Origin: Escherichia coli
GTDB taxonomy: Bacteria > Pseudomonadota > Gammaproteobacteria > Enterobacterales > Enterobacteriaceae
DNA: 64,000 bases
Assembly: GCF_050920415.1 (NCBI RefSeq)
Contig: NZ_CP169309.1
Strand: one strand, 5' to 3'
In this document: positions 1 through 64,000 of the stretch, piece by piece
Numbering within the stretch: position 1 is the stretch's first letter
Layout of the letters: each line of letters begins with the position of its first letter
Program-made: the position numbers and the translations under genes
The notes under the pieces: model-generated
The model's database searches: none
What the model was told of the DNA's origin: nothing
The model's input: only the letters and a program-made list of their open reading frames with translations

Positions 1-230
1 GAATCGCTTTCAGAAAGGGTTTTTAAATAAATGTCCTGCACTACCCAGGTGGCAGGATAAGCAATGATCGCTGCGGTAATAAATACCCAAATTCCCTTCA
101 AGCCAATTTGTACTGGCATCAGCACGGTTCCGGCACCAATCGCCATGCCTATGCATAATAAAACCCAGCCGAAGTCGTAGCGTGTAAACGGCATTTTCTG
201 ATCGTGTTTCGGTAGTGTGTTGTGCTGCAT
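1..230 (-). CDS. yhjV: Putative transporter YhjV, N-terminal part only (runs off the window start)
   Basis: Minus-strand ATG at 228-230 opens a frame reading [41 protein letters not shown]..., hydrophobic and transporter-like. Position next to ldr/bcsG matches K-12 order. The listed ORF 10-387 (-) is in a different frame. Confidence 0.6.
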
Positions 231-588
231 AAAGTCCTGTCCAGAAAGAAGTCGGCCTCGCAAAAATGAATAAACCCAGTTTCTCTTGCGCAACAGGTGG
301 AGAAGTCGAATACGCAGTATGTAAAAAATGAGGCAATAGATTCACTGGGGAGGTCGCGAGGAGGCGCAATTCTACAAAATTGCGCATTTCACTACCAGTC
401 TGGAGTCAGCCCGGATATGAACTGCAACTATTGCAAATAAAGAAATTAAGCTGGAAGGCATCACGCAATGAGGAAGATTGCCGGGTGCTGACGGTAAAAA
501 GCAATCGTAAAATCAGCGGCAAGCCGGAAAGGTTCCGGTGAGGCGCAATGTTGCGGGGGCTTAATCCCTGGTGGCATTGGTTGCTGGA

Positions 589-657
589 GAGAGAAAACCC
601 CCGCACGTTGCAGATATTCACCTGACAACATCACGGGGGCTAATCTTGAACCTAGAC
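589..657 (-). ncRNA. rdlD: Rdl antisense RNA, antitoxin of ldr (unit 1)
   Basis: Reverse complement gtctaggttcaagattagcccccgtgatgttgtcagg...gcgggggttttctctc matches my recollection of RdlD and ends in a GC stem plus U-tract. Ends are approximate. Confidence 0.45.
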
Positions 658-705
658 CACTCAAGAATAGCCGCGAAACGTTGTCATTACAACACAGGCG
701 GCTAT

Positions 706-813
706 ATGACGCTCGCAGAACTGGGCATGGCCTTCTGGCATGATTTAGCGGCTCCGGTCATTGCTGGCATTCTTGCCAGTCTGATCGTGAACTGGCTGAA
801 CAAGCGGAAGTAA
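706..813 (+). CDS. ldrD: Ldr-family type I toxin, 35 aa (unit 1)
   Basis: ATG at 706; MTLAELGMAFWHDLAAPVIAGILASLIVNWLNKRK. Small hydrophobic peptide with basic C-terminus, matching LdrD. Confidence 0.85.
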   Translation: MTLAELGMAFWHDLAAPVIAGILASLIVNWLNKRK

Positions 814-863
814 CGTGTCAGACGGGCGTCAGGCTGCCGTAATGGCAATTTGCGCCCGGACCA

Positions 864-895
864 GGCCGCAGGGATAAAACTCTGCGGCCTTTTTC
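864..895 (+). terminator. Rho-independent terminator of ldr unit 1
   Basis: Stem ggccgcag...ctgcggcc followed by tttttc. Confidence 0.6.
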
Positions 896-1071
896 GTAAG
901 AAAAATGCAACGGTTGCAAGCGGATAATATTCTGCGGAATGCGCAGCACAGAGTGAAGAAGTGATGGATTCTGGAACAGAAAAACAGTCGTAGAATCAGC
1001 GGCAAGCCGGAAGGGTTCCGGTGAGGCGCAATGTTGCGGGGGCTTTATCCCTGGTGGCATTGGTTGCTGGA

Positions 1072-1140
1072 GAGAGAAAACCCCCGCACGTTGCAGGTAT
1101 GCACCTGACAACATCACGGGGGCCATTCTTGCATCCAAAC
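1072..1140 (-). ncRNA. rdlD: Rdl antisense RNA (unit 2)
   Basis: Same position in the repeat as unit 1. The 5' part differs (ccattcttgcatccaaac variant). Confidence 0.4.
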
Positions 1141-1188
1141 AATACAAGAATAGCCGCGAAACGTTGTCATTACAACAGAGGCGGCTAT

Positions 1189-1296
1189 ATGACGCTCGCA
1201 GAACTGGGCATGGCCTTCTGGCATGATTTAGCGGCTCCGGTCATTGCTGGCATTCTTGCCAGTCTGATCGTGAACTGGCTGAACAAGCGGAAGTAA
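1189..1296 (+). CDS. ldrD: Ldr-family type I toxin, 35 aa (unit 2)
   Basis: ATG at 1189; peptide identical to unit 1. Confidence 0.85.
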   Translation: MTLAELGMAFWHDLAAPVIAGILASLIVNWLNKRK

Positions 1297-1346
1297 CGTG
1301 TCAGACGGGCGTCAGGCTGCCGTAATGGCAATTTGCGCCCGGACCA

Positions 1347-1378
1347 GGCCGCAGGGATAAAACTCTGCGGCCTTTTTC
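1347..1378 (+). terminator. Rho-independent terminator of ldr unit 2
   Basis: Same hairpin plus T-run as unit 1. Confidence 0.6.
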
Positions 1379-1555
1379 GTAAGAAAAATGCAACGGTTGC
1401 AAGCGGATAATATTCTGCGGAATGCGCAGCACAGAGTGAAGAAGTGATGGATTTCGACGAACAAAAATGGCCGTAGAATCAGCGGCAAGCCGGAAGGGTT
1501 CCGGTGAGGCGCAATGTTGCGGGGGGCTTTATCCCTGGTGGCATTGGTTGCTGGA

Positions 1556-1624
1556 GAGAGAAAACCCCCGCACGTTGCAGGTATGCACCTGACAACACCA
1601 CGGGGGCCATTCTTGCATCTAGAC
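1556..1624 (-). ncRNA. rdlD: Rdl antisense RNA (unit 3)
   Basis: Same position in the repeat; approximate ends. Confidence 0.4.
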
Positions 1625-1672
1625 CATTCAAGAATAGCCGCGAAACGTTGTCATTACAACAGAGGCGGCTAT

Positions 1673-1780
1673 ATGACGCTCGCAGAGCTGGGCATGGCCT
1701 TCTGGCATGATTTAGCGGCTCCGGTCATTGCTGGCATTCTTGCCAGCATGATCGTGAACTGGCTGAACAAGCGGAAGTAA
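1673..1780 (+). CDS. ldrD: Ldr-family type I toxin, 35 aa (unit 3)
   Basis: ATG at 1673; MTLAELGMAFWHDLAAPVIAGILASMIVNWLNKRK (L to M variant). Confidence 0.85.
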   Translation: MTLAELGMAFWHDLAAPVIAGILASMIVNWLNKRK

Positions 1781-1830
1781 CGTGTCAGACGGGCGTCAGG
1801 CTGCCGTAATGGCAATTTGCGCCCGGATCA

Positions 1831-1862
1831 GGCCGCAGGGATAAAACTCTGCGGCCTTTTTC
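1831..1862 (+). terminator. Rho-independent terminator of ldr unit 3
   Basis: Same hairpin plus T-run. Confidence 0.6.
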
Positions 1863-2038
1863 GTAAGAAAAATGCAACGGTTGCAAGCGGATAATATTCT
1901 GCGGAATGCGCAGCACAGAGTGAAGAAGTGACGGATTCCGGAACAGAAAAACAGTCGTAGAATTAGCGGCAAGCCGGAAGGGTTCCGGTGAGGCGCAATG
2001 TTGCGGGGGCTTTATCCCTGGTGGCATTGGTTGCTGGA

Positions 2039-2107
2039 GAGAGAAAACCCCCGCACGTTGCAGGTATGCACCTGACAACATCACGGGGGCTAATCTTGAA
2101 CCCAAAC
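2039..2107 (-). ncRNA. rdlD: Rdl antisense RNA (unit 4)
   Basis: Same position in the repeat; approximate ends. Confidence 0.4.
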
Positions 2108-2155
2108 AACTCAAGAATAGCCGCGAAACGTTGTCATTACAACAGAGGCGGCTAT

Positions 2156-2263
2156 ATGACGCTCGCAGAACTGGGCATGGCCTTCTGGCATGATTTAGCG
2201 GCTCCGGTCATTGCTGGCATTCTTGCCAGTCTGATCGTGAACTCGCTGAATAAGTGGAAGTAA
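2156..2263 (+). CDS. ldrD: Ldr-family type I toxin, 35 aa (unit 4, C-terminal variant)
   Basis: ATG at 2156; MTLAELGMAFWHDLAAPVIAGILASLIVNSLNKWK. C-terminus differs from the other copies (W to S, R to W). Confidence 0.75.
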   Translation: MTLAELGMAFWHDLAAPVIAGILASLIVNSLNKWK

Positions 2264-2313
2264 CGTGTCATGCGGGCGTCAGGCTGCCGTAATGGCAATT
2301 TGCGCCCGGATCA

Positions 2314-2345
2314 GGCCGCAGGGGTGAAACTCTGCGGCCTTTTTC
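2314..2345 (+). terminator. Terminator of ldr unit 4, placed convergent with the bcsG 3' end
   Basis: Hairpin ggccgcaggggtgaaactctgcggcc plus T-run, immediately before the bcsG stop at 2350. Confidence 0.55.
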
Positions 2346-2349
2346 GTTC

Positions 2350-4029
2350 TTATTGCGGGTAAGGCACCCAGTCGCCGCCGTTCAGGCGAACGTACGGTTT
2401 ATCCTGGTATTGAATAACTACTGCATTTGAGTTCTCGGAGACCGGTGCTGTTTGTGGCAACCCACTGGTGAGTTTTTTCCAGTCAACATTGTCTTCGGTG
2501 AAAATCTTACCATCAAGAACGCGAACCACCAGATCGGAGATAGCCAGGAAGCTGCTCGGTTGGTTGATGACAATCGGTGCCCCCTGATGTGGTGCCTTCA
2601 TGCCGAAGAATTTCACCCCAACGGGGACGTCTGTGATAGACGGGCTAGGGATATCACGTAGGCCAGATACCTGCATTCTGTCGCCCTTCAGCGCGCCACC
2701 GTGTTCCGGCACCACTACCACCATCACTTTACGACCCGATTTCTCCAGTTCAGTAAAGAAGGCGTCCAGCTCATCAAAGAATTTCTGCGCTCGCGCTTTG
2801 TAATCCGCTGTTTTGCTGACGCCCGGATAATGGTTGCCGTCATGCAGTGGAAGCGTGTTGTAGAACGTGGCACTACGGCTGTTTTTATCTTTTTCGGTAA
2901 CGTCCAGCCAGCGGTTAAGCACGGCGGTATCGTCATAAACCGGCGAACCATCAAAGCCCAACAAAATAACCGGCAGATTTGTTTGATCCATCAATTCGGT
3001 CTGCATGCCGCCATTTTCGCGAACTTCTTTCAAAAAACCGCCGAACTGGCCGTTATGTCCCATCATCAGGTGCTGGGTAAAGCCCAGTTTCGACAGGTTA
3101 TCAAACAGATAGCAGTCGTTATTTGCCGGTTGATACAGATTAGTGTGCGAAGTCTGCCCGCAGCTGGCGCGCAGTAAACGGATCGCCGCCGGGCCACTGT
3201 AGGAGGTGGCGGAGTTAAAGTTCTTGAACTCAATATCGAAATGCGACCACAGCGGATGCGACATCAACCCGGCGGCTTCAATATCCGACCAGGAAAGCGA
3301 ACAGATATTAATCACCAGTAGTTCAAATGGCTGAGCATCAGCGGGCAGCGAAGACGGGAAGGTCGATTTACGTTTCGCCTCCGCGTTATAGAAATTATTC
3401 AGCCAGGCGTTAAGGTTCGCCGTTGTTGGCGGTGCAGTTTGTGCGGGCATATCACCCACTACCGGTGCGCCACCCGTCGCCGCAACGGTTGCCGCTGCGT
3501 TACCACCCGTCGTTGTTACAGTGGTCGTCGGTTGACCGGCAGGCCACAAGGAGAAACTTGGTCCCGCCAGGGTAAGTACGTTCAGCCATAGCAGAATGGC
3601 AACCACAAAAACGGTAATGCGAATCCATTGTGACAGGAATAACCAGGCCACTAATAAAACAAAAATGGCCCCAATCATCTGCCAGTTAATAAAGCGTGTG
3701 ACAAGGTCGATTAAATAATCGGTACTGAACCCCGCCACCTGCGAACCCTGGCTCATTATGCTTTCCGGGCCAGGCAACCAGGTGTCATGCCAGAACAAAG
3801 CAAAGCCGATCGGCAGGGCAATCCAGTGGCGTAAGCGATGCAGGCTGTAGCGCGGAATGGGCATCAGCAGAAACGCGGCAAACACCAGATTGAGGAGCGG
3901 ATGGAAGTTAAGATATCCCGCCCACAACAGGCCGAACTTAACCAGAAAATAGAAGTTCCAGCCGGAAAGGCCGCGCCAGTATTGCCAGAGGGAAGAAGGC
4001 ATGGCGGTATTTTGCGTAAATTGAGTCAT
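2350..4029 (-). CDS. bcsG: Cellulose phosphoethanolamine transferase BcsG (YhjU)
   Basis: 559-aa ORF with N-terminal membrane segments and a C-terminal sulfatase-like domain; length and position match BcsG. Confidence 0.9.
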
Positions 4030-4217
4030 TTTTTGGTTGCCCTGGCTTTTTCCGTGCGGCGTAACGTCCCGGCCGGTTTAACATAACGAGGTTTAGCAAA
4101 GAACAAACGTAAGGTGTCGCGAATGCGTCGCAAAGAGTGCCGCGCCAGATAGCCCAGCGGGAAAAATATCAGTGCGCAAACGACAATAATTTCAATGATA
4201 TCGCTGATGGTCATCAT
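4026..4217 (-). CDS. bcsF: Cellulose biosynthesis protein BcsF (YhjT), small membrane protein
   Basis: 63 aa, [27 protein letters not shown]...; overlaps bcsG by 4 nt. Confidence 0.88.
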
Positions 4218-5785
4218 GATGAGCGCTCCACAGCATCATCTAACAGTCGCATTGGTTCTGGTATTCTTCGCCAGTGGCGACCATCGTGCTCGGCATTGAT
4301 GACCGGTTTAGAACTTTGCGTTAAAGGCAGCGGCATGCCCCATTGTTCTGGGGCAAGCAGGCGCATCTGCACCAGCTCGGCACTGATTTGATCATCTTCA
4401 AACCAGACCATACGGTTTGAGAAAATGTCGCCAGTCGGCAATGGGAAAATATGATTCAACGCGGTATCCAGATCGTTAATCCGACAGAATGAGAGAAACA
4501 GCACCAGCCGATTACCGCCAATGGTCATGATATCGCCGGTACGGTTAGGGCGACACAGCGTCAGGGCTTGCTCAACGCGGATACCCGGTACCGGACGTAG
4601 GGCAACCAGAACGCCTTTACCATGTGCAGGCAAGAGAGGGTTATTCATCATGTTGTTAACGGCATTACAGAACACATCCCACTTCTGGAAACCACGCAGT
4701 TTGAGCGGCTGGGTCATTGACAGCAAGGTAGTGATATCTTCCGGCACATAGCGACTAAACTTCTGCCCTTGCACGCTTTCGATCATCGTCAGACAGCGGG
4801 AGAGTGGCGCATTCCACGGGATAACCATATTTGCACCGCAGGCCAATAATAAACGTTCATCGGTGGCGCGCAGGCTTGCAGTATTTTCCCGTACGAGGAT
4901 TTTCATCGCACTACCGCGCTGGCGACGCAGAGTATGAATGCTGCGGGCCAGTGGCTCGATTTGCGCATTTTGCTGTAAAGAAAAGACCACCGTCGCCGCC
5001 TGAGCTGTACGGGCTTCATTGAACAGAACTTCGTTATTGTTGAACAGTTGCCAGTGTTCCGATAGGGGCGGTGCACCTTCCAGTACAGCAACATTACTCA
5101 GAATGCGTTTTTCGTCGCTGCGTGGTTGGATCTCCGCCTCTTCGCTTTGAACTAATGTCCAGATACCATTTTGTTGCTGAACGCTAAGCTGCTGACGGGC
5201 GCTGACCCCTTTTTCGTTGCACCAGAAGGCAATATCCAGCAAATGTTGGTCGCCCTGAAAACGCAAACTGGCAAGACCAAAAAGTGAACGGTATTCCTCA
5301 AGCAACAATGAAAATTGTTTATCGTTATTATTTCCGGGATTAATTACCAAAAGCGAACAATGGTTTAACCTGCTCCATTTATTCATTTTATCCAACCATG
5401 AGCGAAGCCGCTCGGCAGGAATGTTTTGCCATGCGTTATTTGCGCAAACAAGAATAAAAAGGTAATTATTGGGATCAATAGAACACTGCAAATCACGGGC
5501 CAAATAGTATAGACCTTTTTCATGATTTAGCATTGAAAATAATTTTATTTTTTCCGGCCCTTGAGAATCATCTAATTGAAAGATTTTCGCCGGATCGCTG
5601 TCCATGCTAATGACCGCGACGTGTGCGGTTTCAGCCTGGGATGCAATTGTTTGATTCGCCAGACTGATAGCATCTTCATGGCGATCGACGTTAAACCACC
5701 AGACGCCGCCTGCTGGCATATGTCGCAGCTCATCCCATAATGATGAGATACCGATAGAGAATACAGGGTCCACAATGTCCCTCAT
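4214..5785 (-). CDS. bcsE: Cellulose biosynthesis protein BcsE (YhjS), c-di-GMP-binding
   Basis: 523 aa; overlaps the bcsF start by 4 nt; divergent from bcsR. Confidence 0.9.
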
Positions 5786-6056
5786 GTCATCATTTTGTCT
5801 GATTATCAGTTTACTAGCGAAAGCTAAGAAATAAACCTACCATTGAAATTAAAACTTATCAGATTTAGCATGTGAATCAATTTAGCAGGTCACAAGACGT
5901 GTGATTTTAGTCTTTTCGTTTTTAACTTTTTTTGTTGCGTAACGGAAAGTCAAAAAGTGAGCAAATTCCCGTCTCGCCGTAAACAATAAACCGGCGAAAT
6001 GCTCACGGTTAGAATTGTCTCATGAACGGTGCGGTTATTTCATAGGGATCAAGCAA
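5786..6056. promoter_or_regulatory. Divergent promoter region between bcsEFG and bcsRQABZC
   Basis: 271-bp AT-rich intergenic region between divergent operon starts. Confidence 0.5.
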
Positions 6057-6245
6057 ATGAATAACAATGAACCAGATACTCTGCCTGATCCCGCGATAGG
6101 CTATATCTTCCAGAATGATATTTTGGCGTTAAAGCAGGCATTTTCACTGCCTGATATTGATTATGCCGATATTTCCCAACGCGAACAGTTGGCCGCGGCA
6201 TTAAAACGCTGGCCGTTGCTGGCAGAGTTTGCGCAACAAAAGTAG
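6057..6245 (+). CDS. bcsR: Cellulose biosynthesis regulator BcsR (YhjR)
   Basis: 62 aa from ATG 6057, MNNNEPDTLPDPAIGYIFQNDILALKQAF...; the listed ORF 6015-6245 is an upstream extension. Confidence 0.85.
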   Translation: MNNNEPDTLPDPAIGYIFQNDILALKQAFSLPDIDYADISQREQLAAALKRWPLLAEFAQQK

Positions 6246-6256
6246 GGGATTGGTGA

Positions 6257-7009
6257 ATGGCCGTACTGGGATTGCAGGGGGTGCGGGGAGGCGTGGGGAC
6301 AACAACCATCACTGCCGCATTAGCCTGGTCATTACAAATGTTGGGAGAAAATGTCCTGGTGGTCGATGCCTGCCCGGACAATTTGTTGCGCCTGTCATTT
6401 AACGTTGATTTTACCCACCGTCAGGGCTGGGCCAGAGCCATGCTGGACGGTCAGGACTGGCGTGACGCCGGGTTGCGCTATACCTCGCAGCTCGATTTGC
6501 TGCCTTTTGGTCAGTTATCCATTGAAGAACAAGAAAATCCTCAGCACTGGCAAACCCGGTTGAGCGATATTTGCTCCGGCTTACAGCAACTCAAAGCTAG
6601 CGGGCGTTACCAGTGGATTTTGATCGACTTACCGCGTGATGCCTCACAGATAACCCACCAGTTGCTGAGTTTGTGCGATCACTCGCTGGCAATCGTCAAT
6701 GTGGATGCCAACTGCCATATCCGGCTGCATCAGCAGGCGCTGCCGGATGGCGCGCATATTTTGATTAATGACTTCCGTATCGGCAGTCAGGTTCAGGACG
6801 ATATTTACCAGCTTTGGTTGCAAAGCCAGCGCCGATTACTGCCAATGCTCATTCATCGTGATGAAGCGATGGCTCAATGCCTGGCGGCTAAGCAACCAGT
6901 CGGTGAATACCGCAGTGATGCGCTGGCGGCTGAAGAGATACTGACGCTGGCTAACTGGTGCCTGTTGAACTATTCCGGGCTGAAAACGCCAGTCGGGAGT
7001 GCATCATGA
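6257..7009 (+). CDS. bcsQ: Cellulose synthase-associated ATPase BcsQ (ParA/MinD-like), intact
   Basis: 250 aa; P-loop-like GVRGGVGTTT. Codon 6 is TTG (Leu); K-12 lab strains carry a stop here as I recall. Confidence 0.9.
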   Translation: MAVLGLQGVRGGVGTTTITAALAWSLQMLGENVLVVDACPDNLLRLSFNVDFTHRQGWARAMLDGQDWRDAGLRYTSQLDLLPFGQLSIEEQENPQHWQTRLSDICSGLQQLKASGRYQWILIDLPRDASQITHQLLSLCDHSLAIVNVDANCHIRLHQQALPDGAHILINDFRIGSQVQDDIYQLWLQSQRRLLPMLIHRDEAMAQCLAAKQPVGEYRSDALAAEEILTLANWCLLNYSGLKTPVGSAS

Positions 7010-9624
7010 GTATCCTGACCCGGTGGTTGCTTATCCCGCCGGTCAACGCGCGGCTTATCGGGCGTTATCGCGATTATCGTCGTCACGGCGCGTCGGCTTT
7101 CAGCGCGACGCTCGGCTGTTTTTGGTTGATCCTGGCCTGGATTTTTATTCCGCTGGAGCACCCGCGCTGGCAGCGTATTCGCGCAGAACATAAAAACCTG
7201 TATCCGCATATCAACGCCTCGCGTCCGCGTCCGCTGGACCCGGTCCGTTATCTCATTCAAACATGCTGGTTACTGATCGGTACATCGCGCAAAGAAACGC
7301 CGAAACCGCGCAGGCGGGCAATTTCAGGTCTGCAGAATATTCGTGGCCGTTACCATCAATGGATGGACGAGTTGCCTGAGCGCGTTAGCCATAAAACACA
7401 GCATCTTGATGAGAAAAAAGAACTCGGTCATTTGAGCGCCGGGGCGCGGCGGTTGATCCTCGGTATCATCGTCACCTTCTCACTGATTTTGGCATTAATC
7501 TGCGTTACCCAGCCGTTTAACCCGCTGGCGCAGTTTATCTTCCTGATGCTGCTGTGGGGTGTAGCACTGATCGTACGACGAATGCCGGGACGCTTCTCGG
7601 CGCTGATGTTGATTGTGCTGTCGCTGACTGTTTCTTGCCGTTATATCTGGTGGCGCTACACCTCTACGCTGAACTGGGACGATCCGGTAAGTCTGGTGTG
7701 CGGGCTTATACTGCTGTTCGCTGAAACGTACGCGTGGATTGTGCTGGTGCTCGGCTACTTCCAGGTGGTATGGCCGCTGAATCGTCAGCCGGTGCCATTG
7801 CCGAAAGATATGTCGCTGTGGCCGTCGGTGGATATCTTTGTCCCGACTTACAACGAAGATCTCAACGTGGTGAAAAATACGATTTACGCCTCGCTGGGTA
7901 TCGACTGGCCGAAAGACAAGCTGAACATCTGGATCCTAGATGACGGCGGCAGGGAAGAGTTTCGCCAGTTTGCACAAAACGTGGGGGTGAAATATATCGC
8001 CCGTACCACTCATGAACATGCGAAAGCAGGCAACATCAACAATGCGCTGAAATATGCCAAAGGCGAGTTCGTGTCGATTTTCGACTGCGACCACGTACCA
8101 ACGCGATCGTTCCTGCAAATGACCATGGGCTGGTTCCTGAAAGAAAAACAGTTGGCGATGATGCAGACGCCGCACCACTTCTTCTCACCGGACCCGTTTG
8201 AACGCAACCTCGGGCGTTTTCGTAAAACGCCAAACGAAGGCACGCTGTTTTATGGTCTGGTGCAGGACGGCAATGATATGTGGGATGCCACTTTCTTCTG
8301 CGGTTCCTGTGCGGTGATTCGCCGTAAGCCGCTGGATGAGATTGGCGGTATTGCCGTCGAAACGGTAACCGAAGATGCGCATACTTCTCTGCGTCTGCAC
8401 CGTCGTGGCTACACTTCAGCGTATATGCGTATTCCACAGGCGGCGGGGCTGGCGACCGAAAGTCTGTCGGCGCATATCGGCCAACGTATTCGCTGGGCGC
8501 GTGGGATGGTGCAAATCTTCCGTCTTGATAACCCGCTCACCGGAAAAGGACTGAAGTTTGCTCAGCGGCTGTGCTACGTCAACGCCATGTTCCATTTCTT
8601 GTCGGGCATTCCACGACTGATCTTTCTGACTGCGCCGCTGGCGTTCCTGCTGCTGCATGCCTACATCATCTACGCGCCAGCGTTAATGATTGCTCTGTTT
8701 GTGCTGCCGCATATGATTCACGCCAGCCTGACCAACTCGAAGATTCAGGGTAAATATCGCCACTCTTTCTGGAGCGAAATCTACGAAACGGTACTGGCGT
8801 GGTATATCGCACCACCGACGCTGGTGGCGCTGATTAACCCGCACAAAGGCAAATTTAACGTCACCGCCAAAGGTGGACTGGTGGAAGAAGAGTACGTCGA
8901 CTGGGTGATCTCACGGCCCTACATTTTCCTGGTATTGCTCAACCTGGTCGGTATTGCGGTCGGTATCTGGCGTTACTTCTACGGCCCGCCAACCGAGATG
9001 CTCACTGTCATCGTCAGTATGGTGTGGGTGTTCTACAACCTGATTATTCTCGGTGGTGCGGTAGCGGTATCGGTAGAAAGCAAACAGGTTCGCCGATCGC
9101 ACCGCGTGGAGATGACGATGCCCGCGGCAATTGCCCGCGAAGATGGTCACCTCTTCTCGTGTACCGTTCAGGATTTCTCCGACGGTGGTTTGGGGATCAA
9201 GATCAACGGTCAGGCACAGATTCTGGAAGGGCAGAAAGTGAATCTGTTGCTTAAACGCGGTCAGCAAGAATACGTCTTCCCGGCCCAGGTGGCGCGCGTG
9301 ATGGGTAATGAAGTTGGGCTGAAATTAATGCCGCTCACCACCCAGCAACATATCGATTTTGTGCAGTGTACGTTTGCCCGTGCGGATACATGGGCGCTCT
9401 GGCAGGACAGCTATCCGGAAGATAAGCCGCTGGAAAGTCTGCTGGATATTCTGAAGCTCGGCTTCCGTGGCTACCGCCATCTGGCGGAGTTTGCGCCTTC
9501 TTCGGTGAAGGGCATATTCCGTGTGCTGACTTCTCTGGTTTCCTGGGTTGTATCGTTTATTCCGCGCCGCCCGGAGCGGAGCGAAACGGCACAACCATCG
9601 GATCAGGCTTTGGCTCAACAATGA
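7006..9624 (+). CDS. bcsA: Cellulose synthase catalytic subunit BcsA (GT2 plus PilZ)
   Basis: 872 aa from ATG 7006 (MSILTRWLL...); start overlaps the bcsQ stop (ATGA); glycosyltransferase motifs. Confidence 0.92.
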   Translation: MSILTRWLLIPPVNARLIGRYRDYRRHGASAFSATLGCFWLILAWIFIPLEHPRWQRIRAEHKNLYPHINASRPRPLDPVRYLIQTCWLLIGTSRKETPKPRRRAISGLQNIRGRYHQWMDELPERVSHKTQHLDEKKELGHLSAGARRLILGIIVTFSLILALICVTQPFNPLAQFIFLMLLWGVALIVRRMPGRFSALMLIVLSLTVSCRYIWWRYTSTLNWDDPVSLVCGLILLFAETYAWIVLVLGYFQVVWPLNRQPVPLPKDMSLWPSVDIFVPTYNEDLNVVKNTIYASLGIDWPKDKLNIWILDDGGREEFRQFAQNVGVKYIARTTHEHAKAGNINNALKYAKGEFVSIFDCDHVPTRSFLQMTMGWFLKEKQLAMMQTPHHFFSPDPFERNLGRFRKTPNEGTLFYGLVQDGNDMWDATFFCGSCAVIRRKPLDEIGGIAVETVTEDAHTSLRLHRRGYTSAYMRIPQAAGLATESLSAHIGQRIRWARGMVQIFRLDNPLTGKGLKFAQRLCYVNAMFHFLSGIPRLIFLTAPLAFLLLHAYIIYAPALMIALFVLPHMIHASLTNSKIQGKYRHSFWSEIYETVLAWYIAPPTLVALINPHKGKFNVTAKGGLVEEEYVDWVISRPYIFLVLLNLVGIAVGIWRYFYGPPTEMLTVIVSMVWVFYNLIILGGAVAVSVESKQVRRSHRVEMTMPAAIAREDGHLFSCTVQDFSDGGLGIKINGQAQILEGQKVNLLLKRGQQEYVFPAQVARVMGNEVGLKLMPLTTQQHIDFVQCTFARADTWALWQDSYPEDKPLESLLDILKLGFRGYRHLAEFAPSSVKGIFRVLTSLVSWVVSFIPRRPERSETAQPSDQALAQQ

Positions 9625-9634
9625 TGATAACGCG

Positions 9635-11974
9635 ATGAAAAGAAAACTATTCTGGATTTGTGCAGTGGCTATGGGGATGAGTGCGTTCCCCTCTTTCATG
9701 ACGCAGGCGACGCCAGCAACGCAACCACTGATCAATGCTGAGCCAGCTGTAGCCGCCCAGACGGAACAAAATCCGCAGGTGGGGCAAGTGATGCCGGGCG
9801 TGCAGGGCGCTGATGCCCCCATCGTGGCGCAGAACGGTCCTTCGCGTGATGTGAAGCTGACCTTTGCGCAAATTGCGCCACCGCCGGGCAGCATGGTGCT
9901 ACGTGGCATTAACCCGAACGGCAGCATTGAGTTTGGTATGCGCAGCGATGAAGTGGTGACGAAGGCGATGCTCAACCTCGAATACACGCCATCGCCATCG
10001 TTACTGCCTGTCCAGTCGCAGTTAAAGGTTTATCTCAATGATGAACTGATGGGCGTGCTGCCAGTGACCAAAGAACAGTTGGGTAAAAAAACGCTGGCAC
10101 AAATGCCAATTAACCCACTGTTTATTACCGACTTCAACCGTGTGCGGCTGGAGTTTGTCGGTCATTATCAGGACGTGTGCGAAAACCCGGCCAGCACCAC
10201 GCTTTGGCTGGATGTTGGGCGGAGCAGTGGACTGGATCTGACCTATCAGACCCTGAATGTGAAGAATGATCTGTCACACTTCCCGGTACCATTCTTTGAC
10301 CCGCGTGATAACCGCACCAACACCTTGCCGATGGTCTTTGCGGGTGCGCCGGATGTTGGGCTGCAACAAGCATCTGCCATTGTCGCCTCGTGGTTTGGTT
10401 CGCGTTCTGGCTGGCGTGGGCAGAACTTCCCGGTGCTCTATAACCAACTGCCGGATCGCAATGCCATCGTTTTTGCCACTAATGACAAACGCCCGGACTT
10501 CCTGCGCGATCATCCGGCGGTAAAAGCCCCGGTGATTGAGATGATCAACCATCCACAGAATCCTTACGTCAAACTGCTGGTGGTCTTTGGTCGTGACGAC
10601 AAAGACCTGTTGCAGGCAGCGAAAGGTATCGCTCAGGGTAACATTCTGTTCCGTGGTGAAAGCGTGGTAGTGAATGAAGTGAAACCGCTGCTACCGCGTA
10701 AGCCGTACGATGCGCCGAACTGGGTGCGTACCGATCGTCCGGTCACCTTTGGTGAACTGAAAACCTATGAAGAACAGTTACAATCCAGCGGTCTTGAGCC
10801 AGCAGCGATTAACGTTTCGCTAAACCTGCCGCCGGATCTCTACCTGATGCGCAGTACCGGCATTGATATGGATATCAACTATCGCTACACCATGCCGCCG
10901 GTGAAAGACAGTTCGCGGATGGATATCAGCCTGAATAACCAGTTCCTGCAATCCTTCAACCTGAGCAGTAAACAGGAGGCGAACCGCCTGCTGCTGCGTA
11001 TTCCGGTATTACAAGGTTTGCTGGATGGCAAAACGGATGTCTCTATTCCGGCGCTGAAACTGGGCGCGACCAACCAGTTGCGGTTCGACTTTGAGTATAT
11101 GAACCCGATGCCGGGCGGTTCGGTGGATAACTGTATTACCTTCCAGCCGGTGCAGAATCATGTGGTGATTGGTGACGACTCCACCATCGACTTCTCGAAG
11201 TATTACCACTTCATCCCGATGCCGGATCTACGCGCCTTTGCTAACGCGGGCTTCCCGTTCAGCCGGATGGCGGATCTGTCACAAACCATCACCGTGATGC
11301 CGAAAGCGCCTAACGAAGCACAGATGGAAACCTTGCTGAATACCGTTGGCTTTATCGGTGCGCAGACGGGCTTCCCGGCGATTAACCTGACGGTGACCGA
11401 TGATGGCAGCACCATTCAGGGCAAAGATGCCGACATCATGATTATCGGTGGTATCCCGGACAAACTGAAAGACGACAAGCAGATCGACCTGTTGGTGCAG
11501 GCGACCGAAAGCTGGGTGAAAACGCCGATGCGCCAGACCCCGTTCCCCGGCATTGTGCCGGACGAGAGCGATCGCGCGGCAGAAACTCAATCAACGCTGA
11601 CCTCTTCCGGTGCGATGGCAGCGGTGATTGGCTTCCAGTCGCCGTATAACGACCAGCGTAGCGTGATTGCGCTGCTGGCAGATAGCCCACGCGGTTATGA
11701 AATGCTTAACGATGCGGTGAACGATAGCGGCAAACGCGCCACCATGTTCGGCTCGGTCGCGGTGATCCGCGAGTCCGGTATCAATAGCCTGCGTGTTGGC
11801 GACGTCTATTACGTTGGCCATCTGCCGTGGTTCGAACGCTTATGGTATGCGCTGGCAAACCATCCGATTCTGCTGGCGGTGCTGGCGGCAATCAGCGTCG
11901 TGCTGCTGGCCTGGGTACTGTGGCGTTTGCTGCGTATTATCAGCCGTCGTCGTCTTAACCCGGATAACGAGTAA
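9635..11974 (+). CDS. bcsB: Cellulose synthase periplasmic subunit BcsB
   Basis: 779 aa from ATG 9635 (MKRKLFWICAVAMGMSAF...); signal peptide and C-terminal membrane anchor. Confidence 0.92.
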   Translation: MKRKLFWICAVAMGMSAFPSFMTQATPATQPLINAEPAVAAQTEQNPQVGQVMPGVQGADAPIVAQNGPSRDVKLTFAQIAPPPGSMVLRGINPNGSIEFGMRSDEVVTKAMLNLEYTPSPSLLPVQSQLKVYLNDELMGVLPVTKEQLGKKTLAQMPINPLFITDFNRVRLEFVGHYQDVCENPASTTLWLDVGRSSGLDLTYQTLNVKNDLSHFPVPFFDPRDNRTNTLPMVFAGAPDVGLQQASAIVASWFGSRSGWRGQNFPVLYNQLPDRNAIVFATNDKRPDFLRDHPAVKAPVIEMINHPQNPYVKLLVVFGRDDKDLLQAAKGIAQGNILFRGESVVVNEVKPLLPRKPYDAPNWVRTDRPVTFGELKTYEEQLQSSGLEPAAINVSLNLPPDLYLMRSTGIDMDINYRYTMPPVKDSSRMDISLNNQFLQSFNLSSKQEANRLLLRIPVLQGLLDGKTDVSIPALKLGATNQLRFDFEYMNPMPGGSVDNCITFQPVQNHVVIGDDSTIDFSKYYHFIPMPDLRAFANAGFPFSRMADLSQTITVMPKAPNEAQMETLLNTVGFIGAQTGFPAINLTVTDDGSTIQGKDADIMIIGGIPDKLKDDKQIDLLVQATESWVKTPMRQTPFPGIVPDESDRAAETQSTLTSSGAMAAVIGFQSPYNDQRSVIALLADSPRGYEMLNDAVNDSGKRATMFGSVAVIRESGINSLRVGDVYYVGHLPWFERLWYALANHPILLAVLAAISVVLLAWVLWRLLRIISRRRLNPDNE

Positions 11975-11980
11975 TTGAAG

Positions 11981-13087
11981 ATGAATGTGTTGCGTAGTGG
12001 ACTCGTGACGATGCTGCTGCTGGCTGCCTTTAGTGTTCAGGCTGCCTGCAACTGGCCTGCCTGGGAGCAGTTCAAAAAGGATTACATCAGTCAGGAAGGG
12101 CGCGTCATCGACCCCAGCGACGCGCGCAAAATCACCACCTCCGAAGGGCAAAGTTACGGCATGTTCTTTGCCCTGGCGGCTAACGACCGTGCAGCTTTCG
12201 ATAATATTCTCGACTGGACGCAGAACAATCTCGCTCAGGGTTCTTTAAAAGAACATTTGCCCGCCTGGCTGTGGGGCAAGAAAGAGAACAGTAAGTGGGA
12301 AGTGCTGGACAGCAATTCGGCCTCTGATGGTGATGTCTGGATGGCCTGGTCGTTGCTGGAGGCGGGGCGTTTGTGGAAAGAGCAGCGTTATACCGACATC
12401 GGCAGCGCGTTGTTAAAACGTATTGCGCGGGAGGAAGTGGTGACGGTGCCTGGGCTGGGTTCCATGTTGTTGCCGGGCAAAGTGGGATTTGCAGAGGATA
12501 ACAGCTGGCGTTTTAACCCCAGCTACCTGCCGCCGACGCTGGCGCAGTATTTCACCCGCTTTGGCGCGCCGTGGACTACGCTGCGCGAAACCAATCAACG
12601 TTTATTGCTGGAAACCGCCCCGAAAGGCTTTTCGCCAGACTGGGTGCGCTATGAGAAAGACAAAGGCTGGCAGCTAAAAGCCGAAAAAACATTGATCAGC
12701 AGCTACGACGCTATCCGTGTTTACATGTGGGTAGGCATGATGCCTGACAGCGATCCGCAAAAAGCGCGGATGCTCAACCGGTTTAAACCGATGGCGACAT
12801 TCACCGAGAAAAACGGCTATCCGCCGGAAAAAGTCGATGTGGCTACGGGGAAAGCGCAGGGTAAAGGACCGGTCGGTTTTTCTGCCGCCATGCTGCCCTT
12901 TTTACAAAACCGCGATGCACAGGCCGTTCAGCGCCAGCGCGTGGCCGATAACTTTCCCGGCAGCGATGCCTATTACAACTATGTGCTGACCCTGTTTGGA
13001 CAAGGCTGGGATCAACACCGTTTCCGCTTCTCGACAAAAGGTGAGTTATTACCTGACTGGGGCCAGGAATGCGCAAATTCACACTAA
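11981..13087 (+). CDS. bcsZ: Endo-1,4-beta-glucanase BcsZ (GH8)
   Basis: 368 aa from ATG 11981 ([21 protein letters not shown]...); signal peptide. Confidence 0.9.
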
Positions 13088-16000
13088 ACATATTCACGCT
13101 TTCCCTCGGTCTGGCCGTCATGCCGATGGTCGAGGCAGCACCAACCGCTCAGCAACAGTTGCTGGAGCAAGTTCGGTTAGGCGAAGCGACCCATCGTGAA
13201 GATCTGGTGCAACAGTCGTTGTATCGGCTGGAACTTATTGATCCGAATAACCCGGACGTCGTTGCCGCCCGTTTCCGTTCTCTGTTACGTCAGGGCGATA
13301 TTGATGGCGCGCAAAAACAGCTCGATCGGCTGTCGCAGTTAGCGCCGAGTTCAAATGCGTATAAATCGTCGCGGACCACAATGTTACTTTCTACGCCGGA
13401 TGGTCGTCAGGCACTGCAACAGGCAAGATTGCAGGCGACTACCGGTCATGCAGAAGAAGCTGTGGCGAGTTACAACAAGCTGTTCAACGGTGCGCCGCCG
13501 GAAGGTGACATTGCCGTCGAGTACTGGAGTACGGTGGCGAAAATTCCGGCTCGCCGTGGCGAAGCGATTAATCAGCTAAAACGCATCAATGCGGATACGC
13601 CGGGCAATACGGGCCTGCAAAACAATCTGGCGCTATTGCTGTTTAGTAGCGATCGGCGTGATGAAGGTTTTGCTGTACTGGAGCAGATGGCGAAATCGAA
13701 CGCCGGGCGCGAGGGAGCCTCTAAAATCTGGTACGGGCAGATTAAAGACATGCCTGTCAGCGATGCCAGCGTGCAGGCGCTGAAAAAATATCTCTCTATC
13801 TTTAGTGATGGCGACAGCGTAGCTGCTGCGCAATCGCAACTGGCAGAACAGCAAAAACAGCTGGCCGACCCTGCTTTCCGCGCTCGTGCGCAAGGTTTAG
13901 CGGCAGTGGACTCTGGCATGGCGGGTAAAGCCATTCCCGAACTACAACAGGCAGTGCGGGCGAACCCGAAAGACAGTGAGGCACTGGGGGCGCTGGGCCA
14001 GGCGTATTCTCAGAAAGGCGATCGCGCCAATGCGGTGGCGAATCTGGAAAAAGCCCTCGCACTGGACCCGCACAGCAGCAACAACGACAAATGGAACAGT
14101 CTGCTGAAAGTAAACCGCTACTGGCTGGCGATCCAGCAGGGTGATGCCGCGCTGAAAGCCAATAATCCTGACCGGGCAGAACGCCTGTTCCAGCAGGCGC
14201 GCAGTGTCGATAACACCGACAGCTATGCGGTGTTGGGGCTGGGCGATGTGGCGATGGCGCGAAAAGATTATTCCGCCGCCGAACGCTATTACCAGCAGAC
14301 GCTGCGCATGGACAGCGGCAATACCAACGCCGTGCGCGGGCTAGCGAATATTTACCGCCAGCAATCGCCAGAAAAAGCCGAAGCGTTTATCGCCTCGCTC
14401 TCTGCCAGCCAGCGGCGCAGCATTGATGATATCGAACGTAGCCTGCAAAACGATCGTCTGGCACAGCAGGCAGAGGCACTGGAAAAACAGGGCAAATGGG
14501 CGCAGGCAGCAGCACTTCAGCGGCAACGACTGGCACTGGACCCCGGCAGTGTATGGATTACTTACCGACTTTCGCAGGATCTCTGGCAGGCCGGACAACG
14601 CAGCCAGGCCGATACGTTAATGCGCAATCTCGTGCAGCAGAAGCCGAACGACCCGGAGCAGGTTTACGCTTACGGGCTGTACCTTTCAGGTCACGACCAG
14701 GACAGAGCGGCACTGGCGCATATCAACAGCCTGCCGCGTGCCCAGTGGAACAGCAATATTCAGGAGCTGGTTAATCGGCTGCAAAGCGACCAGGTGCTGG
14801 AAACCGCTAATCGCCTGCGAGAAAACGGTAAAGAGGCAGAAGCAGCAGCGATGCTGCGCCAGCAACCGCCTTCCTCGCGTATTGATCTGACGCTGGCTGA
14901 CTGGGCGCAACAACGACGTGATTACGCTGCTGCCCGTGCTGCATATCAGAATGTCCTGACGCGGGAGCCAACTAACGCTGATGCCATTCTTGGCCTGACG
15001 GAAGTGGATATCGCTGCCGGTGACAAAGCGGCGGCACGTAGCCAACTGGCGAAACTGCCTGCCTCCGATAACGCCTCCCTGAACACACAGCGGCGCGTGG
15101 CGCTGGCGCAGGCGCAGCTTGGCGATACCGCAGCGGCGCAGCAGACGTTTAACAAGCTGATCCCGCAGGCAAAATCTCAGCCACCGTCGATGGAAAGCGC
15201 GATGGTACTGCGCGACGGTGCGAAGTTTGAAGCACAGGCGGGCGATCCAACGCAGGCGCTGGAAACCTACAAAGACGCGATGGTTGCATCCGGTGTGACC
15301 ACGACGCGTCCGCAGGATAACGACACCTTTACCCGGCTGACTCGTAACGACGAGAAAGATGACTGGCTGAAACGCGGCGTGCGCAGCGATGCGGCAGATC
15401 TCTACCGCCAGCAGGATCTTAACGTCACCCTCGAGCACGATTACTGGGGGTCGAGCGGCACCGGTGGTTACTCCGATCTGAAAGCGCACACTACCATGTT
15501 GCAGGTGGATGCGCCGTATTCTGACGGGCGGATGTTCTTTCGCAGTGATTTCGTCAATATGAACGTCGGCAGTTTCTCCACTAATGCCGATGGCAAATGG
15601 GATGACAACTGGGGCACCTGTACATTACAGGACTGTAGCGGCAACCGCAGCCAGTCGGATTCCGGTGCCAGCGTGGCGGTCGGCTGGCGAAATGACGTCT
15701 GGAGCTGGGATATCGGCACCACGCCGATGGGCTTCAACGTGGTGGATGTGGTCGGCGGCATCAGTTACAGCGATGATATCGGGCCGCTGGGTTACACAGT
15801 TAACGCCCATCGTCGGCCCATCTCCAGTTCTTTGCTGGCCTTTGGCGGGCAAAAAGACTCCCCAGGCAATACCGGGAAAAAATGGGGCGGCGTGCGTGCC
15901 GACGGCGTGGGGCTAAGCCTGAGCTACGATAAAGGTGAAGCAAACGGCGTCTGGGCATCGCTTAGCGGCGACCAGTTAACCGGTAAAAATGTTGAAGATA

Positions 16001-16542
16001 ACTGGCGCGTGCGCTGGATGACGGGCTATTACTATAAGGTCATCAACCAGAACAATCGCCGCGTGACAATCGGCCTGAACAACATGATCTGGCATTACGA
16101 CAAAGATCTGAGTGGGTACTCACTCGGTCAGGGCGGTTACTACAGCCCGCAGGAATACCTGTCGTTTGCCATTCCGGTGATGTGGCGTGAGCGGACAGAA
16201 AACTGGTCGTGGGAGCTGGGGGCGTCTGGTTCGTGGTCGCATTCGCGCACCAAAACCATGCCGCGGTATCCGCTGATGAATCTGATCCCGACTGACTGGC
16301 AGGAAGAAGCTGCGCGGCAATCCAACGATGGCGGCAGCAGTCAGGGCTTTGGCTATACGGCGCGGGCATTACTTGAGCGTCGCGTCACATCCAACTGGTT
16401 TGTCGGTACGGCAATTGATATCCAGCAGGCGAAAGATTACGCGCCCAGCCATTTCCTGCTCTACGTACGTTATTCCGCCGCCGGATGGCAGGGTGACATG
16501 GATTTACCGCCGCAGCCGCTGATACCTTACGCCGACTGGTAA
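13069..16542 (+). CDS. bcsC: Cellulose export outer-membrane protein BcsC (TPR repeats plus beta-barrel)
   Basis: 1157 aa; signal peptide; overlaps the bcsZ end by 19 nt. Confidence 0.92.
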
Positions 16543-16623
16543 GTTTTCAGATAGCGCCTCTCTTAATGCCGCTGCGATCGGGTATACTCGGGCGGCAATC
16601 TGGGATTTCCGGGGGGAGACAAT

Positions 16624-18612
16624 TTGCGCGTAAGTCGCTCGTTAACAATCAAGCAGATGGCAATGGTGGCAGCCGTTGTCCTGGTGTTCGTTTTTATTTT
16701 TTGCACCGTTTTGCTGTTCCATCTGGTCCAGCAGAATCGCTATAACACGGCTACGCAACTGGAAAGCATTGCTCGCTCTGTCCGCGAACCCTTATCTTCT
16801 GCCATTTTGAAAGGCGATATTCCCGAAGCGGAAGCTATTCTTGCCAGCATTAAACCGGCAGGCGTGGTCAGCCGTGCCGATGTGGTGCTGCCTAACCAGT
16901 TCCAGGCGCTGCGTAAAAGTTTTATTCCAGAGCGTCCGGTGCCGGTAATGGTTACTCGCATGTTTGAGCTACCGGTGCAAATCTCGCTGGGCGTTTACTC
17001 GCTGGAACGTCCGGCAAACCCGCAGCCAATTGCCTATCTGGTGCTACAGGCGGATTCCTTCCGCATGTATAAGTTCGTGATGAGCACCCTCTCAACGTTA
17101 GTGACCATTTACTTACTTTTGTCGTTAATATTGACGGTGGCGATTAGCTGGTGCATTAACCGCCTGATTTTGCATCCGTTACGCAATATTGCTCGTGAAC
17201 TTAACGCCATCCCAGCCCAGGAGCTTGTTGGTCACCAACTGGCATTACCACGTCTGCATCAGGACGATGAAATCGGTATGCTGGTGCGCAGTTACAACCT
17301 CAACCAGCAATTGCTGCAGCGCCATTATGAAGAACAGAACGAAAATGCGATGCGCTTCCCGGTGTCGGATTTGCCGAACAAAGCCTTGCTGATGGAGATG
17401 CTGGAGCAGGTTGTCGCGCGTAAACAAACCACCGCGCTGATGATTATCACCTGTGAAACCCTGCGTGATACTGCGGGCGTGCTGAAAGAGGCGCAACGAG
17501 AAATTCTGCTGCTGACGCTGGTGGAAAAACTCAAATCGGTACTGTCGCCACGTATGATCCTCGCGCAGATTAGTGGTTATGACTTTGCTGTCATTGCCAA
17601 CGGTGTACAGGAGCCGTGGCATGCTATTACTTTAGGTCAGCAAGTGCTCACTATCATGAGCGAGTGCCTGCCGATTGAACGTATTCAACTCCGTCCGCAC
17701 TGTAGCATTGGCGTGGCGATGTTCTACGGCGATCTCACCGCCGAACAGCTTTACAGTCGCGCTATTTCTGCGGCATTTACCGCTCGCCATAAAGGTAAGA
17801 ATCAGATTCAGTTCTTTGATCCGCAGCAGATGGAAGCCGCCCAACAGCGGTTGACGGAAGAGAGCGATATCCTTAATGCACTGGAAAATCATCAGTTTGC
17901 GATTTGGTTACAGCCACAGGTCGAGATGACCAGCGGTAAACTGGTCAGTGCGGAAGTGTTACTGCGTATCCAGCAACCGGATGGCAGTTGGGATCTGCCG
18001 GATGGCTTAATCGATCGCATTGAGTGCTGTGGGCTGATGGTTACCGTCGGTCACTGGGTGCTGGAAGAGTCCTGCCGACTGCTTGCTGCCTGGCAAGAGC
18101 GCGGCATTATGCTGCCCTTGTCGGTAAACCTCTCGGCGCTGCAACTGATGCACCCGAATATGGTGGCGGATATGCTGGAGCTGTTAACCCGCTATCGCAT
18201 TCAGCCGGGAACGCTGATTCTGGAAGTGACAGAAAGCCGACGTATTGACGACCCTCATGCAGCGGTGGCAATCCTCCGCCCGTTGCGTAATGCCGGCGTT
18301 CGGGTGGCGCTGGATGATTTCGGCATGGGCTACGCAGGGCTGCGTCAGCTGCAGCATATGAAATCGTTGCCAATCGACGTGTTAAAAATCGACAAAATGT
18401 TTGTTGAAGGCTTGCCGGAAGATAGCAGCATGATTGCTGCAATTATCATGTTGGCGCAAAGCCTGAACTTACAAATGATTGCCGAAGGCGTGGAGACTGA
18501 AGCACAACGCGACTGGCTGGCAAAAGCGGGCGTTGGTATTGCCCAGGGCTTCCTTTTTGCTCGCCCACTCCCTATTGAAATCTTCGAAGAGAGTTACCTG
18601 GGAGAAAAGTAG
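16624..18612 (+). CDS. pdeK: c-di-GMP phosphodiesterase PdeK (YhjK), membrane-anchored with EAL domain
   Basis: 662-aa ORF with TTG start at 16624 preceded by GGGGAG; N-terminal TM segment. Start codon is uncertain. Confidence 0.85.
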
Positions 18613-18758
18613 CTACCCCAAACTGATTACAAAACTTTAAAAAGTGCTGGTTTGTGCGAGCCAGCTCAAACTTTTTAACCTTTTTGTTTCAATTATGATC
18701 CAGGTACATTTCTGTGATGTTGTCTGGGTGTTATTTTAAGGCCGCAGGTACCCCATAA

Positions 18759-20081
<1,323 letters not shown>

Positions 20082-20092
20082 TCTCACCACTT

Positions 20093-20127
20093 ATGCCCGC
20101 ACTCCCTTCCCCGAGTGCGGGTGTTTG
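20093..20127 (+). terminator. Rho-independent terminator after dctA
   Basis: Hairpin gcccgcactcccttccccgagtgcgggt followed by gtttg. Confidence 0.5.
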
Positions 20128-20300
20128 CGCATAATTGACCCCTGTGCCTGAACTTACCACCTGGGTGAGTTCAGGTTTATTTCACTTCTTCCGTGACATT
20201 TTCATGTTCTTGCGGTCTAACACGAAGTGTTTTTAATGTCATTTAGACTGACCGACAACGGGCAGTTTTTTATTACCAGGATAGTTGATCAGGGGTTCAC

Positions 20301-21797
20301 ATGCAGGGCACAAAAATTCGACTTTTAGCGGGCGGTTTGCTGATGATGGCCACTGCTGGCTATGTGCAGGCAGATGCGCTCCAGCCTGATCCAGCATGGC
20401 AACAGGGGACGCTTTCCAACGGTTTACAGTGGCAAGTGCTGACCACGCCCCAGCGTCCCAGCGATCGCGTTGAAATTCGCCTGCTGGTTAATACCGGTTC
20501 GCTCGCCGAAAGTACACAACAGAGCGGTTACAGTCACGCCATCCCTCGTATTGCGTTAACGCAAAGCGGTGGCCTTGACGCAGCACAGGCGCGTTCATTG
20601 TGGCTGCAGGGGATCGACCCTAAACGCCCGATGCCGCCGGTAATTGTCTCTTATGACACCACGCTGTTTAATCTGAGTTTGCCCAATAACCGTAACGACT
20701 TGCTGAAAGAAGCGCTCTCTTATCTGGCAAATGCCACTGGCAAACTGACCATCACACCAGAAACCATCAACCACGCGCTGCAAAGTCAGGACATGGTGGC
20801 CACCTGGCCTGCCGATACTAAAGAGGGCTGGTGGCGCTATCGTCTGAAAGGATCAACCTTGTTAGGTCACGATCCTGCCGATCCGCTGAAACAACCCGTT
20901 GAAGCGGAAAAGATTAAAGATTTCTATCAGAAATGGTACACCCCGGATGCAATGACGCTGCTGGTGGTGGGAAACGTGGATGCGCGCTCGGTTGTCGACC
21001 AAATCAACAAAACGTTTGGCGAACTGAAAGGCAAACGTGAAACACCGGCTCCGGTGCCGACGCTTTCTCCGCTGCGTCCTGAAGCGGTGAGTATTATGAC
21101 CGATGCGGTACGTCAGGACCGGTTATCTATCATGTGGGATACGCCGTGGCAGCCAATTCGTGAATCAGCCGCACTGCTGCGCTACTGGCGTGCGGACCTG
21201 GCCCGTGAGGCGCTGTTCTGGCACGTTCAGCAAGCGTTAAGCACCAGTAACAGCAAAGACATCGGTCTTGGATTTGACTGCCGTGTGCTGTATCTGCGTG
21301 CGCAGTGTGCCATCAACATCGAGTCACCAAACGACAAGCTGAACAGCAACCTTAATTTGGTAGCGCGTGAGCTAGCGAAGGTTCGCGATAAAGGTCTGCC
21401 GGAAGAAGAGTTCAATGCGTTAGTGGCGCAAAAGAAACTGGAGCTGCAGAAACTGTTTGCCGCCTATGCGCGAGCTGATACCGATATTTTGATGGGGCAG
21501 CGGATGCGTTCGTTGCAAAATCAGGTCGTTGATATCGCGCCGGAGCAATATCAGAAACTGCGCCAAGATTTCCTTAATAGTCTGACGGTAGAGATGTTAA
21601 ATCAGGATCTGCGCCAGCAGTTGTCGAACGATATGGCGTTAATTCTTCTGCAGCCGAAAGGCGAGCCAGAATTTAACATGAAAGCGTTGCAGGCGGCCTG
21701 GGATCAAATCATGGCCCCATCTACTACTGCTGCCACAACCTCTGTTGCCACGGATGACGTACATCCTGAAGTGACGGATATTCCACCCGCACAGTAA
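20301..21797 (+). CDS. yhjJ: Putative periplasmic M16-family zinc peptidase-like protein YhjJ
   Basis: 498 aa with signal peptide; position between dctA and kdgK. Confidence 0.85.
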   Translation: MQGTKIRLLAGGLLMMATAGYVQADALQPDPAWQQGTLSNGLQWQVLTTPQRPSDRVEIRLLVNTGSLAESTQQSGYSHAIPRIALTQSGGLDAAQARSLWLQGIDPKRPMPPVIVSYDTTLFNLSLPNNRNDLLKEALSYLANATGKLTITPETINHALQSQDMVATWPADTKEGWWRYRLKGSTLLGHDPADPLKQPVEAEKIKDFYQKWYTPDAMTLLVVGNVDARSVVDQINKTFGELKGKRETPAPVPTLSPLRPEAVSIMTDAVRQDRLSIMWDTPWQPIRESAALLRYWRADLAREALFWHVQQALSTSNSKDIGLGFDCRVLYLRAQCAINIESPNDKLNSNLNLVARELAKVRDKGLPEEEFNALVAQKKLELQKLFAAYARADTDILMGQRMRSLQNQVVDIAPEQYQKLRQDFLNSLTVEMLNQDLRQQLSNDMALILLQPKGEPEFNMKALQAAWDQIMAPSTTAATTSVATDDVHPEVTDIPPAQ

Positions 21798-21892
21798 TGC
21801 CTGATGGTGATGAGTTAGCACAACCATCAGGTATTTATGGATGAGCTGGATAGAGGGGTAACACTTTATCCAGCCTTTTGCATATGCTGCTT

Positions 21893-22822
21893 TTACGCAG
21901 GCATCGCCTCACGCGGGATAATCGCGCCGCGATACTGAATAACGGTACTTGCGGTCAGGTGCCCGCGTTTCGCCGCATTTTCCGCACTGCCGCCCGTCAA
22001 ACGTACCGCCAGATAACCGGCACTGAAAGAGTCGCCAGCTGCGGTGGTATCGATCACTTTTTCTTTCGGCAGTTTCACCGCCGGAACATCCACTAACCCT
22101 TCGCCAGCAATGGACACCAGGCAAGAATCCGCCCCGCGTTTCACCACCACTTCTTTCACGCCCGCGTTATGGGTGCGCGCAATGACGTCTTCCACCGGCT
22201 GTTGACCCCACAGCGCGTCTTCATCGTCCAGCGTCAGGAAGGCGATATCCGTGCATTCCAGCATTTGCTGGTACACCTGCTGTGTCTCTTCTTTGCTGGC
22301 CCACAGGCGCGGACGATAGTTATTGTCGAAAATTACTTTTCCGCCGTTGGCGCGGCATCCGCGCAACAAAGAAAGCAGTTTCTCGCGGCTGGTCGGGCTT
22401 AAGATCGCCAGGCTAATCCCGCTCAGGTAGAGATAATCGAAATTCGCCAGCTCTTCGCAAATCGCCGCAGATTGCTCGCTCTCCAGCCAGAATTTGGCGG
22501 CGGCTTCGTTACGCCAGTAGTAGAACGTACGTTCGCCGGTGCTGTCGGTTTCAATGTAGTAAAGGCCCGGCAGACGGTTTTCCATCCGTTGGGTCAGGGA
22601 AGTATCAACGTTCTCGCCGTGCCAGGCGTCCAGCATTTGCTGGCTAAAACTGTCCGTTCCCAGCGCCGTTACGTAATGAACGGTTAATGCCGCAGGATCG
22701 ACCTGACGGGCGATATAGACGGAAGTGTTCAGGGTATCGCCGCCGAAACCGCGCTTAACGTCCGCGCCTTTCTCGGAAAGCTCAATCATGCATTCGCCAA
22801 TCACGGCAATCTTTTTGGACAT
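21893..22822 (-). CDS. kdgK: 2-dehydro-3-deoxygluconokinase KdgK
   Basis: 309 aa, PfkB sugar-kinase-like; MSKKIAVIGECMIELSEKG... Confidence 0.9.
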   Translation of the reverse strand: MSKKIAVIGECMIELSEKGADVKRGFGGDTLNTSVYIARQVDPAALTVHYVTALGTDSFSQQMLDAWHGENVDTSLTQRMENRLPGLYYIETDSTGERTFYYWRNEAAAKFWLESEQSAAICEELANFDYLYLSGISLAILSPTSREKLLSLLRGCRANGGKVIFDNNYRPRLWASKEETQQVYQQMLECTDIAFLTLDDEDALWGQQPVEDVIARTHNAGVKEVVVKRGADSCLVSIAGEGLVDVPAVKLPKEKVIDTTAAGDSFSAGYLAVRLTGGSAENAAKRGHLTASTVIQYRGAIIPREAMPA

Positions 22823-23052
22823 AGTCGTGAACCTGATCTGTAAAAATTAGCGTTAGTTTGCGCTGTGGTGGTTTGCTGGTCAACCATATTAAAACAGTGT
22901 TCCATTATTTTTTTGAGCCAGAACGTATTCCTGAAAGATTCCGTTGTGGAGTGGGGAAATTTAACCCGGCCAGGCGGTAAAGTTCTGCCCTTACGCGCCG
23001 ATAATCTTTGTCGAGTCCGGGCAGCATCACTTTTAAACACAGGACATCTTTG

Positions 23053-23820
23053 ATGATAAGGCAGGTTATCCAGCGAATAAGCAACCCTGAAGCAAGCATC
23101 GAGAGCTTGCAGGAACGGCGTTTTTGGTTGCAGTGTGAGCGTGCTTACACCTGGCAGCCGATCTATCAAACCTGCGGACGGTTAATGGCCGTGGAGCTAT
23201 TAACGGTGGTCACGCATCCCTCGAACCCTTTACAACGTCTGCCGCCGGATCGCTATTTTACTGAAATCACCGTCAGCCATCGGATGGAGGTTGTGAAAGA
23301 GCAGATTGATTTGCTGGCGCAAAATGCCGACTTCTTTGTCGAGCACGGCCTGCTGGCATCGGTCAATATTGATGGTCCTACGCTCATCGCCCTGCGTCAG
23401 CAACCAAAAATCCTGCGCCAGATTGAGCATCTTCCCTGGCTGCGTTTCGAACTGGTAGAACACATCCGCCTGCCAAAAGACTCAACCTTTGCCTCGATGT
23501 GTGAATTTGGTCCGCTGTGGCTGGATGATTTCGGCACTGGGATGGCGAATTTCTCTGCGCTAAGTGAAGTACGTTACGACTACATCAAAATCGCCCGTGA
23601 GCTGTTTGTGATGCTGCGTCAGTCACCGGAAGGACGCACGCTCTTTTCTCAGCTTTTACATCTCATGAATCGCTATTGTCGCGGGGTGATTGTCGAAGGT
23701 GTGGAAACGCAGGAAGAGTGGCGCGATGTACAAAATTCGCCTGCATTTGCTGCACAAGGCTGGTTTCTTTCACGCCCGGCACCGATAGAAACGCTGAATT
23801 CGGCAGTTCTGGCGCTATAA
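23053..23820 (+). CDS. pdeH: c-di-GMP phosphodiesterase PdeH (YhjH), EAL-only
   Basis: 255 aa from ATG 23053 (MIRQVIQRISNPEAS...); the listed ORF starts 45 nt upstream. Confidence 0.88.
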   Translation: MIRQVIQRISNPEASIESLQERRFWLQCERAYTWQPIYQTCGRLMAVELLTVVTHPSNPLQRLPPDRYFTEITVSHRMEVVKEQIDLLAQNADFFVEHGLLASVNIDGPTLIALRQQPKILRQIEHLPWLRFELVEHIRLPKDSTFASMCEFGPLWLDDFGTGMANFSALSEVRYDYIKIARELFVMLRQSPEGRTLFSQLLHLMNRYCRGVIVEGVETQEEWRDVQNSPAFAAQGWFLSRPAPIETLNSAVLAL

Positions 23821-23890
23821 GCTGCCTCATTTTCTGCCTGGCTGGACTATCTTTAGGACTGGCACAGGAAGAAATATGAGGAAGCGAATG

Positions 23891-25951
23891 ATGAGCAAGG
23901 CAGGCAAAATAACCGCTGCGATTTCAGGGACTTTCTTGTTGTTGATTGTCGTGGCGATCATTTTGATTGCAACATTTGACTGGAATCGACTCAAACCGAC
24001 CATCAACCAGAAAGTCTCTGCGGAGTTGAATCGTCCATTCGCTATCCGTGGCGATCTGGGCGTGGTGTGGGAGCGGCAAAAACAAGAAACCGGCTGGCGC
24101 AGCTGGGTGCCGTGGCCTCATGTGCATGCAGAAGACATCATTCTTGGCAATCCGCCGGATATTCCCGAAGTAACAATGGTGCATTTGCCGCGGGTAGAAG
24201 CGACGCTGGCCCCGCTGGCGTTGCTGACCAAAACGGTCTGGCTACCGTGGATAAAACTGGAGAAGCCCGACGCGCGTCTGATTCGTCTCTCTGAAAAGAA
24301 CAATAACTGGACCTTTAATCTCGCCAATGATGACAACAAAGACATGAATGCAAAGCCGTCTGCGTGGTCGTTTCGACTGGATAATATTCTGTTCGATCAA
24401 GGGCGGATCGCTATTGATGACAAAGTAAGCAAAGCGGATCTGGAAATTTTTGTCGATCCGTTAGGCAAGCCGCTGCCGTTCAGTGAAGTTACCGGATCGA
24501 AAGGTAAAGCGGACAAAGAAAAGGTGGGCGATTACGTTTTTGGTCTGAAGGCGCAGGGACGTTATAACGGTGAACCGCTCACGGGCAAAGGTAAAATCGG
24601 CGGTATGCTGGCACTACGCGGCGAAGGTACACCGTTTCCGGTACAGGCTGATTTCCGCTCCGGGAATACTCGCGTCGCTTTTGATGGCGTCGTGAATGAC
24701 CCAATGAAGATGGGCGGTGTCGATTTACGGCTTAAATTTTCTGGCGATTCGCTGGGTGATCTCTATGAACTGACGGGTGTTCTGCTGCCCGATACCCCGC
24801 CGTTTGAAACGGATGGTCGGCTGGTAGCGAAAATCGACACTGAAAAATCGTCGGTCTTTGATTATCGCGGTTTTAATGGGCGCATTGGCGATAGCGATAT
24901 CCACGGTTCTCTGGTCTACACCACCGGCAAGCCACGACCAAAACTGGAAGGTGATGTCGAATCGCGGCAATTGCGGCTGGCAGATTTAGGGCCATTGATT
25001 GGCGTTGATTCTGGAAAAGGTGCAGAAAAGTCGAAACGGTCTGAGCAGAAGAAAGGCGAAAAAAGCATTCAGCCTGCGGGCAAAGTGCTGCCTTATGACC
25101 GCTTCGAAACCGATAAATGGGACGTCATGGATGCCGATGTCCGCTTCAAAGGTCGGCGCATTGAACATGGTAGTAGCTTGCCGATTAGCGATCTCTCTAC
25201 CCATATCATTCTCAAAAATGCTGACCTGCGCCTGCAACCGCTGAAATTTGGCATGGCGGGAGGCAGCATTGCGGCGAATATTCATCTGGAAGGCGATAAA
25301 AAGCCGATGCAAGGGCGGGCTGATATTCAGGCCCGTCGGCTGAAACTGAAAGAACTGATGCCCGATGTAGAACTGATGCAGAAGACGCTGGGGGAAATGA
25401 ACGGTGACGCGGAACTACGCGGTAGCGGTAACTCGGTGGCGGCGCTTTTAGGCAACAGTAACGGCAACCTGAAACTGTTGATGAATGACGGGCTGGTGAG
25501 CCGCAACCTGATGGAGATTGTCGGCCTGAATGTCGGCAACTACATTGTCGGTGCGATATTTGGTGATGATGAGGTGCGGGTGAACTGCGCGGCGGCGAAT
25601 CTGGATATTGCCAACGGTGTGGCGCGTCCGCAGATTTTTGCTTTTGATACTGAGAATGCGTTGATCAATGTTACCGGCACGGCAAGTTTTGCTTCGGAGC
25701 AACTGGATTTGACTATCGATCCAGAAAGTAAAGGGATTCGGATTATCACACTGCGTTCGCCGCTGTATGTGCGTGGGACATTTAAAAATCCGCAGGCTGG
25801 GGTGAAAGCCGGACCGTTGGTTGCTCGCGGAGCCGTCGCGGCGGCACTGGCAACGCTGGTAACACCGGCGGCGGCGTTACTGGCGCTGATCTCACCTTCC
25901 GAAGGGGAGGCTAATCAGTGTCGGACGATTTTGTCGCAGATGAAGAAGTGA
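23891..25951 (+). CDS. yhjG: AsmA-family protein YhjG
   Basis: 686 aa from ATG 23891 (MSKAGKITAAISGTFLLLIVVAIIL...); N-terminal TM anchor. Confidence 0.85.
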   Translation: MSKAGKITAAISGTFLLLIVVAIILIATFDWNRLKPTINQKVSAELNRPFAIRGDLGVVWERQKQETGWRSWVPWPHVHAEDIILGNPPDIPEVTMVHLPRVEATLAPLALLTKTVWLPWIKLEKPDARLIRLSEKNNNWTFNLANDDNKDMNAKPSAWSFRLDNILFDQGRIAIDDKVSKADLEIFVDPLGKPLPFSEVTGSKGKADKEKVGDYVFGLKAQGRYNGEPLTGKGKIGGMLALRGEGTPFPVQADFRSGNTRVAFDGVVNDPMKMGGVDLRLKFSGDSLGDLYELTGVLLPDTPPFETDGRLVAKIDTEKSSVFDYRGFNGRIGDSDIHGSLVYTTGKPRPKLEGDVESRQLRLADLGPLIGVDSGKGAEKSKRSEQKKGEKSIQPAGKVLPYDRFETDKWDVMDADVRFKGRRIEHGSSLPISDLSTHIILKNADLRLQPLKFGMAGGSIAANIHLEGDKKPMQGRADIQARRLKLKELMPDVELMQKTLGEMNGDAELRGSGNSVAALLGNSNGNLKLLMNDGLVSRNLMEIVGLNVGNYIVGAIFGDDEVRVNCAAANLDIANGVARPQIFAFDTENALINVTGTASFASEQLDLTIDPESKGIRIITLRSPLYVRGTFKNPQAGVKAGPLVARGAVAAALATLVTPAAALLALISPSEGEANQCRTILSQMKK

Positions 25952-25958
25952 TGGAAAC

Positions 25959-26056
25959 TGCCGGATGCGGCGTGAACGCCTTATCCGGCCTACAAATCCT
26001 TGCGAATTCAATATATTTTATGGAAATTCAGGCCTGATAAGCGTAGCGCATCAGGC
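25959..26056. repeat. REP/BIME palindromic elements
   Basis: gccggatgcggcgtgaacgccttatccggcctac and aggcctgataagcgtagcgcatcaggc between the yhjG and yhjE 3' ends. Confidence 0.75.
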
Positions 26057-26068
26057 TTTTCACTCTTA

Positions 26069-27391
26069 TTACAACGATTGATGTCGCGTCTCATGGGTCA
26101 GCAGCAGGGCGATTAAGGTCAAGCCAGCCATCGCCGCCAGATATAACCCCACCGCACCTAACCCGTAGTTAGTCTGCAACCAGGCTGCGATATATGGTGC
26201 AACGGAAGCCCCGAGAATCGACGCTACGTTGTAAGAGAACGATGCTCCGGTGTAACGCACTTCTGTCGGGAACAGCTCTGGTAACAGCGCGCCCATCGGC
26301 CCGAAGGTCAGTCCCATCAGACTTAACCCCAGCAGCAGGAAGGCAAAAACCAGAATCGGGTTGCCAGAACCGAGCAGCGGGTTAAAGGCGAACAGCGCGA
26401 ACAGGATGATCAGCGTGGTGATGATTACCATGCTTTTACGGCGACCAAAGGCATCAGCCAGTAATCCGGCGACTGGCACCATCACGCCAAAACCAATCAC
26501 TGCCATCATCAGCATCCACAACACTTCGTTACGCGGCAGGCCAAGCCCAACTGGCGCGGCGGCGGTACTAAAGGTCATTGAGTAGACCGTCATGATGTAA
26601 AACAGCGTATAGGTTGCCAGCATAATGAACGTACCCAGTACGGTTACGCGAACATGTTTGGTCAGCAGCGTACCCAGCGGGATCTTCACCTGTTTTTTCG
26701 CTTTAGCGACTTTCTCAAACACCGGCGACTCATGCAGCGACACGCGAACATACAGGCCGATAATGACCAGCACCGCCGAGAAGATAAACGGCACGCGCCA
26801 ACCCCAGCTCATAAACTGCTCGTCGGTCAGTAGCCAGGAAAGCAGTAAGAAAGTGCCGTTGGCAAAGAAGAAGCCAATCGGTGCGCCCAGCTGCGGGAAG
26901 GAGCCGTACAGCGCGCGTTTACGCGGTGGGGCGTTTTCTGTCGCCAGTAGCGCCGCACCGCCCCATTCGCCGCCTAAACCCAGACCCTGACCAAATCGAG
27001 CCAGCGCCAGCAACAGCGGGGCGAAAATACCAATCGTGGCGTAACCCGGCAGCAGACCAATCACCACGGTCGAAATCCCCATCGTTAGCAACGAGGCGAC
27101 CAGCGTCGCTTTACGCCCAACGCGATCGCCAAAATGACCAAAGACGGCAGAGCCAATAGGGCGCGCGACGAAGGCGATGGCGAAGGTGGCAAGCGACTGT
27201 AGCGTTGCTGCCGTAGGATCGCCCTGCGGGAAGAAGATATGCGGAAACACAATAACGGCCGCAGTGGCGTAAATATAAAAGTCGAAGAACTCAATGGCCG
27301 TGCCAATGAGAGAGGCGACAAGGACTTTATTACGCGAGTTGATCGGCGTGTATTCTTGCTCGTGGTCGAGTGTTGTGGCTGTTGCTTGCAT
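26069..27391 (-). CDS. yhjE: MFS transporter YhjE (metabolite:H+ symporter family)
   Basis: 440 aa with 12-TM-like hydropathy. Confidence 0.88.
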   Translation of the reverse strand: MQATATTLDHEQEYTPINSRNKVLVASLIGTAIEFFDFYIYATAAVIVFPHIFFPQGDPTAATLQSLATFAIAFVARPIGSAVFGHFGDRVGRKATLVASLLTMGISTVVIGLLPGYATIGIFAPLLLALARFGQGLGLGGEWGGAALLATENAPPRKRALYGSFPQLGAPIGFFFANGTFLLLSWLLTDEQFMSWGWRVPFIFSAVLVIIGLYVRVSLHESPVFEKVAKAKKQVKIPLGTLLTKHVRVTVLGTFIMLATYTLFYIMTVYSMTFSTAAAPVGLGLPRNEVLWMLMMAVIGFGVMVPVAGLLADAFGRRKSMVIITTLIILFALFAFNPLLGSGNPILVFAFLLLGLSLMGLTFGPMGALLPELFPTEVRYTGASFSYNVASILGASVAPYIAAWLQTNYGLGAVGLYLAAMAGLTLIALLLTHETRHQSL

Positions 27392-27701
27392 AATCTTTTC
27401 TTATTTTTTGGCTAACGAATAGCCATATTACGCACAGCAAAAGTGATATTTCAATGTGTAACAAATCGCGGAGTTGGTCGAAAATCAGCCAAAAAGGGAA
27501 TAATGTTTAAGCTGGTGATTTTTCTTCTATGAAATGCTTCACATAATTTCATAAATGGTGGATAAAACTGGTTTTAGGTTAAATAAAAGTTACCAACTGG
27601 ATTTATATGCTGGAGTAATGAGTTGGAATGAAATTGTTTGCTCCTAAGAGATGACAGAAAAGGCTCTGGGGAAGAGTTTAAGTGGTTATGTGCGCATGAT
27701 A

Positions 27702-27793
27702 GCCGGATGCGATGCTGGCGCATTTTATCCGGCCTACGGGGAGCCAGGCCGAATAAATTCGTAGGCCGGATAAGGCGTTACGCTGCATCCGGC
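27702..27793. repeat. REP/BIME palindromic elements
   Basis: gccggatgcgatgctggcgcattttatccggcctac and gtaggccggataaggcgttacgctgcatccggc, just downstream of yhjD. Confidence 0.75.
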
Positions 27794-27798
27794 ATATT

Positions 27799-28812
27799 TT
27801 AAGACTGCGTTTTCCCCGGCATTCTCGGGTCGTCTTTGTATTCGGCGGTGGCAATCCACGCCGCGCAAAACAGCGTCAGACGAGCGAAGAAGTAGAAAAA
27901 CGCCATCAGTCCCAGCACGGAGCCAAATGCTGCGCCAGACGGAGATTTCATCAGCGATGGCAGTGTGTAGGTCATCACGATTTTAATCACTTCAAAACCT
28001 ATAGCAGCAAGAAATGTTCCGCGAATTAGCGCTTTTTTGCGCGGACGGTGGCGCGGCAATCGCCAAAAGATCCAGAAGAAAAGCAGATAGTTGGCGAAGA
28101 TGGAAATCGCAAGACCAATCAACCGCCACGTTGGTTTCAGCCACTCAATGCTGTTCAGGTGCAGGGCGCTAATAATCATTTGCTGCGCCGAACCGGCAAC
28201 CGAGGTGATCGAAAGCGTCACAATGAGCGCAATCAACAAACCAATCAGCGAAATAAAATCACGCAGATATTTAACCCAAAATTTTTCCTGATCCTGTGGC
28301 GAACGTTCCCAGACATCGCGCGATTGAGCGCGAATCGCTTCACGCAGGTTACCCATCCAGTTGATGCCGGAATAAAGCGCCACCGCCAGGCCGACAAGCC
28401 CTACCGTCGTACGCTGTTGAACGGCGGTATTGATGGTGTTTTTCAATGTAGCTGCCAGCGTCGGATCGCTAATATTTTGCAGAATTTTGTCGAAGATATC
28501 CTGCAGCAGCATCGGATGGGAGGCCAGAACGAAACCAGCGGCGGCAAACGACACCATCAAAATCGGAATCATCGACAAAAATGAGAAATAGGTGATAGCC
28601 GCACCAAACTGATTACCCAGCCGATCGTTAAAGCGTTCAGTCGCGCGAATCAGGTGCGCAATAATCGGTTGGCGTTGGACTTTTTCGGCAGTAGTGGTGA
28701 CGGTTTCCAGCGCCTGGCTAACTTTGCCGCCTTTCTCGCTATTATCCAACTGCTTAATCGGCTCGTGCTCCAGATCCTGGGTGGGACGTTTGATCTCGTT
28801 TTCCTGCGTCAT
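27799..28812 (-). CDS. yhjD: Inner-membrane protein YhjD (YihY/BrkB family)
   Basis: 337 aa, multi-TM. Confidence 0.88.
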   Translation of the reverse strand: MTQENEIKRPTQDLEHEPIKQLDNSEKGGKVSQALETVTTTAEKVQRQPIIAHLIRATERFNDRLGNQFGAAITYFSFLSMIPILMVSFAAAGFVLASHPMLLQDIFDKILQNISDPTLAATLKNTINTAVQQRTTVGLVGLAVALYSGINWMGNLREAIRAQSRDVWERSPQDQEKFWVKYLRDFISLIGLLIALIVTLSITSVAGSAQQMIISALHLNSIEWLKPTWRLIGLAISIFANYLLFFWIFWRLPRHRPRKKALIRGTFLAAIGFEVIKIVMTYTLPSLMKSPSGAAFGSVLGLMAFFYFFARLTLFCAAWIATAEYKDDPRMPGKTQS

Positions 28813-28860
28813 CCGCTCTTTTGTCCTTCTGTCGTGGTCATTCTTAAAAAGTATAGTCGG

Positions 28861-29760
28861 TCAGTCCAGGTACTCTTTCATTACGCCAGCCAGCCACTGC
28901 ATAAACAGGTTTACACGCCGGGAAAGCTCCCGACGCTGCGGATAAACCAGCGAAAGGGAGAGCGGCTCGGCACGGTAGCCAGGTAATACTTCAATAAGCC
29001 GCCCGGCACGCAGGGCTTCGCGCACGGCAATGCGCGGGATCTGAATAATCCCCAGACCGGCAAAACCGGCGGCGAGATAGTTTTCGCTACTGTTTACCGT
29101 CAACATGCCGCCAGACTTAAACCACTGGACGCCATTAACGCTGGCAACCTCAAAACCTAACGGATGTACACTCAGGTGGGGTGTGTAACGCACTATTGCG
29201 TGTGAAGTCAGATCGTCGGGGCTTTGTGGATAACCAAAGCGTGTCAGATAGTGTGGACTGGCACAGTTGACCATGGTTAGTTTGCCGAGGGGACAGGCGA
29301 TAACACCATCTTCCGATAACGCGCCAGTGCGTATCACGCAATCAAAACCATCATGAAGAATATCTACCGGACGGTTATGGCTACTCAGTTCCAGCTCAAT
29401 TCCCGGATGCTGATAGAGAAATTCCGACAGGCGCGGCAGTAACAGGCTTTTCGCGATTCCTGGTGGGATGTCGATGCGTAATTTACCGCTGATACTGGTG
29501 GCATCCTGTTGAAACAGACCGTCCAGTTCGTTGAGATTACTCAACACATCTTTTGCCCGTTGATAATAGGTCATGCCTTCTGGCGTGAGTTTGACCCGTC
29601 GCGTGGTGCGCTGGAGAAGCTGGGTGCCAAGTTGATGTTCCAGTGCCTGTATCTGGCGCGAAACACTTCCTTTTGGCAAAGCAAAGAAATCCGCTGCGCG
29701 GGAAAAACTTTCCAGCTCCGCGACTTTGATGAACAACTGCATTGCGTGAATTTTATCCAT
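28861..29760 (-). CDS. yhjC: LysR-family transcriptional regulator YhjC
   Basis: 299 aa from the minus-strand ATG at 29760 (MDKIHAMQLFIKVAELESFSRAA... HTH); the listed ORF extends 24 codons upstream. Confidence 0.85.
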   Translation of the reverse strand: MDKIHAMQLFIKVAELESFSRAADFFALPKGSVSRQIQALEHQLGTQLLQRTTRRVKLTPEGMTYYQRAKDVLSNLNELDGLFQQDATSISGKLRIDIPPGIAKSLLLPRLSEFLYQHPGIELELSSHNRPVDILHDGFDCVIRTGALSEDGVIACPLGKLTMVNCASPHYLTRFGYPQSPDDLTSHAIVRYTPHLSVHPLGFEVASVNGVQWFKSGGMLTVNSSENYLAAGFAGLGIIQIPRIAVREALRAGRLIEVLPGYRAEPLSLSLVYPQRRELSRRVNLFMQWLAGVMKEYLD

Positions 29761-30279
29761 TTCTTTGACCGATTGTTGTTCACATCGAAACAGTAACGCG
29801 CATATCGCATTGTTTATTGTTTTTTCTAACATCTAATGCCGGGTTTCACAATGTTGTCATGACGAATGTGGCGATTTCTCAGTAGGAAAAGGGGAGAATA
29901 GCTTTATGAGAAAGGTGAATCCCCTTAAACAGAGCGTATTTTTCAGCGATTCCCTTTAAAGTGAATAGAGGACGTATTGGCTATTTGTGCTTATTTTTGT
30001 CTCATTGCCGTTTGTTATTTTGGCTTGTGGTCGCGGAATTTCATTTTTAATTGCATGCGTACTAGCCATCAATATAAGGAAATCCTCAAAATTGTTTTAA
30101 ATAGTGCCCTCGACATGTAATTTCAGGCGTTTAGCTGTAACTATTTATATCGGTAACTATTTTCTACGCGTCATCTCTGTAGAATGGCCACCGCCAAATG
30201 GCGAATTCTTATTTTTTCTCGCGGGTAATACCCTTCCACTACTTAAGTCTTTTTAACGTATTCAGGTGGAGATTCAGTT

Positions 30280-30882
30280 ATGCAAATAGTCATGTTTGAC
30301 AGGCAGTCAATATTTATTCATGGAATGAAAATCAGTTTACAGCATCGTATTCCAGGAGTGAGTATTCAGGGGGCCAGTCAGGCAGACGAGTTATGGCAAA
30401 AGCTGGAAAGTTACCCTGAAGCCTTAGTGATGCTCGATGGCGATCAGGATGGTGAGTTTTGCTACTGGTTGCTGCAAAAAACCGTGGTGCAATTTCCTGA
30501 GGTTAAGGTGTTAATTACGGCGACGGATTGCAACAAACGGTGGTTACAGGAAGTTATTCATTTTAATGTGCTGGCCATTGTGCCTCGTGATTCAACCGTC
30601 GAGACATTTGCGTTGGCGGTCAATAGTGCGGCGATGGGGATGATGTTTCTGCCTGGAGACTGGCGAACGACGCCGGAAAAGGACATTAAAGATCTCAAAT
30701 CGTTAAGCGCCCGCCAGCGGGAGATTTTAACCATGTTAGCGGCGGGCGAATCAAATAAAGAGATCGGCAGGGCGCTGAATATCAGTACCGGAACGGTGAA
30801 AGCGCATCTGGAATCACTGTATCGCCGTCTGGAAGTCAAAAATCGCACCCAGGCGGCAATGATGTTAAATATCTCCTCCTGA
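30280..30882 (+). CDS. yhjB: LuxR/FixJ-type regulator YhjB
   Basis: 200 aa; C-terminal LuxR HTH (LSARQREILTMLAAGESNKEIGRALNISTGTVKAHL). Confidence 0.88.
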   Translation: MQIVMFDRQSIFIHGMKISLQHRIPGVSIQGASQADELWQKLESYPEALVMLDGDQDGEFCYWLLQKTVVQFPEVKVLITATDCNKRWLQEVIHFNVLAIVPRDSTVETFALAVNSAAMGMMFLPGDWRTTPEKDIKDLKSLSARQREILTMLAAGESNKEIGRALNISTGTVKAHLESLYRRLEVKNRTQAAMMLNISS

Positions 30883-30932
30883 AGAGGATAATTTTACAGC
30901 CAGCAGGAAGTTAGCGGCTGGCTGTAAAAATA

Positions 30933-32612
<1,680 letters not shown>

Positions 32613-32986
32613 TTATCGGGCTTTTCTTTAAGGGTAGTCATTCGCTCCGCCTGGTGGGCGACAAAGCGTGCGGTGGATCACGTTTATTAACTTGTCAAAA
32701 AATATAACGCACTAATATCAATAGAATTTATAAAAATACGGATTCCTTGTTGTTTTTCATTTTCAGAACATTCAATCCTGCTCTCGCCGCAATCATGATA
32801 TGCCATTCCTGCTCTGTATAATAGGCGCAGGCTATCTTATTGATAGTTTATATTCATGTAATTGATTGATTCCTATCAAAAAGCGTATTTCCCTGTTTTT
32901 TATGATGGCTTTGTCTCGCAGAGACGTTTGCAGCATTCTGGAAAATTTTCTGGGTCACAATAACTCACCACCGTGAGGGAAGAATA

Positions 32987-34384
32987 ATGAAAATGGTCTC
33001 ACGTATTACCGCGATCGGCCTGGCTGGCGTCGCGATTTGCTATTTAGGGTTATCTGGTTATGTGTGGTACCACGATAATAAACGCAGTAAACAGGCCGAT
33101 GTTCAGGCATCTGCTGTCAGTGAAAATAATCAGGTTTTAGGTTTTCTTCGCGAAAAAGGATGCGACTATTGTCATACGCCTTCGGCAGAATTACCCGCCT
33201 ATTATTATATTCCTGGCGCGAAACAGTTGATGGATTACGACATTAAGCTTGGATATAAATCTTTTAACCTCGAGGCCGTGCGTGCGGCTCTGTTGGCAGA
33301 TAAACCCGTTTCGCAAAGCGATCTGAATAAGATTGAATGGGTGATGCAGTATGAAACTATGCCGCCAACGCGTTACACCGCGCTACACTGGGCGGGTAAG
33401 GTGAGTGATGAAGAGCGGGCGGAAATACTTGCCTGGATTGCAAAACAGCGCGCGGAATATTACGCCAGTAATGATACTGCTCCGGAGCATCGCAATGAAC
33501 CGGTGCAGCCTATTCCGCAAAAACTACCTACCGATGCGCAAAAAGTGGCGTTGGGTTTTGCGCTGTATCATGATCCCCGTTTATCGGCTGATAGCACCAT
33601 TTCATGTGCACATTGCCATGCGTTAAATGCGGGTGGCGTTGATGGCAGAAAAACGTCGATTGGTGTTGGTGGTGCCGTTGGACCGATTAACGCACCGACG
33701 GTATTTAACTCAGTATTTAACGTTGAGCAGTTCTGGGATGGTCGTGCGGCAACATTGCAGGATCAGGCGGGTGGACCGCCGTTGAACCCGATTGAAATGG
33801 CGTCGAAATCCTGGGACGAAATTATTGCTAAGCTGGAAAAAGATCCGCAGCTTAAAGCGCAGTTCCTCGAAGTCTATCCGCAAGGTTTCAGTGGCGAAAA
33901 TATTACTGATGCTATTGCTGAATTTGAGAAAACATTAATTACGCCGGATTCCCCATTTGATAAATGGTTGCGTGGAGATGAGAATGCGCTGACGGTGCAA
34001 CAGAAAAAAGGCTATCAATTATTTAAAGATAATAAATGTGCAACTTGTCATGGTGGTATTATTCTCGGCGGACGTTCTTTCGAGCCGTTGGGGCTGAAAA
34101 AAGACTTTAACTTTGGGGAAATTACGGCGGCGGATATTGGTCGTATGAATGTTACTAAAGAAGAGCGTGATAAATTGCGTCAGAAAGTACCCGGTTTACG
34201 TAACGTTGCTTTAACGGCACCGTACTTCCATCGCGGTGACGTGCCGACGCTGGACGGGGCGGTAAAACTGATGCTGCGCTATCAGGTAGGCAAAGAGCTG
34301 CCGCAGGAGGATGTGGATGATATCGTAGCTTTCCTGCACAGTCTGAACGGGGTATACACGCCGTATATGCGGGATAAACAATAA
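32987..34384 (+). CDS. ccp: Cytochrome c peroxidase Ccp (YhjA)
   Basis: 465 aa; several CxxCH haem-binding motifs (CDYCH, CAHCH, CATCH). Confidence 0.9.
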   Translation: MKMVSRITAIGLAGVAICYLGLSGYVWYHDNKRSKQADVQASAVSENNQVLGFLREKGCDYCHTPSAELPAYYYIPGAKQLMDYDIKLGYKSFNLEAVRAALLADKPVSQSDLNKIEWVMQYETMPPTRYTALHWAGKVSDEERAEILAWIAKQRAEYYASNDTAPEHRNEPVQPIPQKLPTDAQKVALGFALYHDPRLSADSTISCAHCHALNAGGVDGRKTSIGVGGAVGPINAPTVFNSVFNVEQFWDGRAATLQDQAGGPPLNPIEMASKSWDEIIAKLEKDPQLKAQFLEVYPQGFSGENITDAIAEFEKTLITPDSPFDKWLRGDENALTVQQKKGYQLFKDNKCATCHGGIILGGRSFEPLGLKKDFNFGEITAADIGRMNVTKEERDKLRQKVPGLRNVALTAPYFHRGDVPTLDGAVKLMLRYQVGKELPQEDVDDIVAFLHSLNGVYTPYMRDKQ

Positions 34385-34495
34385 TTAATTTGATCGCCCG
34401 AACAGGAATGTTTGGGCGATTTTTATTACGACAATAAAGTCTGTTTTTAATATTATCATGTTAAATGTTTATATTATAAAAAGTCGTTTTTCTGC

Positions 34496-34515
34496 TTAGG
34501 ATTTTGTTATTTAAA
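34496..34515 (+). promoter_or_regulatory. GAD box (GadE/RcsB binding site) upstream of gadA
   Basis: ttaggattttgttatttaaa, about 80 bp upstream of the gadA ATG; matches the 20-bp gad box consensus as I recall it. Confidence 0.7.
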
Positions 34516-34594
34516 TTAAGCCTGTAATGCCTTGCTTCCATTGCGGATAAATCCTACTTTTTTATTGCCTTCAAATAAATTTAAGGAGTTCGAA

Positions 34595-35995
34595 ATGGAC
34601 CAGAAGCTGTTAACGGATTTCCGCTCAGAACTACTCGATTCACGTTTTGGCGCAAAGGCCATTTCTACTATCGCGGAGTCAAAACGATTTCCGCTGCACG
34701 AAATGCGCGATGATGTCGCATTCCAGATTATCAATGACGAATTATATCTTGATGGCAACGCTCGTCAGAACCTGGCCACTTTCTGCCAGACCTGGGACGA
34801 CGAAAACGTCCATAAATTGATGGATTTGTCGATCAACAAAAACTGGATCGACAAAGAAGAATATCCGCAATCTGCAGCTATCGACCTGCGTTGCGTAAAT
34901 ATGGTTGCTGACTTGTGGCATGCGCCTGCGCCGAAAAATGGTCAGGCCGTTGGCACCAACACCATTGGCTCTTCCGAGGCCTGTATGCTCGGCGGGATGG
35001 CGATGAAATGGCGTTGGCGCAAGCGTATGGAAGCCGCAGGCAAGCCAACGGATAAACCTAATCTGGTGTGCGGCCCGGTACAAATCTGCTGGCATAAATT
35101 CGCCCGTTACTGGGATGTGGAGCTGCGTGAAATCCCTATGCGTCCCGGTCAGTTGTTTATGGATCCGAAACGCATGATTGAAGCCTGCGACGAAAACACC
35201 ATCGGCGTGGTGCCGACTTTCGGTGTGACCTACACCGGTAACTATGAATTCCCGCAACCGCTGCACGATGCACTGGATAAATTCCAGGCCGACACCGGTA
35301 TCGACATCGACATGCACATCGACGCCGCCAGCGGTGGCTTCCTGGCACCGTTCGTCGCCCCGGATATCGTCTGGGACTTCCGCCTGCCTCGTGTGAAATC
35401 GATCAGTGCTTCAGGCCATAAATTCGGTCTGGCTCCGCTGGGCTGCGGCTGGGTTATCTGGCGTGATGAAGAAGCGCTGCCGCAGGAACTGGTGTTCAAC
35501 GTTGACTACCTCGGTGGTCAGATTGGGACTTTCGCCATCAACTTCTCCCGTCCGGCGGGCCAGGTGATTGCACAATACTATGAGTTTCTGCGCCTCGGTC
35601 GTGAAGGCTATACCAAAGTACAGAACGCTTCCTACCAGGTTGCCGCTTATCTGGCGGATGAAATCGCCAAACTGGGGCCGTATGAGTTCATCTGTACCGG
35701 TCGCCCGGACGAAGGCATCCCGGCGGTTTGCTTCAAACTGAAAGATGGTGAAGACCCGGGATACACCCTCTACGACCTCTCTGAACGTCTGCGCCTGCGC
35801 GGCTGGCAGGTTCCGGCCTTCACCCTCGGCGGTGAAGCGACCGATATCGTGGTGATGCGCATTATGTGCCGTCGCGGCTTCGAAATGGACTTTGCTGAAC
35901 TGTTACTGGAAGACTACAAAGCCTCCCTGAAATACCTCAGCGATCACCCGAAACTGCAGGGTATAGCCCAGCAGAACAGCTTTAAACATACCTAA
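34595..35995 (+). CDS. gadA: Glutamate decarboxylase alpha GadA
   Basis: 466 aa from ATG 34595 ([24 protein letters not shown]...); AAGGAG SD at 34583-34588; adjacent to gadX, hence gadA rather than gadB. Confidence 0.93.
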
Positions 35996-36363
35996 TAACA
36001 TAATGTTGTAAAAACCGAATGCCCCGACCTTCAAAAACAGGTGGGGCATTCGGTTACTTATTAATGCAATAATATATTGGCTGTTTATTCATCGTGTTGA
36101 TAAGATATATGTTATATGAATGTTATTAAGGGTGGCGAGACCGTTTAATATCACAATAAGGGATTATTTGCTTACTAATAATTCCTCTGCGTTTTAAACG
36201 TCTTTTTTTGTATTATAAATCCAGTTATCCAGCCCGACTATCATCACACATCATCATCCTGTTTTCCCGCTTCGTTTAAATTTATTTATCAATCAATTTG
36301 ACTTAAGAGGGCGGCGTGCTACATTAATAAACAGTAATATGTTTATGTAATATTAAGCCGACT

Positions 36364-37188
36364 ATGCAATCACTACATGGTAATTGTCTAATTGCGTACG
36401 CAAGACATAAATATATTCTCACCATGGTTAATGGTGAATATCGCTATTTTAATGGCGGTGAACTGGTTTTTGCGGATGCAAGTCAAATTCAAGTGGATAA
36501 GTGTGTCGAGAATTTTGTATTAGTTTCAAGGGACACGCTTTCATTATTTCTCCCGATGCTCAAGGAGGAGGCATTAAATCTTCATGCACATAAAAAAGTT
36601 CCTTCGTTACTCGTTCATCACTGTACCAGAGATATTCCTGTTTTTCAGGAGGTTGCGCAACTATCGCAGAATAAGAATCTGCGCTATGCAGAAATGCTCC
36701 GTAAAAGAGCATTAATCTTTGCGTTGTTATCTGTTTTCCTGGAGGACGAGCAGTTTATACCGCTGCTTCTGAACGTTTTGCAACCGAACATGCGAACACG
36801 AGTTTGTACGGTCATCAATAATAATATCGCCCATGAGTGGACATTAGCCCAAATCGCCAGCGAGCTGTTGATGAGTTCAAGCCTGTTAAAGAAAAAATTG
36901 CGCGAAGAAGGTACGTCATATTCACAGTTGCTTACTGAGTGTAGAATGCAACGTGCTTTGCAACTTATTGTTATACATGGTTTTTCAATTAAGCGAGTTG
37001 CAGTGTCCTGTGGTTATCACAGCGTGTCGTATTTCATTTACGTTTTTCGAAATTATTATGGGATGACGCCCACAGAGTATCAGGAGCGATCAGCACAAGA
37101 ATTGCCGAACCGTGACTCGGTGGCAAGTATTGTTGCGCAAGGGAATTTTTACGGTACTAACTATTCTGCGGAAGAAATAAGATTATAG
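36364..37188 (+). CDS. gadX: AraC-family acid-resistance regulator GadX
   Basis: 274 aa with C-terminal AraC HTH. Confidence 0.92.
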   Translation: MQSLHGNCLIAYARHKYILTMVNGEYRYFNGGELVFADASQIQVDKCVENFVLVSRDTLSLFLPMLKEEALNLHAHKKVPSLLVHHCTRDIPVFQEVAQLSQNKNLRYAEMLRKRALIFALLSVFLEDEQFIPLLLNVLQPNMRTRVCTVINNNIAHEWTLAQIASELLMSSSLLKKKLREEGTSYSQLLTECRMQRALQLIVIHGFSIKRVAVSCGYHSVSYFIYVFRNYYGMTPTEYQERSAQELPNRDSVASIVAQGNFYGTNYSAEEIRL

Positions 37189-37203
37189 TTTTTACCCAGA
37201 CAT

Positions 37204-37309
37204 AAAAAAAACCCGGCATAGGGGACCGGGAAGAGGATAGTCTGCCGTCTCCAGACTAATAAACCGTTATAACACTCCCTGTTGGCACGGGAAACTTTGT
37301 GCTCTCAGT
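37204..37309 (-). ncRNA. gadY: GadY small RNA, antisense to the gadX 3' end
   Basis: Reverse complement begins actgagagcacaaagtttcccgtgcc and ends in a poly-U terminator (A-run 37204-37211 on plus). Ends are approximate. Confidence 0.6.
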
Positions 37310-37555
37310 AAGTTAAATATAACTTTTACTGGAGATAAGATCAGCCATTTTTTTATAAACATAAGCTATGCGCTGTGTGAAAATATATTCTTCTTGCATT
37401 TTCTTATTATCAATTAACTGTTATGTCAAACTACTTTTTGGATAACTTTTGGTCCTACCAAATATGGCAGTTTATGCACGAAGAAGCGGTCTGGCATCAT
37501 TTCATTAGTATACTGAAATTGAAATAATCGCAGTAATGAAATATAAGGGATAGTC

Positions 37556-38284
37556 ATGACTCATGTCTGCTCGGTGATCCTCGTTCGTCGTTCATTGGAT
37601 ATTCATCATGAACAGCAAAAAATATCGTTGCACAACGAAAGTATTCTACTGCTGGATAAAAATTTGGCAGACGATTTTGCGTTTTGTTCACCGGATACAC
37701 GACGACTGGATATCGATGAGCTGACAGTTTGCCATTACTTACAAAATATTCGTCAGTTACCGCGCAATTTAGGGTTACATAGCAAAGACCGTTTGTTAAT
37801 TAACCAGTCCCCGCCCATGCCTCTGGTGACGGCGATTTTTGATAGTTTCAATGAATCCGGAGTAAATTCGCCGATACTGAGCAATATGCTCTACCTTTCC
37901 TGTTTATCTATGTTTTCTCATAAGAAAGAACTAATCCCCTTACTTTTCAATAGTATCAGCACTGTTTCAGGAAAAGTTGAACGCCTTATTAGCTTTGATA
38001 TCGCTAAACGTTGGTATCTACGCGATATCGCGGAAAGAATGTATACCAGCGAGAGTCTCATCAAAAAAAAGTTGCAGGACGAAAATACCTGTTTCAGTAA
38101 AATATTACTCGCTTCCAGGATGTCGATGGCCAGACGATTACTCGAGTTACGTCAAATTCCTCTACATACTATTGCGGAAAAATGTGGGTATAGCAGTACG
38201 TCGTACTTTATAAACACATTTCGACAATATTATGGTGTAACGCCACATCAGTTTGCGCAACATTCGCCAGGTACCTTTTCCTGA
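37556..38284 (+). CDS. gadW: AraC-family acid-resistance regulator GadW
   Basis: 242 aa with AraC HTH. Confidence 0.92.
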   Translation: MTHVCSVILVRRSLDIHHEQQKISLHNESILLLDKNLADDFAFCSPDTRRLDIDELTVCHYLQNIRQLPRNLGLHSKDRLLINQSPPMPLVTAIFDSFNESGVNSPILSNMLYLSCLSMFSHKKELIPLLFNSISTVSGKVERLISFDIAKRWYLRDIAERMYTSESLIKKKLQDENTCFSKILLASRMSMARRLLELRQIPLHTIAEKCGYSSTSYFINTFRQYYGVTPHQFAQHSPGTFS

Positions 38285-38646
38285 CATATTTCGCATTTGA
38301 ATATTGGTCAGGATCTCACACGTGCTTCATGTGAAACTCTTCCCTGATGATTTCTGCCGGGCTACCGGCTAGTTCTCTTTCGCAGTATGCCAGGCGGTAT
38401 AGGTATTTTCAGGAGGAAAAGACTCGGCATGTTTGGGATTATTAAGCTGACAATTCATACGATTACGGGAATGTGGGTCAGTATTGTGCTGTTCAAATTG
38501 ATGACGAATGGCTGGAGTGGTTTTTACTTTCAGTGCTGTGTACTAAGCCTGGTATTCCTGACGGTTAGCTGGTTGTTGAGTGGTGAATGGTTAGCAGGAA
38601 AGAGTAAGGCTGAACCCTCACGTTCAACCTTACTCTCATTTACACG

Positions 38647-41600
38647 TTACGCTTTTTTAAAGCGGGCAAAGAGATGTTCCACTACAACGAAAAAGACTGG
38701 AACGAAGTAAATGGCCAGCACTGTTGCGGCAAACATCCCGCCCATCACGCCGGTACCTACCGCGTTTTGCGCGCCGGAACCGGCACCGTGGCTGATTACC
38801 AGCGGCAACACGCCGAGAATAAAGGCCAGAGAGGTCATCAGGATTGGGCGTAAACGCATCCGCGCCGCTTCGATGATTGCCTCTATCGGCGTTTTCCCTT
38901 CTTTCTGCATCATCTCAACGGCAAATTCGACGATCAGGATGGCGTTCTTGGCGGAAAGCCCGATGGTAGTCAGCAAACCAACCTGGAAGTAGACGTCATT
39001 ACTTAAGCCGCGCAGATCGGTGGCCAGTAATGCGCCAACGACACCTAACGGTACAACCAACATCACCGAGAACGGAATTGACCAGCTCTCATAAAGTGCG
39101 GCAAGGGCGAGGAACACCACGACCAGTGAAATGGCATACAGCGCGGGAGCCTGGTTTGAGGATAACGCTTCCTGATACGACAGTCCGGTCCACGAGTAGC
39201 CGACGCCTGCCGGAAGTTTAGCGACCAGGTCTGCCATAAATTTCATAGCGTCACCGGTACTTTTCCCGGCCGCCGCTTCACCTAAAATCTCCATTGACGG
39301 GATGCCGTTGTAGCGTTCCAGTCGCGGTGAACCATAGGTCCATTCGGTAGACGAATAGGCCGAAAGCGGTGCCATCGTGCCAGAGGCGTTGCGTACATAC
39401 CACTGGTTGATGTTATCCGGCAACATACGGAACGGCGTGCCTGCCTGGACATACACTTTTTTCACCCGCCCCTGGTTGAGGAAGTCGTTCACGTAGCTGC
39501 TGCCGAAGGCGGTGGAAATTGTCTGGTTGATATCAGACAGCGCCACACCCATTGCCTCGGCTTTCGCGGCGTTGACGTTCACTTTGAACATCGGCGTATC
39601 TTCCAGTCCGTTCGGGCGTACCCCGGTGACCTGATTCGGTGATTGCGCTGCCAGTGATAATAGCTCGTTTCGCGCCTGGGTCAGTTTTTCGTGCCCCAGG
39701 TTACCGTTGTCCAGCAGTTCCATATCAAAACCTGACGCGGTACCCAGTTCAGCCACCGCGGGTAAGTTGAACGGGAAGACGACGGCTTTATTGATACTGC
39801 TTAACGCAATCATTGCCCGCTGAATGATCGCGGTAACCGAGTTTTCCTCACCGACACGTTCAGACCACGGTTTGAGGCTGATAAACGCCAGACCGTTGTT
39901 TTGCCCCTGGCCACTGAAGCCAAAGCCGCCAACGGTAAACACCGACTGAACATTATCTTTCTCTTTTGTCAGATAATAATCAGTCACCTGTTGCAGCACT
40001 TTCTTGGTGTTAACCATGGTTGCACCGGAAGGTAACTGCGCGGTGGTCATAAATACCCCCTGATCCTCTTCTGGTAAGAAAGAGGTCGGCGTACGCAGGA
40101 ACAGCACCGCCATCCCGGCGCAAATCAGCAGGTAGACCACCATGTAGCGACCGGTACAACGCAACAGCGAGCGGGTGCTGTCGGTATAGTGATGAGTCGA
40201 TTTTTCAAACAGCGTGTTGAAGCGTGCGAACAGGGCGTTAGGTTTGTGACCGCCTTCCGGCGCGGCTTTCAGAATGGTGGCGCACAGGGCAGGGGTCAGG
40301 CTCATTGCCACAAATACTGAAAGCAGCATCGAGGAGATCAGCGTGATGGAGAACTGTCGGTAGATCTCCCCGGTTGCACCGCTCATAAAGGCCATCGGCA
40401 TAAACACTGCGGAAAGAACAACGGCAATCCCGACCAGCGCACGTTGGATCTGCCCCATCGATTTATGCGTCGCTTCCTTCGGCGGTAGTTTATCTTCCGC
40501 AATGACACGCTCGACGTTCTCCACCACCACGATGGCGTCATCCACCAGTAACCCTATCGCCAGCACCATCCCGAACATAGTTAACGTGTTGATGGTGAAA
40601 CCGACCGCCGACAAGATCGCAAACGTCCCGAGAATAACCACCGGTACGGCAATCGTCGGGATGATTGTGGCGCGGAAATTCTGCAAAAACAGATACATGA
40701 CCAGGAAGACGAGGATGATAGCCTCAACCAGCGTTTTGAAAACTTCCTGAATAGAAATTTTGATAAACGGTGTGGTGTCGTAAGGATAAACCGTCTTCAG
40801 GCTTGCGGGGAAATAAGCCGATAAACGGTTCAGCTCCTCTTTCACCGCTCGCGAGGTATCCAGGGCGTTTGCTCCGGTAGCCAGTTTGATGGCGATCCCG
40901 GCAGCAGGTTTGCCGTTATAGCGCGCCACGGTGGAATAATCTTCCGCCCCAAGTTCGACGCGGGCGACATCACGCAGCAGTACTTGCGAACCATCTTGCT
41001 GAACTTTCAACAGGATTTTGCCAAATTCTTCCGGCGTTTGCAGACGCGTCTGCACAATGATCGAGGCGTTCAGTTGCTGGTCTGCCGCCTGTGGCATGCC
41101 ACCCAGTTGACCACCAGAAATCTGGTTGTTTTGCACCTTAATCTGGGAAATAACATCGGAAGGTACCAGGTTGTATTTATTGAGTTTTTGCGGGTCCAGC
41201 CAGATACGCATGGCATACTCGGAACCAAAGAGTTGTACGCTACCAACGCCCGCGGTACGGCTTAGCGGGTCTTTGATATTAGACGCTACATAGTCCGCGA
41301 TATCGTACTGGTTGAGACTGCCGTTATCAGAAATAAACGCCGCTACCATCAGGATATTACTGCTCGACTTATCGACGCTAATACCCTGCTGCTGCACCGC
41401 TTCAGGTAATGAAGGCATAGCGAGTTGCAGTTTATTTTGCACCTGAACCTGCGCGATATCAGGCGATGTCCCCGTCTCGAAGGTCAGAGTGATGGAGGCA
41501 TTACCCGCCGCATCGCTGGTTGAAGACATGTACATCAGGCCATCAAGCCCATTCATATTTTGCTCAATCACCTGAGTGACCGAGTCTTCTACCGTTTGCG

Positions 41601-41760
41601 CATCGGCACCCGGATAGGTTGCGCTGACGGTAATGGTTGGTGGCGCAATCTGCGGATATTGCGCAACCGGTAAGTTCATGATCGCCAGACCACCTGCAAG
41701 CATCATAATAATGGCAAGTACCCAGGCAAAAACCGGGCGATCAATAAAATAGTTAGCCAT
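38647..41760 (-). CDS. mdtF: RND multidrug efflux pump MdtF
   Basis: 1037 aa, AcrB-like. Confidence 0.93.
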
Positions 41761-41784
41761 GAAAGTCCCCTTAAGCCTGCAACG

Positions 41785-42942
41785 TTATTGTTTCGATTCG
41801 GTGCTGGCGTTTTCCTGGCTGGAGGAAATTGCACGTGCTTTGATACCCGGATGAATACGTTGCAAACCGGAAACGATCACCCGATCGCCAGCCTGCAAGC
41901 CAGAGGTGACAACCCACTGGTCACCGATGGCTTTGCTGGCTTCGATTTCGCGTAGCTGCACGACATCGTCTTTATCCAGAATGAGTGCCGTTGCTTTACC
42001 CTGGGCGTTGTGGGTGACGCCTTCCTGCGGCACCAGTAATACATTCTGGCGGCTACCTTCATCCACTAATGCCGTGACATACATACCTGGCAGCAAATCA
42101 CCATTGGGATTGGGGAAAATTGCCCGTAAGGTCACGGACCCCGTGGTTTCATCCACCGTCGGGTCGGAGAATTTCAGCGTGCCGGTCTGGCTGTAACGTT
42201 TACCATTTTCCAGATTGAGCTGTACTGGCGTACTGCCCTGAACCTGTTTGATTTGTCCACTGGCGACCTCTTCTTTCATGCGCAAAAAATCCTGCACCGA
42301 CTGCGTGAGATCGACATAAATCGGGTCCAGACGTTGCACGGTAACCAGTGAATCGGCTTGATTAGCGGTAACGAGTGCGCCGACGGTCACCGATGATTTT
42401 CCGCTGACGCCCGTAATCGGCGAGGTGACATTCGCGTATTGCAGGTTGATAGTCGCCTGTTCAACAGCCGCTTTGGCGACGGTGACATTGGCTTCTGCTT
42501 CATTCAGCTGGGTGCGTGCGGTGTCGTAATCCTGACGGCTAACGTAGTTGGTCTTCAGCAATGATGCCTGGCGGTTAAAGGTGATGCGGGCATTGCTGGC
42601 GGTTGAGAGTGCTTTCGCCAACGAGCCTTTGGCGGAGTTTAGATCGGCCTGTAAAGGCGCAGGATCAATCTGATACAGCGAATCGCCCTGGTTCACTTTA
42701 TCGCCTTCGATAAAGTTGCGTTTAATGATAATACCGCCCACCTGGGGGCGTATCTCGGCAACTTCATAAGGAACGGTTCTACCGGGCAATTCGCTCAACA
42801 CATTGACCGAACCGGGGGAGAGTGTGACGACACCGACCTCAGGCGTCATGGCGGCGGCGTTTTCCGTCGATTTGTCATCGCAGGCGGTGAGCATCGCGCC
42901 GCAGAATAACAACGGTATTAACAGTTTTCTTCTTCTGTTCAT
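41785..42942 (-). CDS. mdtE: RND efflux membrane fusion protein MdtE (lipoprotein)
   Basis: 385 aa; lipobox LTAC. Confidence 0.92.
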   Translation of the reverse strand: MNRRRKLLIPLLFCGAMLTACDDKSTENAAAMTPEVGVVTLSPGSVNVLSELPGRTVPYEVAEIRPQVGGIIIKRNFIEGDKVNQGDSLYQIDPAPLQADLNSAKGSLAKALSTASNARITFNRQASLLKTNYVSRQDYDTARTQLNEAEANVTVAKAAVEQATINLQYANVTSPITGVSGKSSVTVGALVTANQADSLVTVQRLDPIYVDLTQSVQDFLRMKEEVASGQIKQVQGSTPVQLNLENGKRYSQTGTLKFSDPTVDETTGSVTLRAIFPNPNGDLLPGMYVTALVDEGSRQNVLLVPQEGVTHNAQGKATALILDKDDVVQLREIEASKAIGDQWVVTSGLQAGDRVIVSGLQRIHPGIKARAISSSQENASTESKQ

Positions 42943-43280
42943 TTTAGTCCCTGAAAATTCTTGAGATATAACGGTTCTTTAAATTGCGCGCGAGGAGAGG
43001 TATGAGGGATTTACAGACCAGCGGCATAGTGGGGTTGTCAGCCAGTAAGATGGGATGCAAGCACAGTGATCGACATGGTGAGGTCAACGACAAAAAAAAT
43101 GTTGCCGTTCTGCCAACAGTTCCTGCCAGCATTCGGGCAACGAAGGGTTCTACTGGTGGATACACATACCAGGGGAATAAAGTCGTTTTCGCCTCTCCTT
43201 TAGTCATCACCGGGGATAATGAAATCAGCATCTGCATCCCTCTTCATGCCTGCCATCATTTTCAGTTAATTATGTCCTGA

Positions 43281-43808
43281 CTAAAAATAAGATGTGATAC
43301 CCAGGGTGACGATGTCGCTCATACGTCTTAGTTTCAGCTTGTACATAATGTTGAATTTCTGAATCTTTAATGTTTGTTGCGAAATATTGAGCGTTGACGT
43401 GATATTGCTTTCGTTTTTGTTTTTCAGAATTAGCTGCATAATTTTGAACTGATTATGTGAAAAACATAATTGTGAATTCTTATGAGGCAAGTGTTTACCA
43501 TAAGTAATCTCAAGAAGATTTTTGATACTTTCTTTGCGGCTGACAAAATAAATAGGCGCTTTAGCTTTTAGTTTACTGATGTGATAAGGTGCCAAAACAA
43601 TAATTCTCTCGGCGTCTAATTTCTCCAGAAATTTAATCGCTTCTTCATCAAGGATATGGTTGTGATAGGTATCAATGATAACCTTGAAGGGTTTATTACC
43701 TACTTTTTTGATCTCTGACAGGGAATTGATTTTTATCATTTCGTGATTATCTTTCAACTGCCAAAAGCCCTGTAAAAGAAAAGAATCTTTCGTCATGAGA
43801 AAAATCAT
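43281..43808 (-). CDS. gadE: LuxR-family acid-resistance activator GadE
   Basis: 175 aa, MIFLMTKDSFLLQGFWQLKDNHEM... Confidence 0.92.
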   Translation of the reverse strand: MIFLMTKDSFLLQGFWQLKDNHEMIKINSLSEIKKVGNKPFKVIIDTYHNHILDEEAIKFLEKLDAERIIVLAPYHISKLKAKAPIYFVSRKESIKNLLEITYGKHLPHKNSQLCFSHNQFKIMQLILKNKNESNITSTLNISQQTLKIQKFNIMYKLKLRRMSDIVTLGITSYF

Positions 43809-44606
43809 AACTTACTCCTTAGCCGTTATCGTTTCGAACATGTCATCCTTTTCATTATTTACATCCCTGTCCGAATCGTTGTTCAATATAGTAAACGCCT
43901 ATAAGAACCTTGCCCTTCGTGAACTAATACGTCTATTAACACTAATCAATACTTCAGATTTATCCATCACGCACTCCATATATTGATCCTAAGTAAAATT
44001 CCTGGTTGTTATCAGATTGTAAGCTGCAAACAAAAAATTAACGTTTGCGGATTACTGCCCAAGAATAAGTTATCAATAACCAGTTTGTGATCTCTGAAGA
44101 ATATTACTAAAGTTAAAATGTAATCCGATTTAAATATCGAGTCTCCTTGTTTCGACTTAAGCTGGCAATTGGATTGCCAGCTTTCTTTTAACGCATTGAA
44201 ATTACCTGAGTAAATAACTCATTCATGTCTTCAGGTTTTTATATAGCGTCTGGAGACACGGATATTTATGCAATGTAATCAACGCCAGTTGCAAAAAAAT
44301 GAACCCGGATTACTTATTTAACCGCCCATAGCATCAACGTTTACGGAACTCTTTGTTCACTTTCCCACAGCACTTTTAAAACATTAAACCTGACTACGGA
44401 AAATATCAGCCATGATAATGTTTGAAATGGCTAATTTGCCATGCAATGAAAAAAATCAGATAAAATTCAGTAGGTTGAAATACTCATCAGCAGGTAATTA
44501 TTTCAATGATAGCGCGCAATTGATCTAAAATGCTGTGTAGCGGAGAGAGTATTAATTGGATCATAGTCACATCAAGTGACTATGATCCAGGTGGCAATAG
44601 GGATAA
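43809..44606. promoter_or_regulatory. Extended AT-rich gadE upstream regulatory region
   Basis: Roughly 800 bp of AT-rich non-coding DNA upstream of gadE; known in E. coli as a multi-promoter sensory region. Confidence 0.6.
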
Positions 44607-45179
44607 TTATTGCTTTTTAACAAACAAACTGGCGAAGCTGAACAGGCTAGCGGCGCTAAATATCAGTTCAATTCCCACTAGTGTGGAAACCAGCGTTACA
44701 GAAACCATCGGCGTTGCACCAAGGAATATCCAGGCAATGACGATATCCAGCACACCAATAACGAGCTGTAGCCAACTGCCTTTCATTGAACGCTGACGAT
44801 ACCAACTCATCAGACGAATAACTCCTGCCACACAGAACAAACCGGCAATAAATGCCGCAATGGCAAAAATGCCCAGCTCCGGTGCGCGGATGAAGAAATA
44901 GCCGATCAATAAATAGGCGACTGCGACGAGGAAACCGGATAATACCGGCCAGAAATTATGACTGCGGTTGCTGAATAGCCCGACAATAAGCGCAATGCCC
45001 GAGCAGATTAATAATGCACCCACTACTGTGCTTAAAATGTCGCCAGAGACGAACGGAAAACTGATACACAGCAACCCGACGATAAACAGCAGCACGGCAA
45101 TAAACTGGATTGCTCTGCGATGTTTTTTAAGCATCTCCAGATCAAACTTCAAAATTGTTGCCTTATCTATATATAACAT
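44607..45179 (-). CDS. hdeD: Acid-resistance membrane protein HdeD
   Basis: 190 aa, multi-TM. Confidence 0.9.
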   Translation of the reverse strand: MLYIDKATILKFDLEMLKKHRRAIQFIAVLLFIVGLLCISFPFVSGDILSTVVGALLICSGIALIVGLFSNRSHNFWPVLSGFLVAVAYLLIGYFFIRAPELGIFAIAAFIAGLFCVAGVIRLMSWYRQRSMKGSWLQLVIGVLDIVIAWIFLGATPMVSVTLVSTLVGIELIFSAASLFSFASLFVKKQ

Positions 45180-45433
45180 AGAACCACCCTATAAAATTAA
45201 GAAGAAAATCCCCTGCTATCAATCTATGCCAAAAACGCGTCTAAGAATGCAGTCGATTTAATAAAAATTTCCTAATTACAGTATCTGATGCATCTGTAAC
45301 TTATTGTATTGAAATAAAAATATCTGATTTTGATATTTTCCATCAACATGACATATACAGAAAACCAGGTTATAACCTCAGTGTCGAAATTGATTCGTGA
45401 CGGCTCTTTCACTTTATAGTTGAGGATATTACG

Positions 45434-45766
45434 ATGAAAAAAGTATTAGGCGTTATTCTTGGTGGTCTGCTTCTTCTGCCAGTTGTGAGCAATGCAGCGG
45501 ATGCGCAAAAAGCAGCTGATAACAAAAAACCGGTCAACACCTGGACCTGTGAAGATTTTCTGGCTGTGGACGAATCCTTCCAGCCAACTGCAGTTGGTTT
45601 TGCTGAAGCACTGAACAATAAAGATAAACCAGAAGATGCGGTTTTAGATGTTCAGGGTATTGCAACCGTAACCCCAGCGATCGTTCAGGCTTGTACTCAG
45701 GATAAACAAGCCAACTTTAAAGATAAAGTTAAAAGCGAATGGGACAAAGTTAAGAAAGATATGTAA
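45434..45766 (+). CDS. hdeA: Periplasmic acid-stress chaperone HdeA
   Basis: 110 aa with signal peptide. Confidence 0.93.
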   Translation: MKKVLGVILGGLLLLPVVSNAADAQKAADNKKPVNTWTCEDFLAVDESFQPTAVGFAEALNNKDKPEDAVLDVQGIATVTPAIVQACTQDKQANFKDKVKSEWDKVKKDM

Positions 45767-45881
45767 TTCCGGGAATACGTTACATCGTACTTCCTTGCAT
45801 ATTGAACAGGTAGGAATACCTTCTTCAAAAGCAGCTATTCCTTCTGTTCATATTTAATCTCTATATTGAATGGGTTACAAA

Positions 45882-46208
45882 ATGAATATTTCATCTCTCC
45901 GTAAAGCGTTTATTTTTATGGGCGCTGTAGCGGCTTTGTCACTGGTGAACGCACAATCTGCGCTGGCAGCCAATGAATCCGCTAAGGATATGACTTGCCA
46001 GGAATTTATTGATCTGAATCCAAAAGCAATGACACCGGTTGCGTGGTGGATGCTGCATGAAGAAACAGTTTATAAAGGTGGTGATACTGTTACTTTAAAT
46101 GAAACCGATCTTACTCAAATTCCTAAAGTGATCGAATACTGCAAAAAAAATCCGCAGAAAAATTTGTATACTTTCAAAAATCAAGCATCTAATGACTTGC
46201 CGAATTAA
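45882..46208 (+). CDS. hdeB: Periplasmic acid-stress chaperone HdeB
   Basis: 108 aa from ATG 45882 (MNISSLRKAFIFMGAVAALSLVNAQSALA...). Confidence 0.9.
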   Translation: MNISSLRKAFIFMGAVAALSLVNAQSALAANESAKDMTCQEFIDLNPKAMTPVAWWMLHEETVYKGGDTVTLNETDLTQIPKVIEYCKKNPQKNLYTFKNQASNDLPN

Positions 46209-46271
46209 TGGGGCACAAGTAAAAAGGAGTAGCAAGTTGAGCCATCTTGCTGCTCCTTTTTGCATTTTTAT

Positions 46272-46919
46272 ATGACAGCAGAATTTATTATACGTCTTAT
46301 ACTCGCGGCAATTGCCTGTGGCGCTATTGGCATGGAAAGGCAAATGCGCGGCAAAGGAGCAGGGTTACGCACACATGTATTAATTGGCATGGGAAGCGCC
46401 CTGTTTATGATTGTTTCGAAATATGGTTTTGCTGACGTGCTGTCTTTAGATCACGTCGGACTGGACCCCAGCCGTATTGCTGCTCAGGTAGTGACGGGTG
46501 TTGGGTTTATCGGTGCGGGTAACATTCTTGTTCGTAACCAAAATATTGTGGGTCTGACGACGGCAGCCGATATCTGGGTGACTGCCGCCATTGGTATGGT
46601 TATTGGTAGCGGTATGTACGAACTGGGTATTTATGGTTCAGTGATGACCTTGCTGGTGCTGGAAGTCTTTCATCAATTAACCTTCCGCCTGATGAATAAA
46701 AATTACCATTTACAGCTGACATTAGTGAACGGTAATACGGTATCAATGCTCGACTGGTTTAAGCAGCAAAAAATAAAAACGGATTTAGTTTCGTTGCAGG
46801 AAAATGAAGATCATGAAGTGGTCGCCATTGATATCCAGCTTCATGCCACGACGTCGATAGAAGATCTGTTGCGATTATTAAAAGGTATGGCAGGGGTGAA
46901 AGGCGTTTCAATTAGCTAA
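46272..46919 (+). CDS. yhiD: MgtC-family inner-membrane protein YhiD
   Basis: 215 aa from ATG 46272 (MTAEFIIRLILAAIACGAIGMERQ...). Confidence 0.88.
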   Translation: MTAEFIIRLILAAIACGAIGMERQMRGKGAGLRTHVLIGMGSALFMIVSKYGFADVLSLDHVGLDPSRIAAQVVTGVGFIGAGNILVRNQNIVGLTTAADIWVTAAIGMVIGSGMYELGIYGSVMTLLVLEVFHQLTFRLMNKNYHLQLTLVNGNTVSMLDWFKQQKIKTDLVSLQENEDHEVVAIDIQLHATTSIEDLLRLLKGMAGVKGVSIS

Positions 46920-46961
46920 TCTGTGTGGTAGCGAAATCACACTCGCCACCCTACTGGAAAT

Positions 46962-47492
46962 TCACACCAGATAATCAATATGCTGATGGCGTACCAACTC
47001 ATTGATCCGCTTAAGATTGAGGATCATCATGATATTGTGTTTATGGCAGTAGAACGTTTTTAGCGATATTTTCAGTTTCTCCAGAATATCTTCCGTTGTC
47101 ATTTGATTCGCAATGCAGCTTAGAACCTGATGCTGCTTGCGCGAAAGGGACACATCCGCTTCAGGCACAGAGCAGTAACTGCCATTGATGAGTGCGACAA
47201 AGTCGATGATGGTGATAGTTCGCGGAACAAAGGTCACCGGTACTTTCCCCAGGCAGCGTTTAATATTAAAGGGAGAGAAAATAATCACATGGACAGGTTT
47301 TAATCGTTCAATCTGAGTGAGCAAATTAGAATGAAATACATTATTCATTAATGTATCAATAATGACGAAGGCATGCTGATGCAACATTACGTCGATCTCT
47401 TCTTCGTTCTGTATATGAACGACATTACCTTTGCTCAGAATGTTTTTCATCGCAGTGAAGAACATCGTATCCCTGGTAATTATAAGAAACAT
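46962..47492 (-). CDS. dctR: LuxR-family regulator DctR (YhiF)
   Basis: 176 aa. Confidence 0.88.
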   Translation of the reverse strand: MFLIITRDTMFFTAMKNILSKGNVVHIQNEEEIDVMLHQHAFVIIDTLMNNVFHSNLLTQIERLKPVHVIIFSPFNIKRCLGKVPVTFVPRTITIIDFVALINGSYCSVPEADVSLSRKQHQVLSCIANQMTTEDILEKLKISLKTFYCHKHNIMMILNLKRINELVRHQHIDYLV

Positions 47493-47647
47493 AACCGACT
47501 CCTGGTGCGGACATTAACTTTATAATCAGTTTGCCAAAGGTAATTAACAGGACAGGGCTTATAATAATAATAGTTAGCTGGCTGTGTATTAATTTAATGT
47601 AATGCATGATGCAGATGCTGAGAAAGCATCTGCATCTCTCGGTGGTG

Positions 47648-48214
47648 TTATTTGACCAGCTCAGGTGTTACTTGACTCACCGCATTGGTGTAGTAAGGCG
47701 CGCCCCAGCCCGGTTCCGGCCAGAATGCACCATAGCCGTAATCCCACAGGTTATAGGTGGTATTAACCACTTCTCTCAAATGCCACACCTGGATTCCCTG
47801 CATATTCACTTCCAGGAAGTTATACGGGACTTTATTGATAAAGCCAGGTTGTTCACCCTGAATGGTACCGAGGATGGTAACAAAGTGATTACGATAGTTC
47901 ACTGGATCAAGGAAGCCGCTTTGTCTGGCGAGCAGTCGGCCCTGATAGTTGGCTTCAATATCAGGCTTCGCATAGCTATCCAACGGTAATACAGCGATTT
48001 CTAACAACGTATCCGTTTTGCCATTGATAACGTTGATAACCTTCCCGCCAAAGCGCGCTTGTTGACCAACATATAACCCCGGCTGGTTATGAACAGCAAC
48101 AAAACTTTTTTGAATATCAGGTTGGTTATTGCCTTTGATATTTTGCGGAATTGAACTACATGCGGCAAGCAAAAATGAAAGGCTGAGGATGAGTGCACCT
48201 TTTGTCATGTTCAT
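47648..48214 (-). CDS. slp: Starvation-inducible outer-membrane lipoprotein Slp
   Basis: 188 aa from the minus-strand ATG at 48214 (MNMTKGALILSLSFLLAACSS, lipobox LAAC); the listed ORF extends 73 codons upstream. Confidence 0.88.
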   Translation of the reverse strand: MNMTKGALILSLSFLLAACSSIPQNIKGNNQPDIQKSFVAVHNQPGLYVGQQARFGGKVINVINGKTDTLLEIAVLPLDSYAKPDIEANYQGRLLARQSGFLDPVNYRNHFVTILGTIQGEQPGFINKVPYNFLEVNMQGIQVWHLREVVNTTYNLWDYGYGAFWPEPGWGAPYYTNAVSQVTPELVK

Positions 48215-48459
48215 GTTACTATCCTTATCAACAAATATTAAAACCATAATAGATATTTCTTTATAGTTTTCATCTGATTCTGAGGCGATATGCCTGATAG
48301 TAACGTAAACCTGTCTGATGTTTATATCCCTTCTGTTTAGTTTTATTCTGTTAATTTTGGGGCGTGACATGAGTATCCATCGCCCCATAAAATAGCCTTT
48401 TTTTAAAGGTACATAAAATCTATTTTTATTCAATACTTATAAAGCGCTAATGTTCAATA

Positions 48460-49683
48460 TTATGGGGTTATATTCTGGTAATGATTTGATAAGCGAATTC
48501 TTTTGCCAGTTGGTATTTCTATTTCCACCCCATAATTTATAGTTTTTTCATCAGGTAGCGATCTCTTTAAATAAGGTGCGTATGACATTTTTTTAGGATG
48601 AAACGTATCGTGTTGAAATATTTCGAATTGATATTCAGACATTTCTGCCCATGTTTGAATTTTATTGTATCGGGAGAGTGTCGTAAAGGCTTTAACTTGC
48701 TTATAACATTGTTTTTGGAATTCTTGCTGATATTTTATTATGTCGTTGTATGAAAGATTATTTACCCTGGTTTCTAATAATTCTATTATTGTCGAAGCAA
48801 TTTCCGCTTTTGCTCTTAAAGAGTTGTCATTAATGGTTAATAATGTTGAAAATAAACCATTGATTTGTTTGTCAACATATTGTTCATCTTTATGTAATTT
48901 TGTGATAGGGTTTTCCTTATGTGAAAAAATAGTATCAAATAAATTTGCGTCAGTGAAGTTTACATTAAGTAGATCTTCGAAATAAAACCTTGACAAGGTT
49001 AGAACGAACCCGGACAGGTCCTGTCCTGTCATATTGAAATCAATAAAGTTGGTTCCAGCAAAGACTTTCATCCTGTTTTCATTTTTACTGTGCTCAATAT
49101 ACAACCTTGTCATTTTTTGGTACAAGCGTTGAATATCTTTTATATCAGTTGGTAGATCAGTTCGTTGCCCAGAAAAATTTTTATTTTCGGAAGAAACGGT
49201 TTGGACACTGAATCTTACTGGTATTCCCTCTTCTACGAGAATTTTAGTTATGATTGGCTTATTGGGCTTAGGATTAAAGACAACAATGATTTTAGATTCA
49301 GAGTTTTTATTCTTTTCGTATCTAATGTTATTAATCTGATTAAGTATTGATTGTGTCTGTTGCGTAAGTGGTGTCGAACTTATCGTTTCAATGTTATTAA
49401 TAAGTTTTACAAGTTGAGCCACAACTTTTGAGTAGTCTGCATTTGTATATGTGGTGTTCGTGTGGCACGCATTAATTTGTTGGAGTTGTTGTTTCGCTAA
49501 ATCAAATTGTTCAGCGTTATATCCTTCTTCAGACAATGAAAAATTAACGGGTTGCTGTTCTTCCTGATTATCACAAGGCCACATCGGTGTGTTTGGTGTT
49601 TTAACATTGTCGGTATCTGTTGTGCGGTTATAAATATCGCCGTGATATGTGTTTATCATACCTGGGGTAAAGTCAATTGACAT
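48460..49683 (-). CDS. AT-rich hypothetical protein, 407 aa, possibly an uninterrupted yhiS ortholog
   Basis: Low-GC ORF rich in N, K and Q; segment [41 protein letters not shown] resembles pentapeptide-type repeats. Sits between slp and the ars region, where K-12 has an IS5-disrupted yhiS. Confidence 0.6.
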
Positions 49684-50263
49684 AACATTCCTTATTGTTC
49701 ATCTATTTCGCTAAATTTTTGCAAATCGGAGAATTAGAACAGGAATGGATTTTCTTCTACGCGGAAATAAACACAATGCGTCATATCTTCCTGATATAAT
49801 TACCTTTAACTTCCCTTTCATTTCCACCCGGTAATATTTGTGTATAAAAAAAGGGCAGTGATAGTATCGTAAAGGAAAACATTAACAACTATCAAAAAGC
49901 GCTCATTTTAAAAAGTTATGATGTTCTCCGATAGTGTGTGAAGTGATATTTTTGTGATGTTTTAGATGTGTAATAATGAACCAGGTTGAAGTGTATTTAA
50001 AAATGTGTTGTATTGGCGACTGAAATCTGCCCTTTAAAAGGGGGGATAGCACTGAGACAAAGAGGCATTGCTTCTCCGATAAAATGTCAGAGAAGCATGA
50101 TTGCGTGGTGATTGTCGATTGATGACTTACTGACGGATCCGTCATCATTCTCAAAGCATTAGTTAAGTTATTTGTGATTTTTAAGGATTATCCTATCTAT
50201 GATTTTCTACTCAGAAGGATAAGACACTCACAATGCTCCTTATAGTTTACTGCTGGCATCTAT

Positions 50264-51277
50264 TTAAAATAGCATTTGAGTCAAATAGCCCATCAAGATA
50301 GCCATACCTAAGATAACCGTCAGGAATGCAACTATCATCGGTATTCTGAACATTGATTTAAGTAATATCACTTCCGTCAGGCTTGCTCCGGCACTGCCGA
50401 TGATTAATGCCATTAATGCTCCCGGACCCATTCCTTTTGTCATCAGAACAGATGCCAGAGGGATAACCGCCTCTGCCCGGATATACAGCGGGATTCCGAC
50501 AACGGCGCTCAATGGGATGGCGAAGGGATTATCTGCCCCTGCATGAGCGGCAATCCACTCTGAGGGAATAAAGCCATAAATAAAAGAGCCTATTAATACC
50601 CCTAACAAAAGATATGGCAGTACATCTTTAAACTGTTGCAACGCATCTTTGGTGGCTAGTTTTATGGGATTAATACTTACCACAGCTTTGGTACTGCAAC
50701 AGTTTACTACAGGTTTCTCAATGGCTTTAGCCGCTGGACTACAGCAACTCACTTTTATTGGCGTATAAGTCGTCCCCGGCGAAGTTTTGGCTGGAGAGCA
50801 ACAATTTGCTGATGAGCTTTTACTGGCAATGATATGACGTTCAAATCTCAGAGAATCCAGGATAATACTGGCAAGTACGGAGACGCCGGCGGCGATAATC
50901 GCGTACAACAAGGTAACTTTCCAACCAAAGGTCACCCACATTAACCCGACGATAATGGGATTAAGTAACGGTGAAACAAATAAAAAAGTGAGAGTCGGAC
51001 CAAACCCGGCTTTCGCTGACAACAATCCACGTAGCATGGGTATTGTCGAGCAACTACAGAACGGGGTAACGGCTCCCAACAGAGCAGCCAGGAGATAGCC
51101 TCTCCCTTTTCTGGCCCCCATCATCTGCTGGATTTTATGGTCTGGCACCTTTTGTCTTATCAGGCTGACACCGGCACTAATCACTATAAACAGCAAAGAA
51201 AGCTCGACGGCGAGAAACACAAACATCTCTGCGGCATCTTGCAGCATCGCAAGCCAACTACTCATAAGTAACCTCAT
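50264..51277 (-). CDS. Cysteine-rich polytopic permease of the DUF318/ArsP-like type (putative metalloid or organoarsenical efflux permease)
   Basis: 337 aa with multiple TM segments; TPFCSCSTIP motif; central hydrophilic loop with three vicinal Cys pairs (NCCS, SCCS, NCCS). Divergent from an ArsR-family regulator. Confidence 0.7.
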   Translation of the reverse strand: MRLLMSSWLAMLQDAAEMFVFLAVELSLLFIVISAGVSLIRQKVPDHKIQQMMGARKGRGYLLAALLGAVTPFCSCSTIPMLRGLLSAKAGFGPTLTFLFVSPLLNPIIVGLMWVTFGWKVTLLYAIIAAGVSVLASIILDSLRFERHIIASKSSSANCCSPAKTSPGTTYTPIKVSCCSPAAKAIEKPVVNCCSTKAVVSINPIKLATKDALQQFKDVLPYLLLGVLIGSFIYGFIPSEWIAAHAGADNPFAIPLSAVVGIPLYIRAEAVIPLASVLMTKGMGPGALMALIIGSAGASLTEVILLKSMFRIPMIVAFLTVILGMAILMGYLTQMLF

Positions 51278-51289
51278 TGAATAAAACTA

Positions 51290-51311
51290 TATTTCCAGAA
51301 TAATCGAAATA
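51290..51311. promoter_or_regulatory. Candidate operator, palindrome 1, in the permease/regulator divergent intergenic region
   Basis: TATTTC-N10-GAAATA dyad (tatttccagaataatcgaaata). Confidence 0.4.
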
Positions 51312-51324
51312 AAGTTCAGATCAA

Positions 51325-51350
51325 GATATTTCTGGTATTATCGAAATATC
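51325..51350. promoter_or_regulatory. Candidate operator, palindrome 2
   Basis: GATATTTC-N10-GAAATATC with perfect 8-bp inverted arms, 37 bp centre-to-centre from palindrome 1 and about 25 bp upstream of the regulator ATG. Confidence 0.45.
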
Positions 51351-51372
51351 AACCAGACAGAGGGGGTGACAC

Positions 51373-51693
51373 ATGCAATTGGAAGAGGTCGCTAAGGCAC
51401 TGAAAGAGTTAGGTCATCCGACCCGTTTGTTCATATTTAAGCATCTGGTCAAAGCGGGGGAACAAGGTTTGCCGGTCGGTGAGTTGCAAAAGCAGCTTGG
51501 GATACCCGGCTCTACACTCAGTCACCATATTTCAGCACTGGTATCGGTAGGGTTGGTCAAACAAAACCGTGAGAGTCGGACGCTGATGTGTGTTTCGCAA
51601 TACGCAATGCTGGAAGCGATAATTGAATTCTTACGTGAGGAGTGCTGCGTAAACAGCAAAACAGATAGCGAAGGAGCCACGAAGAACAAATAA
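51373..51693 (+). CDS. ArsR/SmtB-family winged-helix transcriptional regulator (accessory, second ArsR-type gene)
   Basis: 106 aa; LGHPTRLFIFKHL...PGSTLSHHISALVSVGLV is a typical ArsR HTH; C-terminal cysteines (LMCVSQ...EECCVN) rather than the helix-3 CVC site; AGGGGG SD before the ATG. Confidence 0.75.
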   Translation: MQLEEVAKALKELGHPTRLFIFKHLVKAGEQGLPVGELQKQLGIPGSTLSHHISALVSVGLVKQNRESRTLMCVSQYAMLEAIIEFLREECCVNSKTDSEGATKNK

Positions 51694-51708
51694 GGGGGCA
51701 TATCCCCC
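51694..51708. terminator. Compact bidirectional terminator between the accessory regulator and arsC (convergent)
   Basis: gggggcatatccccc hairpin flanked by T-rich sequence on both strands in a 20-bp convergent gap. Confidence 0.45.
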
Positions 51709-51713
51709 TATAG

Positions 51714-52139
51714 TTATTTCAGGCGTTTACCCGCTTCATCAACCACTTTCTCGCCATCTTCCTTGGTGAACGCGCCTTGTTGCGCATCTGGCAGAATTTC
51801 CAGCACGACTTCTGAAGGGCGGCACAGGCGAGTTCCCAGCGGCGTCACCACAATCGGGCGATTAATCAGAATCGGGTGCTGAAGCATAAAGTCGATTAAC
51901 CGATCGTCAGTAAATTTATCTTCTGCAAGGCCCAGTTCCTCATACGGCTCGACGTTTTTACGCAACAGCGCGCGTACGGAAATCCCCATATCGGCAATGA
52001 GTTTGACCAGCTCATCGCGCGTTGGCGGTGTTTCCAGATAATAGATAATGGTCGGTTCTGTACCGCTGTTGCGGATCATCTCCAGCGTATTACGCGACGT
52101 GCCGCAGGCCGGGTTGTGATAAATAGTAATGTTGCTCAT
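51714..52139 (-). CDS. arsC: Arsenate reductase ArsC (glutaredoxin-type)
   Basis: 141 aa, MSNITIYHNPACGTSRNTLEMIR... Confidence 0.93.
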   Translation of the reverse strand: MSNITIYHNPACGTSRNTLEMIRNSGTEPTIIYYLETPPTRDELVKLIADMGISVRALLRKNVEPYEELGLAEDKFTDDRLIDFMLQHPILINRPIVVTPLGTRLCRPSEVVLEILPDAQQGAFTKEDGEKVVDEAGKRLK

Positions 52140-52151
52140 ATCAGTATCTCA

Positions 52152-53441
52152 TTACGATGTGAAAGAGAGACGAAGCGCCAGCGCGGTAAGCGTCACAAAC
52201 AGCACCGGCAGGGTCATGATAATCCCTGTACGGAAGTAATATCCCCAGCTGATAGTCATATTCTTCTGCGAAAGTACGTGCAGCCATAGTAGCGTTGCCA
52301 GGCTACCAATCGGTGTAATTTTCGGCCCCAAATCGCAGCCAATCACGTTGGCATAAACCATCGCTTCTTTGATGACACCAGATGCCGTGCTGCCATCAAT
52401 GGACAACGCGCCAACCAGTACCGTCGGCATATTGTTCATAATAGAAGAGAGGAAGGCGGTGAGGAATCCGGTGCCGAGTGTCGCCGCCCACAGGCCGTGA
52501 TCCGCCAGCACGTTGAGTACTCCAGAAAGATATTCCGTTAGTCCGGCATTGCGCAGGCCATAAACCACCAGATACATGCCGAGCGAGAAGATGACAATCT
52601 GCCAGGGGGCACCGCGCAGCACTTTACCCGTATTAATCGCATGACCGCGTTTAGCGACGGCAAATAATATCAGCGCGCCCACTGCCGCAATGGCGCTTAC
52701 CGGAATGCCGAGCGGTTCCAGGACGAAAAATCCCACCAGCAGAAGCAGTAAAACAACCCAGCCAGTTTTGAAGGTGGCAGGATCTTTAACCGCTTCTACG
52801 GGAGATTTAAGCAGCGCCATGTCGTAGTTCTGCGGAATATCTTTGCGGAAATAGAGATGCAACATCACCAGGGTAGCCAGTATTGCAGCGATATCCACCG
52901 GCACCATCACCGAGGCGTATTCGCGAAAGCCGAGGCTAAAGAAATCTGCCGAAACGATATTCACCAGATTGGAGACAATAAGCGGCAGGCTGGCGGTATC
53001 GGCAATGAATCCGGCCGCCATAACAAACGCCAGCGTAGTGCCTTTGCTGAACCCTAAAGCCAGCAGCATGGCGATGACAATCGGCGTCAAAATAAGCGCC
53101 GCGCCATCATTGGCAAACAGGGCCGCAACGGTAGCACCGAGCAGGACAATCCAGGTAAACAGCAAGCGACCGCGCCCATTGCCCCAGCGTGAGACGTGCA
53201 GCGCCGCCCATTCAAAAAAGCCGGACTCATCCAGCAGCAGGCTGATGATAATGACGGCAATAAACGCAGCCGTCGCGTTCCAGACGATATTCCACACCAC
53301 CGGAATATCGCCCGGATGGACCACGCCAGTAACTAACGCCAGTACGGCGCCCAGTGTCGCACTCCAGCCGATGCCTAAACCTTTCGGCTGCCAGATAACC
53401 AATACGATGGTCAGGACAAAGATAGCGCCCGCCAGTAACAT
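52152..53441 (-). CDS. arsB: Arsenite/antimonite efflux pump ArsB
   Basis: 429 aa from the minus-strand ATG at 53441 ([17 protein letters not shown]...); the listed ORF is 7 codons longer. Confidence 0.92.
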
Positions 53442-53495
53442 CATGCCTCCTGGATAAAACACATTCGAATATTCATATGTGTTTAGATAAATTTT

Positions 53496-53849
53496 TTAAC
53501 TACAAATATTCTTACTGTCTGCGGAACAATTTTGTCTGGCGAGGTTACGGACAATCACCTGAACCTTTTCCTGTTCGCATCGCCAGGCCTGCTCAATAAT
53601 TTTCGCCGCCCATGCTGGAATATGCGGCGATAAACGGTAATGAACCCACTTTCCTTGCTTGCGGTCCAGCAATAGCCCACTTTCACGCAGTAATGCCAGA
53701 TGGCGGGAGATCTTGGGCTGCGACTGATCGAGGGCAGTGCACAGATCGCAGACGCATAACTCTCCCAGTTCGCTGAGCAGTAAAACGATGCCCAGACGGG
53801 TTTCATCGGCAAGAATTTTGAAGAGTTGGATGGGTAACAGAAATGACAT
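53496..53849 (-). CDS. arsR: Arsenical resistance operon repressor ArsR
   Basis: 117 aa with HTH and ELCVCDLC metalloid-binding motif. Confidence 0.93.
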   Translation of the reverse strand: MSFLLPIQLFKILADETRLGIVLLLSELGELCVCDLCTALDQSQPKISRHLALLRESGLLLDRKQGKWVHYRLSPHIPAWAAKIIEQAWRCEQEKVQVIVRNLARQNCSADSKNICS

Positions 53850-54000
53850 ATTGCGCTCCTGATTGTTGCACTTAGTGTCTCTCTTCGAAGCGGATAAGTC
53901 AAAAACATATATGTTTTAACGAATGCATAAGTGCAAAAGTAAGTAATAGGTGTGAATTTTGAGTTGGGTATTCATTTGAAAGGAAGGCTGAATCAGGATG

Positions 54001-54083
54001 TAAAAAAACCGACTTTGCGTCGGTTTTTTACTCTTCAGCCAGAGTTGGTGGCTCTGGCTGGAGTGAGAATGCCCACATCTAAC
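54001..54083 (-). ncRNA. agrB: AgrB small RNA (antisense regulator of dinQ)
   Basis: Repeat unit with terminator hairpin aaaaaaaccgactttgcgtcggtttttt at 54002-54030; segment complementary to the dinQ 5' region; spacing to arsR matches K-12 as I recall. Ends are approximate. Confidence 0.5.
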
Positions 54084-54234
54084 GGTTCAATACTATTAGC
54101 CAGTGGCTAACATTGCAAGCGTTAGCGATTTCTTCAGCTGGCGAAGGGACAGTTTGCTATACATGGTGGTGAAAGAGGATTGATATACTTTCATCGGGTC
54201 GCTGCCGTACCAAGCCTTGTCCGAATCCGGACGT

Positions 54235-54319
54235 AAAAAAACCGACTTACGTCGGTTTTTTTACTCTTCAGCCCTGAGTTGGTGGCCCTGGCTGGAGTGA
54301 GATAGCCATCATCTAACAC
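54235..54319 (-). ncRNA. agrA: AgrA small RNA (paralog of agrB)
   Basis: Second copy of the same unit, with hairpin at 54234-54262. Ends are approximate. Confidence 0.5.
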
Positions 54320-54379
54320 ATCAATGCTAATACCATACTGAAACTATTGCAAGGACATGCTGGTTTTATAACCCGCAAG

Positions 54380-54399
54380 TACTGTATGATTATCCAGTT
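54380..54399 (+). promoter_or_regulatory. LexA (SOS) box in the dinQ promoter region
   Basis: tactgtatgattatccagtt = CTGT-N8-CCAG, one mismatch from the CTGT-N8-ACAG consensus. Confidence 0.5.
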
Positions 54400-54590
54400 G
54401 GCTCTGAGGCATTTTCACTCTGGCAATGCGCATAAACGCTTTCAAAGTCCTGATCAGTGGTACGGGTGGTGCCGTTAACTGATGCTCTGGCCGGAGTGAG
54501 ATAGTCGTCATCTAACAATGAGGCATGCGCCGTGACAGGCAGTGGATGAGTAAGCGGATGCATTCTCACTCCATCGCATGGAGAAAACGG

Positions 54591-54674
54591 GTGATTGATA
54601 AAGCAATCATCGTTCTTGGGGCGTTAATTGCGCTGCTGGAACTGATCCGCTTCCTGCTTCAGCTTCTGAACTGA
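54591..54674 (+). CDS. dinQ: DinQ type I toxin, 27-aa membrane peptide (GTG start)
   Basis: GTG at 54591; translation (M)IDKAIIVLGALIALLELIRFLLQLLN; single TM helix; below the ORF-track length threshold. Confidence 0.65.
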   Translation: MIDKAIIVLGALIALLELIRFLLQLLN

Positions 54675-54727
54675 TAGCGGAAACGTAACTAAGGGCAAAG
54701 AGCACACCACTCTTTGCCCTTTAACAT

Positions 54728-56080
54728 TTAACGCATGGTAACGAACTCTTCTGCCGCCGTTGGGTGAATGGCGACGGTATTGTCGAAGTCTTTTTTGGTT
54801 GCGCCCATCTTCAGCGCCACTGCGAAGCCCTGCAACATTTCATCCATACCAAAGCCAATGCCATGAATACCGACAATCTTCTCTTCCGGTCCAACGCACA
54901 CCAGCTTCATGCGGCACGGCTGGCGGTGAGTGGTGACGGCGGTATACATCGCGGTGAAAGAGGATTTATACACTTTCACCTGATCGTCGCCGTATTGCTC
55001 GCGCGCCTGCGGTTCCGTTAAACCAACAGTCCCAATCGGCGGATGGCTGAAGACCACGGTCGGAATATTGCTGTAATCCAGATGCTCATCCGGCTTGTTA
55101 TTAAACAGGCGTTCAGAGAGGCGGCGGCCTGCTGCAACTGCCACCGGTGTCAGTTCCACTGCGCCCGTGTTATCGCCCACCGCGTAAATACCTTCAACGC
55201 TGGTATTTTGATATTTATCGACGACGATATAGCCTTTTTCGTTGGTTTTTACGCCAGCGGCTTCGAGGTTAATGTTGTCATTGGCAGGCTCGCGACCAAT
55301 CGCCCAAATCAGGCAATCCACCGTTTCACTGCGACCATCTTCCAGCTCCAGCGTCAGGCTGCCATCGGCATTTTTCACTACCGCTTTCGGGATGGCGTTG
55401 GTGTGCAACTGCGGACCTTCGGCGTTCATCACTTCGACCAGCGTTTCAGAGATCATCGGGTCGAAGCTGCGCAGCGGCGCATGTTTACGAACAAACAGAT
55501 GCGTTTTCGCGCCGAGGCCGTTAATCACGCCCGCCAGTTCAACGGCGATGTAACCCGCGCCAACAACCGCTACACGCTCTGGCAAAGCAGGAAGGGCGAA
55601 GAAGCCATCGGAATCAATACCGTATTCCACGCCCGGAATATCCGGGTGGCTCGGGCGACCGCCGGTGGCGATCAGGATATGATCGGCCGTGATGGTTTCG
55701 CCGTTTACTTCAATTGTTTTGGCATCAACGAAGCGGGCAAAGCCTTTGATTACATCAACGTTATTTTTACCGAGCACGTTTTCATAGGAGGTATGAATAC
55801 GGTCGATATAGGCGGTACGGCTGGCGATCAACGTTTCCCAGTTGAACTTATTGATGGTGGTATCGAAACCATAATCCGGGCCGTACATGTGGATCGCTTC
55901 ACGGATTTGCGCCGCGTGCCACATCACTTTTTTCGGCACGCAGCCAACATTCACGCAGGTGCCGCCCAGTTCTTTGGCTTCAATCAGCGCGCATTTCTGA
56001 CCGTACATAGCCGCGCGGTTGATGGAGGCGATACCGCCGCTGCCGCCGCCGATGGCGATGTAATCATAGTGTTTAGTCAT
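54728..56080 (-). CDS. gor: Glutathione reductase Gor
   Basis: 450 aa; FAD motif GGGSGG; redox-active CVNVGC. Confidence 0.95.
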
Positions 56081-56151
56081 GACATATTGTCCTTATCGTT
56101 GATTACCGCGATTGTAGCGCGAGACGTAATAGGTGCCAGCGATGGCTGCAA

Positions 56152-56994
56152 TTACTCTGGCACGATCCAGCTTACGGTGGCATGCCCGGTGCCAGCCGGA
56201 ACCAGTTTGCTGTGCAACCACGGCAACACGTTATTCATCTGCTGTTCCAGTTTCCACGGCGGGTTAATCACAATCATGCCGGAAGCGGTCATGCCACGGC
56301 GATCGCTGTCTGGCAGTACCGCCAGTTCAATTTGCATAATCTTGCGAATACCGGTCGCTTCCAGCTCGTGGATCATGCGCTTGATTTGCTGACGCAGCAC
56401 CACTGGATACCACAGCGCGTAGACGCCTGTGGCAAAACGTTTATATCCCTCGTTAATGCCGCTGACCACCGCCTGATAGTCGGTTTTCATTTCATACGGC
56501 GGGTCGATAAGGATTAAACCACGGCGAGAAACCGGCGGCAGCTTGGCTTTAAGCTGCTGGAAACCGTCGGCTTTTTCCACACGCGCACGGCTGTCTTTCT
56601 GAAATTCAGCACGCAGCAACGGGTAATCGCTCGGGTGCAGCTCGGTCAGTTGCAGACTGTCCTGCTCGCGCAGTAGCTGGCGAGCAATCAACGGCGAACC
56701 TGGGTAGTAACGTAACTGCCCGCTACGGTTAAAATGTTCCACCACGCTGATGTACGGTTCCAGCTCCGCAGGCAGATCGTCCTGCTGCCAGATACGGGCG
56801 ATACCTTCGAGATATTCGCCGGTACGCTCGGCATGTTCACTGCCTAACTGATAACGCCCCGCACCCGCGTGGGTATCCAGATAGAGAAACGGTTTATCTT
56901 TCTCTTTCAGTGACTCGATGATCAGGCTCTGAACGGTATGTTTAAGGACGTCGGCGTGGTTGCCAGCGTGAAAGCTGTGGCGATAACTGAGCAT
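56152..56994 (-). CDS. rlmJ: 23S rRNA m6A2030 methyltransferase RlmJ (YhiR)
   Basis: 280 aa from the minus-strand ATG at 56994 (MLSYRHSFHAGNHADVLKH...). Confidence 0.88.
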   Translation of the reverse strand: MLSYRHSFHAGNHADVLKHTVQSLIIESLKEKDKPFLYLDTHAGAGRYQLGSEHAERTGEYLEGIARIWQQDDLPAELEPYISVVEHFNRSGQLRYYPGSPLIARQLLREQDSLQLTELHPSDYPLLRAEFQKDSRARVEKADGFQQLKAKLPPVSRRGLILIDPPYEMKTDYQAVVSGINEGYKRFATGVYALWYPVVLRQQIKRMIHELEATGIRKIMQIELAVLPDSDRRGMTASGMIVINPPWKLEQQMNNVLPWLHSKLVPAGTGHATVSWIVPE

Positions 56995-57196
56995 GGGTAA
57001 AGGTGTTCCGGTAAGTAAAAATCGGCCCGTATTCGGGGCGCACAAAAGCCTATCAGGACAGTATACCGAAAAGAGGCCGTCGCCGCGAAAGCGTAACGTT
57101 TCTCATTGAAATTCACTACACTTAACCCCATGCTACACACATTATGTAAAGCGCCTGTTGAGCGCTTCCTTAACCTCTTTAACCAGGACTGCGCTA

Positions 57197-59239
57197 ATGA
57201 CGAATCCGTTACTGACTCCCTTTGAATTGCCTCCGTTTTCTAAAATTCTCCCGGAACATGTCGTTCCAGCCGTGACGAAGGCATTGAATGACTGCCGCGA
57301 AAATGTGGAGCGCGTAGTAGCGCAAGGGGCACCGTACACCTGGGAAAATCTCTGCCAGCCGCTGGCGGAAGTAGACGATGTGCTGGGGCGTATCTTCTCC
57401 CCGGTCAGCCACCTGAACTCGGTGAAAAATAGCCCGGAACTGCGTGAAGCCTACGAACAAACCCTGCCACTGCTGTCGGAATATAGCACCTGGGTAGGGC
57501 AACATGAGGGGCTGTATAAAGCGTACCGCGACCTGCGCGATGGTGATCATTACGCCACGCTGAATACGGCGCAGAAGAAAGCGGTTGATAACGCCCTGCG
57601 TGATTTTGAACTCTCTGGCATCGGTCTGCCGAAAGAGAAACAGCAACGCTACGGCGAAATTGCTACCCGTCTTTCCGAGCTGGGCAACCAGTACAGCAAC
57701 AACGTCCTTGATGCGACGATGGGCTGGACCAAACTCGTTACCGACGAAGCGGAACTGGCGGGTATGCCAGAAAGCGCGCTGGCGGCGGCAAAAGCCCAGG
57801 CCGAAGCGAAAGAACTGGAGGGCTACTTGCTGACGCTGGATATCCCAAGCTATTTGCCGGTAATGACCTACTGCGACAACCAGGCCTTGCGTGAAGAGAT
57901 GTATCGCGCTTACAGCACTCGCGCTTCCGATCAAGGCCCGAACGCCGGTAAGTGGGATAACAGCAAGGTGATGGAAGAGATCCTCGCGCTGCGTCACGAA
58001 CTGGCGCAACTGCTGGGCTTTGAAAACTACGCCTTTAAATCCCTTGCCACTAAAATGGCAGAAAACCCGCAGCAGGTGCTTGATTTCTTAACCGATCTGG
58101 CAAAACGCGCCCGTCCGCAGGGTGAAAAAGAGCTGGCACAGCTGCGCACCTTCGCCAAAGCCGAATTTGGCGTCAATGAGTTGCAGCCGTGGGATATCGC
58201 TTACTACAGCGAAAAACAAAAACAGCACCTCTACAGCATCAGCGACGAACAGCTGCGTCCGTACTTCCCGGAAAACAAAGCGGTTAACGGCTTGTTTGAA
58301 GTGGTGAAACGTATTTACGGCATCACCGCCAAAGAGCGCAAAGATGTTGATGTCTGGCATCCGGATGTCCGTTTCTTCGAACTGTATGACGAGAACAACG
58401 AACTGCGCGGCAGCTTCTACCTCGACCTGTATGCCCGTGAAAACAAGCGTGGCGGGGCGTGGATGGATGACTGCGTAGGCCAGATGCGTAAAGCCGACGG
58501 TTCGCTGCAAAAACCGGTCGCGTACCTGACATGTAACTTCAACCGCCCGGTGAATGGTAAACCAGCGCTGTTTACCCATGACGAAGTAATCACGCTGTTC
58601 CACGAGTTCGGTCATGGTCTGCATCATATGCTGACCCGCATTGAAACCGCCGGTGTATCCGGGATCAGCGGGGTACCGTGGGATGCGGTCGAACTGCCGA
58701 GCCAGTTTATGGAAAACTGGTGCTGGGAGCCGGAGGCGCTGGCGTTTATCTCCGGTCACTATGAGACTGGCGAACCGCTGCCGAAAGAACTGTTGGATAA
58801 AATGCTGGCGGCGAAGAACTACCAGGCGGCGCTGTTTATTCTGCGTCAGCTGGAGTTCGGCCTGTTCGATTTCCGTCTACATGCAGAATTCCGTCCGGAT
58901 CAGGGGGCGAAAATCCTCGAAACTCTGGCAGAAATCAAGAAACTGGTTGCCGTGGTACCGTCTCCGTCCTGGGGCCGCTTCCCACATGCATTTAGCCACA
59001 TCTTTGCTGGTGGTTATGCGGCAGGTTACTACAGCTACCTGTGGGCCGATGTGCTGGCGGCAGATGCCTTCTCGCGTTTTGAGGAAGAGGGCATTTTCAA
59101 CCGTGAAACCGGACAGTCGTTCCTCGACAACATTCTGAGCCGTGGTGGTTCAGAAGAGCCGATGGATCTGTTCAAACGCTTCCGTGGTCGTGAACCACAA
59201 CTGGATGCGATGCTGGAGCACTACGGCATTAAGGGCTGA
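57197..59239 (+). CDS. prlC: Oligopeptidase A PrlC (M3 family)
   Basis: 680 aa from ATG 57197 ([17 protein letters not shown]...); zinc motif HEFGH. Confidence 0.93.
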
Positions 59240-59246
59240 TCATTCA

Positions 59247-59999
59247 GTGAAAATCTGCTTAATTGATGAAACAGGCACCGGAGACGGTGCCTTATCTGTT
59301 CTGGCGGCTCGCTGGGGGCTGGAACATGATGAAGACAACCTGATGGCGCTGGTGTTAACACCGGAGCATCTGGAACTGCGCAAGCGTGATGAGCCAAAAC
59401 TTGGCGGCATCTTTGTTGATTTTGTTGGCGGAACGATGGCGCACCGTCGCAAATTTGGCGGTGGACGCGGTGAGGCGGTGGCGAAAGCGGTGGGCATTAA
59501 AGGCGATTATTTGCCGGACGTAGTAGACGCTACCGCAGGACTGGGGCGCGATGCCTTTGTGCTGGCTTCGGTCGGCTGTCGTGTGCGGATGCTGGAGCGT
59601 AATCCAGTCGTTGCCGCGCTGCTCGACGACGGCCTGGCGCGTGGTTATGCGGATGCGGAAATCGGCGGCTGGTTGCAGGAGCGTTTGCAATTAATTCACG
59701 CCTCCAGCCTGACGGCGCTGACTGATATTACCCCACGCCCGCAGGTGGTCTATCTCGACCCGATGTTCCCGCATAAGCAGAAAAGCGCGCTGGTGAAAAA
59801 AGAGATGCGCGTGTTCCAGTCGCTGGTGGGGCCGGATCTCGACGCTGATGGATTGCTGGAGCCTGCACGCTTGCTGGCGACCAAACGCGTGGTGGTAAAG
59901 CGCCCGGACTACGCGCCGCCGCTGGCGAATGTCGCCACGCCAAACGCGGTTGTCACCAAAGGGCATCGCTTTGATATTTATGCAGGTACGCCGGTGTGA
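59247..59999 (+). CDS. rsmJ: 16S rRNA m2G1516 methyltransferase RsmJ (YhiQ)
   Basis: 250 aa from GTG 59247 ((M)[23 protein letters not shown]...). Confidence 0.8.
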
Positions 60000-60047
60000 A
60001 AGTAAAGCAGGGTAGTGTTATTGCTACCCTGTGTTCTGCAAGAATAA

Positions 60048-61517
60048 TTAATGGCTTTCCGGCGTCTCAATCATGCGTTTCAGCCACGGCACCATCAACA
60101 GCATCACTACTGCAACGCCTAGCGTGACCAGACCAATCTTACCAAACACGTTGGTATAGACAGGCAACGTCTCAAGCGGATCGGTAATGTTGTCTGGTAC
60201 TGCGGTAAATGTTGCCACATAGCCGCCCAGCAAGAACGCGGCAGCTTGCGTCAGGAACCACATCCCGAGAATAAAGCCCATCAAATGCTGCGGCACCAGG
60301 GCAGCAATCATCGCCAGGCCAAGGGCACTAATAAACAGTTCACCTAAACTCTGGAATAAGTAAACCAGCACGATAAACCATGGCGATGTCAGCCCTTGTG
60401 CATCAGCAAACCACATTCCCGCAGCGGCGGCTGTAAGAAAGCCCAGCGAGCACATAAACATGCCGAGAGTAAATTTCATCGGCATCGAGAGGTCTTTGCC
60501 TTTGTTACCCAGATGCGTGTAAATGCCTGCCAGTATTGGGCTGGCGAGTACCACCCAGAACGGGTTAAGCGCCTGGAAGCTGACCGGGTTGATGGAAAAG
60601 CCGAGAATTTCATGATGCACGTTGTTGATGGCAAAGAAGTTCAGCGACGTTGGCATCTGGGCGTAGAGAATGTAAAACACCACCGCTTCGAGCATCAGAA
60701 CAAAGGCGACAAACATTTTATTACGCCCGGTTTTATCCAGCTTGAATGCCTGACGAAAGAAGATGATGGTGACGACGATGGAGAGAACAATCAGCACCAG
60801 ATTGGCGACTTCTACGTTGTGCATCAGCCATGCACAGACGAAGATCATCACCACGCTGCCAAGTAACACGTACAACAGTTTGCTGAAGCTCATCGGGCGG
60901 AAGTCGGGTTCAGAACCAATGTCTTTCACCATTCCACGACAGGCGATGTAAACCAGTAGCGCGATAATTAACCCCGCACCGCACAGGTTGTAGGTGACTG
61001 AATAGCCGAATCTATCAGCGATCACAGGGGCCAACGATAACGCTATCAACGAGCCGATATTGATCGACATATAGAACAGGGTGAATGCGCCATCAAGCCG
61101 CGGATCTTTCGGTGGATAGCACTTCGAAAGCAAGCTGGCAGGGTTAGCTTTAAACAGGCCGTTACCGACAGCGATAGTCCCCAGGGCGATGAAAATCAGG
61201 TCAGGCTTAAGTAGCGACATGCCGGTCATGAAGTAGCCAATCGCCAGCACAAGTGCTCCGAGAACAATGGTGCGTTTGGTCCCCAGCAGGTGGTCGCCGA
61301 CATAGCCGCCAATGGAAATGAGGCCATAGACCAGCGCAGCAAACGCACCAAAAGTGACAAAAGCCTGCTCTTGCGAGAATCCAAGCTGTTTAACGAAGAA
61401 AACCGCCAGTACGCCCTGCACGCCGTAGTAGCCGAATCGCTCCCATAACTCGACAAAAAAGATCATGAAAAATGGGCGAGGTTGCTGCAGCATCCCCATG
61501 GGTGTTGTTGTATTCAT
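60048..61517 (-). CDS. dtpB: Di/tripeptide:H+ symporter DtpB (YhiP)
   Basis: 489 aa, POT family, multi-TM. Confidence 0.92.
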
Positions 61518-61733
61518 ATTTATTAACCTTCCAATACCATCCTGAAAAGTATGAACGCGTAAGGGATAACGCGCGAAAAAGTTTACATCTGTCAGAGATT
61601 CTTAATATTGATGCGGTGAATAGATTAATACACTATTACAACAGAAAATAACCAGCTGATCACACTAATGATGGAAAATATGATGGTGTTAAATGTTGTA
61701 TTGGCTGGGGATTTTGATTGCGTACGCAGATCG

Positions 61734-61766
61734 TAGGCCAGATAAGGCGTATACGCTGCATCAGGT
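61734..61766. repeat. REP palindromic element
   Basis: gtaggccagataaggcgtatacgctgcatcagg. Confidence 0.7.
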
Positions 61767-61774
61767 AACAAGGC

Positions 61775-61812
61775 GCGCCAAAAAGCAAAACGCCCGCATA
61801 TGCGGGCGTTCA
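61775..61812 (-). terminator. Rho-independent terminator of uspA
   Basis: Hairpin acgcccgcatatgcgggcgt followed on the minus strand by a T-run. Confidence 0.6.
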
Positions 61813-61834
61813 GGCACACGTCGTGGAGGGAAGA

Positions 61835-62269
61835 TTATTCTTCTTCGTCGCGCAGCGGAACAATCAGCATATCAACGTGAACGGTGTTGATCAGCTGACG
61901 TGCGGAAGACATCAGTTTGCTCCAGAAGTCCTGGTGGTGACCACAAACCACCAGATCCATATCGTATTTCTTGATTGCATCGACCAGAACCTGGCCCAGA
62001 TCGCCGCTGCCGCTCAGGGTTTCAGTGATTGGGTAGCCTGCATTAGTGGAAAGCTCGGTCAGCGCATGATGTGTCTCTTCAGAGATGCGTTTCTGCATAT
62101 CACCCAGATTCACATCAATAAGCCCGGTGTATAGGTCAGAGTAGTTTACATCTACGTGGATCAGAGAAACTTTCGCATTGTAGGGGCGAGCCATAGAGAC
62201 TGCTTTCTCTACCAGAACTTTGCTTTCCGGGGAGAGATCGACCGCGATGAGAATGTGTTTATAAGCCAT
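61835..62269 (-). CDS. uspA: Universal stress protein UspA
   Basis: 144 aa, [24 protein letters not shown]... Confidence 0.95.
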
Positions 62270-62659
62270 AGTGTTACTCCTTCCATAAAGTTGTCGATGA
62301 CTGGCCAGCTAGCGTTTCTTGTGCCGTTACGTCACCCGCGTCCTGCGAACTACGTGCGCGGGGCTAACCCAGCCGTAAAGATTCAGTGTTAAGACCATCC
62401 TTACCTTATAGCGACCCGGATGATCCGTCAATCCGCCTTGCTTACCCGTTAGATAAACAAATTTTCGGCATGAATATATTGATAGTGGTTAACCTTCTGG
62501 AAAAAAAACAACCTGATCTCCTACACTATCTATAGAGCCGCTCGGATGTTGGTCACCACAAAAGCGGTTTCTCCAGGACCTGGTGTTAACTGATTGGCAG
62601 CGTATCGGGAGCGGTAGCCCCGGGGTGGAACTCCGCGGGCAGGTCGCCGGGGAGGAGGT
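62270..62659. promoter_or_regulatory. Divergent uspA/uspB promoter and leader region
   Basis: 390-bp intergenic region between divergent genes. Confidence 0.5.
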
Positions 62660-62995
62660 ATGATAAGCACCGTCGCATTATTTTGGGCTTTATGTGTCGT
62701 TTGCATTGTTAACATGGCGCGCTATTTCTCATCACTACGCGCGTTGTTAGTGGTACTGCGTAACTGCGATCCATTGCTCTATCAATATGTTGATGGAGGG
62801 GGCTTTTTTACCTCACATGGCCAACCCAACAAACAGGTGCGTCTCGTTTGGTATATCTATGCCCAACGTTATCGCGATCATCACGATGATGAGTTTATTC
62901 GCCGCTGTGAGCGGGTGCGTCGGCAGTTTATTCTGACCAGCGCATTGTGTGGTCTGGTGGTGGTCAGCCTGATTGCATTGATGATTTGGCATTAA
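62660..62995 (+). CDS. uspB: Universal stress protein UspB (small membrane protein)
   Basis: 111 aa, two TM segments. Confidence 0.92.
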
Positions 62996-63023
62996 GCACT
63001 TCAGCAAAAATAACGCATAAAAA

Positions 63024-63049
63024 AAGCGGGCCAGCAAACTGACCCGCTC
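63024..63049 (-). terminator. Terminator-like hairpin with minus-strand T-run
   Basis: agcgggccagcaaactgacccgct preceded on plus by an A-run; would terminate a minus-strand gene arriving from the right (pitA in K-12 order). Confidence 0.4.
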
Positions 63050-63073
63050 GAGACTGATTACAAACGCAAAATT

Positions 63074-64000
<927 letters not shown>

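Follow-up and report, generated by a model that had tools for sequence, protein, structure and literature searches.

For some 20 years, work on Escherichia coli K-12 has addressed PgadE, the control region upstream of gadE, which encodes the master regulator of acid resistance. PgadE is reportedly the '750 bp sensory integration region' of Sayed and Foster (2009), is said to have been treated by Ma et al. (2004) as well, and its antisense sRNA ArrS was reportedly described by Aiso et al. (2011, 2014).

In K-12, the gadE promoter has been termed 'unusually large 798 bp', and more than 10 regulators of it have been reported, including H-NS, EvgA, YdeO, GadE, GadX and GadW (PMC3708157). On its own, the 798-bp fragment is enough for regulated expression of a lacZ fusion, several 5' ends map inside it, promoter deletions show function, and an antagonism between H-NS and ArcA is described (PMC3708157). 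H-NS/StpA occupancy extends across the hdeAB-hdeD-arrS-gadE locus of K-12 (IPOD-HR and ChIP data cited in PMC3708157 and PMC11230228), and upon induction H-NS/StpA give way to local activators (PMC11230228; PMC3708157). The gadE transcript is also a binding target of CsrA (PMC11210196).

As for ArrS, it lies antisense to the gadE leader of greatest length, and acid induces it through sigma-S and GadE (PMC6755755). Its pairing in cis triggers an RNase III-dependent maturation of the gadE mRNA, by which stability and translation go up (PMC6212723; PMC9032294). ArrS also acts in trans, i.e., with Hfq on cfa (PMC5145812; PMC6755755) and, via its terminator loop, on fepA (PMC11979758).

Identity of the hdeD-gadE region

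We studied a stretch of 64,000 nucleotides of E. coli DNA (the window) with a focus on the gap between hdeD and gadE. All features are listed in Table 1. The gene order is mdtE-gadE-hdeD-hdeA-hdeB-yhiD, with mdtE downstream of gadE and with hdeA, hdeB and yhiD divergent from hdeD, and the gap is part of the slp-gadA acid fitness island. The first-pass annotation had correctly called GadE and HdeD as the proteins encoded on its two sides. The RefSeq annotation of a near-identical genome holds no feature in 43809-44606. The closest complete genome, E. coli strain MFDS1022581, is 99.96% identical to the window over 496-50853 and 99.96-99.98% over 496-62664, apart from an IS2 element. This IS2 interrupts a permease gene in MFDS1022581 and is absent from the window at about 50853.

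First, we compared length and composition of the gap with its surroundings. It had been described as unusually long and AT-rich, and both statements hold. Its coordinates are exact, and 798 bp is the largest value among 55 intergenic gaps (median 107 bp; ranking taken from the annotation of MFDS1022581). Its G+C content of 35.6% compares with 50.0% for the whole window and falls within the lowest 3.4% of the 798-bp windows of that sequence, the lowest values being found near 48100-48700. The gadE CDS is, at 33.3% G+C, even more AT-rich than the adjoining gap. The AT-richness is therefore a trait of the whole island and not specific to the non-coding part. The A/T tracts, which had been singled out as a feature of the gap, do not stand out: we count 4 homopolymer A/T tracts of at least 5 nt vs. 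3.7 +/- 1.9 in shuffled sequences, i.e., no excess, and 12 runs of W of at least 8 nt vs. 8.4, a number that 8% of the shuffles reach. The tracts are thus what the base composition predicts.

Next, we aligned the gap to K-12 MG1655. It corresponds to positions 3657568-3658365, with 798 bp in both sequences, no indel and 32 substitutions (96.0% identity), which establishes the identity and the coordinates of the region directly. Of 5426 complete E. coli genomes, 5413 contain the hdeD-gadE intergenic region. The gap is thus orthologous to its K-12 counterpart and very probably serves as the long, H-NS-silenced, multi-promoter control region of gadE. This agrees with the earlier expectation of several promoters and regulators upstream of gadE, given the multiple starts and more than 10 regulators reported for the K-12 region (PMC3708157). 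The first-pass annotation had named a single simple promoter and no antisense RNA as the picture that would speak against it; 5' RACE results and sRNA studies already published for K-12 show otherwise. Since the K-12 findings are published and the core sequence is identical enough for transfer, the essentials are already known. That is, the multi-promoter gadE region and ArrS are correct but not new, and what we add are the window coordinates of ArrS and of the published starts, the agreement of the functional core with K-12, and the rare, strongly diverged distal allele.

Table 1. Features located in the window. Minus positions are relative to the gadE ATG.
Feature	Position	Strand	Remark
gadE CDS	43281-43808	-	175 aa; ORF map; WP_000576690.1 is GadE in a near-identical genome
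hdeD CDS	44607-45179	-	ORF map; upstream neighbour of gadE on the same strand
hdeD-gadE intergenic region	43809-44606	-	798 bp; very probably the multi-promoter gadE control region with the long gadE leaders
arrS (b4704)	44120-44189	+	70-nt cis-antisense sRNA; K-12 ncRNA 3657985-3658054 via the gapless alignment
ArrS intrinsic terminator	44159-44189	+	11-bp stem, 3-nt loop, then UCUUUU
T3 start (-566), promoter P3 (putative)	44374	-	PMC3708157, transferred from K-12
T2 starts (-317/-324), promoter P2 (putative)	44125/44132	-	PMC3708157, transferred from K-12; inside arrS
T1 start (-124), GadE-autoactivated promoter P1 (putative)	43932	-	PMC3708157, transferred from K-12
5' end 'T' (-21) (putative)	43829	-	PMC3708157, transferred from K-12
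Conserved core, 400 bp	44038-44437 (-629 to -230)		holds P3, arrS and P2; flanked by two hypervariable patches
Hypervariable hdeD-proximal segment, 169 bp	44438-44606 (-798 to -630)		upstream of P3
Hypervariable patch	43997-44037 (-229 to -189)		between P2 and P1
26-codon uORF (MECVMDKSEVLISVNRRISSRRARFL)	43979-43899 (-171 to -91)	-	in the T2/T3 gadE leaders
63-codon ORF	43795-43986	+	antisense to the gadE start
Perfect 14-bp hairpin, 5-nt loop	44557-44589	-	begins 17 nt past the hdeD stop
ES205 sRNA	43092-43163	-	Rfam, 105 bits (gathering score 86); gadE-mdtE spacer, gadE 3' UTR
GadY	37199-37312	-	150 bits
Four rdlD antitoxin copies	592-2107	-	opposite the tandem ldr toxin array
Two AgrB copies	54000-54316	-	near dinQ

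ArrS, transcription starts and sequence conservation

An antisense sRNA against the long gadE leader had been expected in the gap, without a position. We find it as a 70/70 match to K-12 arrS, which K-12 RefSeq annotates as antisense to gadE. Counted from the gadE ATG, it spans -312 to -381. Besides the ArrS terminator, which is called on the + strand alone, 43700-44700 contains no terminator-like site; ArrS folds with -20.2 kcal/mol (z = -3.8). A scan of 42800-45600 with Rfam 15 at E-values up to 1 gives no family over arrS, so the assignment rests on the identity to the K-12 annotation.

Given the gapless alignment, K-12 position -n equals window position 43808+n, by which the published 5' ends can be placed. 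The T3 leader spans the whole of arrS and is the only leader to which ArrS is fully complementary. T2 is placed inside arrS, so that T2 and ArrS would overlap only at their 5' ends, by 6-13 nt; P2 and the arrS promoter would thus lie back-to-back and overlap. For the latter, CTAAAGT (44107-44113, + strand) upstream of 44120 would make a plausible -10 element with a C at -13, which, in our own interpretation, fits the reported sigma-S dependence. As for the 5' end at -21, it has been published as a start but may instead stem from processing.

The sequence around these positions is preserved. There are zero differences to K-12 at -635 to -532 (T3), -410 to -230 (T2) and -188 to -105 (T1). All 32 differences are outside the mapped starts, their -10/-35 zones and arrS, and none lies within about 60 bp upstream of T1, T2 or T3. 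Motif searches contributed little beyond that. A sigma-70 consensus scan of the region yields 4 sites vs. 4.0 in shuffled sequences and recovers neither P1-P3 nor the arrS promoter; this fits activator-dependent promoters and gives no independent support. For a GAD-box consensus (TTAGGATTTTGTTATTTAAA), the best match in the gap is 13/20, i.e., no good site, and an H-NS motif scan of the gap returns weak matches only. We therefore placed no regulator sites.

For the present strain, the starts, the binding of regulators and the processing by RNase III are taken over from the K-12 experiments by homology. Accepting this, gadE(-mdtEF) would be transcribed from several starts on the - strand, i.e., T3 at -566, T2 at -317/-324, T1 at -124 and possibly an end at -21. 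The promoter segments would answer different inputs, namely EvgA/YdeO in mild acid and GadX/GadW/RpoS in stationary phase, with GadE autoactivation at P1, an anaerobic action of ArcA and MnmE at P3, and repression by H-NS across the AT-rich DNA. The long gadE leaders would be targets of post-transcriptional control: ArrS, made from the promoter back-to-back with P2, is expected to pair perfectly with -381 to -312 of the T3 leader, and RNase III would process this duplex to give a gadE mRNA that is shorter, lasts longer and is translated better. In addition, ArrS may work in trans through Hfq, e.g., on cfa and fepA.

To assess conservation, we used an alignment of 10 sequences (window, K-12, seven spread E. 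coli genomes and Escherichia sp. MOD1-EC7003). When contigs were scanned for GadE residues 7-16 by means of a degenerate pattern, only E. coli, MOD1-EC7003 and one chance match in Flavobacterium came up, so the cross-species depth is small. Here, arrS is the least variable block, with 2/70 variable columns (2.9%), which is significantly below the 15% observed for third codon positions of hdeD and gadE (binomial p = 8e-4). The other blocks show 20% (-798 to -567), 13% (-566 to -382; mostly two deletions in MOD1-EC7003), 11% (-311 to -125) and 5.6% (-124 to -1). The two arrS variants, 44160 A>G and 44177 C>U, both fall within the stem of the terminator. They keep G-U pairs on the ArrS strand but would produce C.A mismatches on the gadE-sense strand. 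This one-sided retention of pairing supports selection on the + strand hairpin.

The deletions in MOD1-EC7003, a member of a cryptic clade, comprise 9 bp at window 44357-44365 (-557 to -549), just downstream of the T3 start, and 4 bp at 44320-44323 (-515 to -512); its arrS is identical. Two further strains show a natural loss of the regulator. In SCU-152, gadE is annotated as frameshifted, and in strain 3059 a Tn3-family fragment replaces all sequence from gadA through -232 of the intergenic region, including gadE and arrS.

The differences between window and K-12 are distributed unevenly. The hdeD-proximal segment holds 19 in 169 positions, followed by 2/402 alignment columns in the core (-629 to -230), 6/41 at -229 to -189 and 5/188 at -188 to -1, compared with 14/573 (2.4%) in hdeD and 10/532 alignment columns (1.9%) in gadE. 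Among complete E. coli genomes, 4069 match the core at 99% identity or more, and another 1340 match it at 95-99%. The distal 169 bp reach at least 99% identity in only 17/5426 genomes, 90-95% in 2405 and 80-90% in 1519, and they are undetected by megablast in about 1480. The window thus combines a rare distal allele with a near-invariant core. Since the distal segment is about 11% off K-12, any regulator sites upstream of P3 could behave differently here.

Given its base composition, the stretch could alternatively be a functionless AT-rich spacer left from the horizontal acquisition of the acid fitness island. The whole neighbourhood is indeed AT-rich, the gadE CDS included, and variability in the hdeD-proximal 169 bp exceeds that of third codon positions. 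Against this, the 400-bp core shows the 2/402 difference to K-12 and the near-identity in 4069 genomes given above, well below the divergence of either flanking gene, and deletions within the K-12 promoter show function (PMC3708157). Conservation and published deletions refute the spacer reading for the core, and for the stretch we grant it virtually no probability.

Several variant states of the distal allele also occur in strains NR319 and ECO21 and in Escherichia sp. MOD1-EC7003, which suggests old haplotypes or recombination. The second patch, at -229 to -189, shows several three-state columns among the 10 sequences within conserved surroundings.

Reading frames, the hairpin after hdeD and neighbouring RNAs

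Nine ORFs of at least 20 aa overlap the gap. We rejected a 38-aa ORF (+ strand) as a gene given stop codons in 9/9 other Escherichia sequences, and likewise the 88-aa ORF (+ strand) that overlaps hdeD antisense, the ATG of which is absent in 8/9 others (MOD1-EC7003 keeps it), with additional in-frame stops in 2 of the 8 sequences without ATG. A 35-aa ORF changes freely among the 10 sequences. Searches of the ORF products of the gap against Pfam and NCBIfam gave no match, and neither K-12 RefSeq nor the PGAP annotations of the compared genomes hold a CDS in the gap. The ORFs are hence interrupted in other strains or without any Pfam/NCBIfam match, in line with the initial view that the gap holds no convincing ORF and that the listed one antisense to hdeD is no exception.

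Two frames deserve separate consideration, since the gap would be partly coding if the 26-codon uORF or the 63-codon ORF (+ strand) encoded an unannotated small protein. Both are open in 10/10 Escherichia sequences, and an AGGA can be read 7 nt ahead of the uORF's ATG. On the other hand, they sit in a stretch that is conserved anyway, and their substitutions are all nonsynonymous, i.e., 3/3 in the uORF and 5/5 in the 63-aa ORF, where one removes the stop. Neither has a Pfam/NCBIfam match or an annotated CDS, and a full-text literature search for a gadE uORF returned nothing relevant. We thus regard a coding function as very unlikely.

The uORF also enters a broader scenario, in which the region is a mosaic of two regimes. 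Here, a near-frozen core (P3-arrS-P2) would stand beside strongly diverged haplotypes, 10-20% apart, of the 169 bp upstream of P3 and of the 41 bp upstream of P1, and the 26-codon uORF, with its Shine-Dalgarno sequence, would be translated and link translation of the leader to gadE output. This scenario appears improbable. If it were true, allelic variation could tune the strength of the gadE switch-on between lineages.

At the hdeD side, a strong hairpin follows the hdeD stop codon. For a 78-nt stretch that includes it, the folding energy is -24.5 kcal/mol (z = -7.0). Among the 10 sequences the stem is invariant with varying flanks, except that the outermost pair covaries from U-A to C-G. Two strains carry an inverted loop, with ATTAA where MOD1-EC7003 has the reverse complement TTAAT. 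The hairpin is no canonical intrinsic terminator, as neither strand has a U tract after it; it probably represents the stem-loop at the 3' end of hdeD. A full-text literature search on hdeD termination or read-through gave nothing relevant.

Such a hairpin also allows for a different view of the gap, namely that some of it is untranslated sequence within a transcript reading through from hdeD into gadE, with the hairpin as a processing or stabilising element and some gadE expression from the hdeD promoter. hdeD and gadE share a strand, and the lack of a U tract together with the conserved stem and its one compensatory pair change would suit this view. However, the isolated 798-bp fragment suffices for regulated lacZ expression and contains several 5' ends (PMC3708157), and published work handles the hdeD TU as separate (including PMC11230228). 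Read-through is thus unlikely and, moreover, would add to the explanation as a multi-promoter control region rather than replace it.

Beyond the gap, the Rfam scan of 42800-45600 has a sole real match, ES205, which is located inside the 91-nt gadF sRNA annotated in the gadE 3' UTR of K-12. With ES205/gadF on one side and arrS on the other, gadE is flanked by two sRNAs. A snoRNA match at 44497-44608 (26 bits) was discarded as chance. In the near-identical genome and the other E. coli genomes compared, PGAP calls a 92-aa 'hypothetical protein' at 43002-43280 (+ strand), antisense to the GadF/ES205 RNA and abutting the gadE stop. This call is likely spurious because K-12 RefSeq has no such gene.

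Comparison with K-12 PgadE, ArrS and GadY

Finally, we related the locus to the described systems. The core of the region matches K-12, so the K-12 knowledge transfers to the window. With K-12 PgadE, the region has in common the flanking genes and their orientation, the length of 798 bp and an identical sequence around all mapped starts. It differs by the 32 substitutions, which are concentrated at -798 to -630 (19) and -229 to -189 (6). For ArrS, the sequence, the antisense position (-312 to -381) and the terminator are all the same as in K-12, with no sequence difference.

Like ArrS, GadY (gadX-gadW) is a cis-antisense sRNA encoded in this island and directs processing by RNase III, and both also act in trans with Hfq (PMC5145812). 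They differ in the site of pairing: GadY pairs with the 3'/intercistronic region while ArrS pairs with a 5' leader, and the two sequences are unrelated.

Follow-up and report, generated by a model that had tools for sequence, protein, structure and literature searches.

The gene described here has its closest known counterpart in yhiS of Escherichia coli K-12 (b3504, UniProt P37635), which survives as two pseudogene fragments, yhiS_1 and yhiS_2, split by IS5 (insH-11). In K-12 this region is bound by H-NS/StpA and is transcriptionally quiet (PMC3661553; bioRxiv 10.64898/2026.02.10.705075). The arsC/yhiS interval upstream of the gene is the H-NS-positive 'promoter island' 3648929_470, and the insH-11/slp interval is likewise listed as an H-NS-positive promoter island (PMC3661553); these silencing data refer to K-12 only, where yhiS is already split. 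In K-12, H-NS-silenced promoter islands lie beside horizontally acquired ORFans (Panyukov and Ozoline 2013). Next to yhiS the published borders of the acid fitness island start at slp, leaving yhiS outside as a bordering 'unknown gene' (PMC9729726), and overproduction of YdeO in K-12 induced slp-dctR, not yhiS (PMC4222967). As yhiS is disrupted in K-12, that expression experiment is a weak test for this gene.

At the level of the protein, the relevant comparison is with the pentapeptide-repeat proteins (PF00805), among them Rfr of Cyanothece (2f3l). The DNA mimics Qnr, MfpA and AlbG are repeat proteins of about 200 residues, made almost entirely of repeats. Pentapeptide repeats are also present in several enterobacterial type III effectors. 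In Salmonella PipB/PipB2 and SopA, and in E. coli NleL/EspX, the repeats form a segment inside a larger, otherwise unique protein, an arrangement that YhiS shares.

The window, a stretch of 64,000 nucleotides of E. coli DNA, carries an unbroken copy of the gene. The coding sequence occupies positions 48460 to 49683 on the minus strand, with an ATG start, 407 amino acids and a stop codon, and it appears in the ORF list exactly as the first-pass annotation had given it, uninterrupted and AT-rich, at 33% GC. Competing ORFs in other frames over this interval reach just 51-81 amino acids, and the probability of 407 open codons arising by chance is ~4e-14 at the ORF's own composition (GC 33.3%, 0.073 stops per codon). 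A good ribosome-binding site, with the Shine-Dalgarno motif AAGGAA, can be read directly from the sequence at 49688-49693 on the minus strand, 4 nt 5′ of the ATG. The gene is 100% identical to the copy in E. coli MFDS1022581, which RefSeq annotates as the hypothetical protein WP_000020655.1. The ORF is genuine and represents an unbroken yhiS, a gene that is already catalogued, AT-rich and of unknown function.

The identification as yhiS had been put forward as a candidate only, with lack of similarity to the K-12 fragments named as the risk. Alignment to those fragments instead revealed similarity along the full length, with 89.1% nucleotide identity over nt 1-744 and 90.2% over nt 747-1224, and the window gene is the syntenic full-length counterpart of both. 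A protein 78% identical to that of the window carries the source name 'YhiS'. The gene order, ars genes (arsC or a permease/ArsR module) followed by yhiS and slp, is common to the window, K-12, O157:H7 and 20 other loci, with yhiS and slp on the same strand. The assertion that the K-12 gene is split by IS5, and that no IS is present here, was also correct, as seen in an alignment across the W3110 junctions. In K-12 W3110 the IS5 sits within yhiS and is flanked by a CTAA duplication, whereas the target site in the window is empty and reads ATAA (48937-48940, no strand assigned; BLAST breakpoints 48937/48940). Without IS5 and one copy of CTAA the K-12 gene measures 1,224 nt, the same length as yhiS in the window. 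The two loci therefore agree in position, between the ars genes and slp, but differ in that the window allele belongs to a rare class, ~10.5% divergent in nucleotide sequence from the K-12 class, and in that a permease/ArsR-type module, absent from K-12, separates yhiS from arsC.

The surrounding DNA is also unusual in composition. The GC profile that the first-pass annotation had proposed as a check gave values of 0.30-0.37 across 48200-50200 and 0.44-0.58 in the flanks, so that AT content at yhiS stands well above its surroundings, as for H-NS/StpA-silenced xenogeneic DNA. The window's DNA homologous to the K-12 promoter islands is likewise low in GC (30-37%), but unlike a promoter island it is no richer in promoter-like sites than shuffled sequence, a simple sigma-70 scan finding 11 sites where 10.7 were expected. 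The 580-bp gap upstream of the gene (49684-50263) had been described as non-coding; this is true of most of it, but it contains a TTG-started ORF of 83 amino acids. Within this gap homology to the K-12 arsC/yhiS intergenic region is limited, judged by the extent of the BLAST alignment, to the proximal ~300 bp, an AT-rich region at 49684-49980 on the minus strand, and the remainder is the flank of the permease/ArsR-type module. The proximal part is 72-86% identical to that of the comparison locus L007 and diverges between allele classes along with the gene. On the 3′ side an intergenic part of the divergent cassette covers 48350-48459 (minus strand), with a sharp boundary to the conserved DNA upstream of slp at ~48350. 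We found no terminator-like sites between yhiS and slp, and Rfam returned no matches on 44000-54000 at E≤0.1. Direct, inverted and tandem repeats around the cassette amounted to just chance-level short matches, with no flanking repeats to suggest site-specific cassette exchange.

A search of 1.84 billion representative proteins gave one cluster of full-length sequences, all from E. coli, Shigella or Escherichia sp.; the other matches are fragments of yhiS or generic pentapeptide-repeat proteins. All 120 of the source-named matches among those listed are from E. coli or Shigella, and the cluster holding the protein of one divergent allele class, class D, includes 'Escherichia sp.' records. The largest clusters are 407-residue alleles (8,964 and 2,855 member sequences). 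Phage records contained no match to yhiS. The three matches in a plasmid collection are all chromosome-sized records of 4.8-4.9 Mb, leaving no genuine mobile-element copy there. In species-representative genomes two peptide patterns yielded no confirmed relative, and a DNA pattern with ATH at codon 9 had no match; because the peptide patterns are narrow and the DNA pattern excludes the ATG and GTA alleles, among them those of the window and of the deleted NCTC9022 type, these scans support absence from other species weakly. On the database evidence yhiS appears to form a cassette of one gene, at 33% GC, that is restricted to Escherichia (E. coli, Shigella and Escherichia sp.). The earlier suggestion that it was acquired horizontally fits this composition, our finding no homologs outside Escherichia and the H-NS-positive listing of the K-12 upstream region; no donor was found.

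YhiS is a hydrophilic protein of 47 kDa. Across the whole protein the peak 19-residue hydropathy is 0.92, and on this measure neither a signal peptide nor a membrane segment was found. The most frequent residues include N (9.6%), T (9.1%), I (8.8%), K (7.4%) and Q (7.1%), percentages for which the earlier label of 'N/K/Q-rich' holds. The central pentapeptide-like repeats noted at the outset are also real, though short. Ten consecutive five-residue units with F, M or L at the centre span residues 208-257 (48913-49062, minus strand), where we required at least eight such units with a central L/F preceded by D/N; a register display places a hydrophobic residue at each fifth position, with D or N before it in most units. 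Searched against PDB sequences, a profile of the alleles returned a single match, the pentapeptide-repeat protein Rfr (2f3l, E=0.007). Generic pentapeptide-repeat proteins among the 1.84e9 representatives were matched at E values of 4e-9 to 1e-3, all confined to query residues ~205-280. The Pfam model PF00805 itself remained below threshold (i-Evalue 6.2, residues 237-254), with 0/13 alleles at E≤0.1. Ten units would suffice for roughly 2.5 turns of a predicted quadrilateral beta-helix. AlphaFold2, run with 13 and then 92 alleles, gave mean pLDDT values of 38 and 34, and no beta-helix is present in these low-confidence models.

YhiS therefore resembles PF00805 proteins and Rfr in its ~10 units of period five, most with D/N before the central residue, and differs from them in that the repeats cover just ~50 of its 407 residues. 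The contrast with the DNA mimics, which are half as long and nearly all repeat, makes a mimicry mechanism unlikely. The NCBIfam models for Qnr and MfpA found no match in YhiS, and with too few repeats and no model match we rejected Qnr-like DNA mimicry. No significant family was found for YhiS in Pfam (single sequence and 13 alleles), NCBIfam, PADLOC or PHROGs; for one allele PADLOC-DB gave just Cmr5 (E=0.26), and two other alleles had no match. The pentapeptide repeats are thus all that can be recognised in the protein. Searches for a nuclease, NTPase, TIR, Sir2 or membrane effector domain in YhiS were also negative.

Variation among the alleles divides the protein into segments of very different constraint, all given here on the minus strand. 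Codons 1-30 (49594-49683) encode a conserved polar N-terminus, which is not a Sec signal peptide, with a pN/pS of 0.21 at normal pS and invariant columns in 92 alleles. The following segment, codons 31-105 (49369-49593), evolves fast (pN/pS 0.55-1.0), and within it the class D allele carries a 4-residue insertion and a 1-residue deletion, both in frame. Constraint is strongest in codons 181-300 (48784-49143; pN/pS 0.16-0.36), a core with invariant columns that comprises the repeats, where pN/pS is 0.22-0.24 over codons 208-257, and an invariant block of 14 residues. Codons 331-375 (48559-48693) are the least constrained, with a pN/pS of 0.8-1.4, and the C-terminus, EK.INYGVEI...RIRLS.H.QNI.P (codons 376-407, 48463-48558), is conserved, with invariant columns and a pN/pS of 0.38. 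In outline, a core at residues 181-300 has on its flanks the conserved ends of YhiS and two linkers under almost no constraint.

Over ~1.7 kb the yhiS locus is deeply divergent and mosaic, forming an island in which at least four classes of allele can be told apart (63-100% amino acid identity). The window holds the rare class B, and a 2.1-kb query around yhiS is matched at ≥99% by 1 of 5,426 complete E. coli genomes. In comparison with L007, dS is 0.60 in yhiS against 0.008 in slp and 0.009 in dctR, and sliding identity falls from 1.00 to 0.81 between 48343 and 48438, with the same result against K-12, O157 and HCP6S3. While slp is ~99% conserved, yhiS is 77-95% conserved. The four-gamete test requires at least 45 recombination events in yhiS. 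For yhiS dN/dS is 0.33-0.65 (median 0.40), about five to ten times the value of its neighbours. Where intact classes differ in length, they do so in frame only. When substitutions were placed at random, the probability of obtaining no stop codon was 0.0008 for class C, and for class D 0/20,000 simulations stayed open (<5e-5). Stop avoidance beyond random expectation, together with a dN/dS of ~0.4, shows that selection has preserved the open frame in allele classes of great age.

Thirty complete E. coli genomes were sampled at even spacing; of their copies 11 are intact, 8 frameshifted, 2 truncated, 3 interrupted by an IS, 5 affected by an internal deletion and 1 by an IS1-associated deletion. 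All frameshifts fall in homopolymer runs. The allele alignment places the commonest at 48920-48932 (minus strand), a T-run that reads T6-C in the window and T7 in intact K-12-type alleles and that shortens from T7 to T6. The 61-mer frameshifted at this site is found at ≥99% in up to 1,114/5,426 genomes, a count that includes ~355 partial alignments and has a lower bound of ~760. A 61-nt query for the intact T7 form had no match, probably through low-complexity filtering. An A-run near nt 1089 (48590-48600, minus strand) gives the 371-residue O157:H7-type truncation on loss of 1 nt, and the exact O157-type 61-mer is present in 296/5,426 genomes. Broken copies are found in K-12 (IS5), O157:H7 and the NCTC9022 type (internal deletion). 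An intact yhiS is ordinary, being carried by about a third of E. coli genomes, and its state in the window is not special. The gene is dispensable, ~60% of complete E. coli genomes carrying a copy broken by one of several kinds of lesion.

Taken overall, we think it reasonably probable that this intact, Escherichia-restricted yhiS encodes a silenced, dispensable, non-enzymatic binding protein. YhiS has no catalytic motifs, and for that reason a binding module was taken as the default reading; it would be built around the predicted beta-helix of ~2.5 turns. The helix is predicted from a repeat pattern that fails the Pfam threshold, which counts against it. The protein may be made only when silencing is relieved, and may be useful in some niches only. 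The deep mosaic alleles could have arisen when Escherichia lineages exchanged the ~1.7-kb cassette as a whole and recombination within the gene followed. Where yhiS is not needed, its AT-rich homopolymer runs and IS targets would allow the gene to be inactivated quickly. A dN/dS of 0.4 and ~60% loss are also to be expected of a gene sliding into non-function.

It is possible, if rather unlikely, that yhiS is a decaying remnant, functional in an ancestor and now selectively neutral everywhere, in which case the open frame in the window would be an allele not yet hit. Such decay is suggested by the disruption of yhiS in 19/30 sampled genomes through at least seven kinds of lesion, by a dN/dS that exceeds the neighbours' so clearly, by the two segments with pN/pS of ~1 and by K-12, O157:H7 and the NCTC9022 type doing without an intact copy. 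However, stops are avoided between intact classes beyond chance (P=0.0008; <5e-5 for class D), dN/dS lies well below 1 across residues 1-30, 181-300 and 376-405, and the 407-residue alleles form the largest clusters. These three points speak of past constraint; they do not prove constraint at present.

We regard as improbable, but worth stating, a more specific role for YhiS in antagonistic interactions, either as an exported effector (leaving the cell without Sec, for instance through ETT2, which is largely decayed) or as a sensor of phage or competitor proteins. The four ancient allele classes, shared with Escherichia sp., would then be under balancing selection, and the losses would mark lineages without the partner.

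Taken by itself, the suggestion that YhiS is an effector-like protein exported by a non-Sec route, for example type III ETT2 or LEE, with the repeat core binding a host target as in PipB/PipB2, SopA or NleL/EspX, seems to us doubtful. On this view yhiS would have been lost repeatedly because the secretion system has decayed in most lineages. The order of segments is suggestive, a conserved polar N-terminus of 30 residues being followed by ~75 nearly unconstrained residues and then by the conserved repeat core, and YhiS has no signal peptide or membrane segment. Like genes for effectors of the PipB/PipB2/SopA/NleL type, yhiS is AT-rich, species-restricted, often a pseudogene and without a Sec signal, and in K-12 it is also H-NS-bound. 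The generic repeat proteins matched by YhiS are matched as well by the NCBIfam models of the repeat-bearing type III effectors. In contrast to these effectors, YhiS has no HECT-like or other effector domain. The NCBIfam models for PipB, PipB2, the SopA family and HECT effectors gave 0 families at E≤1, and the YhiS profile found no chain of a SopA, NleL or PipB2 structure in the PDB at E≤10. There is also no chaperone or secretion gene near yhiS, and its N-terminus contains several acidic residues.

It is very unlikely that yhiS is a conflict gene, acting alone against phages or other bacteria and kept polymorphic through frequency-dependent selection. Deep allele classes at one constant position in the chromosome with conserved DNA on both sides, mosaic recombination, frequent loss and the form of an AT-rich, silenced single-gene cassette would all suit such a gene. 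Against this stand the empty PADLOC and PHROGs searches, the failure to find nuclease, NTPase, TIR, Sir2 or membrane effector domains and the lack of mobile-element copies; moreover, what diverges is the alleles of one gene, and alternative systems do not come and go at the site.

That yhiS works in acid resistance as part of the acid fitness island, under shared regulation with slp-dctR, is hardly credible and largely refuted, for although it adjoins slp-dctR on the same strand with no terminator-like site before slp, the published border and the YdeO response both leave it out, the copies in the acid-resistant model strains K-12 and O157:H7 are broken, and it varies far more than slp. We therefore rejected island membership on the literature border, the YdeO data and this variability. 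The contiguity with the island that the first-pass annotation had proposed stands in so far as yhiS adjoins its border at slp, but published descriptions place the gene outside.

Thousands of genomes already have an intact yhiS annotated as a hypothetical protein, and finding it here by itself therefore changes nothing. Of more interest to a specialist may be how the gene varies in the population, as a 1.7-kb cassette in which synonymous divergence reaches up to ~70-fold that of the adjacent genes and the frame is preserved, yet which is lost in most genomes. If slow decay is the true explanation, yhiS is one more silenced ORFan. If instead the product interacts with a partner and is under balancing selection, the gene would offer a tractable case of an orphan specific to Escherichia whose role is conditional, and would also be a useful recombination marker at the edge of the acid fitness island.

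The uninterrupted open reading frame at 48460-49683 (-) begins with ATG, encodes 407 aa and carries a ribosome-binding site, AAGGAA, 4 nt 5' of the start codon. The first-pass annotation had described this frame as intact, low in GC and rich in N, K and Q, and the ORF list bears this out; its GC content is 33.3%, the protein is rich in N, T, I, K and Q, and ORFs overlapping it in other frames reach only 51-81 aa. At the gene's own composition the per-codon stop probability is 0.073, giving a chance of ~4e-14 for 407 open codons. GC content lies at 0.30-0.37 over ~48200-50200, with 0.44-0.58 on both flanks. In the AT-rich gap upstream we observed an 83-aa TTG-started ORF, 49903-50154 (-), which spans the end of K-12 homology (~49980) and is unannotated in the matching RefSeq genome, and is therefore probably spurious.

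In K-12 W3110 the arsC-slp interval contains two 'hypothetical protein' pseudogene pieces with IS5 between them. Aligning both to the window ORF, as had been proposed, placed them at nt 1-744 and 747-1224 with 89-90% identity. At the K-12 junctions the ends of IS5 can be read together with a CTAA duplication; in the window the site is unoccupied and reads ATAA. The fragment alignment and the empty IS5 site, at the same arsC-slp position, therefore confirm that this is intact yhiS, and that IS5 splits the K-12 gene and is missing here. A 2.1-kb query of window DNA around the ORF found matches in 5,417 of 5,426 complete E. coli genomes, chromosomal every time. Only strain MFDS1022581 matched at 100%; its annotation calls the gene hypothetical protein WP_000020655.1. 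Intact yhiS is already known and is common; the gene appears as an 'unknown gene' (Z4907 in EDL933) at the border of the acid fitness island (PMC9729726), and one paper (PMC8170033) lists K-12 yhiS among pseudogenes, as b3504/P37635, with the description 'as yet uncharacterized protein'.

In slp the window is 98-100% identical to K-12, O157:H7 and a pig isolate; from ~48350, through yhiS and the region upstream, the figure drops to 77-95%. The clearest case of divergence confined to the yhiS locus is L007, one of the E. coli loci compared, for which slp (99.8% nucleotide identity, dS 0.008) and dctR (99.6%, dS 0.009) are nearly identical to the window and yhiS is only 77% identical (dS 0.60), the transition occurring within ~100 bp near 48350. 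Among 23 sequences we found 20 yhiS haplotypes in at least four classes: the majority K-12 type (A), the rare window type (B), with one genome at >=99% to the 2.1-kb query, a third shared by L006, L013 and L018 (C), and that of L007 (D). The four-gamete test gave at least 45 recombination events within 1.2 kb, and by block-wise identity the L008 allele is a B/A mosaic.

Several features of the surrounding DNA also vary. Against K-12, dS is ~0.13 for dctR (46962-47492) and arsC (51714-52139), and several-fold less, 0.04, for slp; the ars-to-acid-island neighbourhood of the window strain is therefore somewhat divergent as a whole, beyond yhiS alone. Between yhiS and arsC, at 50264-51693, a 337-aa Cys-rich permease forms a divergent pair with a 106-aa ArsR/SmtB regulator. 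The permease has the motif TPFCSCS and three CCS repeats, and shows sub-threshold NCBIfam similarity to SO_0444-type Cu/Zn efflux and SaoE transporters. In place of this module, ~313 bp of unrelated sequence is found in K-12, O157:H7 and many other strains; the window carries the module whole, and IS2 interrupts it in MFDS1022581, which otherwise matches the window exactly. At the dctR/yhiD junction (46920-46961) yhiD directly adjoins dctR, as in K-12, so the window strain lacks at this site the chuS-chuA heme-uptake cluster inserted there in O157:H7, NCTC9022, L007-L010 and L014. Some strains with this insertion have lost arsR and arsB, placing dinQ almost directly after arsC (NCTC9022, L004 7524-7859; A30, L014 3933-4697), so the ars side of the locus is also structurally variable. 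Between arsR and gor, near dinQ, two ~110-bp copies (53990-54098 and 54219-54332, ~85% mutual identity) cross-match reciprocally by BLAST in every compared strain; they are probably the antisense RNA repeats agrA/agrB that belong to the dinQ locus.

Neighbouring genes gave dN/dS of 0-0.1 and dS of 0.01-0.14, one arsC pair (dS 0.28) excepted. Against the window allele, yhiS gave dN/dS of 0.33-0.65 and dS of 0.08-0.60, and, taking every pair of alleles whose dS exceeds 0.05, the median dN/dS was 0.40. Placing the observed substitutions at random, with their spectrum kept, predicts 5-11 stop codons in the deeper comparisons; the probability of no stop was 0.0035 against class A and 0.0008 against class C, and in 20,000 simulations against class D the frame never stayed open. 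Intact classes differ in length only by one insertion of 12 nt and one deletion of 3 nt, which leave the reading frame unchanged. Constraint along the gene is uneven: pN/pS is 0.21 for codons 1-30, 0.16-0.36 for codons 181-300 (the repeat stretch and an invariant 14-residue block) and 0.38 for codons 376-405, and near neutral for codons 31-105 (0.55-1.0) and 331-375 (0.8-1.4). Stop avoidance, in-frame indels and constrained segments together show that selection has kept the frame over the history separating the allele classes.

The gene is nevertheless often lost. We classified 30 genomes, evenly spaced along the match ranking, by annotation and sequence, and found the intact 407-aa gene in 11 (37%; rough 95% interval 22-54%). 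Eight had an annotated frameshift, two the 371-aa truncation of O157:H7 type, three an IS insertion (IS5 twice, IS1203 once), five an internal deletion of ~nt 392-1294 (confirmed in one genome; in the other four a matching coverage pattern points to it) and one a near-complete, IS1-associated deletion. Genome-wide counts are consistent with this sample: ~1,100 of the 5,426 genomes cover <80% of the query, the exact O157-type haplotype occurs in 296, and as many as 1,114 match the T6 frameshift haplotype at >=99%, with a lower bound near 760 because ~355 matching genomes have partial alignments only. All frameshifts lie within homopolymer runs (nt 367, 755-761, 966 and 1089). In assemblies made from nanopore reads alone, some of them could be artefacts of sequencing; the high counts for individual haplotypes speak for most of them being genuine. 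The main rival explanation, that yhiS is now neutral everywhere and merely decaying, has to be weighed between this frequent inactivation and the history of selection on the frame, and we consider it unlikely.

YhiS (47.4 kDa, pI 6.3) is hydrophilic (GRAVY -0.64), and its highest 19-residue hydropathy window is only 0.92, so it lacks a membrane segment or Sec signal peptide. Pfam, NCBIfam, PADLOC and PHROGs searches gave no family match. A 13-allele profile recovered, from 1.84 billion representative proteins, one full-length cluster and many short pieces of the same gene. It also matched long environmental pentapeptide-repeat proteins (E 4e-9 to 1e-3), at query positions ~205-280 only, and the repeat protein Rfr (PDB 2f3l; E=0.007). 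Residues 208-257 keep F, M or L at each fifth position for ten units, in most of which D or N immediately precedes. The pentapeptide-like stretch noted in the first-pass annotation is thus genuine but short, and would suffice for about two and a half turns of a predicted four-sided beta-helix. AlphaFold2 models were unusable (pLDDT 38 with a 13-row alignment, 34 with 92 rows). Judged from its sequence, YhiS is soluble and has a short core of pentapeptide repeats. An exported, effector-like protein would fit the pattern, and seems to us improbable.

Among the matches listed from a 5.8-billion-protein search, all with a named source came from E. coli or Shigella; 'Escherichia sp.' records and a 'MULTISPECIES [Escherichia]' entry occur as well in the cluster that diverges most (410 aa, 63% identity). 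Two weak scans of one-genome-per-species contigs, one with two narrow peptide patterns and one with a DNA pattern unable to match several E. coli alleles, that of the window among them, found no relative. Three 'plasmid' matches are chromosome-sized records of 4.8-4.9 Mb, presumably mislabelled chromosomes, and phage records gave no match. A conflict gene aimed at phage or a competitor would also fit the pattern, with a still smaller probability.

The K-12 arsC/yhiS and insH-11/slp intervals are both among 78 listed 'promoter islands' and carry an H-NS-positive mark there (PMC3661553); the latter must, by geometry, cover the greater part of the 3' yhiS fragment. In K-12 yhiS is also named among high-StpA-affinity sites (2026 preprint, bioRxiv 10.64898/2026.02.10.705075). 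A sigma-70 scan of the yhiS region gave no excess of promoter-like sites, a search of the yhiS-slp interval found no terminator, and Rfam had no match over 44000-54000. A place for yhiS in the acid-resistance circuit can be largely discounted; YdeO overproduction in K-12 induces slp-dctR, the neighbour of yhiS, and not yhiS itself (PMC4222967).

Our results describe yhiS as an intact, selectively maintained yet dispensable, Escherichia-restricted, AT-rich single-gene cassette, with deep recombining allele classes and often inactivated. Its product would act by binding, not catalysis, and may be made only once silencing by H-NS/StpA is relieved; the allele classes could have arisen via cassette exchange among Escherichia lineages. 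On balance we favour this combination of a maintained dispensable cassette, a silenced predicted binding protein and exchange between lineages, as a reading that is probable rather than secure. The pattern of yhiS across the population is the one mildly surprising aspect, and other silenced E. coli ORFans may share it.

Follow-up and report, generated by a model that had tools for sequence, protein, structure and literature searches.

The window analysed here is a 64-kb stretch of Escherichia coli DNA, and the region of interest is its gor-arsRBC-yhiS-slp segment, read in the reverse direction. Beside arsC, it contains two divergently oriented genes that are absent from this position in K-12, as the initial annotation of the locus had suggested: a permease gene on the minus strand (50264-51265) and, on the plus strand, a gene for an ArsR/SmtB-family repressor of 106 aa (51373-51693). 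The same annotation had described the former as a 337-aa ORF on the minus strand (50264-51277) with a TPFCSCSTIP motif and three CC pairs, and these features are present as described, with the start probably shifted to 51265. The ORF of 337 aa is the mechanical one; homologues begin at M5, its fifth codon, and the resulting length of 333 aa is also that of the RefSeq annotation of the permease in a 99.4%-identical strain. Because a GAGG lies 7 nt 5' of the ATG at 51265, this position is probably the true start.

The Pfam family ArsP_1 (PF03773), which had been expected to match the permease, does so over its full length, with 180.2 bits and an E-value of 6.6e-53 (permease residues 13-334 aligned to positions 3-293 of the 294 in the model). 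Judged by this match, the permease is a member of ArsP_1, the TC 2.A.119 family in the broad sense. Among the curated NCBIfam models, the best-scoring one is that of the SO_0444 Cu/Zn exporter (NF033936), with 115.8 bits for a cut-off of 300, and the SaoE model (NF040736) gives 90.1 bits for a cut-off of 325. Every curated subfamily cut-off is failed, and membership in SO_0444 and in SaoE was rejected on these scores; seven other members of the permease subfamily, from other genera, likewise have SO_0444 as their top NCBIfam model and fall below its cut-off, at 95-132 bits. YraQ, a K-12 paralogue, is 23% identical to the permease. A profile search of PDB sequences with the permease gave no match even at an E-value of 1, and a literature search by the RefSeq accessions of the permease and the regulator gave none either.

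The TPFCSCSTIP motif (codons 51038-51067, minus strand; residues 71-80) contains the proposed thiolate substrate site, C74 and C76. Both cysteines, and TPFCSCS as a whole, are invariant in 80 of 80 homologues, and the F and first C of TPFCSC are invariant down to approximately 30% identity. The motif had initially been read as the signature of ArsP organoarsenical permeases and of the DUF318 family. The family assignment stands, but since SO_0444 and SaoE carry the CSC motif too, it is a marker of the family and not of organoarsenical specificity. The second conspicuous element is a hydrophilic, Cys/Ser/Pro/Lys-rich central loop (codons 50654-50839, minus strand), which sequence and predicted model both suggest is disordered and which holds three CC pairs (NCCS, SCCS and NCCS; Cys 159/160, 178/179 and 193/194). 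Across homologues, this loop varies between 32 and 109 aa and contains 1-10 cysteines (median 7) and a median of 0 histidines; that of the E. coli permease has no histidine.

ArsP family proteins have been described as two four-helix repeats with a variable central loop. The AlphaFold2 model of the permease, built from 46 sequences, is confident (pLDDT 87.4, pTM 0.83) except in the central loop, where the pLDDT drops to ~50 over model residues 150-199, and consists of two repeats of helices around this disordered segment. In each repeat, a long and a short helix are followed by a broken helix pair, then by another kinked helix, and the repeat closes with a long helix. The broken pairs are formed by helices 52-66 and 71-83 around TPFC, with the Cys-Ser-Cys motif at the break, and by helices 249-260 and 264-276 around IPLY-IRAE. 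If these pairs are re-entrant hairpins, then one side of the membrane would have the Lys/Arg-rich first loop together with the central and the last short loops, and the acidic loop after helix 5 would be on the opposite side. We infer from this arrangement that the Cys-rich loop is probably cytoplasmic and that the CSC hairpin enters from the cytoplasmic side, an orientation derived from the secondary structure of the model and from charge counts rather than from coordinates. The predicted model resembles ArsB (10tp), INDY and Pho90 of the DASS/ion-transporter superfamily, a likeness that comes from the model only, as the identity to the permease is 8-11%; moreover, the permease has 333 aa and the ArsB/DASS carriers have 430-540 aa. 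It should be noted that the authors of TCDB place ArsP in the TOG superfamily and not with the ArsB/DASS carriers.

The regulator was matched by the NCBIfam model HTH_metalloreg (NF033788; 61.7 bits, cut-off 55), by HTH_20 (E 2.9e-14) and by HTH_5 (E 1.6e-6), and is, by these matches, an ArsR/SmtB winged-helix protein, in agreement with the initial assignment. Its only cysteines are C73 (codon 51589-51591) and the vicinal pair C91-C92 (codons 51643-51648), and all three are invariant in 60 of 60 regulator orthologues; many Vibrio orthologues have CC-x4-C. The best PDB match is AfArsR of Acidithiobacillus ferrooxidans (6j05, E 2.7e-10; query residues 6-96), which has a type 2 As(III) site formed by Cys95, Cys96 and Cys102. 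In this alignment, EECCVNSK of the regulator falls on ENCCHGTR of AfArsR, so that C91-C92 correspond to Cys95-Cys96, in register at the end of the dimerisation helix, and the C-terminal CC pointed out in the initial annotation has a counterpart of known structure. The E. coli regulator differs from AfArsR in that its tail contains no cysteine after C92, and hence no Cys102 equivalent; it has C73 in the beta-hairpin instead. A type 1 site as in the R773 and K-12 chromosomal ArsR proteins (Cys32/Cys34/Cys37) was rejected, because no cysteine of the regulator precedes residue 73. The canonical ArsR of the window (53496-53849) does carry ELCVCDLC, as had been reported, and is 29% identical to the regulator over 62 aa. 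The sulfite/persulfide sensor BigR (NF040642) was likewise rejected as a family, with 38.3 bits for a cut-off of 155.

The 107-bp intergenic region contains two copies of a 22-bp palindrome, TATTTC-N10-GAAATA, recognisable both as a repeat and as palindromes. The first, putative operator 1 (TATTTCCAGAATAATCGAAATA, 51290-51311), overlaps a -10-like hexamer of the regulator promoter, and the second, putative operator 2 (TATTTCTGGTATTATCGAAATA, 51327-51348), overlaps a promoter-like site of the permease. The 64-kb window contains no others, against an expectation of 0.17 sites. An exact copy of the palindrome precedes the permease gene at 65 of 98 loci, and the palindrome is found also at loci lacking an adjacent regulator and in a 40%-identical relative. 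It is conserved across phyla, with lineage-specific variants of the arms: TATTAC/GTAATA in alphaproteobacteria and TAATTC/GAATTA in the Halomonas-Acinetobacter group. Together, this is strong comparative evidence for the prediction that the palindrome is the binding site of the repressor. The sigma-70-like hexamers that overlap the operators are weak matches to the consensus and no commoner than chance, and the positions given for the two promoters are putative. A GC-rich hairpin resembling a bidirectional terminator (51693-51709) lies between the convergent regulator and arsC genes. Since this hairpin separates the regulator from arsC, the pair is, by its predicted signals, a transcription unit of its own, apart from arsRBC. 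The possibility that the intergenic region harbours a riboswitch or another RNA element was rejected, as Rfam finds only two AgrB copies further along.

To place the pair in a wider context, we scanned one genome per species, which gave 80 loci. A regulator orthologue (94-179 bits) adjoins the permease at 60 of them, usually divergent and 40-260 bp away, and the cluster analysis of neighbours found no other gene consistently linked to the pair. By this comparison, the pair is a conserved, self-contained module. The distant relatives P0132, P0137 and P0165 are on short contigs whose gene context is little informative, and P0137 keeps both regulator and operator.

The informative recurrent neighbours of the pair are ars genes only, which flank it in at least five unrelated layouts. 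In E. coli and E. fergusonii, arsRBC is followed by the pair, and in Citrobacter gillenii the pair follows arsDABC. The Salmonella locus is a mobile arsRDABC cluster with arsH directly downstream of the regulator (ArsH, 405 bits), and in Buttiauxella arsC, arsB and arsH are found on the far side of the permease. Endozoicomonas has arsR-acr3-arsD-arsA-permease-regulator on one strand. In Shewanella, the pair lies inside arr/ars islands together with arrAB, arsD, arsC, a canonical arsR and GAPDH-arsJ; these islands also contain, partnered with an ArsE-type thioredoxin, a second ArsP_1 paralogue. This paralogue, which may be the "classical" ArsP, is 30% identical, and the copy compared does not have the long Cys-rich loop. 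The linkage is restricted to a minority of loci: ars genes occur within 6 kb at six of the 80 species loci and at none of the other 74, and most marine loci are not in an ars context. In the same cluster analysis, no recurrence among neighbours was seen for cop, czc, mer or cad genes, nor for genes encoding persulfide dioxygenase or rhodanese. Copies of the pair are also present in about 780-786 plasmid records, most at 60-80% protein identity, from carriers that come largely from pigs and poultry. In two plasmid loci that were examined, IS26 lies beside the regulator and ars genes are missing. The proposal that a second metalloid or organoarsenical module sits beside arsRBC is supported independently by the recurrent ars linkage in other genera, and its substrate is one that we infer.

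Within E. coli, 2219 of 5426 complete genomes have the intact pair on the chromosome, at 95-99% identity, and 3166 (58%) have a K-12-type arsC-yhiS spacer of 628 bp, the two groups together making up nearly all genomes. The initial annotation had left open whether the pair is an accessory insertion or has been deleted from K-12, and the evidence favours deletion. In K-12 itself, a blastn search of the arsC-yhiS spacer revealed a surviving stretch of the 3' end of the regulator gene (51600-51661; 80.6% identity over 62 bp) and a weaker relic that maps to the permease gene (50598-50658; 67% over 61 bp). By eye, REP-like elements can also be seen in the spacer. The order in E. fergusonii, which has no acid fitness island, is arsC-regulator-permease-treF. 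Because of these relics and the shared gene order, the pair next to arsC is, by comparison of the sequences, the ancestral state in Escherichia, and K-12 has lost it by deletion. A recent insertion was rejected on the same grounds and also because the G+C content, ~0.46, is intermediate and not foreign-looking. Shigella copies are truncated, and in some strains the pair is interrupted by IS elements.

Comparison with characterised systems provides indications of what the module may recognise. SpArsR of Shewanella putrefaciens 200 is an MAs(III)-selective ArsR with a two-cysteine site, Cys101/Cys102, that responds to methylarsenite and not to arsenite (PMC11868830, PMC13236881). The Shewanella orthologue of the regulator in our set, P0272, has 105 aa, shares 57% identity with that of E. 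coli, and is encoded inside an arsenic island; its Cys pair is at 101/102, which is the numbering of SpArsR (PMC13236881). SpArsR and the E. coli regulator share a vicinal Cys pair aligned with Cys95/96 of AfArsR and the lack of a Cys102 equivalent. The Cys numbering and the gene context are a strong hint, not proof, that the regulator is orthologous to SpArsR. The family goes beyond the two-ligand model of SpArsR, as one more cysteine, C73 in E. coli and C83 in the 105-aa Shewanella form, is invariant too. With regard to the permease, ArsP of Campylobacter jejuni (TC 2.A.119) is an efflux permease for MAs(III) and trivalent roxarsone. Both proteins belong to ArsP_1, and members of the permease subfamily are also found beside ars genes in several genera; a homologue from Campylobacter gracilis is only 29% identical to the permease. 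The E. coli permease differs from CjArsP in that it and a dedicated repressor form a transcription unit by themselves. SO_0444 of Shewanella oneidensis, which functions in Cu/Zn efflux, shares the Pfam family and the CSC motif with the permease, but is controlled by a MerR-type ZntR, and no Cu or Zn genes are linked to the E. coli pair.

Taken together, these data make it somewhat probable that the pair is a divergent module that senses and extrudes a thiol-seeking trivalent metalloid. The likeliest ligands are trivalent arsenicals, with methylarsenite or aromatic As(III) compounds as the foremost candidates. Consistent with this view, the permease loop is rich in cysteine and poor in histidine across homologues; counting against it are the 74 of 80 species loci without ars neighbours, the lack of ars genes at the plasmid loci and the fact that SO_0444 is the best curated model, although far below its cut-off. 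Selectivity for organoarsenicals within the arsenical reading can be put forward only tentatively, and we judge it to be somewhat less probable than its opposite. In the mechanism that we propose, a dimeric repressor would occupy both operators and keep both promoters off. A metalloid would bind C91 and C92, possibly together with C73 of the partner subunit, and release the repressor, and the permease would then export the metalloid, which would pass from the loop thiols to the Cys-Ser-Cys site. The permease would probably operate by an elevator mechanism, as ArsB and the DASS transporters do. Wherever ars genes adjoin the pair, ArsB or Acr3 is also encoded, and for this reason the module probably adds specificity, for organoarsenicals, and does not duplicate arsenite export. 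The MAs(III) sensitivity of K-12, a strain without the pair, is a further point for the arsenical reading. In its most far-reaching form, the pair would be a widely mobile organoarsenical determinant, for methylarsenite or reduced roxarsone, on about 40% of E. coli chromosomes and on hundreds of livestock-associated Enterobacteriaceae plasmids, overlooked owing to its loss from K-12 and to the bare annotation "permease". Its sensor site would be made of C91/C92 and C73 of the partner subunit, and its ArsB/DASS-like elevator carrier would be fed by a disordered cytoplasmic poly-thiol loop handing the metalloid to the hairpin tip with the Cys-Ser-Cys motif; we regard this combination as doubtful. 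A site composed of the C91/C92 pair and the beta-hairpin C73 of the partner subunit would be of a type not yet described.

Other readings of the pair have to be weighed against trivalent arsenicals. The three invariant cysteines would be as suitable for As(III), Cd, Hg or Pb as for MAs(III), and it is established chemistry that tri-thiolate sites bind Cd, Pb and Hg well. The permease might accordingly be an exporter of soft-metal cations (Cd, Zn, Cu(I), Hg, Pb or Ag) like SO_0444, governed by a repressor with an S3 thiolate site like that of CmtR (Cd, Pb). This reading, which we consider unlikely, draws on the top rank of the SO_0444 model for the permease and every subfamily member tested, on the CSC motif common to SO_0444 and SaoE, on the lack of ars genes at most loci and at the two plasmid loci, and on the origin of the plasmid carriers, largely pigs and poultry, animals that are fed Cu and Zn. 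Nevertheless, scores of 95-132 bits are far from the SO_0444 cut-off, the control of SO_0444 is exerted by a MerR-type protein and not by an ArsR protein, the permease loop has a median of no histidines, and it is ars genes that recur among the neighbours and not cop, czc, mer or cad. In addition, the nearest solved relative of the regulator, AfArsR, is an arsenite sensor.

A redox or reactive-sulfur unit like BigR/SqrR, in which a disulfide or polysulfide bridge would link the cysteines and the cargo of the permease would be a sulfur compound, has in our estimation a very slim chance of being correct. The regulator does give weak BigR matches (38 bits with NCBIfam, 34 bits in the PDB), and a 43%-identical relative lies between peroxiredoxin/thioredoxin-like and sulfite/nitrite reductase genes. 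However, the BigR score is far below its cut-off, the BigR cysteines are at positions other than the conserved ones of the regulator, the neighbours contain no recurrent persulfide dioxygenase or rhodanese, and the ars linkage would be left unexplained. There is also a slim chance that the permease is an importer, for example one that, like MerT and MerC, brings in a thiophilic species to be processed inside the cell, or that the pair is a decaying, functionless remnant in E. coli. The direction of transport is not readable from sequence, but the two characterised ArsP_1-family members considered, CjArsP and SO_0444, are exporters, and efflux is what one would expect under a repressor that a toxic ligand releases. 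The loss of the pair from 58% of the E. coli genomes, its truncation in Shigella and the IS interruptions would suit a remnant, yet 2219 genomes retain both genes intact, at 95-99% identity, and the functional residues and the operators are invariant.

In summary, the pair is an uncharacterised system of a kind already known, an ArsR-type repressor paired with an exporter of the ArsP family. It goes unnamed in current resistance-gene annotation, and the transporter is called "permease". The points of most experimental worth are the third invariant cysteine, the poly-Cys loop and the wide spread on plasmids; the third cysteine and the variable loop raise testable questions on how ArsR sensors and ArsP-family carriers choose their ligands. 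The arsenic biology of E. coli has been built on K-12 and its ars-deleted derivatives, all of which lack the pair. Should the module export methylarsenite or aromatic arsenicals, a resistance trait that K-12 cannot show would be present in about two in five E. coli strains, and many plasmids from pigs and poultry in E. coli, Salmonella and Klebsiella would carry the same trait.

Copies of the permease-regulator pair are carried by about 786 records in PLSDB, the majority at 60-80% protein identity; three of the top "plasmid" matches are records of chromosome size (4.8-4.9 Mb). The plasmids, which are mostly conjugative, are hosted by E. coli, Salmonella and Klebsiella, and many of the records originate from chickens, pigs and ducks. 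In both of the plasmid loci that we examined (pair at 6582-8047 in L083 and 6581-8047 in L084), IS26 adjoins the regulator gene and a ProQ/FinO gene adjoins the permease gene, and neither of these two loci contains ars genes. Some E. coli strains contain, at another chromosomal site, a second version of the pair that is 74% identical (5599-6999 in loci L003 and L090-L092); a DUF2776 gene flanks it on one side and an Oxidored_FMN gene on the other, and two operators are present at this version.

Disrupted copies of the pair exist as well. Three AFDB50 permease entries (A0AB36PK37, A0A0I0R8U0 and A0A376M2I0), from Shigella flexneri, Shigella sonnei and, in one case, E. coli, are 96% identical and shortened to 223-257 aa, a length that suggests pseudogenisation of the permease in these entries. 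In the strain nearest to the window (NZ_CP169399.1, 99.9%), the permease gene is split by an IS2-family element, and in NZ_CP182203.1 ISKpn26 is inserted inside the pair.

As to the neighbouring genes in the window, the 407-aa ORF is yhiS (48460-49683, minus strand), which is intact here, whereas the K-12 copy is an annotated pseudogene split by IS5. The gene is strongly AT-rich (G+C ~0.33), and its product matched no NCBIfam family. The interval between arsR and gor contains two copies of an AgrB-family antisense sRNA (54000-54082 and 54233-54316, both on the minus strand; 90 and 83.6 bits with Rfam), adjoined by the dinQ toxin gene that is annotated in related strains.

In other genera, the gene located just past the regulator in 13 Vibrio loci (4309-4905 in L082, and 12 others) encodes a ~198-aa protein that resembles sigma factors of the sigma-70/ECF type and has a cysteine-rich C-terminus (QGCC...CKGC). 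In two Shewanella arsenic islands (7120-8553 in L034; 770-2197 in L099), a gene for a eukaryote-type glutathione synthase directly follows the permease gene, an adjacency from which the exported species may be a glutathione conjugate. The island at L099 additionally encodes a second ArsP_1 paralogue (4857-6103), which is 30% identical to the E. coli permease, has a loop without cysteines, and is followed by a gene for a thioredoxin-like protein of the MTH895/ArsE family. The poly-cysteine loop that characterizes the permease subfamily studied here might substitute for such a thioredoxin-like partner.

Follow-up and report, generated by a model that had tools for sequence, protein, structure and literature searches.

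Repressors of the SmtB/ArsR family act at operators composed of one or two imperfect 12-2-12 repeats near or over the -10 element or the start, with each repeat taking one dimer and the repressor gene placed divergently (PMC8790569; PMC6555750). The smtA operator/promoter, with its repeats S2/S1 and S4/S3, and the divergent ziaR-ziaA pair are described cases (PMC8790569; PMC6555750). Within the family, type-1 ArsR proteins are defined by the As(III) site CVCDLC, with which the DNA-binding helix begins (PMC11868830, PMC6555750). SpArsR of Shewanella putrefaciens 200 is an MAs(III)-selective repressor with the cysteine pair Cys101/102 and no equivalent of Cys102 of AfArsR (PMC11868830; PMC13236881). 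In E. coli deleted for arsRBC, and at the level of the whole fragment rather than of single sites, SpArsR represses the arsP promoter, a construct without repressor being fully on; 1 µM MMAs(III) induces the fragment to 73% of the no-repressor control, and 50 µM As(III) to just 9% (PMC12124457). As for the transporters, ArsP of Campylobacter jejuni exports MAs(III) and trivalent roxarsone, not As(III) (PMC6205960), and other members of its family, PF03773, confer resistance to zinc and copper (10.1101/2022.07.06.499078).

Here we analyse a pair of divergent genes of this kind in a 64,000-nucleotide stretch of the E. coli chromosome (the window). We propose, with a probability of about 0.85, that two dyad sites between the genes, O1 and O2, are operators of the adjacent SpArsR-type repressor, which would close both promoters through them and be released by a trivalent organoarsenical. 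The features are collected in Table 1.

Table 1. Features of the regulator/permease locus, in window coordinates
Feature	Position	Strand	Remarks
Permease gene, 333 aa, Pfam ArsP_1 (PF03773)	50264..51265	-	Cys-rich loop
Permease Shine-Dalgarno, GAGG	51272..51275	-	6 nt before the ATG at 51265; AGAGGG in plasmid copies
Putative operator O1, permease-proximal, TATATTTCCAGAATAATCGAAATAAA	51288..51313	.	26-bp imperfect 12-2-12 inverted repeat; includes site 1 (51290-51311)
Predicted permease -10, TATTCT	51297..51302	-	Centre of O1, 16 bp from -35; predicted start near 51290
Predicted permease -35, TTGATC	51319..51324	-	Directly abuts O2
Putative operator O2, regulator-proximal, GATATTTCTGGTATTATCGAAATATC	51325..51350	.	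26-bp 12-2-12-type repeat; ends 22 nt 5' of the regulator ATG
Predicted extended -10 of the regulator promoter, TGG-TATTAT (TGGTATTAT)	51333..51341	+	Inside O2; predicted start near 51348
Regulator Shine-Dalgarno, GAGGGGG	51360..51366	+	Read from the sequence
Regulator gene, 106 aa, ArsR/SmtB family, SpArsR type	51373..51693	+	
GC-rich hairpin AGGGGGCATATCCCCCT	51693..51709	both	Candidate bidirectional terminator from a terminator scan; regulator and arsC converge on it

The divergent gene pair

In the window the gene order is hdeD-hdeAB-yhiD-dctR-slp, the permease and ArsR/SmtB regulator pair, then arsC-arsB-arsR and gor. The canonical arsR is a separate gene, at 53496-53849, about 2 kb from the pair, and encodes ELCVCDLC. 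The pair itself is accessory: K-12 lacks it, and 2221 of 5426 complete E. coli genomes (about 41%) match at least 80% of a 1.55-kb query, and the same collection holds it in 364 plasmid places. PLSDB has 640 plasmids with a match of 80-90% identity, mainly from Escherichia, Salmonella and Klebsiella; several of the plasmid examples listed come from poultry and pigs. Searches of the literature with motif strings, protein accessions and PF03773/DUF318 found nothing on the E. coli pair, chromosomal or plasmid.

The regulator has an ArsR/SmtB winged-helix domain, recognized by NCBIfam NF033788 (61.7 bits, cut-off 55) and by Pfam HTH_20 (E 2.9e-14) and HTH_5 (E 1.6e-6). The CVCDLC site of type-1 (R773/chromosomal) ArsR is absent from the 106-aa protein. 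Its recognition helix IPGSTLSHHISAL (PGSTLSHH), Cys73, Glu90, Cys91 and Cys92 are invariant in 23 homologues, and the vicinal pair Cys91/Cys92 stands in register both with Cys101/102 of SpArsR and with Cys95/96 of AfArsR. The tail that follows the pair, VNSKTDSEGATKNK, contains no cysteine, so that a third cysteine equivalent to AfArsR Cys102 is missing. An arsP-type permease gene adjoins, as expected for the SpArsR type: the divergent gene belongs to PF03773, and its control by the regulator would follow from the operator sites described below.

The permease matches ArsP_1 over residues 13-334 (E 6.6e-53) and carries FCSCS at residues 69-73; CSC is the signature motif of related PF03773 families (10.1101/2022.07.06.499078). 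Matches to the NCBIfam models for the SO_0444 Cu/Zn efflux protein and for SaoE fell below the cut-offs, with 115.8 against 300 bits and 90.1 against 325 bits, respectively. We infer the substrate of the permease from the SpArsR-type regulator with which it is paired. Judging from SpArsR, the likely inducers of the E. coli regulator are trivalent organoarsenicals such as MAs(III), and not As(III) or Sb(III); 58% identity to SpArsR does not guarantee the same ligand, and other members of the permease family handle zinc and copper.

Two dyad sites and their relatives in other genomes

A sequence-only reading of the window had pointed to two dyad-symmetric strings as paired operators. Both are present at the positions it gave (51290-51311 and 51325-51350), between the divergent start codons, and checking of the window bore out their common architecture, TATTTC-N10-GAAATA, at a distance of 37 bp. 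As it had also noted, the 8-bp arms of site 2 (GATATTTC and GAAATATC, 10 bp apart) are perfect. Site 1 has perfect 6-bp arms, which extend to 11-nt arms of 91% complementarity (51285-51295 and 51306-51316). The two sites additionally form a 23-nt direct repeat with 83% identity and a period of 37 bp. The length of the intergenic region needs correction from 95 to 107 bp, since the permease starts at the ATG at 51265: this is the RefSeq start, it is preceded by GAGG, and the in-frame ATG further upstream is missing from plasmid copies.

Such a pair is not expected by chance. With up to one mismatch allowed, the only two matches to TATTTC-N10-GAAATA in the 64-kb window are those of this intergenic region, against a chance expectation of 0.17 per window, and none of 100 dinucleotide-preserving shuffles contained two or more matches. 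With a scoring matrix built from orthologous loci, O1 reaches 36.7 bits and O2 37.3 bits; nothing in 20 random sequences of 64 kb exceeded 11.7 bits. A candidate third site at 48776-48801 (17.5 bits) lies inside a 407-aa open reading frame in AT-rich DNA and was judged to be a chance match.

Each dyad can also form a hairpin, and the inverted repeats could in principle be RNA structures, that is, attenuators or stability elements in the 5' leaders. The minus-strand fold is somewhat better than that of shuffled sequence (z = -2.1), but the plus-strand fold is ordinary (z = -0.38) and no Rfam family is matched. Furthermore, the arms are conserved as sequence rather than by compensatory change, and the predicted starts lie within or beyond the sites. 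We give this explanation almost no credence, and return to the sites as DNA operators.

Conservation was first assessed among close relatives, by aligning the intergenic region of the window to that of two further chromosomal alleles and of two copies from plasmids, the latter about 84% identical to the chromosome over a 331-bp query centred on the intergenic region. Against this background, TCAA together with site 2 forms a 30-bp block that is unchanged between chromosomal and plasmid copies, and the right half of O1, AGAATAATCGAAAT, is likewise unchanged. In the plasmid alleles, by contrast, the left arm of O1 departs from the motif (CGTTTC, TTATTC), and both other chromosomal alleles have G in place of the final A of site 1 (51311).

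Over larger distances, a scan with a regulator profile across one genome per species returned 80 loci, of which about 45 keep a divergent permease orthologue (40-84% identity). The palindrome search in other genomes that the sequence-only reading had suggested was clear in its outcome: all 46 divergent regulator/permease intergenic regions, the window included, contain at least two sites. These loci come from Aeromonas, Vibrio, Photobacterium, Shewanella, Pseudoalteromonas, Pseudovibrio, a Desulfobulbus MAG and others, and the remainder of their intergenic DNA is unrelated and unalignable. In one Aeromonas MAG it is the right arm of O1 that is degenerate, and in L007 this arm reads GTGGAATC.

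The family consensus of the site is TATATTTC-TAGTATTATC-GAAATATA, with the ATTTC, TC and GAA positions conserved at 90-99% and the ATTTC/GAAAT arms at 97-99%. The ten bases between the arms are not a neutral spacer: the ATC just 5' of GAAAT is conserved like the arms. The sites are imperfect inverted repeats of about 12-2-12 with the 26-bp consensus TATATTTCTAGT-AT-TATCGAAATATA, the perfect outer arms in the window being 8 bp and 6 bp, and Vibrio sites are perfect 12-2-12 repeats, TATATTTCGATA-AA-TATCGAAATATA. The ten bases are therefore part of the half-sites.

Linkage of the motif to the regulator family was measured without circularity, by counting the exact E. coli pattern in 79 non-Escherichia loci instead of reusing the trained matrix. 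It occurs 56 times in the 20.5 kb made up of the 260 bp 5' of each of the 79 regulator genes (2.73 per kb) and six times in the remaining 380 kb (0.016 per kb), an enrichment of about 170-fold upstream of the regulator. The proximal site ends 20-23 nt 5' of the regulator ATG in most of these loci. In the reverse direction, we selected 120 metagenome loci solely by a pair of ATTTC-N10-GAAAT sites; 35 of them have an ArsR homologue on the same contig, mostly adjoining the sites.

This linkage bears on the identity of the binder. The arsRBC operon adjoins the pair, making cross-talk conceivable, and the sites could belong to the canonical CVC-type ArsR about 2 kb away or to a global regulator. 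We regard this as extremely unlikely. The motif follows the regulator family, at a fixed distance from its ATG, onto plasmids and into genera where arsRBC was not found beside the pair; no site of at least 12 bits occurs at the arsRBC promoter or elsewhere in the window, apart from the weak intragenic match mentioned above; and SpArsR alone is enough in E. coli deleted for arsRBC. Conservation, linkage to the regulator and the characterised orthologue SpArsR together support, on comparative grounds, the earlier proposal that the sites are paired operators through which an autoregulatory ArsR-family dimer controls both divergent genes.

The number of sites varies with gene arrangement. A single site, starting near -46 from the regulator ATG, is present even where no permease lies within 2.5 kb, and the partner genes of such regulators are heterogeneous. 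Where the permease lies downstream of the regulator, two additional sites, about 50 bp from each other, stand before it in five loci (L029, L052, L071, L072 and L043), and long Vibrio intergenic regions have three sites. Among the architectures seen, the permease is preceded by a two-site module when divergent, in three-site loci and in most loci where it lies downstream. The pattern points to a modular rule, in which autoregulation takes one site and the permease two, and it further suggests that the two units have been fused in E. coli, Aeromonas and the Desulfobulbus MAG (the 37-bp class), where O2 would serve both.

The most serious alternative is that O2 is the sole working operator and O1 a weak auxiliary site or a decaying duplicate. 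It would account for the invariance of O2 while O1 varies, in the left arm on plasmids, in the right arm in L007 and in its last base among E. coli alleles, and it fits with regulators that have no permease nearby and need one site. However, two sites 25-63 bp apart recur before permeases, including the downstream ones, the right half of O1 does not vary between chromosome and plasmids, the score of O1 is as high as that of O2, and the predicted permease -10 falls inside O1. We therefore consider a single-operator arrangement unlikely, and treat both O1 and O2 as working operators in what follows.

Predicted promoter layout and a proposed switch

The comparative data also suggest where the promoters lie. 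In nearly all 46 loci, bases 12-17 of the site next to the regulator spell TATTAT, TAATAT or similar, agreeing with TATAAT at 4.5 of 6 bases on average, and would serve as the -10 for transcription of the regulator. Three-site Vibrio loci pair this hexamer with TTGAAT or TTGAAA at 17 bp; in two-site loci a convincing -35 for the regulator was not found. For the permease, 28 of 31 two-site loci have TTGACA, TTGATC, TTGACC, TTGACT, TTGACG or TTGCAx on the minus strand directly against the O2-type site, and a -10-like hexamer follows 16-18 bp beyond it across the two-site spacing classes. In the 37-bp class it sits centrally in the distal site, reading TATTCT or TATTTT at a 16-bp spacer in all eight loci, whereas in loci with 48-50 bp between the sites the right arm of the distal one supplies it (TATATT or TATAAT). 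From the predicted positions of these hexamers it follows that each operator would overlap the -10 of one promoter, with O2 also touching the -35 of the other.

A generic promoter scan chose other hexamer pairs. One, on the plus strand over O1 (TTGAAT-16-AATAAT), has a perfect TTGACA in plasmids but is unconserved in Aeromonas and in the 49-bp class; it is possibly a secondary, E. coli-specific promoter. Another, on the minus strand over O2 (TTGATA-18-TATCTT), loses its -35 in the plasmid copies. Neither was adopted for the layout given above.

The distance between the sites is 25, 37, 48-50 or 63 bp among loci, and their helical phase is not constant. Because no helical phase is conserved, cooperative contact between dimers is unsupported, and promoter geometry, rather than dimer contact, seems to set the spacing.

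In the mechanism that we propose, one repressor homodimer would bind each 26-bp site through the recognition helix PGSTLSHH. At O2 it would cover the extended -10 of the regulator's own promoter, and at O1 the minus-strand -10 of the ArsP-type permease promoter, whose -35 abuts O2. Given this promoter layout, occupancy of O1 and O2 would shut both back-to-back promoters. An MAs(III)-like trivalent organoarsenical would then bind Cys91/Cys92, Cys73 possibly contributing, and release the repressor, whereupon efflux would be switched on and the level of repressor reset.

Repression is not the only action open to a protein of this family. Positive action is known for some ArsR-family proteins, and HlyU, a named activator, is among the solved-structure matches of the regulator, which might thus bind the sites and activate, or activate one gene and repress the other. 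However, the sites overlap predicted -10s and start regions instead of lying upstream of a -35, and the orthologous SpArsR represses the arsP promoter. Activation is for these reasons very unlikely, and we retain the repressor model.

Should the model be correct, it would supply a testable function for an unnamed gene pair present in about four in ten sequenced E. coli and on many resistance plasmids. The pair is likely to sense trivalent arsenicals, methylated or aromatic, and to export them; these are the toxic forms arising from arsenic-methylating microbes and from organoarsenical feed additives. The operator model has base resolution and, together with the promoter layout, is directly testable; it accounts for the one-, two- and three-site architectures seen across Gammaproteobacteria, and could be used for finding regulon members and for bettering MAs(III) biosensors.

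More tentatively, and with rather less than even confidence, we suggest that the E. coli pair is a dedicated trivalent-organoarsenical sensor and efflux module, its compact intergenic region being a fusion of a one-site autoregulatory unit and a two-site permease unit. If this is true, ArsR proteins with a C-terminal cysteine pair would share an ATTTC...GAAAT "code", from which regulons could be predicted, including genes of thiol metabolism (glutathione synthase), and MAs(III) biosensors rationally designed.

Comparison with characterised repressors

The best match of the regulator among solved structures is AfArsR of Acidithiobacillus ferrooxidans (PDB 6J05; E 2.7e-10, approximately 30-36% identity), with Cys91/92 falling on Cys95/96. 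In AfArsR, As(III) is held by Cys95, Cys96 and Cys102 (a type-2 site), whereas the E. coli protein lacks Cys102 and has the conserved Cys73 instead. In soil metagenomes, AfArsR-like regulators (LTENCC) adjoin paired ATTTC-N10-GAAAT sites that flank TTGAC.

SpArsR is much closer. We reconstructed the protein from the printed codon-optimised gene (Sput200_1227), restoring two bases; the result has 105 residues, with cysteines at 83, 101 and 102 as in the numbering of the literature. It aligns with the E. coli regulator at 58% identity with no gaps (E 3e-41), and the recognition helix is identical. Cys91/92 of E. coli correspond to Cys101/102 and Cys73 to Cys83; SpArsR differs in having a 10-residue N-terminal extension. 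Like its E. coli counterpart, the SpArsR gene neighbours a PF03773-type permease gene (arsP, Sput200_1226).

The likeness extends to the DNA. Two sites lie in the 222 bp that precede S. putrefaciens arsP (Sput200_1226), a promoter fragment printed in the supplement to a biosensor paper: TTAATTTCTGGAATTATGGAAATATT scores 30.2 bits and GATATTTCTGGTATTATCGAATTACT 28.9 bits. The latter is practically a copy of E. coli O2, which is nearly identical to GATATTTCTGGTATTATCGAATTA in this arsP/arsR fragment, and it ends about 17-19 nt 5' of arsR. Inspection by eye also shows TTGAAA-17-TATTAT on the minus strand beside a third, degenerate site, an arrangement like that of Vibrio. The arrangements differ in their dimensions: the Shewanella intergenic region has 222 bp, with the strong sites 108 bp apart and the degenerate third, whereas E. 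coli has two sites 37 bp apart in 107 bp. The operator motif itself may already have been published for SpArsR or AfArsR.

Compared with SmtB-type switches, the half-site in the present case is TATATTTCGATA, in contrast with the TGAACA-type cores in the repeat table for Anabaena (PMC8790569). The effector would also differ, being zinc at the alpha5 site in SmtB-type proteins and a thiol-bound metalloid or organoarsenical in the proposed E. coli switch. A parallel exists outside the family. In the tetR-tetA region, two dyad operators, O1 and O2, each take one TetR dimer and control the overlapping divergent promoters of the repressor and the efflux pump. The fold and effector of TetR are unrelated to those of ArsR-type proteins, and the likeness is one of logic alone. 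The E. coli locus is a new occurrence of a well-understood kind of switch and brings no new mechanism.

Length variation in the permease and regulator

The permease encoded in the window is 333 aa long and is shorter than its plasmid alleles, which have 377 and 345 aa. Its predicted loop contains three vicinal Cys pairs whose surroundings recur (NCCSP, SCCSP and NCCST). The regulator also differs in length among alleles, with 106 aa in the window (51373-51693) as compared with the annotated 98 aa (CDS of 297 nt; WP_001175589) in L004 and L005, the two other chromosomal alleles fetched for comparison. Among the regulator homologues of alignment A2, the tail that follows the Cys-Cys motif is variable in length. 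At the opposite end of the protein, the 10-residue N-terminal extension of the methylarsenite-selective repressor SpArsR (MNIAD-MNVAD-MNVEN, as reconstructed from supplement 1 of PMC12124457) looks as if a 15-nt unit had been triplicated in tandem at the 5' end of its gene.

Plasmid carriage and further features of the window

Matches to the permease/regulator pair, at about 83% identity to that of the window, are found on 640 PLSDB plasmids, which are for the most part conjugative and are hosted by Escherichia, Salmonella, Klebsiella, Citrobacter and others. In both plasmids examined, pHFQ1 and pEC012-2, the pair has a Tn3-family transposase, IS1 and IS26 on its flanks. Among the plasmids listed, several come from chickens and pigs, animals to which organoarsenical feed additives have been given.

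Besides O1 and O2, the operator matrix has one further match in the window, AATAATTCTATTATTGTCGAAGCAAT (48776-48801; 17.5 bits), which falls in AT-rich DNA within a 407-aa ORF (48460-49683) and probably arose by chance. The regulator and arsC genes converge on a GC-rich hairpin located exactly between their stop codons. As the terminator scan finds this hairpin on both strands, it may be a bidirectional terminator common to the two genes.

Coordinates of features in the window and in compared loci
Feature	Source	Position	Strand	Remark
Permease Cys-pair loop	Window	50687-50818	minus	Residues 150-193; predicted
GC-rich hairpin AGGGGGCATATCCCCCT	Window	51693-51709	both	Terminator scan
Permease/regulator pair	pHFQ1 (L002)	3983-5545
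Permease/regulator pair	pEC012-2 (L003)	4079-5544
Operator-like site pair	Moritella sp. PE36 (L085)	2955-3030		Upstream of glutathione synthase homologue
Glutathione synthase homologue	Moritella sp. PE36 (L085)	3020-4528		Downstream of regulator
128-aa membrane protein gene	Vibrio (L034)	1070-1456
128-aa membrane protein gene	Vibrio (L041)	2844-3230
128-aa membrane protein gene	Vibrio (L061)	3020-3406

Related operators and neighbouring genes

In three Vibrio loci with no permease close by, the gene directly downstream of the regulator encodes a conserved membrane protein, which has no match in an NCBIfam search. In Moritella sp. PE36, two operator-like sites (24.5 and 22.5 bits) lie 50 bp apart, and the gene that follows them encodes a eukaryotic-type glutathione synthase homologue that scores 223 bits against TIGR01986, under the cut-off of that model. 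A frameshifted glutathione synthase gene is also present on pEC012-2, starting at 9629, about 4 kb from the pair.

Soil metagenomes contain distant ArsR proteins (about 32-38% identical) with the AfArsR-like C-terminal motif LTENCC (L096, L097, L107, L125, L131, L133, L135, L138, L140, L144, L161, L170, L173, L197 and L198). Their genes adjoin paired ATTTC-N10-GAAAT dyads, which flank a TTGAC. Judging from these sequences, the operator arms and two-site layout may therefore be common to ArsR regulators that, like AfArsR, have a C-terminal Cys pair.

Follow-up and report, generated by a model that had tools for sequence, protein, structure and literature searches.

In Escherichia coli K-12, the dinQ-agrAB locus is a type I toxin-antitoxin (TA) system in which the toxin gene, dinQ, is repressed by LexA and its primary transcript is inert (PMC3567139, PMC5066626). 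A +44 species of the message is translated from a GTG start codon, demonstrated experimentally (PMC3567139), to produce a toxic peptide of the inner membrane, which causes depolarisation and a fall in ATP (PMC3567139, PMC5066626). The antisense RNA AgrB pairs with G88-A119 of the message, re-closes a hairpin that holds the SD and triggers RNase III cleavage, and it is loss of agrB, not of agrA, that brings about dinQ-dependent UV sensitivity (PMC3567139, PMC5066626). Toxicity, +44 processing, RNase III cleavage and the UV phenotype have been demonstrated for K-12/AB1157 only, and both primary papers (Weel-Sneve et al. 2013, PMC3567139; Kristiansen et al. 2016, PMC5066626) cover K-12 only, calling the matches in E. 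coli and Shigella 'almost 100% similar'.

Several other systems share parts of this design. The tisB/istR-1 system, an SOS-induced type I TA system of E. coli, resembles dinQ in several respects (PMC5066626): its toxin gene is repressed by LexA, its primary transcript is inert until activated by 5' processing (at +42 in tisB and at +44 in dinQ), its sRNA is divergent and non-overlapping, pairs in the 5' UTR and brings about cleavage by RNase III, and its peptide is small, resides in the inner membrane and depolarises it. The two nevertheless have no sequence relationship, and tisB possesses a ribosome-standby site and one antitoxin, whereas dinQ possesses an SD-hairpin switch and two paralogous agr copies. 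The dql genes dqlA and dqlB, found on chromosomes and plasmids of Enterobacteriaceae, have a GGAGTGAGA...ATCTAA segment in the 5' UTR and a peptide similar to that of dinQ (PMC5066626, NCBIfam NF041473), but they lie at other genomic locations, and the simple pattern used detected no LexA-like box upstream of them.

The DNA analysed here is a stretch of 64 kb from E. coli, hereafter the window, which carries an ldr/rdl array (592-2263) in addition to a dinQ locus. The array had been noticed in the original prediction and is real, with four Rfam rdlD matches at 592-2107. Like dinQ, ldr/rdl combines a small hydrophobic toxin with an antisense sRNA and occurs in tandem copies, but it belongs to the Rfam rdlD family (RF01813) and has an overlapping cis-antisense arrangement. 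The ldr/rdl systems are not known to be SOS regulated.

The dinQ gene between arsR and gor

Positions 53850-54727 of the window are the E. coli arsR-gor intergenic region, bounded on the left by arsR (53496-53849, - strand) and on the right by gor (54728-56080, - strand), which is the location of the DinQ/AgrB family in Escherichia. The gene order, arsB-arsR-(agr, agr, dinQ)-gor-rlmJ, is the same in K-12 and in strain MFDS1022581, and the likeness to the K-12 locus extends from this position and the three-repeat architecture to the DinQ peptide, the LexA operator, leader elements 1-4 and the sRNA fold. The identification of dinQ/agrAB, made from the sequence in the original prediction, is borne out by the arsR-gor synteny, by matches to Rfam and NCBIfam models and by a LexA box identical to that of K-12; the alignment to K-12 dinQ, agrA and agrB that had been proposed as a check gives ~95% column identity over the arsR-gor interval. 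The locus is already described in E. coli, its mechanism is published, and in the syntenic interval of K-12 MG1655 RefSeq annotates dinQ (b4613, 84 nt), agrA (b4712) and agrB (b4713). The locus itself thus adds nothing new, and the unusual point is that the sRNA best matching the toxin message is the copy considered inactive in K-12. Taken together, the sequence features described below make it very probable that the interval is an intact chromosomal dinQ-agrAB type I TA locus with a K-12-like mechanism, in which the dinQ-proximal agr copy would act as the cognate antitoxin.

Among 5426 complete E. coli genomes, 5422 match the 881-bp interval, every time on the chromosome, and strain MFDS1022581 is the only one to match it at 100% identity; there, PGAP annotates dinQ under the same protein accession, WP_001295215.1. 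The interval had been described as free of ORF-track annotation, and it does lack any ORF of at least 60 aa between 53909 and 54727, the longest being one of 59 aa on the - strand. This ORF (54390-54569, -) is regarded as spurious, as it is antisense to the dinQ leader and unannotated in the identical strain MFDS1022581. In some genomes, an equivalent of the 59-aa ORF is labelled 'hypothetical protein' by PGAP. The dinQ locus is a practical reminder that length-filtered ORF tracks overlook type I toxins, and the agr sRNAs are left unannotated by PGAP in most genomes.

The toxin gene (54591-54674, + strand) corresponds to the 27-codon, GTG-initiated ORF with a single-TM product that had been picked out from the sequence, and consists of 27 codons and a stop, running from GTG at 54591 to TGA at 54674 and nested in a 49-codon ATG ORF (54525-54674). 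It encodes VIDKAIIVLGALIALLELIRFLLQLLN, a single-TM toxin peptide with a GRAVY of 1.79 and AIIVLGALIALLELIRFLL as its top 19-aa hydrophobic window, and has the same sequence as K-12 DinQ. With 54 bits against a cutoff of 30 (E 1.4e-14), it passes the NCBIfam toxin_DinQ equivalog NF041472, as a toxin of this family should, whereas the DqlB model NF041473 gives only 14.9 bits against a cutoff of 35, and the peptide is therefore DinQ proper and not a Dql paralogue. No Pfam family matches it; NCBIfam alone does. Downstream of the gene, an inverted repeat at 54691-54721, with 12-nt arms that are 100% complementary, forms a bidirectional terminator hairpin common to dinQ (+) and gor (-), which was called on the - strand by the terminator scan; in K-12, the dinQ terminator has been placed just beyond the gor stop (PMC3567139). 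Relative to K-12, the stem of this hairpin has been kept by a compensatory A-T / T-A change at 54697/54715.

Upstream of the gene, the LexA-box-like site that had been noted at 54380-54399 (+) reads TACTGTATGATTATCCAGTT, base for base the K-12 operator, and overlaps both the dinQ -10 hexamer TATGAT (54385-54390) and the +1 position (54397). A LexA pattern of 15 specified bases, derived from the matches of this same site to the consensus, has no other match in the 64 kb, with 0.06 expected by chance. A search for the perfect LexA palindrome TACTGTATATATATACAGTA with up to three mismatches found no match, and the box at 54380-54399 has five mismatches. The heterology index of the K-12 dinQ operator is 4.83 (PMC3567139). 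A LexA operator is a feature of the DinQ/AgrB family, and on sequence alone the site is a predicted SOS operator.

When K-12 numbering (PMC5066626) is mapped onto the window through the alignment, the primary dinQ transcript of ~330 nt occupies 54397-54727 (+), with +1 at 54397 and the processing site, +44, at 54440. The leader contains element 1 at 54412-54424, element 2 at 54490-54502, element 3 at 54563-54574, and element 4 with the SD GGAG at 54578-54583; elements 1, 3 and 4 agree with K-12 in every base, and the single difference in element 2 is at its terminal base (G106U). In the MFE structure of the +1 leader computed with RNAfold, elements 1 and 2 form a duplex and the SD is held in hairpin 3:4, while in that of the +44 leader element 2 is paired to element 3. 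These predicted folds, with the four-element 5' UTR characteristic of the family, agree with the published dinQ switch model, although one detail counts against such agreement, namely that in the +44 MFE structure predicted for the window allele the SD forms weak pairs with CUCU in the target region and is not fully open.

Sequence conservation suggests that the K-12 mechanism may be carried over to the window locus. LexA, acting at the operator (54380-54399), would repress the dinQ promoter, and DNA damage would lead to a ~330-nt transcript from 54397 that should be translationally inert, because with elements 1 and 2 paired the SD stays shut in hairpin 3:4. Once the first 43 nt are removed, element 2 would be free to pair with element 3 and so open the SD, whereupon the 27-aa inner-membrane DinQ could be made from the GTG at 54591, depolarising the membrane and lowering ATP.

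The agr repeats and their pairing with the dinQ leader

The interval had been reported to hold two direct repeats of roughly 85 bp. Two repeats are present, but the size given applies to the sRNA gene of 83-84 nt within each of them, the DNA repeat itself being ~109 bp. A repeat search found the long direct repeats at 53990-54098 and 54223-54332, with 82% identity and one 1-nt indel, and also a three-member family of 34-nt repeats at 54051-54084, 54285-54318 and 54484-54517. The last of these is the third related segment that had been seen in the dinQ leader; it is 88% identical to 54285-54318, lies 74 nt upstream of the GTG, and on the basis of the repeat family and the pairing analysis is the putative antisense target in the dinQ 5' UTR (54484-54517, +). 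Each long repeat has the strong hairpin ascribed to it, AAAAAAACCGAC-loop-GTCGGTTTTTT, located at 54002-54029 and 54235-54262. Both hairpins are perfect, with the form A-run/CCGAC...GTCGG/T-run, and each starts its repeat on the + strand and ends it on the - strand, which is the sRNA strand, as expected of a terminator.

Two full-length sRNA genes of the AgrB family, both on the - strand, lie within these repeats. The distal, arsR-proximal gene (54000-54082) matches Rfam RF02891 AgrB over the full model (1-84) with 90 bits, and by position and flanks is the orthologue of K-12 agrB; the dinQ-proximal gene (54233-54316) matches the same model with 83.6 bits and by position and flanks is the orthologue of K-12 agrA. 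Both scores are far above the gathering score of 40 bits, and with E-values of 8e-16 and 2e-14, respectively, the agr repeats are not due to chance. Matches to AgrB on the + strand (26.5 and 23 bits) and to Spy779816 were rejected, as they fall below the gathering score and stem from the palindromic terminator hairpins. The antitoxin of the DinQ/AgrB family is an AgrB-family sRNA of ~84 nt, divergent from the toxin gene, upstream of it and non-overlapping with it, and both copies conform to this description.

The two genes are organised alike. The distal sRNA has its 5' end, TTAGAT, at 54082, a 31-nt antisense segment at 54052-54082 and a variable core at 54069-54076 that reads ATGCCCAC in the sense orientation. 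Its Rho-independent terminator hairpin (54002-54029, -) is indicated by the sequence, by the terminal stem-loop of the Rfam alignment and by RNAfold of the sRNA, and a putative sigma-70 promoter (54090-54118, -), read from the sequence and with hexamers conserved with K-12, would comprise a -35 TTGCAA (54113-54118), a spacer of 17 nt and a -10 TAGTAT (54090-54095) separated by 7 nt from the 5' end. The proximal sRNA has its antisense segment at 54286-54316 and the core TAGCCATC at 54303-54310, which is unchanged from K-12; indeed, its first 25 nt are identical to K-12 AgrA. Its terminator hairpin (54235-54262, -), an inverted repeat with 14-nt arms that are 100% complementary, is likewise present in the Rfam alignment, and its putative promoter (54324-54352, -), also read from the sequence and with both hexamers equal to those of K-12, would comprise a -35 TTGCAA (54347-54352), a spacer of 17 nt and a -10 TAGCAT (54324-54329), with 7 nt to the TTAGAT 5' end. 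K-12 agrA and agrB have been reported to have -10 and -35 sequences that resemble the consensus (PMC3567139). The promoter/terminator scan did not call the agr and dinQ promoters, which have 8/12 hexamer matches against a threshold of 9/12. The lone promoter-like match returned by the scan, at 54418-54389 (-), is at chance level (1 found versus 1.2 expected) and was disregarded.

For the pairing analysis, the antisense segment was defined as 31 nt, including an 8-nt core that varies among the three repeats and among strains; in the dinQ target, this hypervariable core is TAGTCGTC, at 54502-54509. Extended complementarity of ~31-34 nt around element 2, which is typical of the DinQ/AgrB family, is present, and the better partner of the dinQ target is the proximal copy. 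Here, 27 of the 31 positions are identical and three more form G.U pairs, so that 30/31 are paired in a predicted duplex of -52.1 kcal/mol, as against 25 identical positions and one G.U pair for the distal copy (26/31 paired, -40.4 kcal/mol), whose five unpaired positions cluster in the core. Cofolding of the whole sRNA with the +44 leader gives a ddG of -42.0 for the proximal copy and -17.5 for the distal one. In K-12 the order is the opposite: the distal AgrB has the core GAGTTCTT against an identical target core (30/31, -53.6 kcal/mol; cofold ddG -39.5), while the proximal AgrA sets TAGCCATC against GAGTTCTT (-38.1 kcal/mol; cofold ddG -25.3). Two of the three cores thus differ between the strains, with TAGTCGTC here in place of the K-12 GAGTTCTT in the dinQ target, and ATGCCCAC here in place of GAGTTCTT in the distal copy, and these changes shift the predicted cognate partner from the agrB to the agrA position.

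The original prediction that agrA and agrB lie here as antisense RNAs therefore holds for the presence of both copies, but probably not for the roles known from K-12, since the complementarity is reversed in this strain. From these comparisons, we infer that the cognate antitoxin is the dinQ-proximal copy in the agrA position and that the copy in the agrB position is a mismatched paralogue, the reverse of K-12. Counting against the reversed wiring is that the proximal duplex depends on three G.U pairs, and the thermodynamic predictions take no account of kinetics or of how accessible the seed at the sRNA 5' end is. In the proposed mechanism, a constitutive sRNA of ~84 nt would be transcribed divergently from an upstream repeat and would use the 31-34 nt at its 5' end to pair with the +44 mRNA at 54484-54517, and the resulting duplex would re-close the SD hairpin and lead to cleavage by RNase III. 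The cognate sRNA of this strain would be the proximal copy at 54233-54316, with that at 54000-54082 as its mismatched paralogue.

Predicted antitoxin assignment across strains

Both wirings are found among 28 E. coli loci, of which ~20 were sampled down the similarity ranking and the others comprise a few top matches, K-12 and four strains chosen by target allele. By pairing, the distal copy is cognate in 13 strains, with the targets GAGTTCTT, ATGCCCAC or TTGCCCAC, one of these strains possessing three agr copies, and the proximal copy is cognate in eight strains besides the window, with the targets TAGTCGTC, ATGCCATT or ATACCATT. A single agr copy, matching the target, is present in four strains, including ATCC 11775 and FDAARGOS_1297. 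The remaining three strains, which are ST131-like, carry a promoterless agr::dinQ fusion, in which agr runs at the repeat straight into the dinQ leader, with the loss of both promoters and of the LexA box.

It is conceivable, if rather unlikely, that both agr copies control dinQ here, through partial redundancy or a division of labour, or that the non-cognate copy has another target. Both copies keep their promoters and terminators in most strains, three copies are found together in one of them, and, in a scan covering a single genome of each species, the two E. whittamii copies were nearly equal in their pairing with the target, at -53.2 and -53.0. Deletion of either agrA or agrB in K-12 raised the level of full-length dinQ RNA, 3-fold for agrA (PMC3567139, PMC5066626), so that 'non-cognate' copies may not be inert. 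Yet one copy is better than the other by 5-20 kcal/mol in 20 of the 21 two-copy strains sampled, and strains with a single agr copy are common. Moreover, K-12 AgrA, with a comparably mismatched core, neither closes the SD nor represses translation of +44 dinQ in vitro (PMC5066626).

The last observation also bears on a less probable alternative, that the K-12 wiring holds here, with the arsR-proximal copy at 54000-54082 as the functional antitoxin and the dinQ-proximal copy as an inactive paralogue. In favour of the arsR-proximal copy are its positional orthology to K-12 agrB, an Rfam score slightly above that of the other copy (90 versus 83.6 bits), and the combination of an intact terminator with an intact putative promoter that has the better -10 (TAGTAT). 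Its pairing with the target, however, with 5/31 positions unpaired and clustered in the core, a duplex of -40.4 kcal/mol and a ddG of -17.5, is in the range of K-12 AgrA, which is inactive in vitro, and strains with the same target survive with the proximal copy alone. In ATCC 11775, the E. coli type strain, and in FDAARGOS_1297, the only copy is the proximal one, with the core TAGCCATC, the target TAGTCGTC and an intact LexA box, which makes TAGCCATC/TAGTCGTC the sole possible TA pair in these strains. That the locus is a decaying, functionless remnant, or that the repeats arose by chance or belong to generic REP-like elements, is most improbable, for although the promoterless fusion in ~15% of complete E. 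coli genomes (813), found in ST131-like genomes, shows that the locus is dispensable, all elements are intact in the window (both sRNA genes, LexA box, leader elements, SD, K-12-identical ORF and terminator), the CDS is the least diverse part of the interval (0.015), and the dinQ/gor terminator stem has been kept through compensatory change.

With the proximal copy taken as the predicted cognate antitoxin of this strain, the frequency of such an arrangement can be gauged from the target alleles, which were counted with exact 37-nt queries over the 5426 complete genomes and together account for nearly all of them. The most frequent target is ATGCCATT (1918 genomes), followed by the K-12 type GAGTTCTT (1681), the fusion allele (~813), the window type TAGTCGTC (417), ATACCATT (308) and ATGCCCAC (146-283). 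Among 19 full-length haplotypes, nucleotide diversity is 0.48 in the dinQ core, 0.37 in the distal core and 0.18 in the proximal core, as compared to 0.03 in the flanking dinQ leader.

Recombination or gene conversion involving the three direct repeats would be in keeping with the deletions, with the duplication and with the sharing of cores. On balance, the evidence leans towards an 8-nt patch that is exchanged among the repeats, probably by gene conversion, and towards a cognate antitoxin that switches between the agr paralogues across Escherichia lineages. If so, the K-12 wiring, with AgrB active and AgrA inactive, would be confined to about one third of E. coli genomes, and the functional antitoxin of about half of sequenced E. 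coli would be the agrA-position copy or the sole copy, an extrapolation from a mapping of alleles to cognate copies that is based on the 28 sampled strains. For the type I TA field such switching would be of modest value, in that the functional labels 'AgrA' and 'AgrB', which are positional and derive from K-12, would be misapplied in many strains. The hypervariable patch may also be seen as a natural experiment, in which an antisense specificity determinant co-evolves with its target or is converted together with it. The T1TAdb paper states that AgrA can sit between DinQ and AgrB and that the sRNA is chosen by the better IntaRNA energy, and the pipeline would thus implicitly choose the proximal copy in reversed strains; in the open-access literature, no explicit statement of reversed wiring, the hypervariable patch or the fusion allele was found.

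In both E. albertii NBRC 107761 and E. coli E69, the scan of one genome per species also found the TAGTCGTC target accompanied by a copy that is proximal and cognate. Given the target and partner of E. albertii, and with the two copies equal in E. whittamii, the agrA-position wiring may be the older one. Beyond Escherichia, Citrobacter has a lone agr-like copy, and dinQ-like leaders occur in Serratia, in Pantoea and in an Enterobacteriaceae MAG, again with one genome scanned per species.

Hypervariable core and the predicted cognate antisense copy

When the window was compared with loci fetched from other genomes (L001-L025 and L059-L062), the 31-nt antisense segment of the dinQ/agrAB toxin-antitoxin locus was found to contain a hypervariable 8-nt core, lying at 54069-54076 in the distal agr copy, at 54303-54310 in the proximal copy and at 54502-54509 in the dinQ target. 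Diversity in the core of the target is 0.48, as against 0.03 for the leader on either side of it. In 20 of the 21 sampled strains that have two agr copies, a single copy is clearly the better match to the target, and the position of that copy varies by lineage. On this measure the cognate copy of K-12 is the distal one, and that of the window, of O157:H7 and of the common ATGCCATT type is the proximal one.

Outside the core, the dinQ target reads GGCC (window 54492), as against GGCT in almost all agr copies (window 54059 and 54293), and the toxin-antitoxin duplex of nearly all strains, K-12 included, therefore carries one conserved C.A mismatch. The mismatched dinQ base is part of element 2, the segment of the dinQ leader that pairs with element 1.

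Copy number and a promoterless agr::dinQ fusion

Strains of E. coli carry from one to three agr genes, with size steps of ~231-234 bp, a pattern that unequal recombination among the direct repeats could explain. Single copies are found in L005 and L060, and also in L004 and L059, in which arsRB is deleted; three copies are present in L023. A further arrangement is seen in ST131-like genomes (L003, L024 and L025), whereby arsRB is deleted and a lone agr copy is joined at the repeat straight to the dinQ leader, as at 1448-1610 of L003 (ST131 O25:H4 CU568-3), so that the LexA box and the promoters of both agr and dinQ are lost. Of 5426 complete genomes, 813 carry this fusion allele, and some of the ST131-like fusion genomes have in addition an L15Q change in DinQ or an extra 7-nt deletion.

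Downstream of dinQ, the terminator shared with gor differs from that of K-12 by a compensatory double change (window 54697 and 54715, A-T here and T-A in K-12) that leaves the 12-bp stem perfect. Antisense to the dinQ leader lies a 59-aa ORF (54390-54569, minus strand), the equivalent of which is annotated by PGAP as a 174-nt 'hypothetical protein' in a number of genomes, among them N96 and 2013C-4282, and is left unannotated in the strain that is identical to the window; this ORF is probably an annotation artefact.

Related sequences in other genera and neighboring RNAs

In other genera, too, the leader motif GGAGTGAGA-N8-ATCTAA precedes DinQ-like peptides, as in Serratia sp. H1w (L046, peptide VIDIDKAIIVLGALIALLELIRYVLQLLN), Pantoea gossypiicola (L055, peptide MINLLIIVLRAVVACANALIAVLELIRELID) and an Enterobacteriaceae MAG (L056); a simple pattern search found no LexA-like box there. 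In Citrobacter amalonaticus (L043) the motif follows a terminator hairpin, as in an agr copy, and no dinQ-like ORF was found at that locus. All of these are likely the published dql loci. E. coli-type agr/dinQ sequence was also observed on short contigs of non-Escherichia assemblies, namely a 424-bp contig of Acinetobacter haemolyticus (L028), L029 and a Lachnospiraceae MAG contig (L032), most likely reflecting contamination or mis-binning.

Elsewhere in the window, an ldr/rdl type I toxin-antitoxin array of four copies (592-2263) adjoins bcsG, at a position where K-12 has a single ldrD/rdlD. Its four Rfam rdlD matches lie on the minus strand (592-657, 1075-1140, 1559-1624 and 2042-2107), and its four 35-aa Ldr peptides, MTLAELGMAFWHDLAAPVIAGILASLIVNWLNKRK, are encoded on the plus strand, the third with L29M and the fourth ending in NSLNKWK. 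Gathering-level Rfam matches to GadY (37199-37312, minus strand, 150 bits) and ES205 sRNA (43092-43163, minus strand, 105 bits) indicate that the window covers the acid-fitness-island region, which lies between the ldr array and the ars operon.
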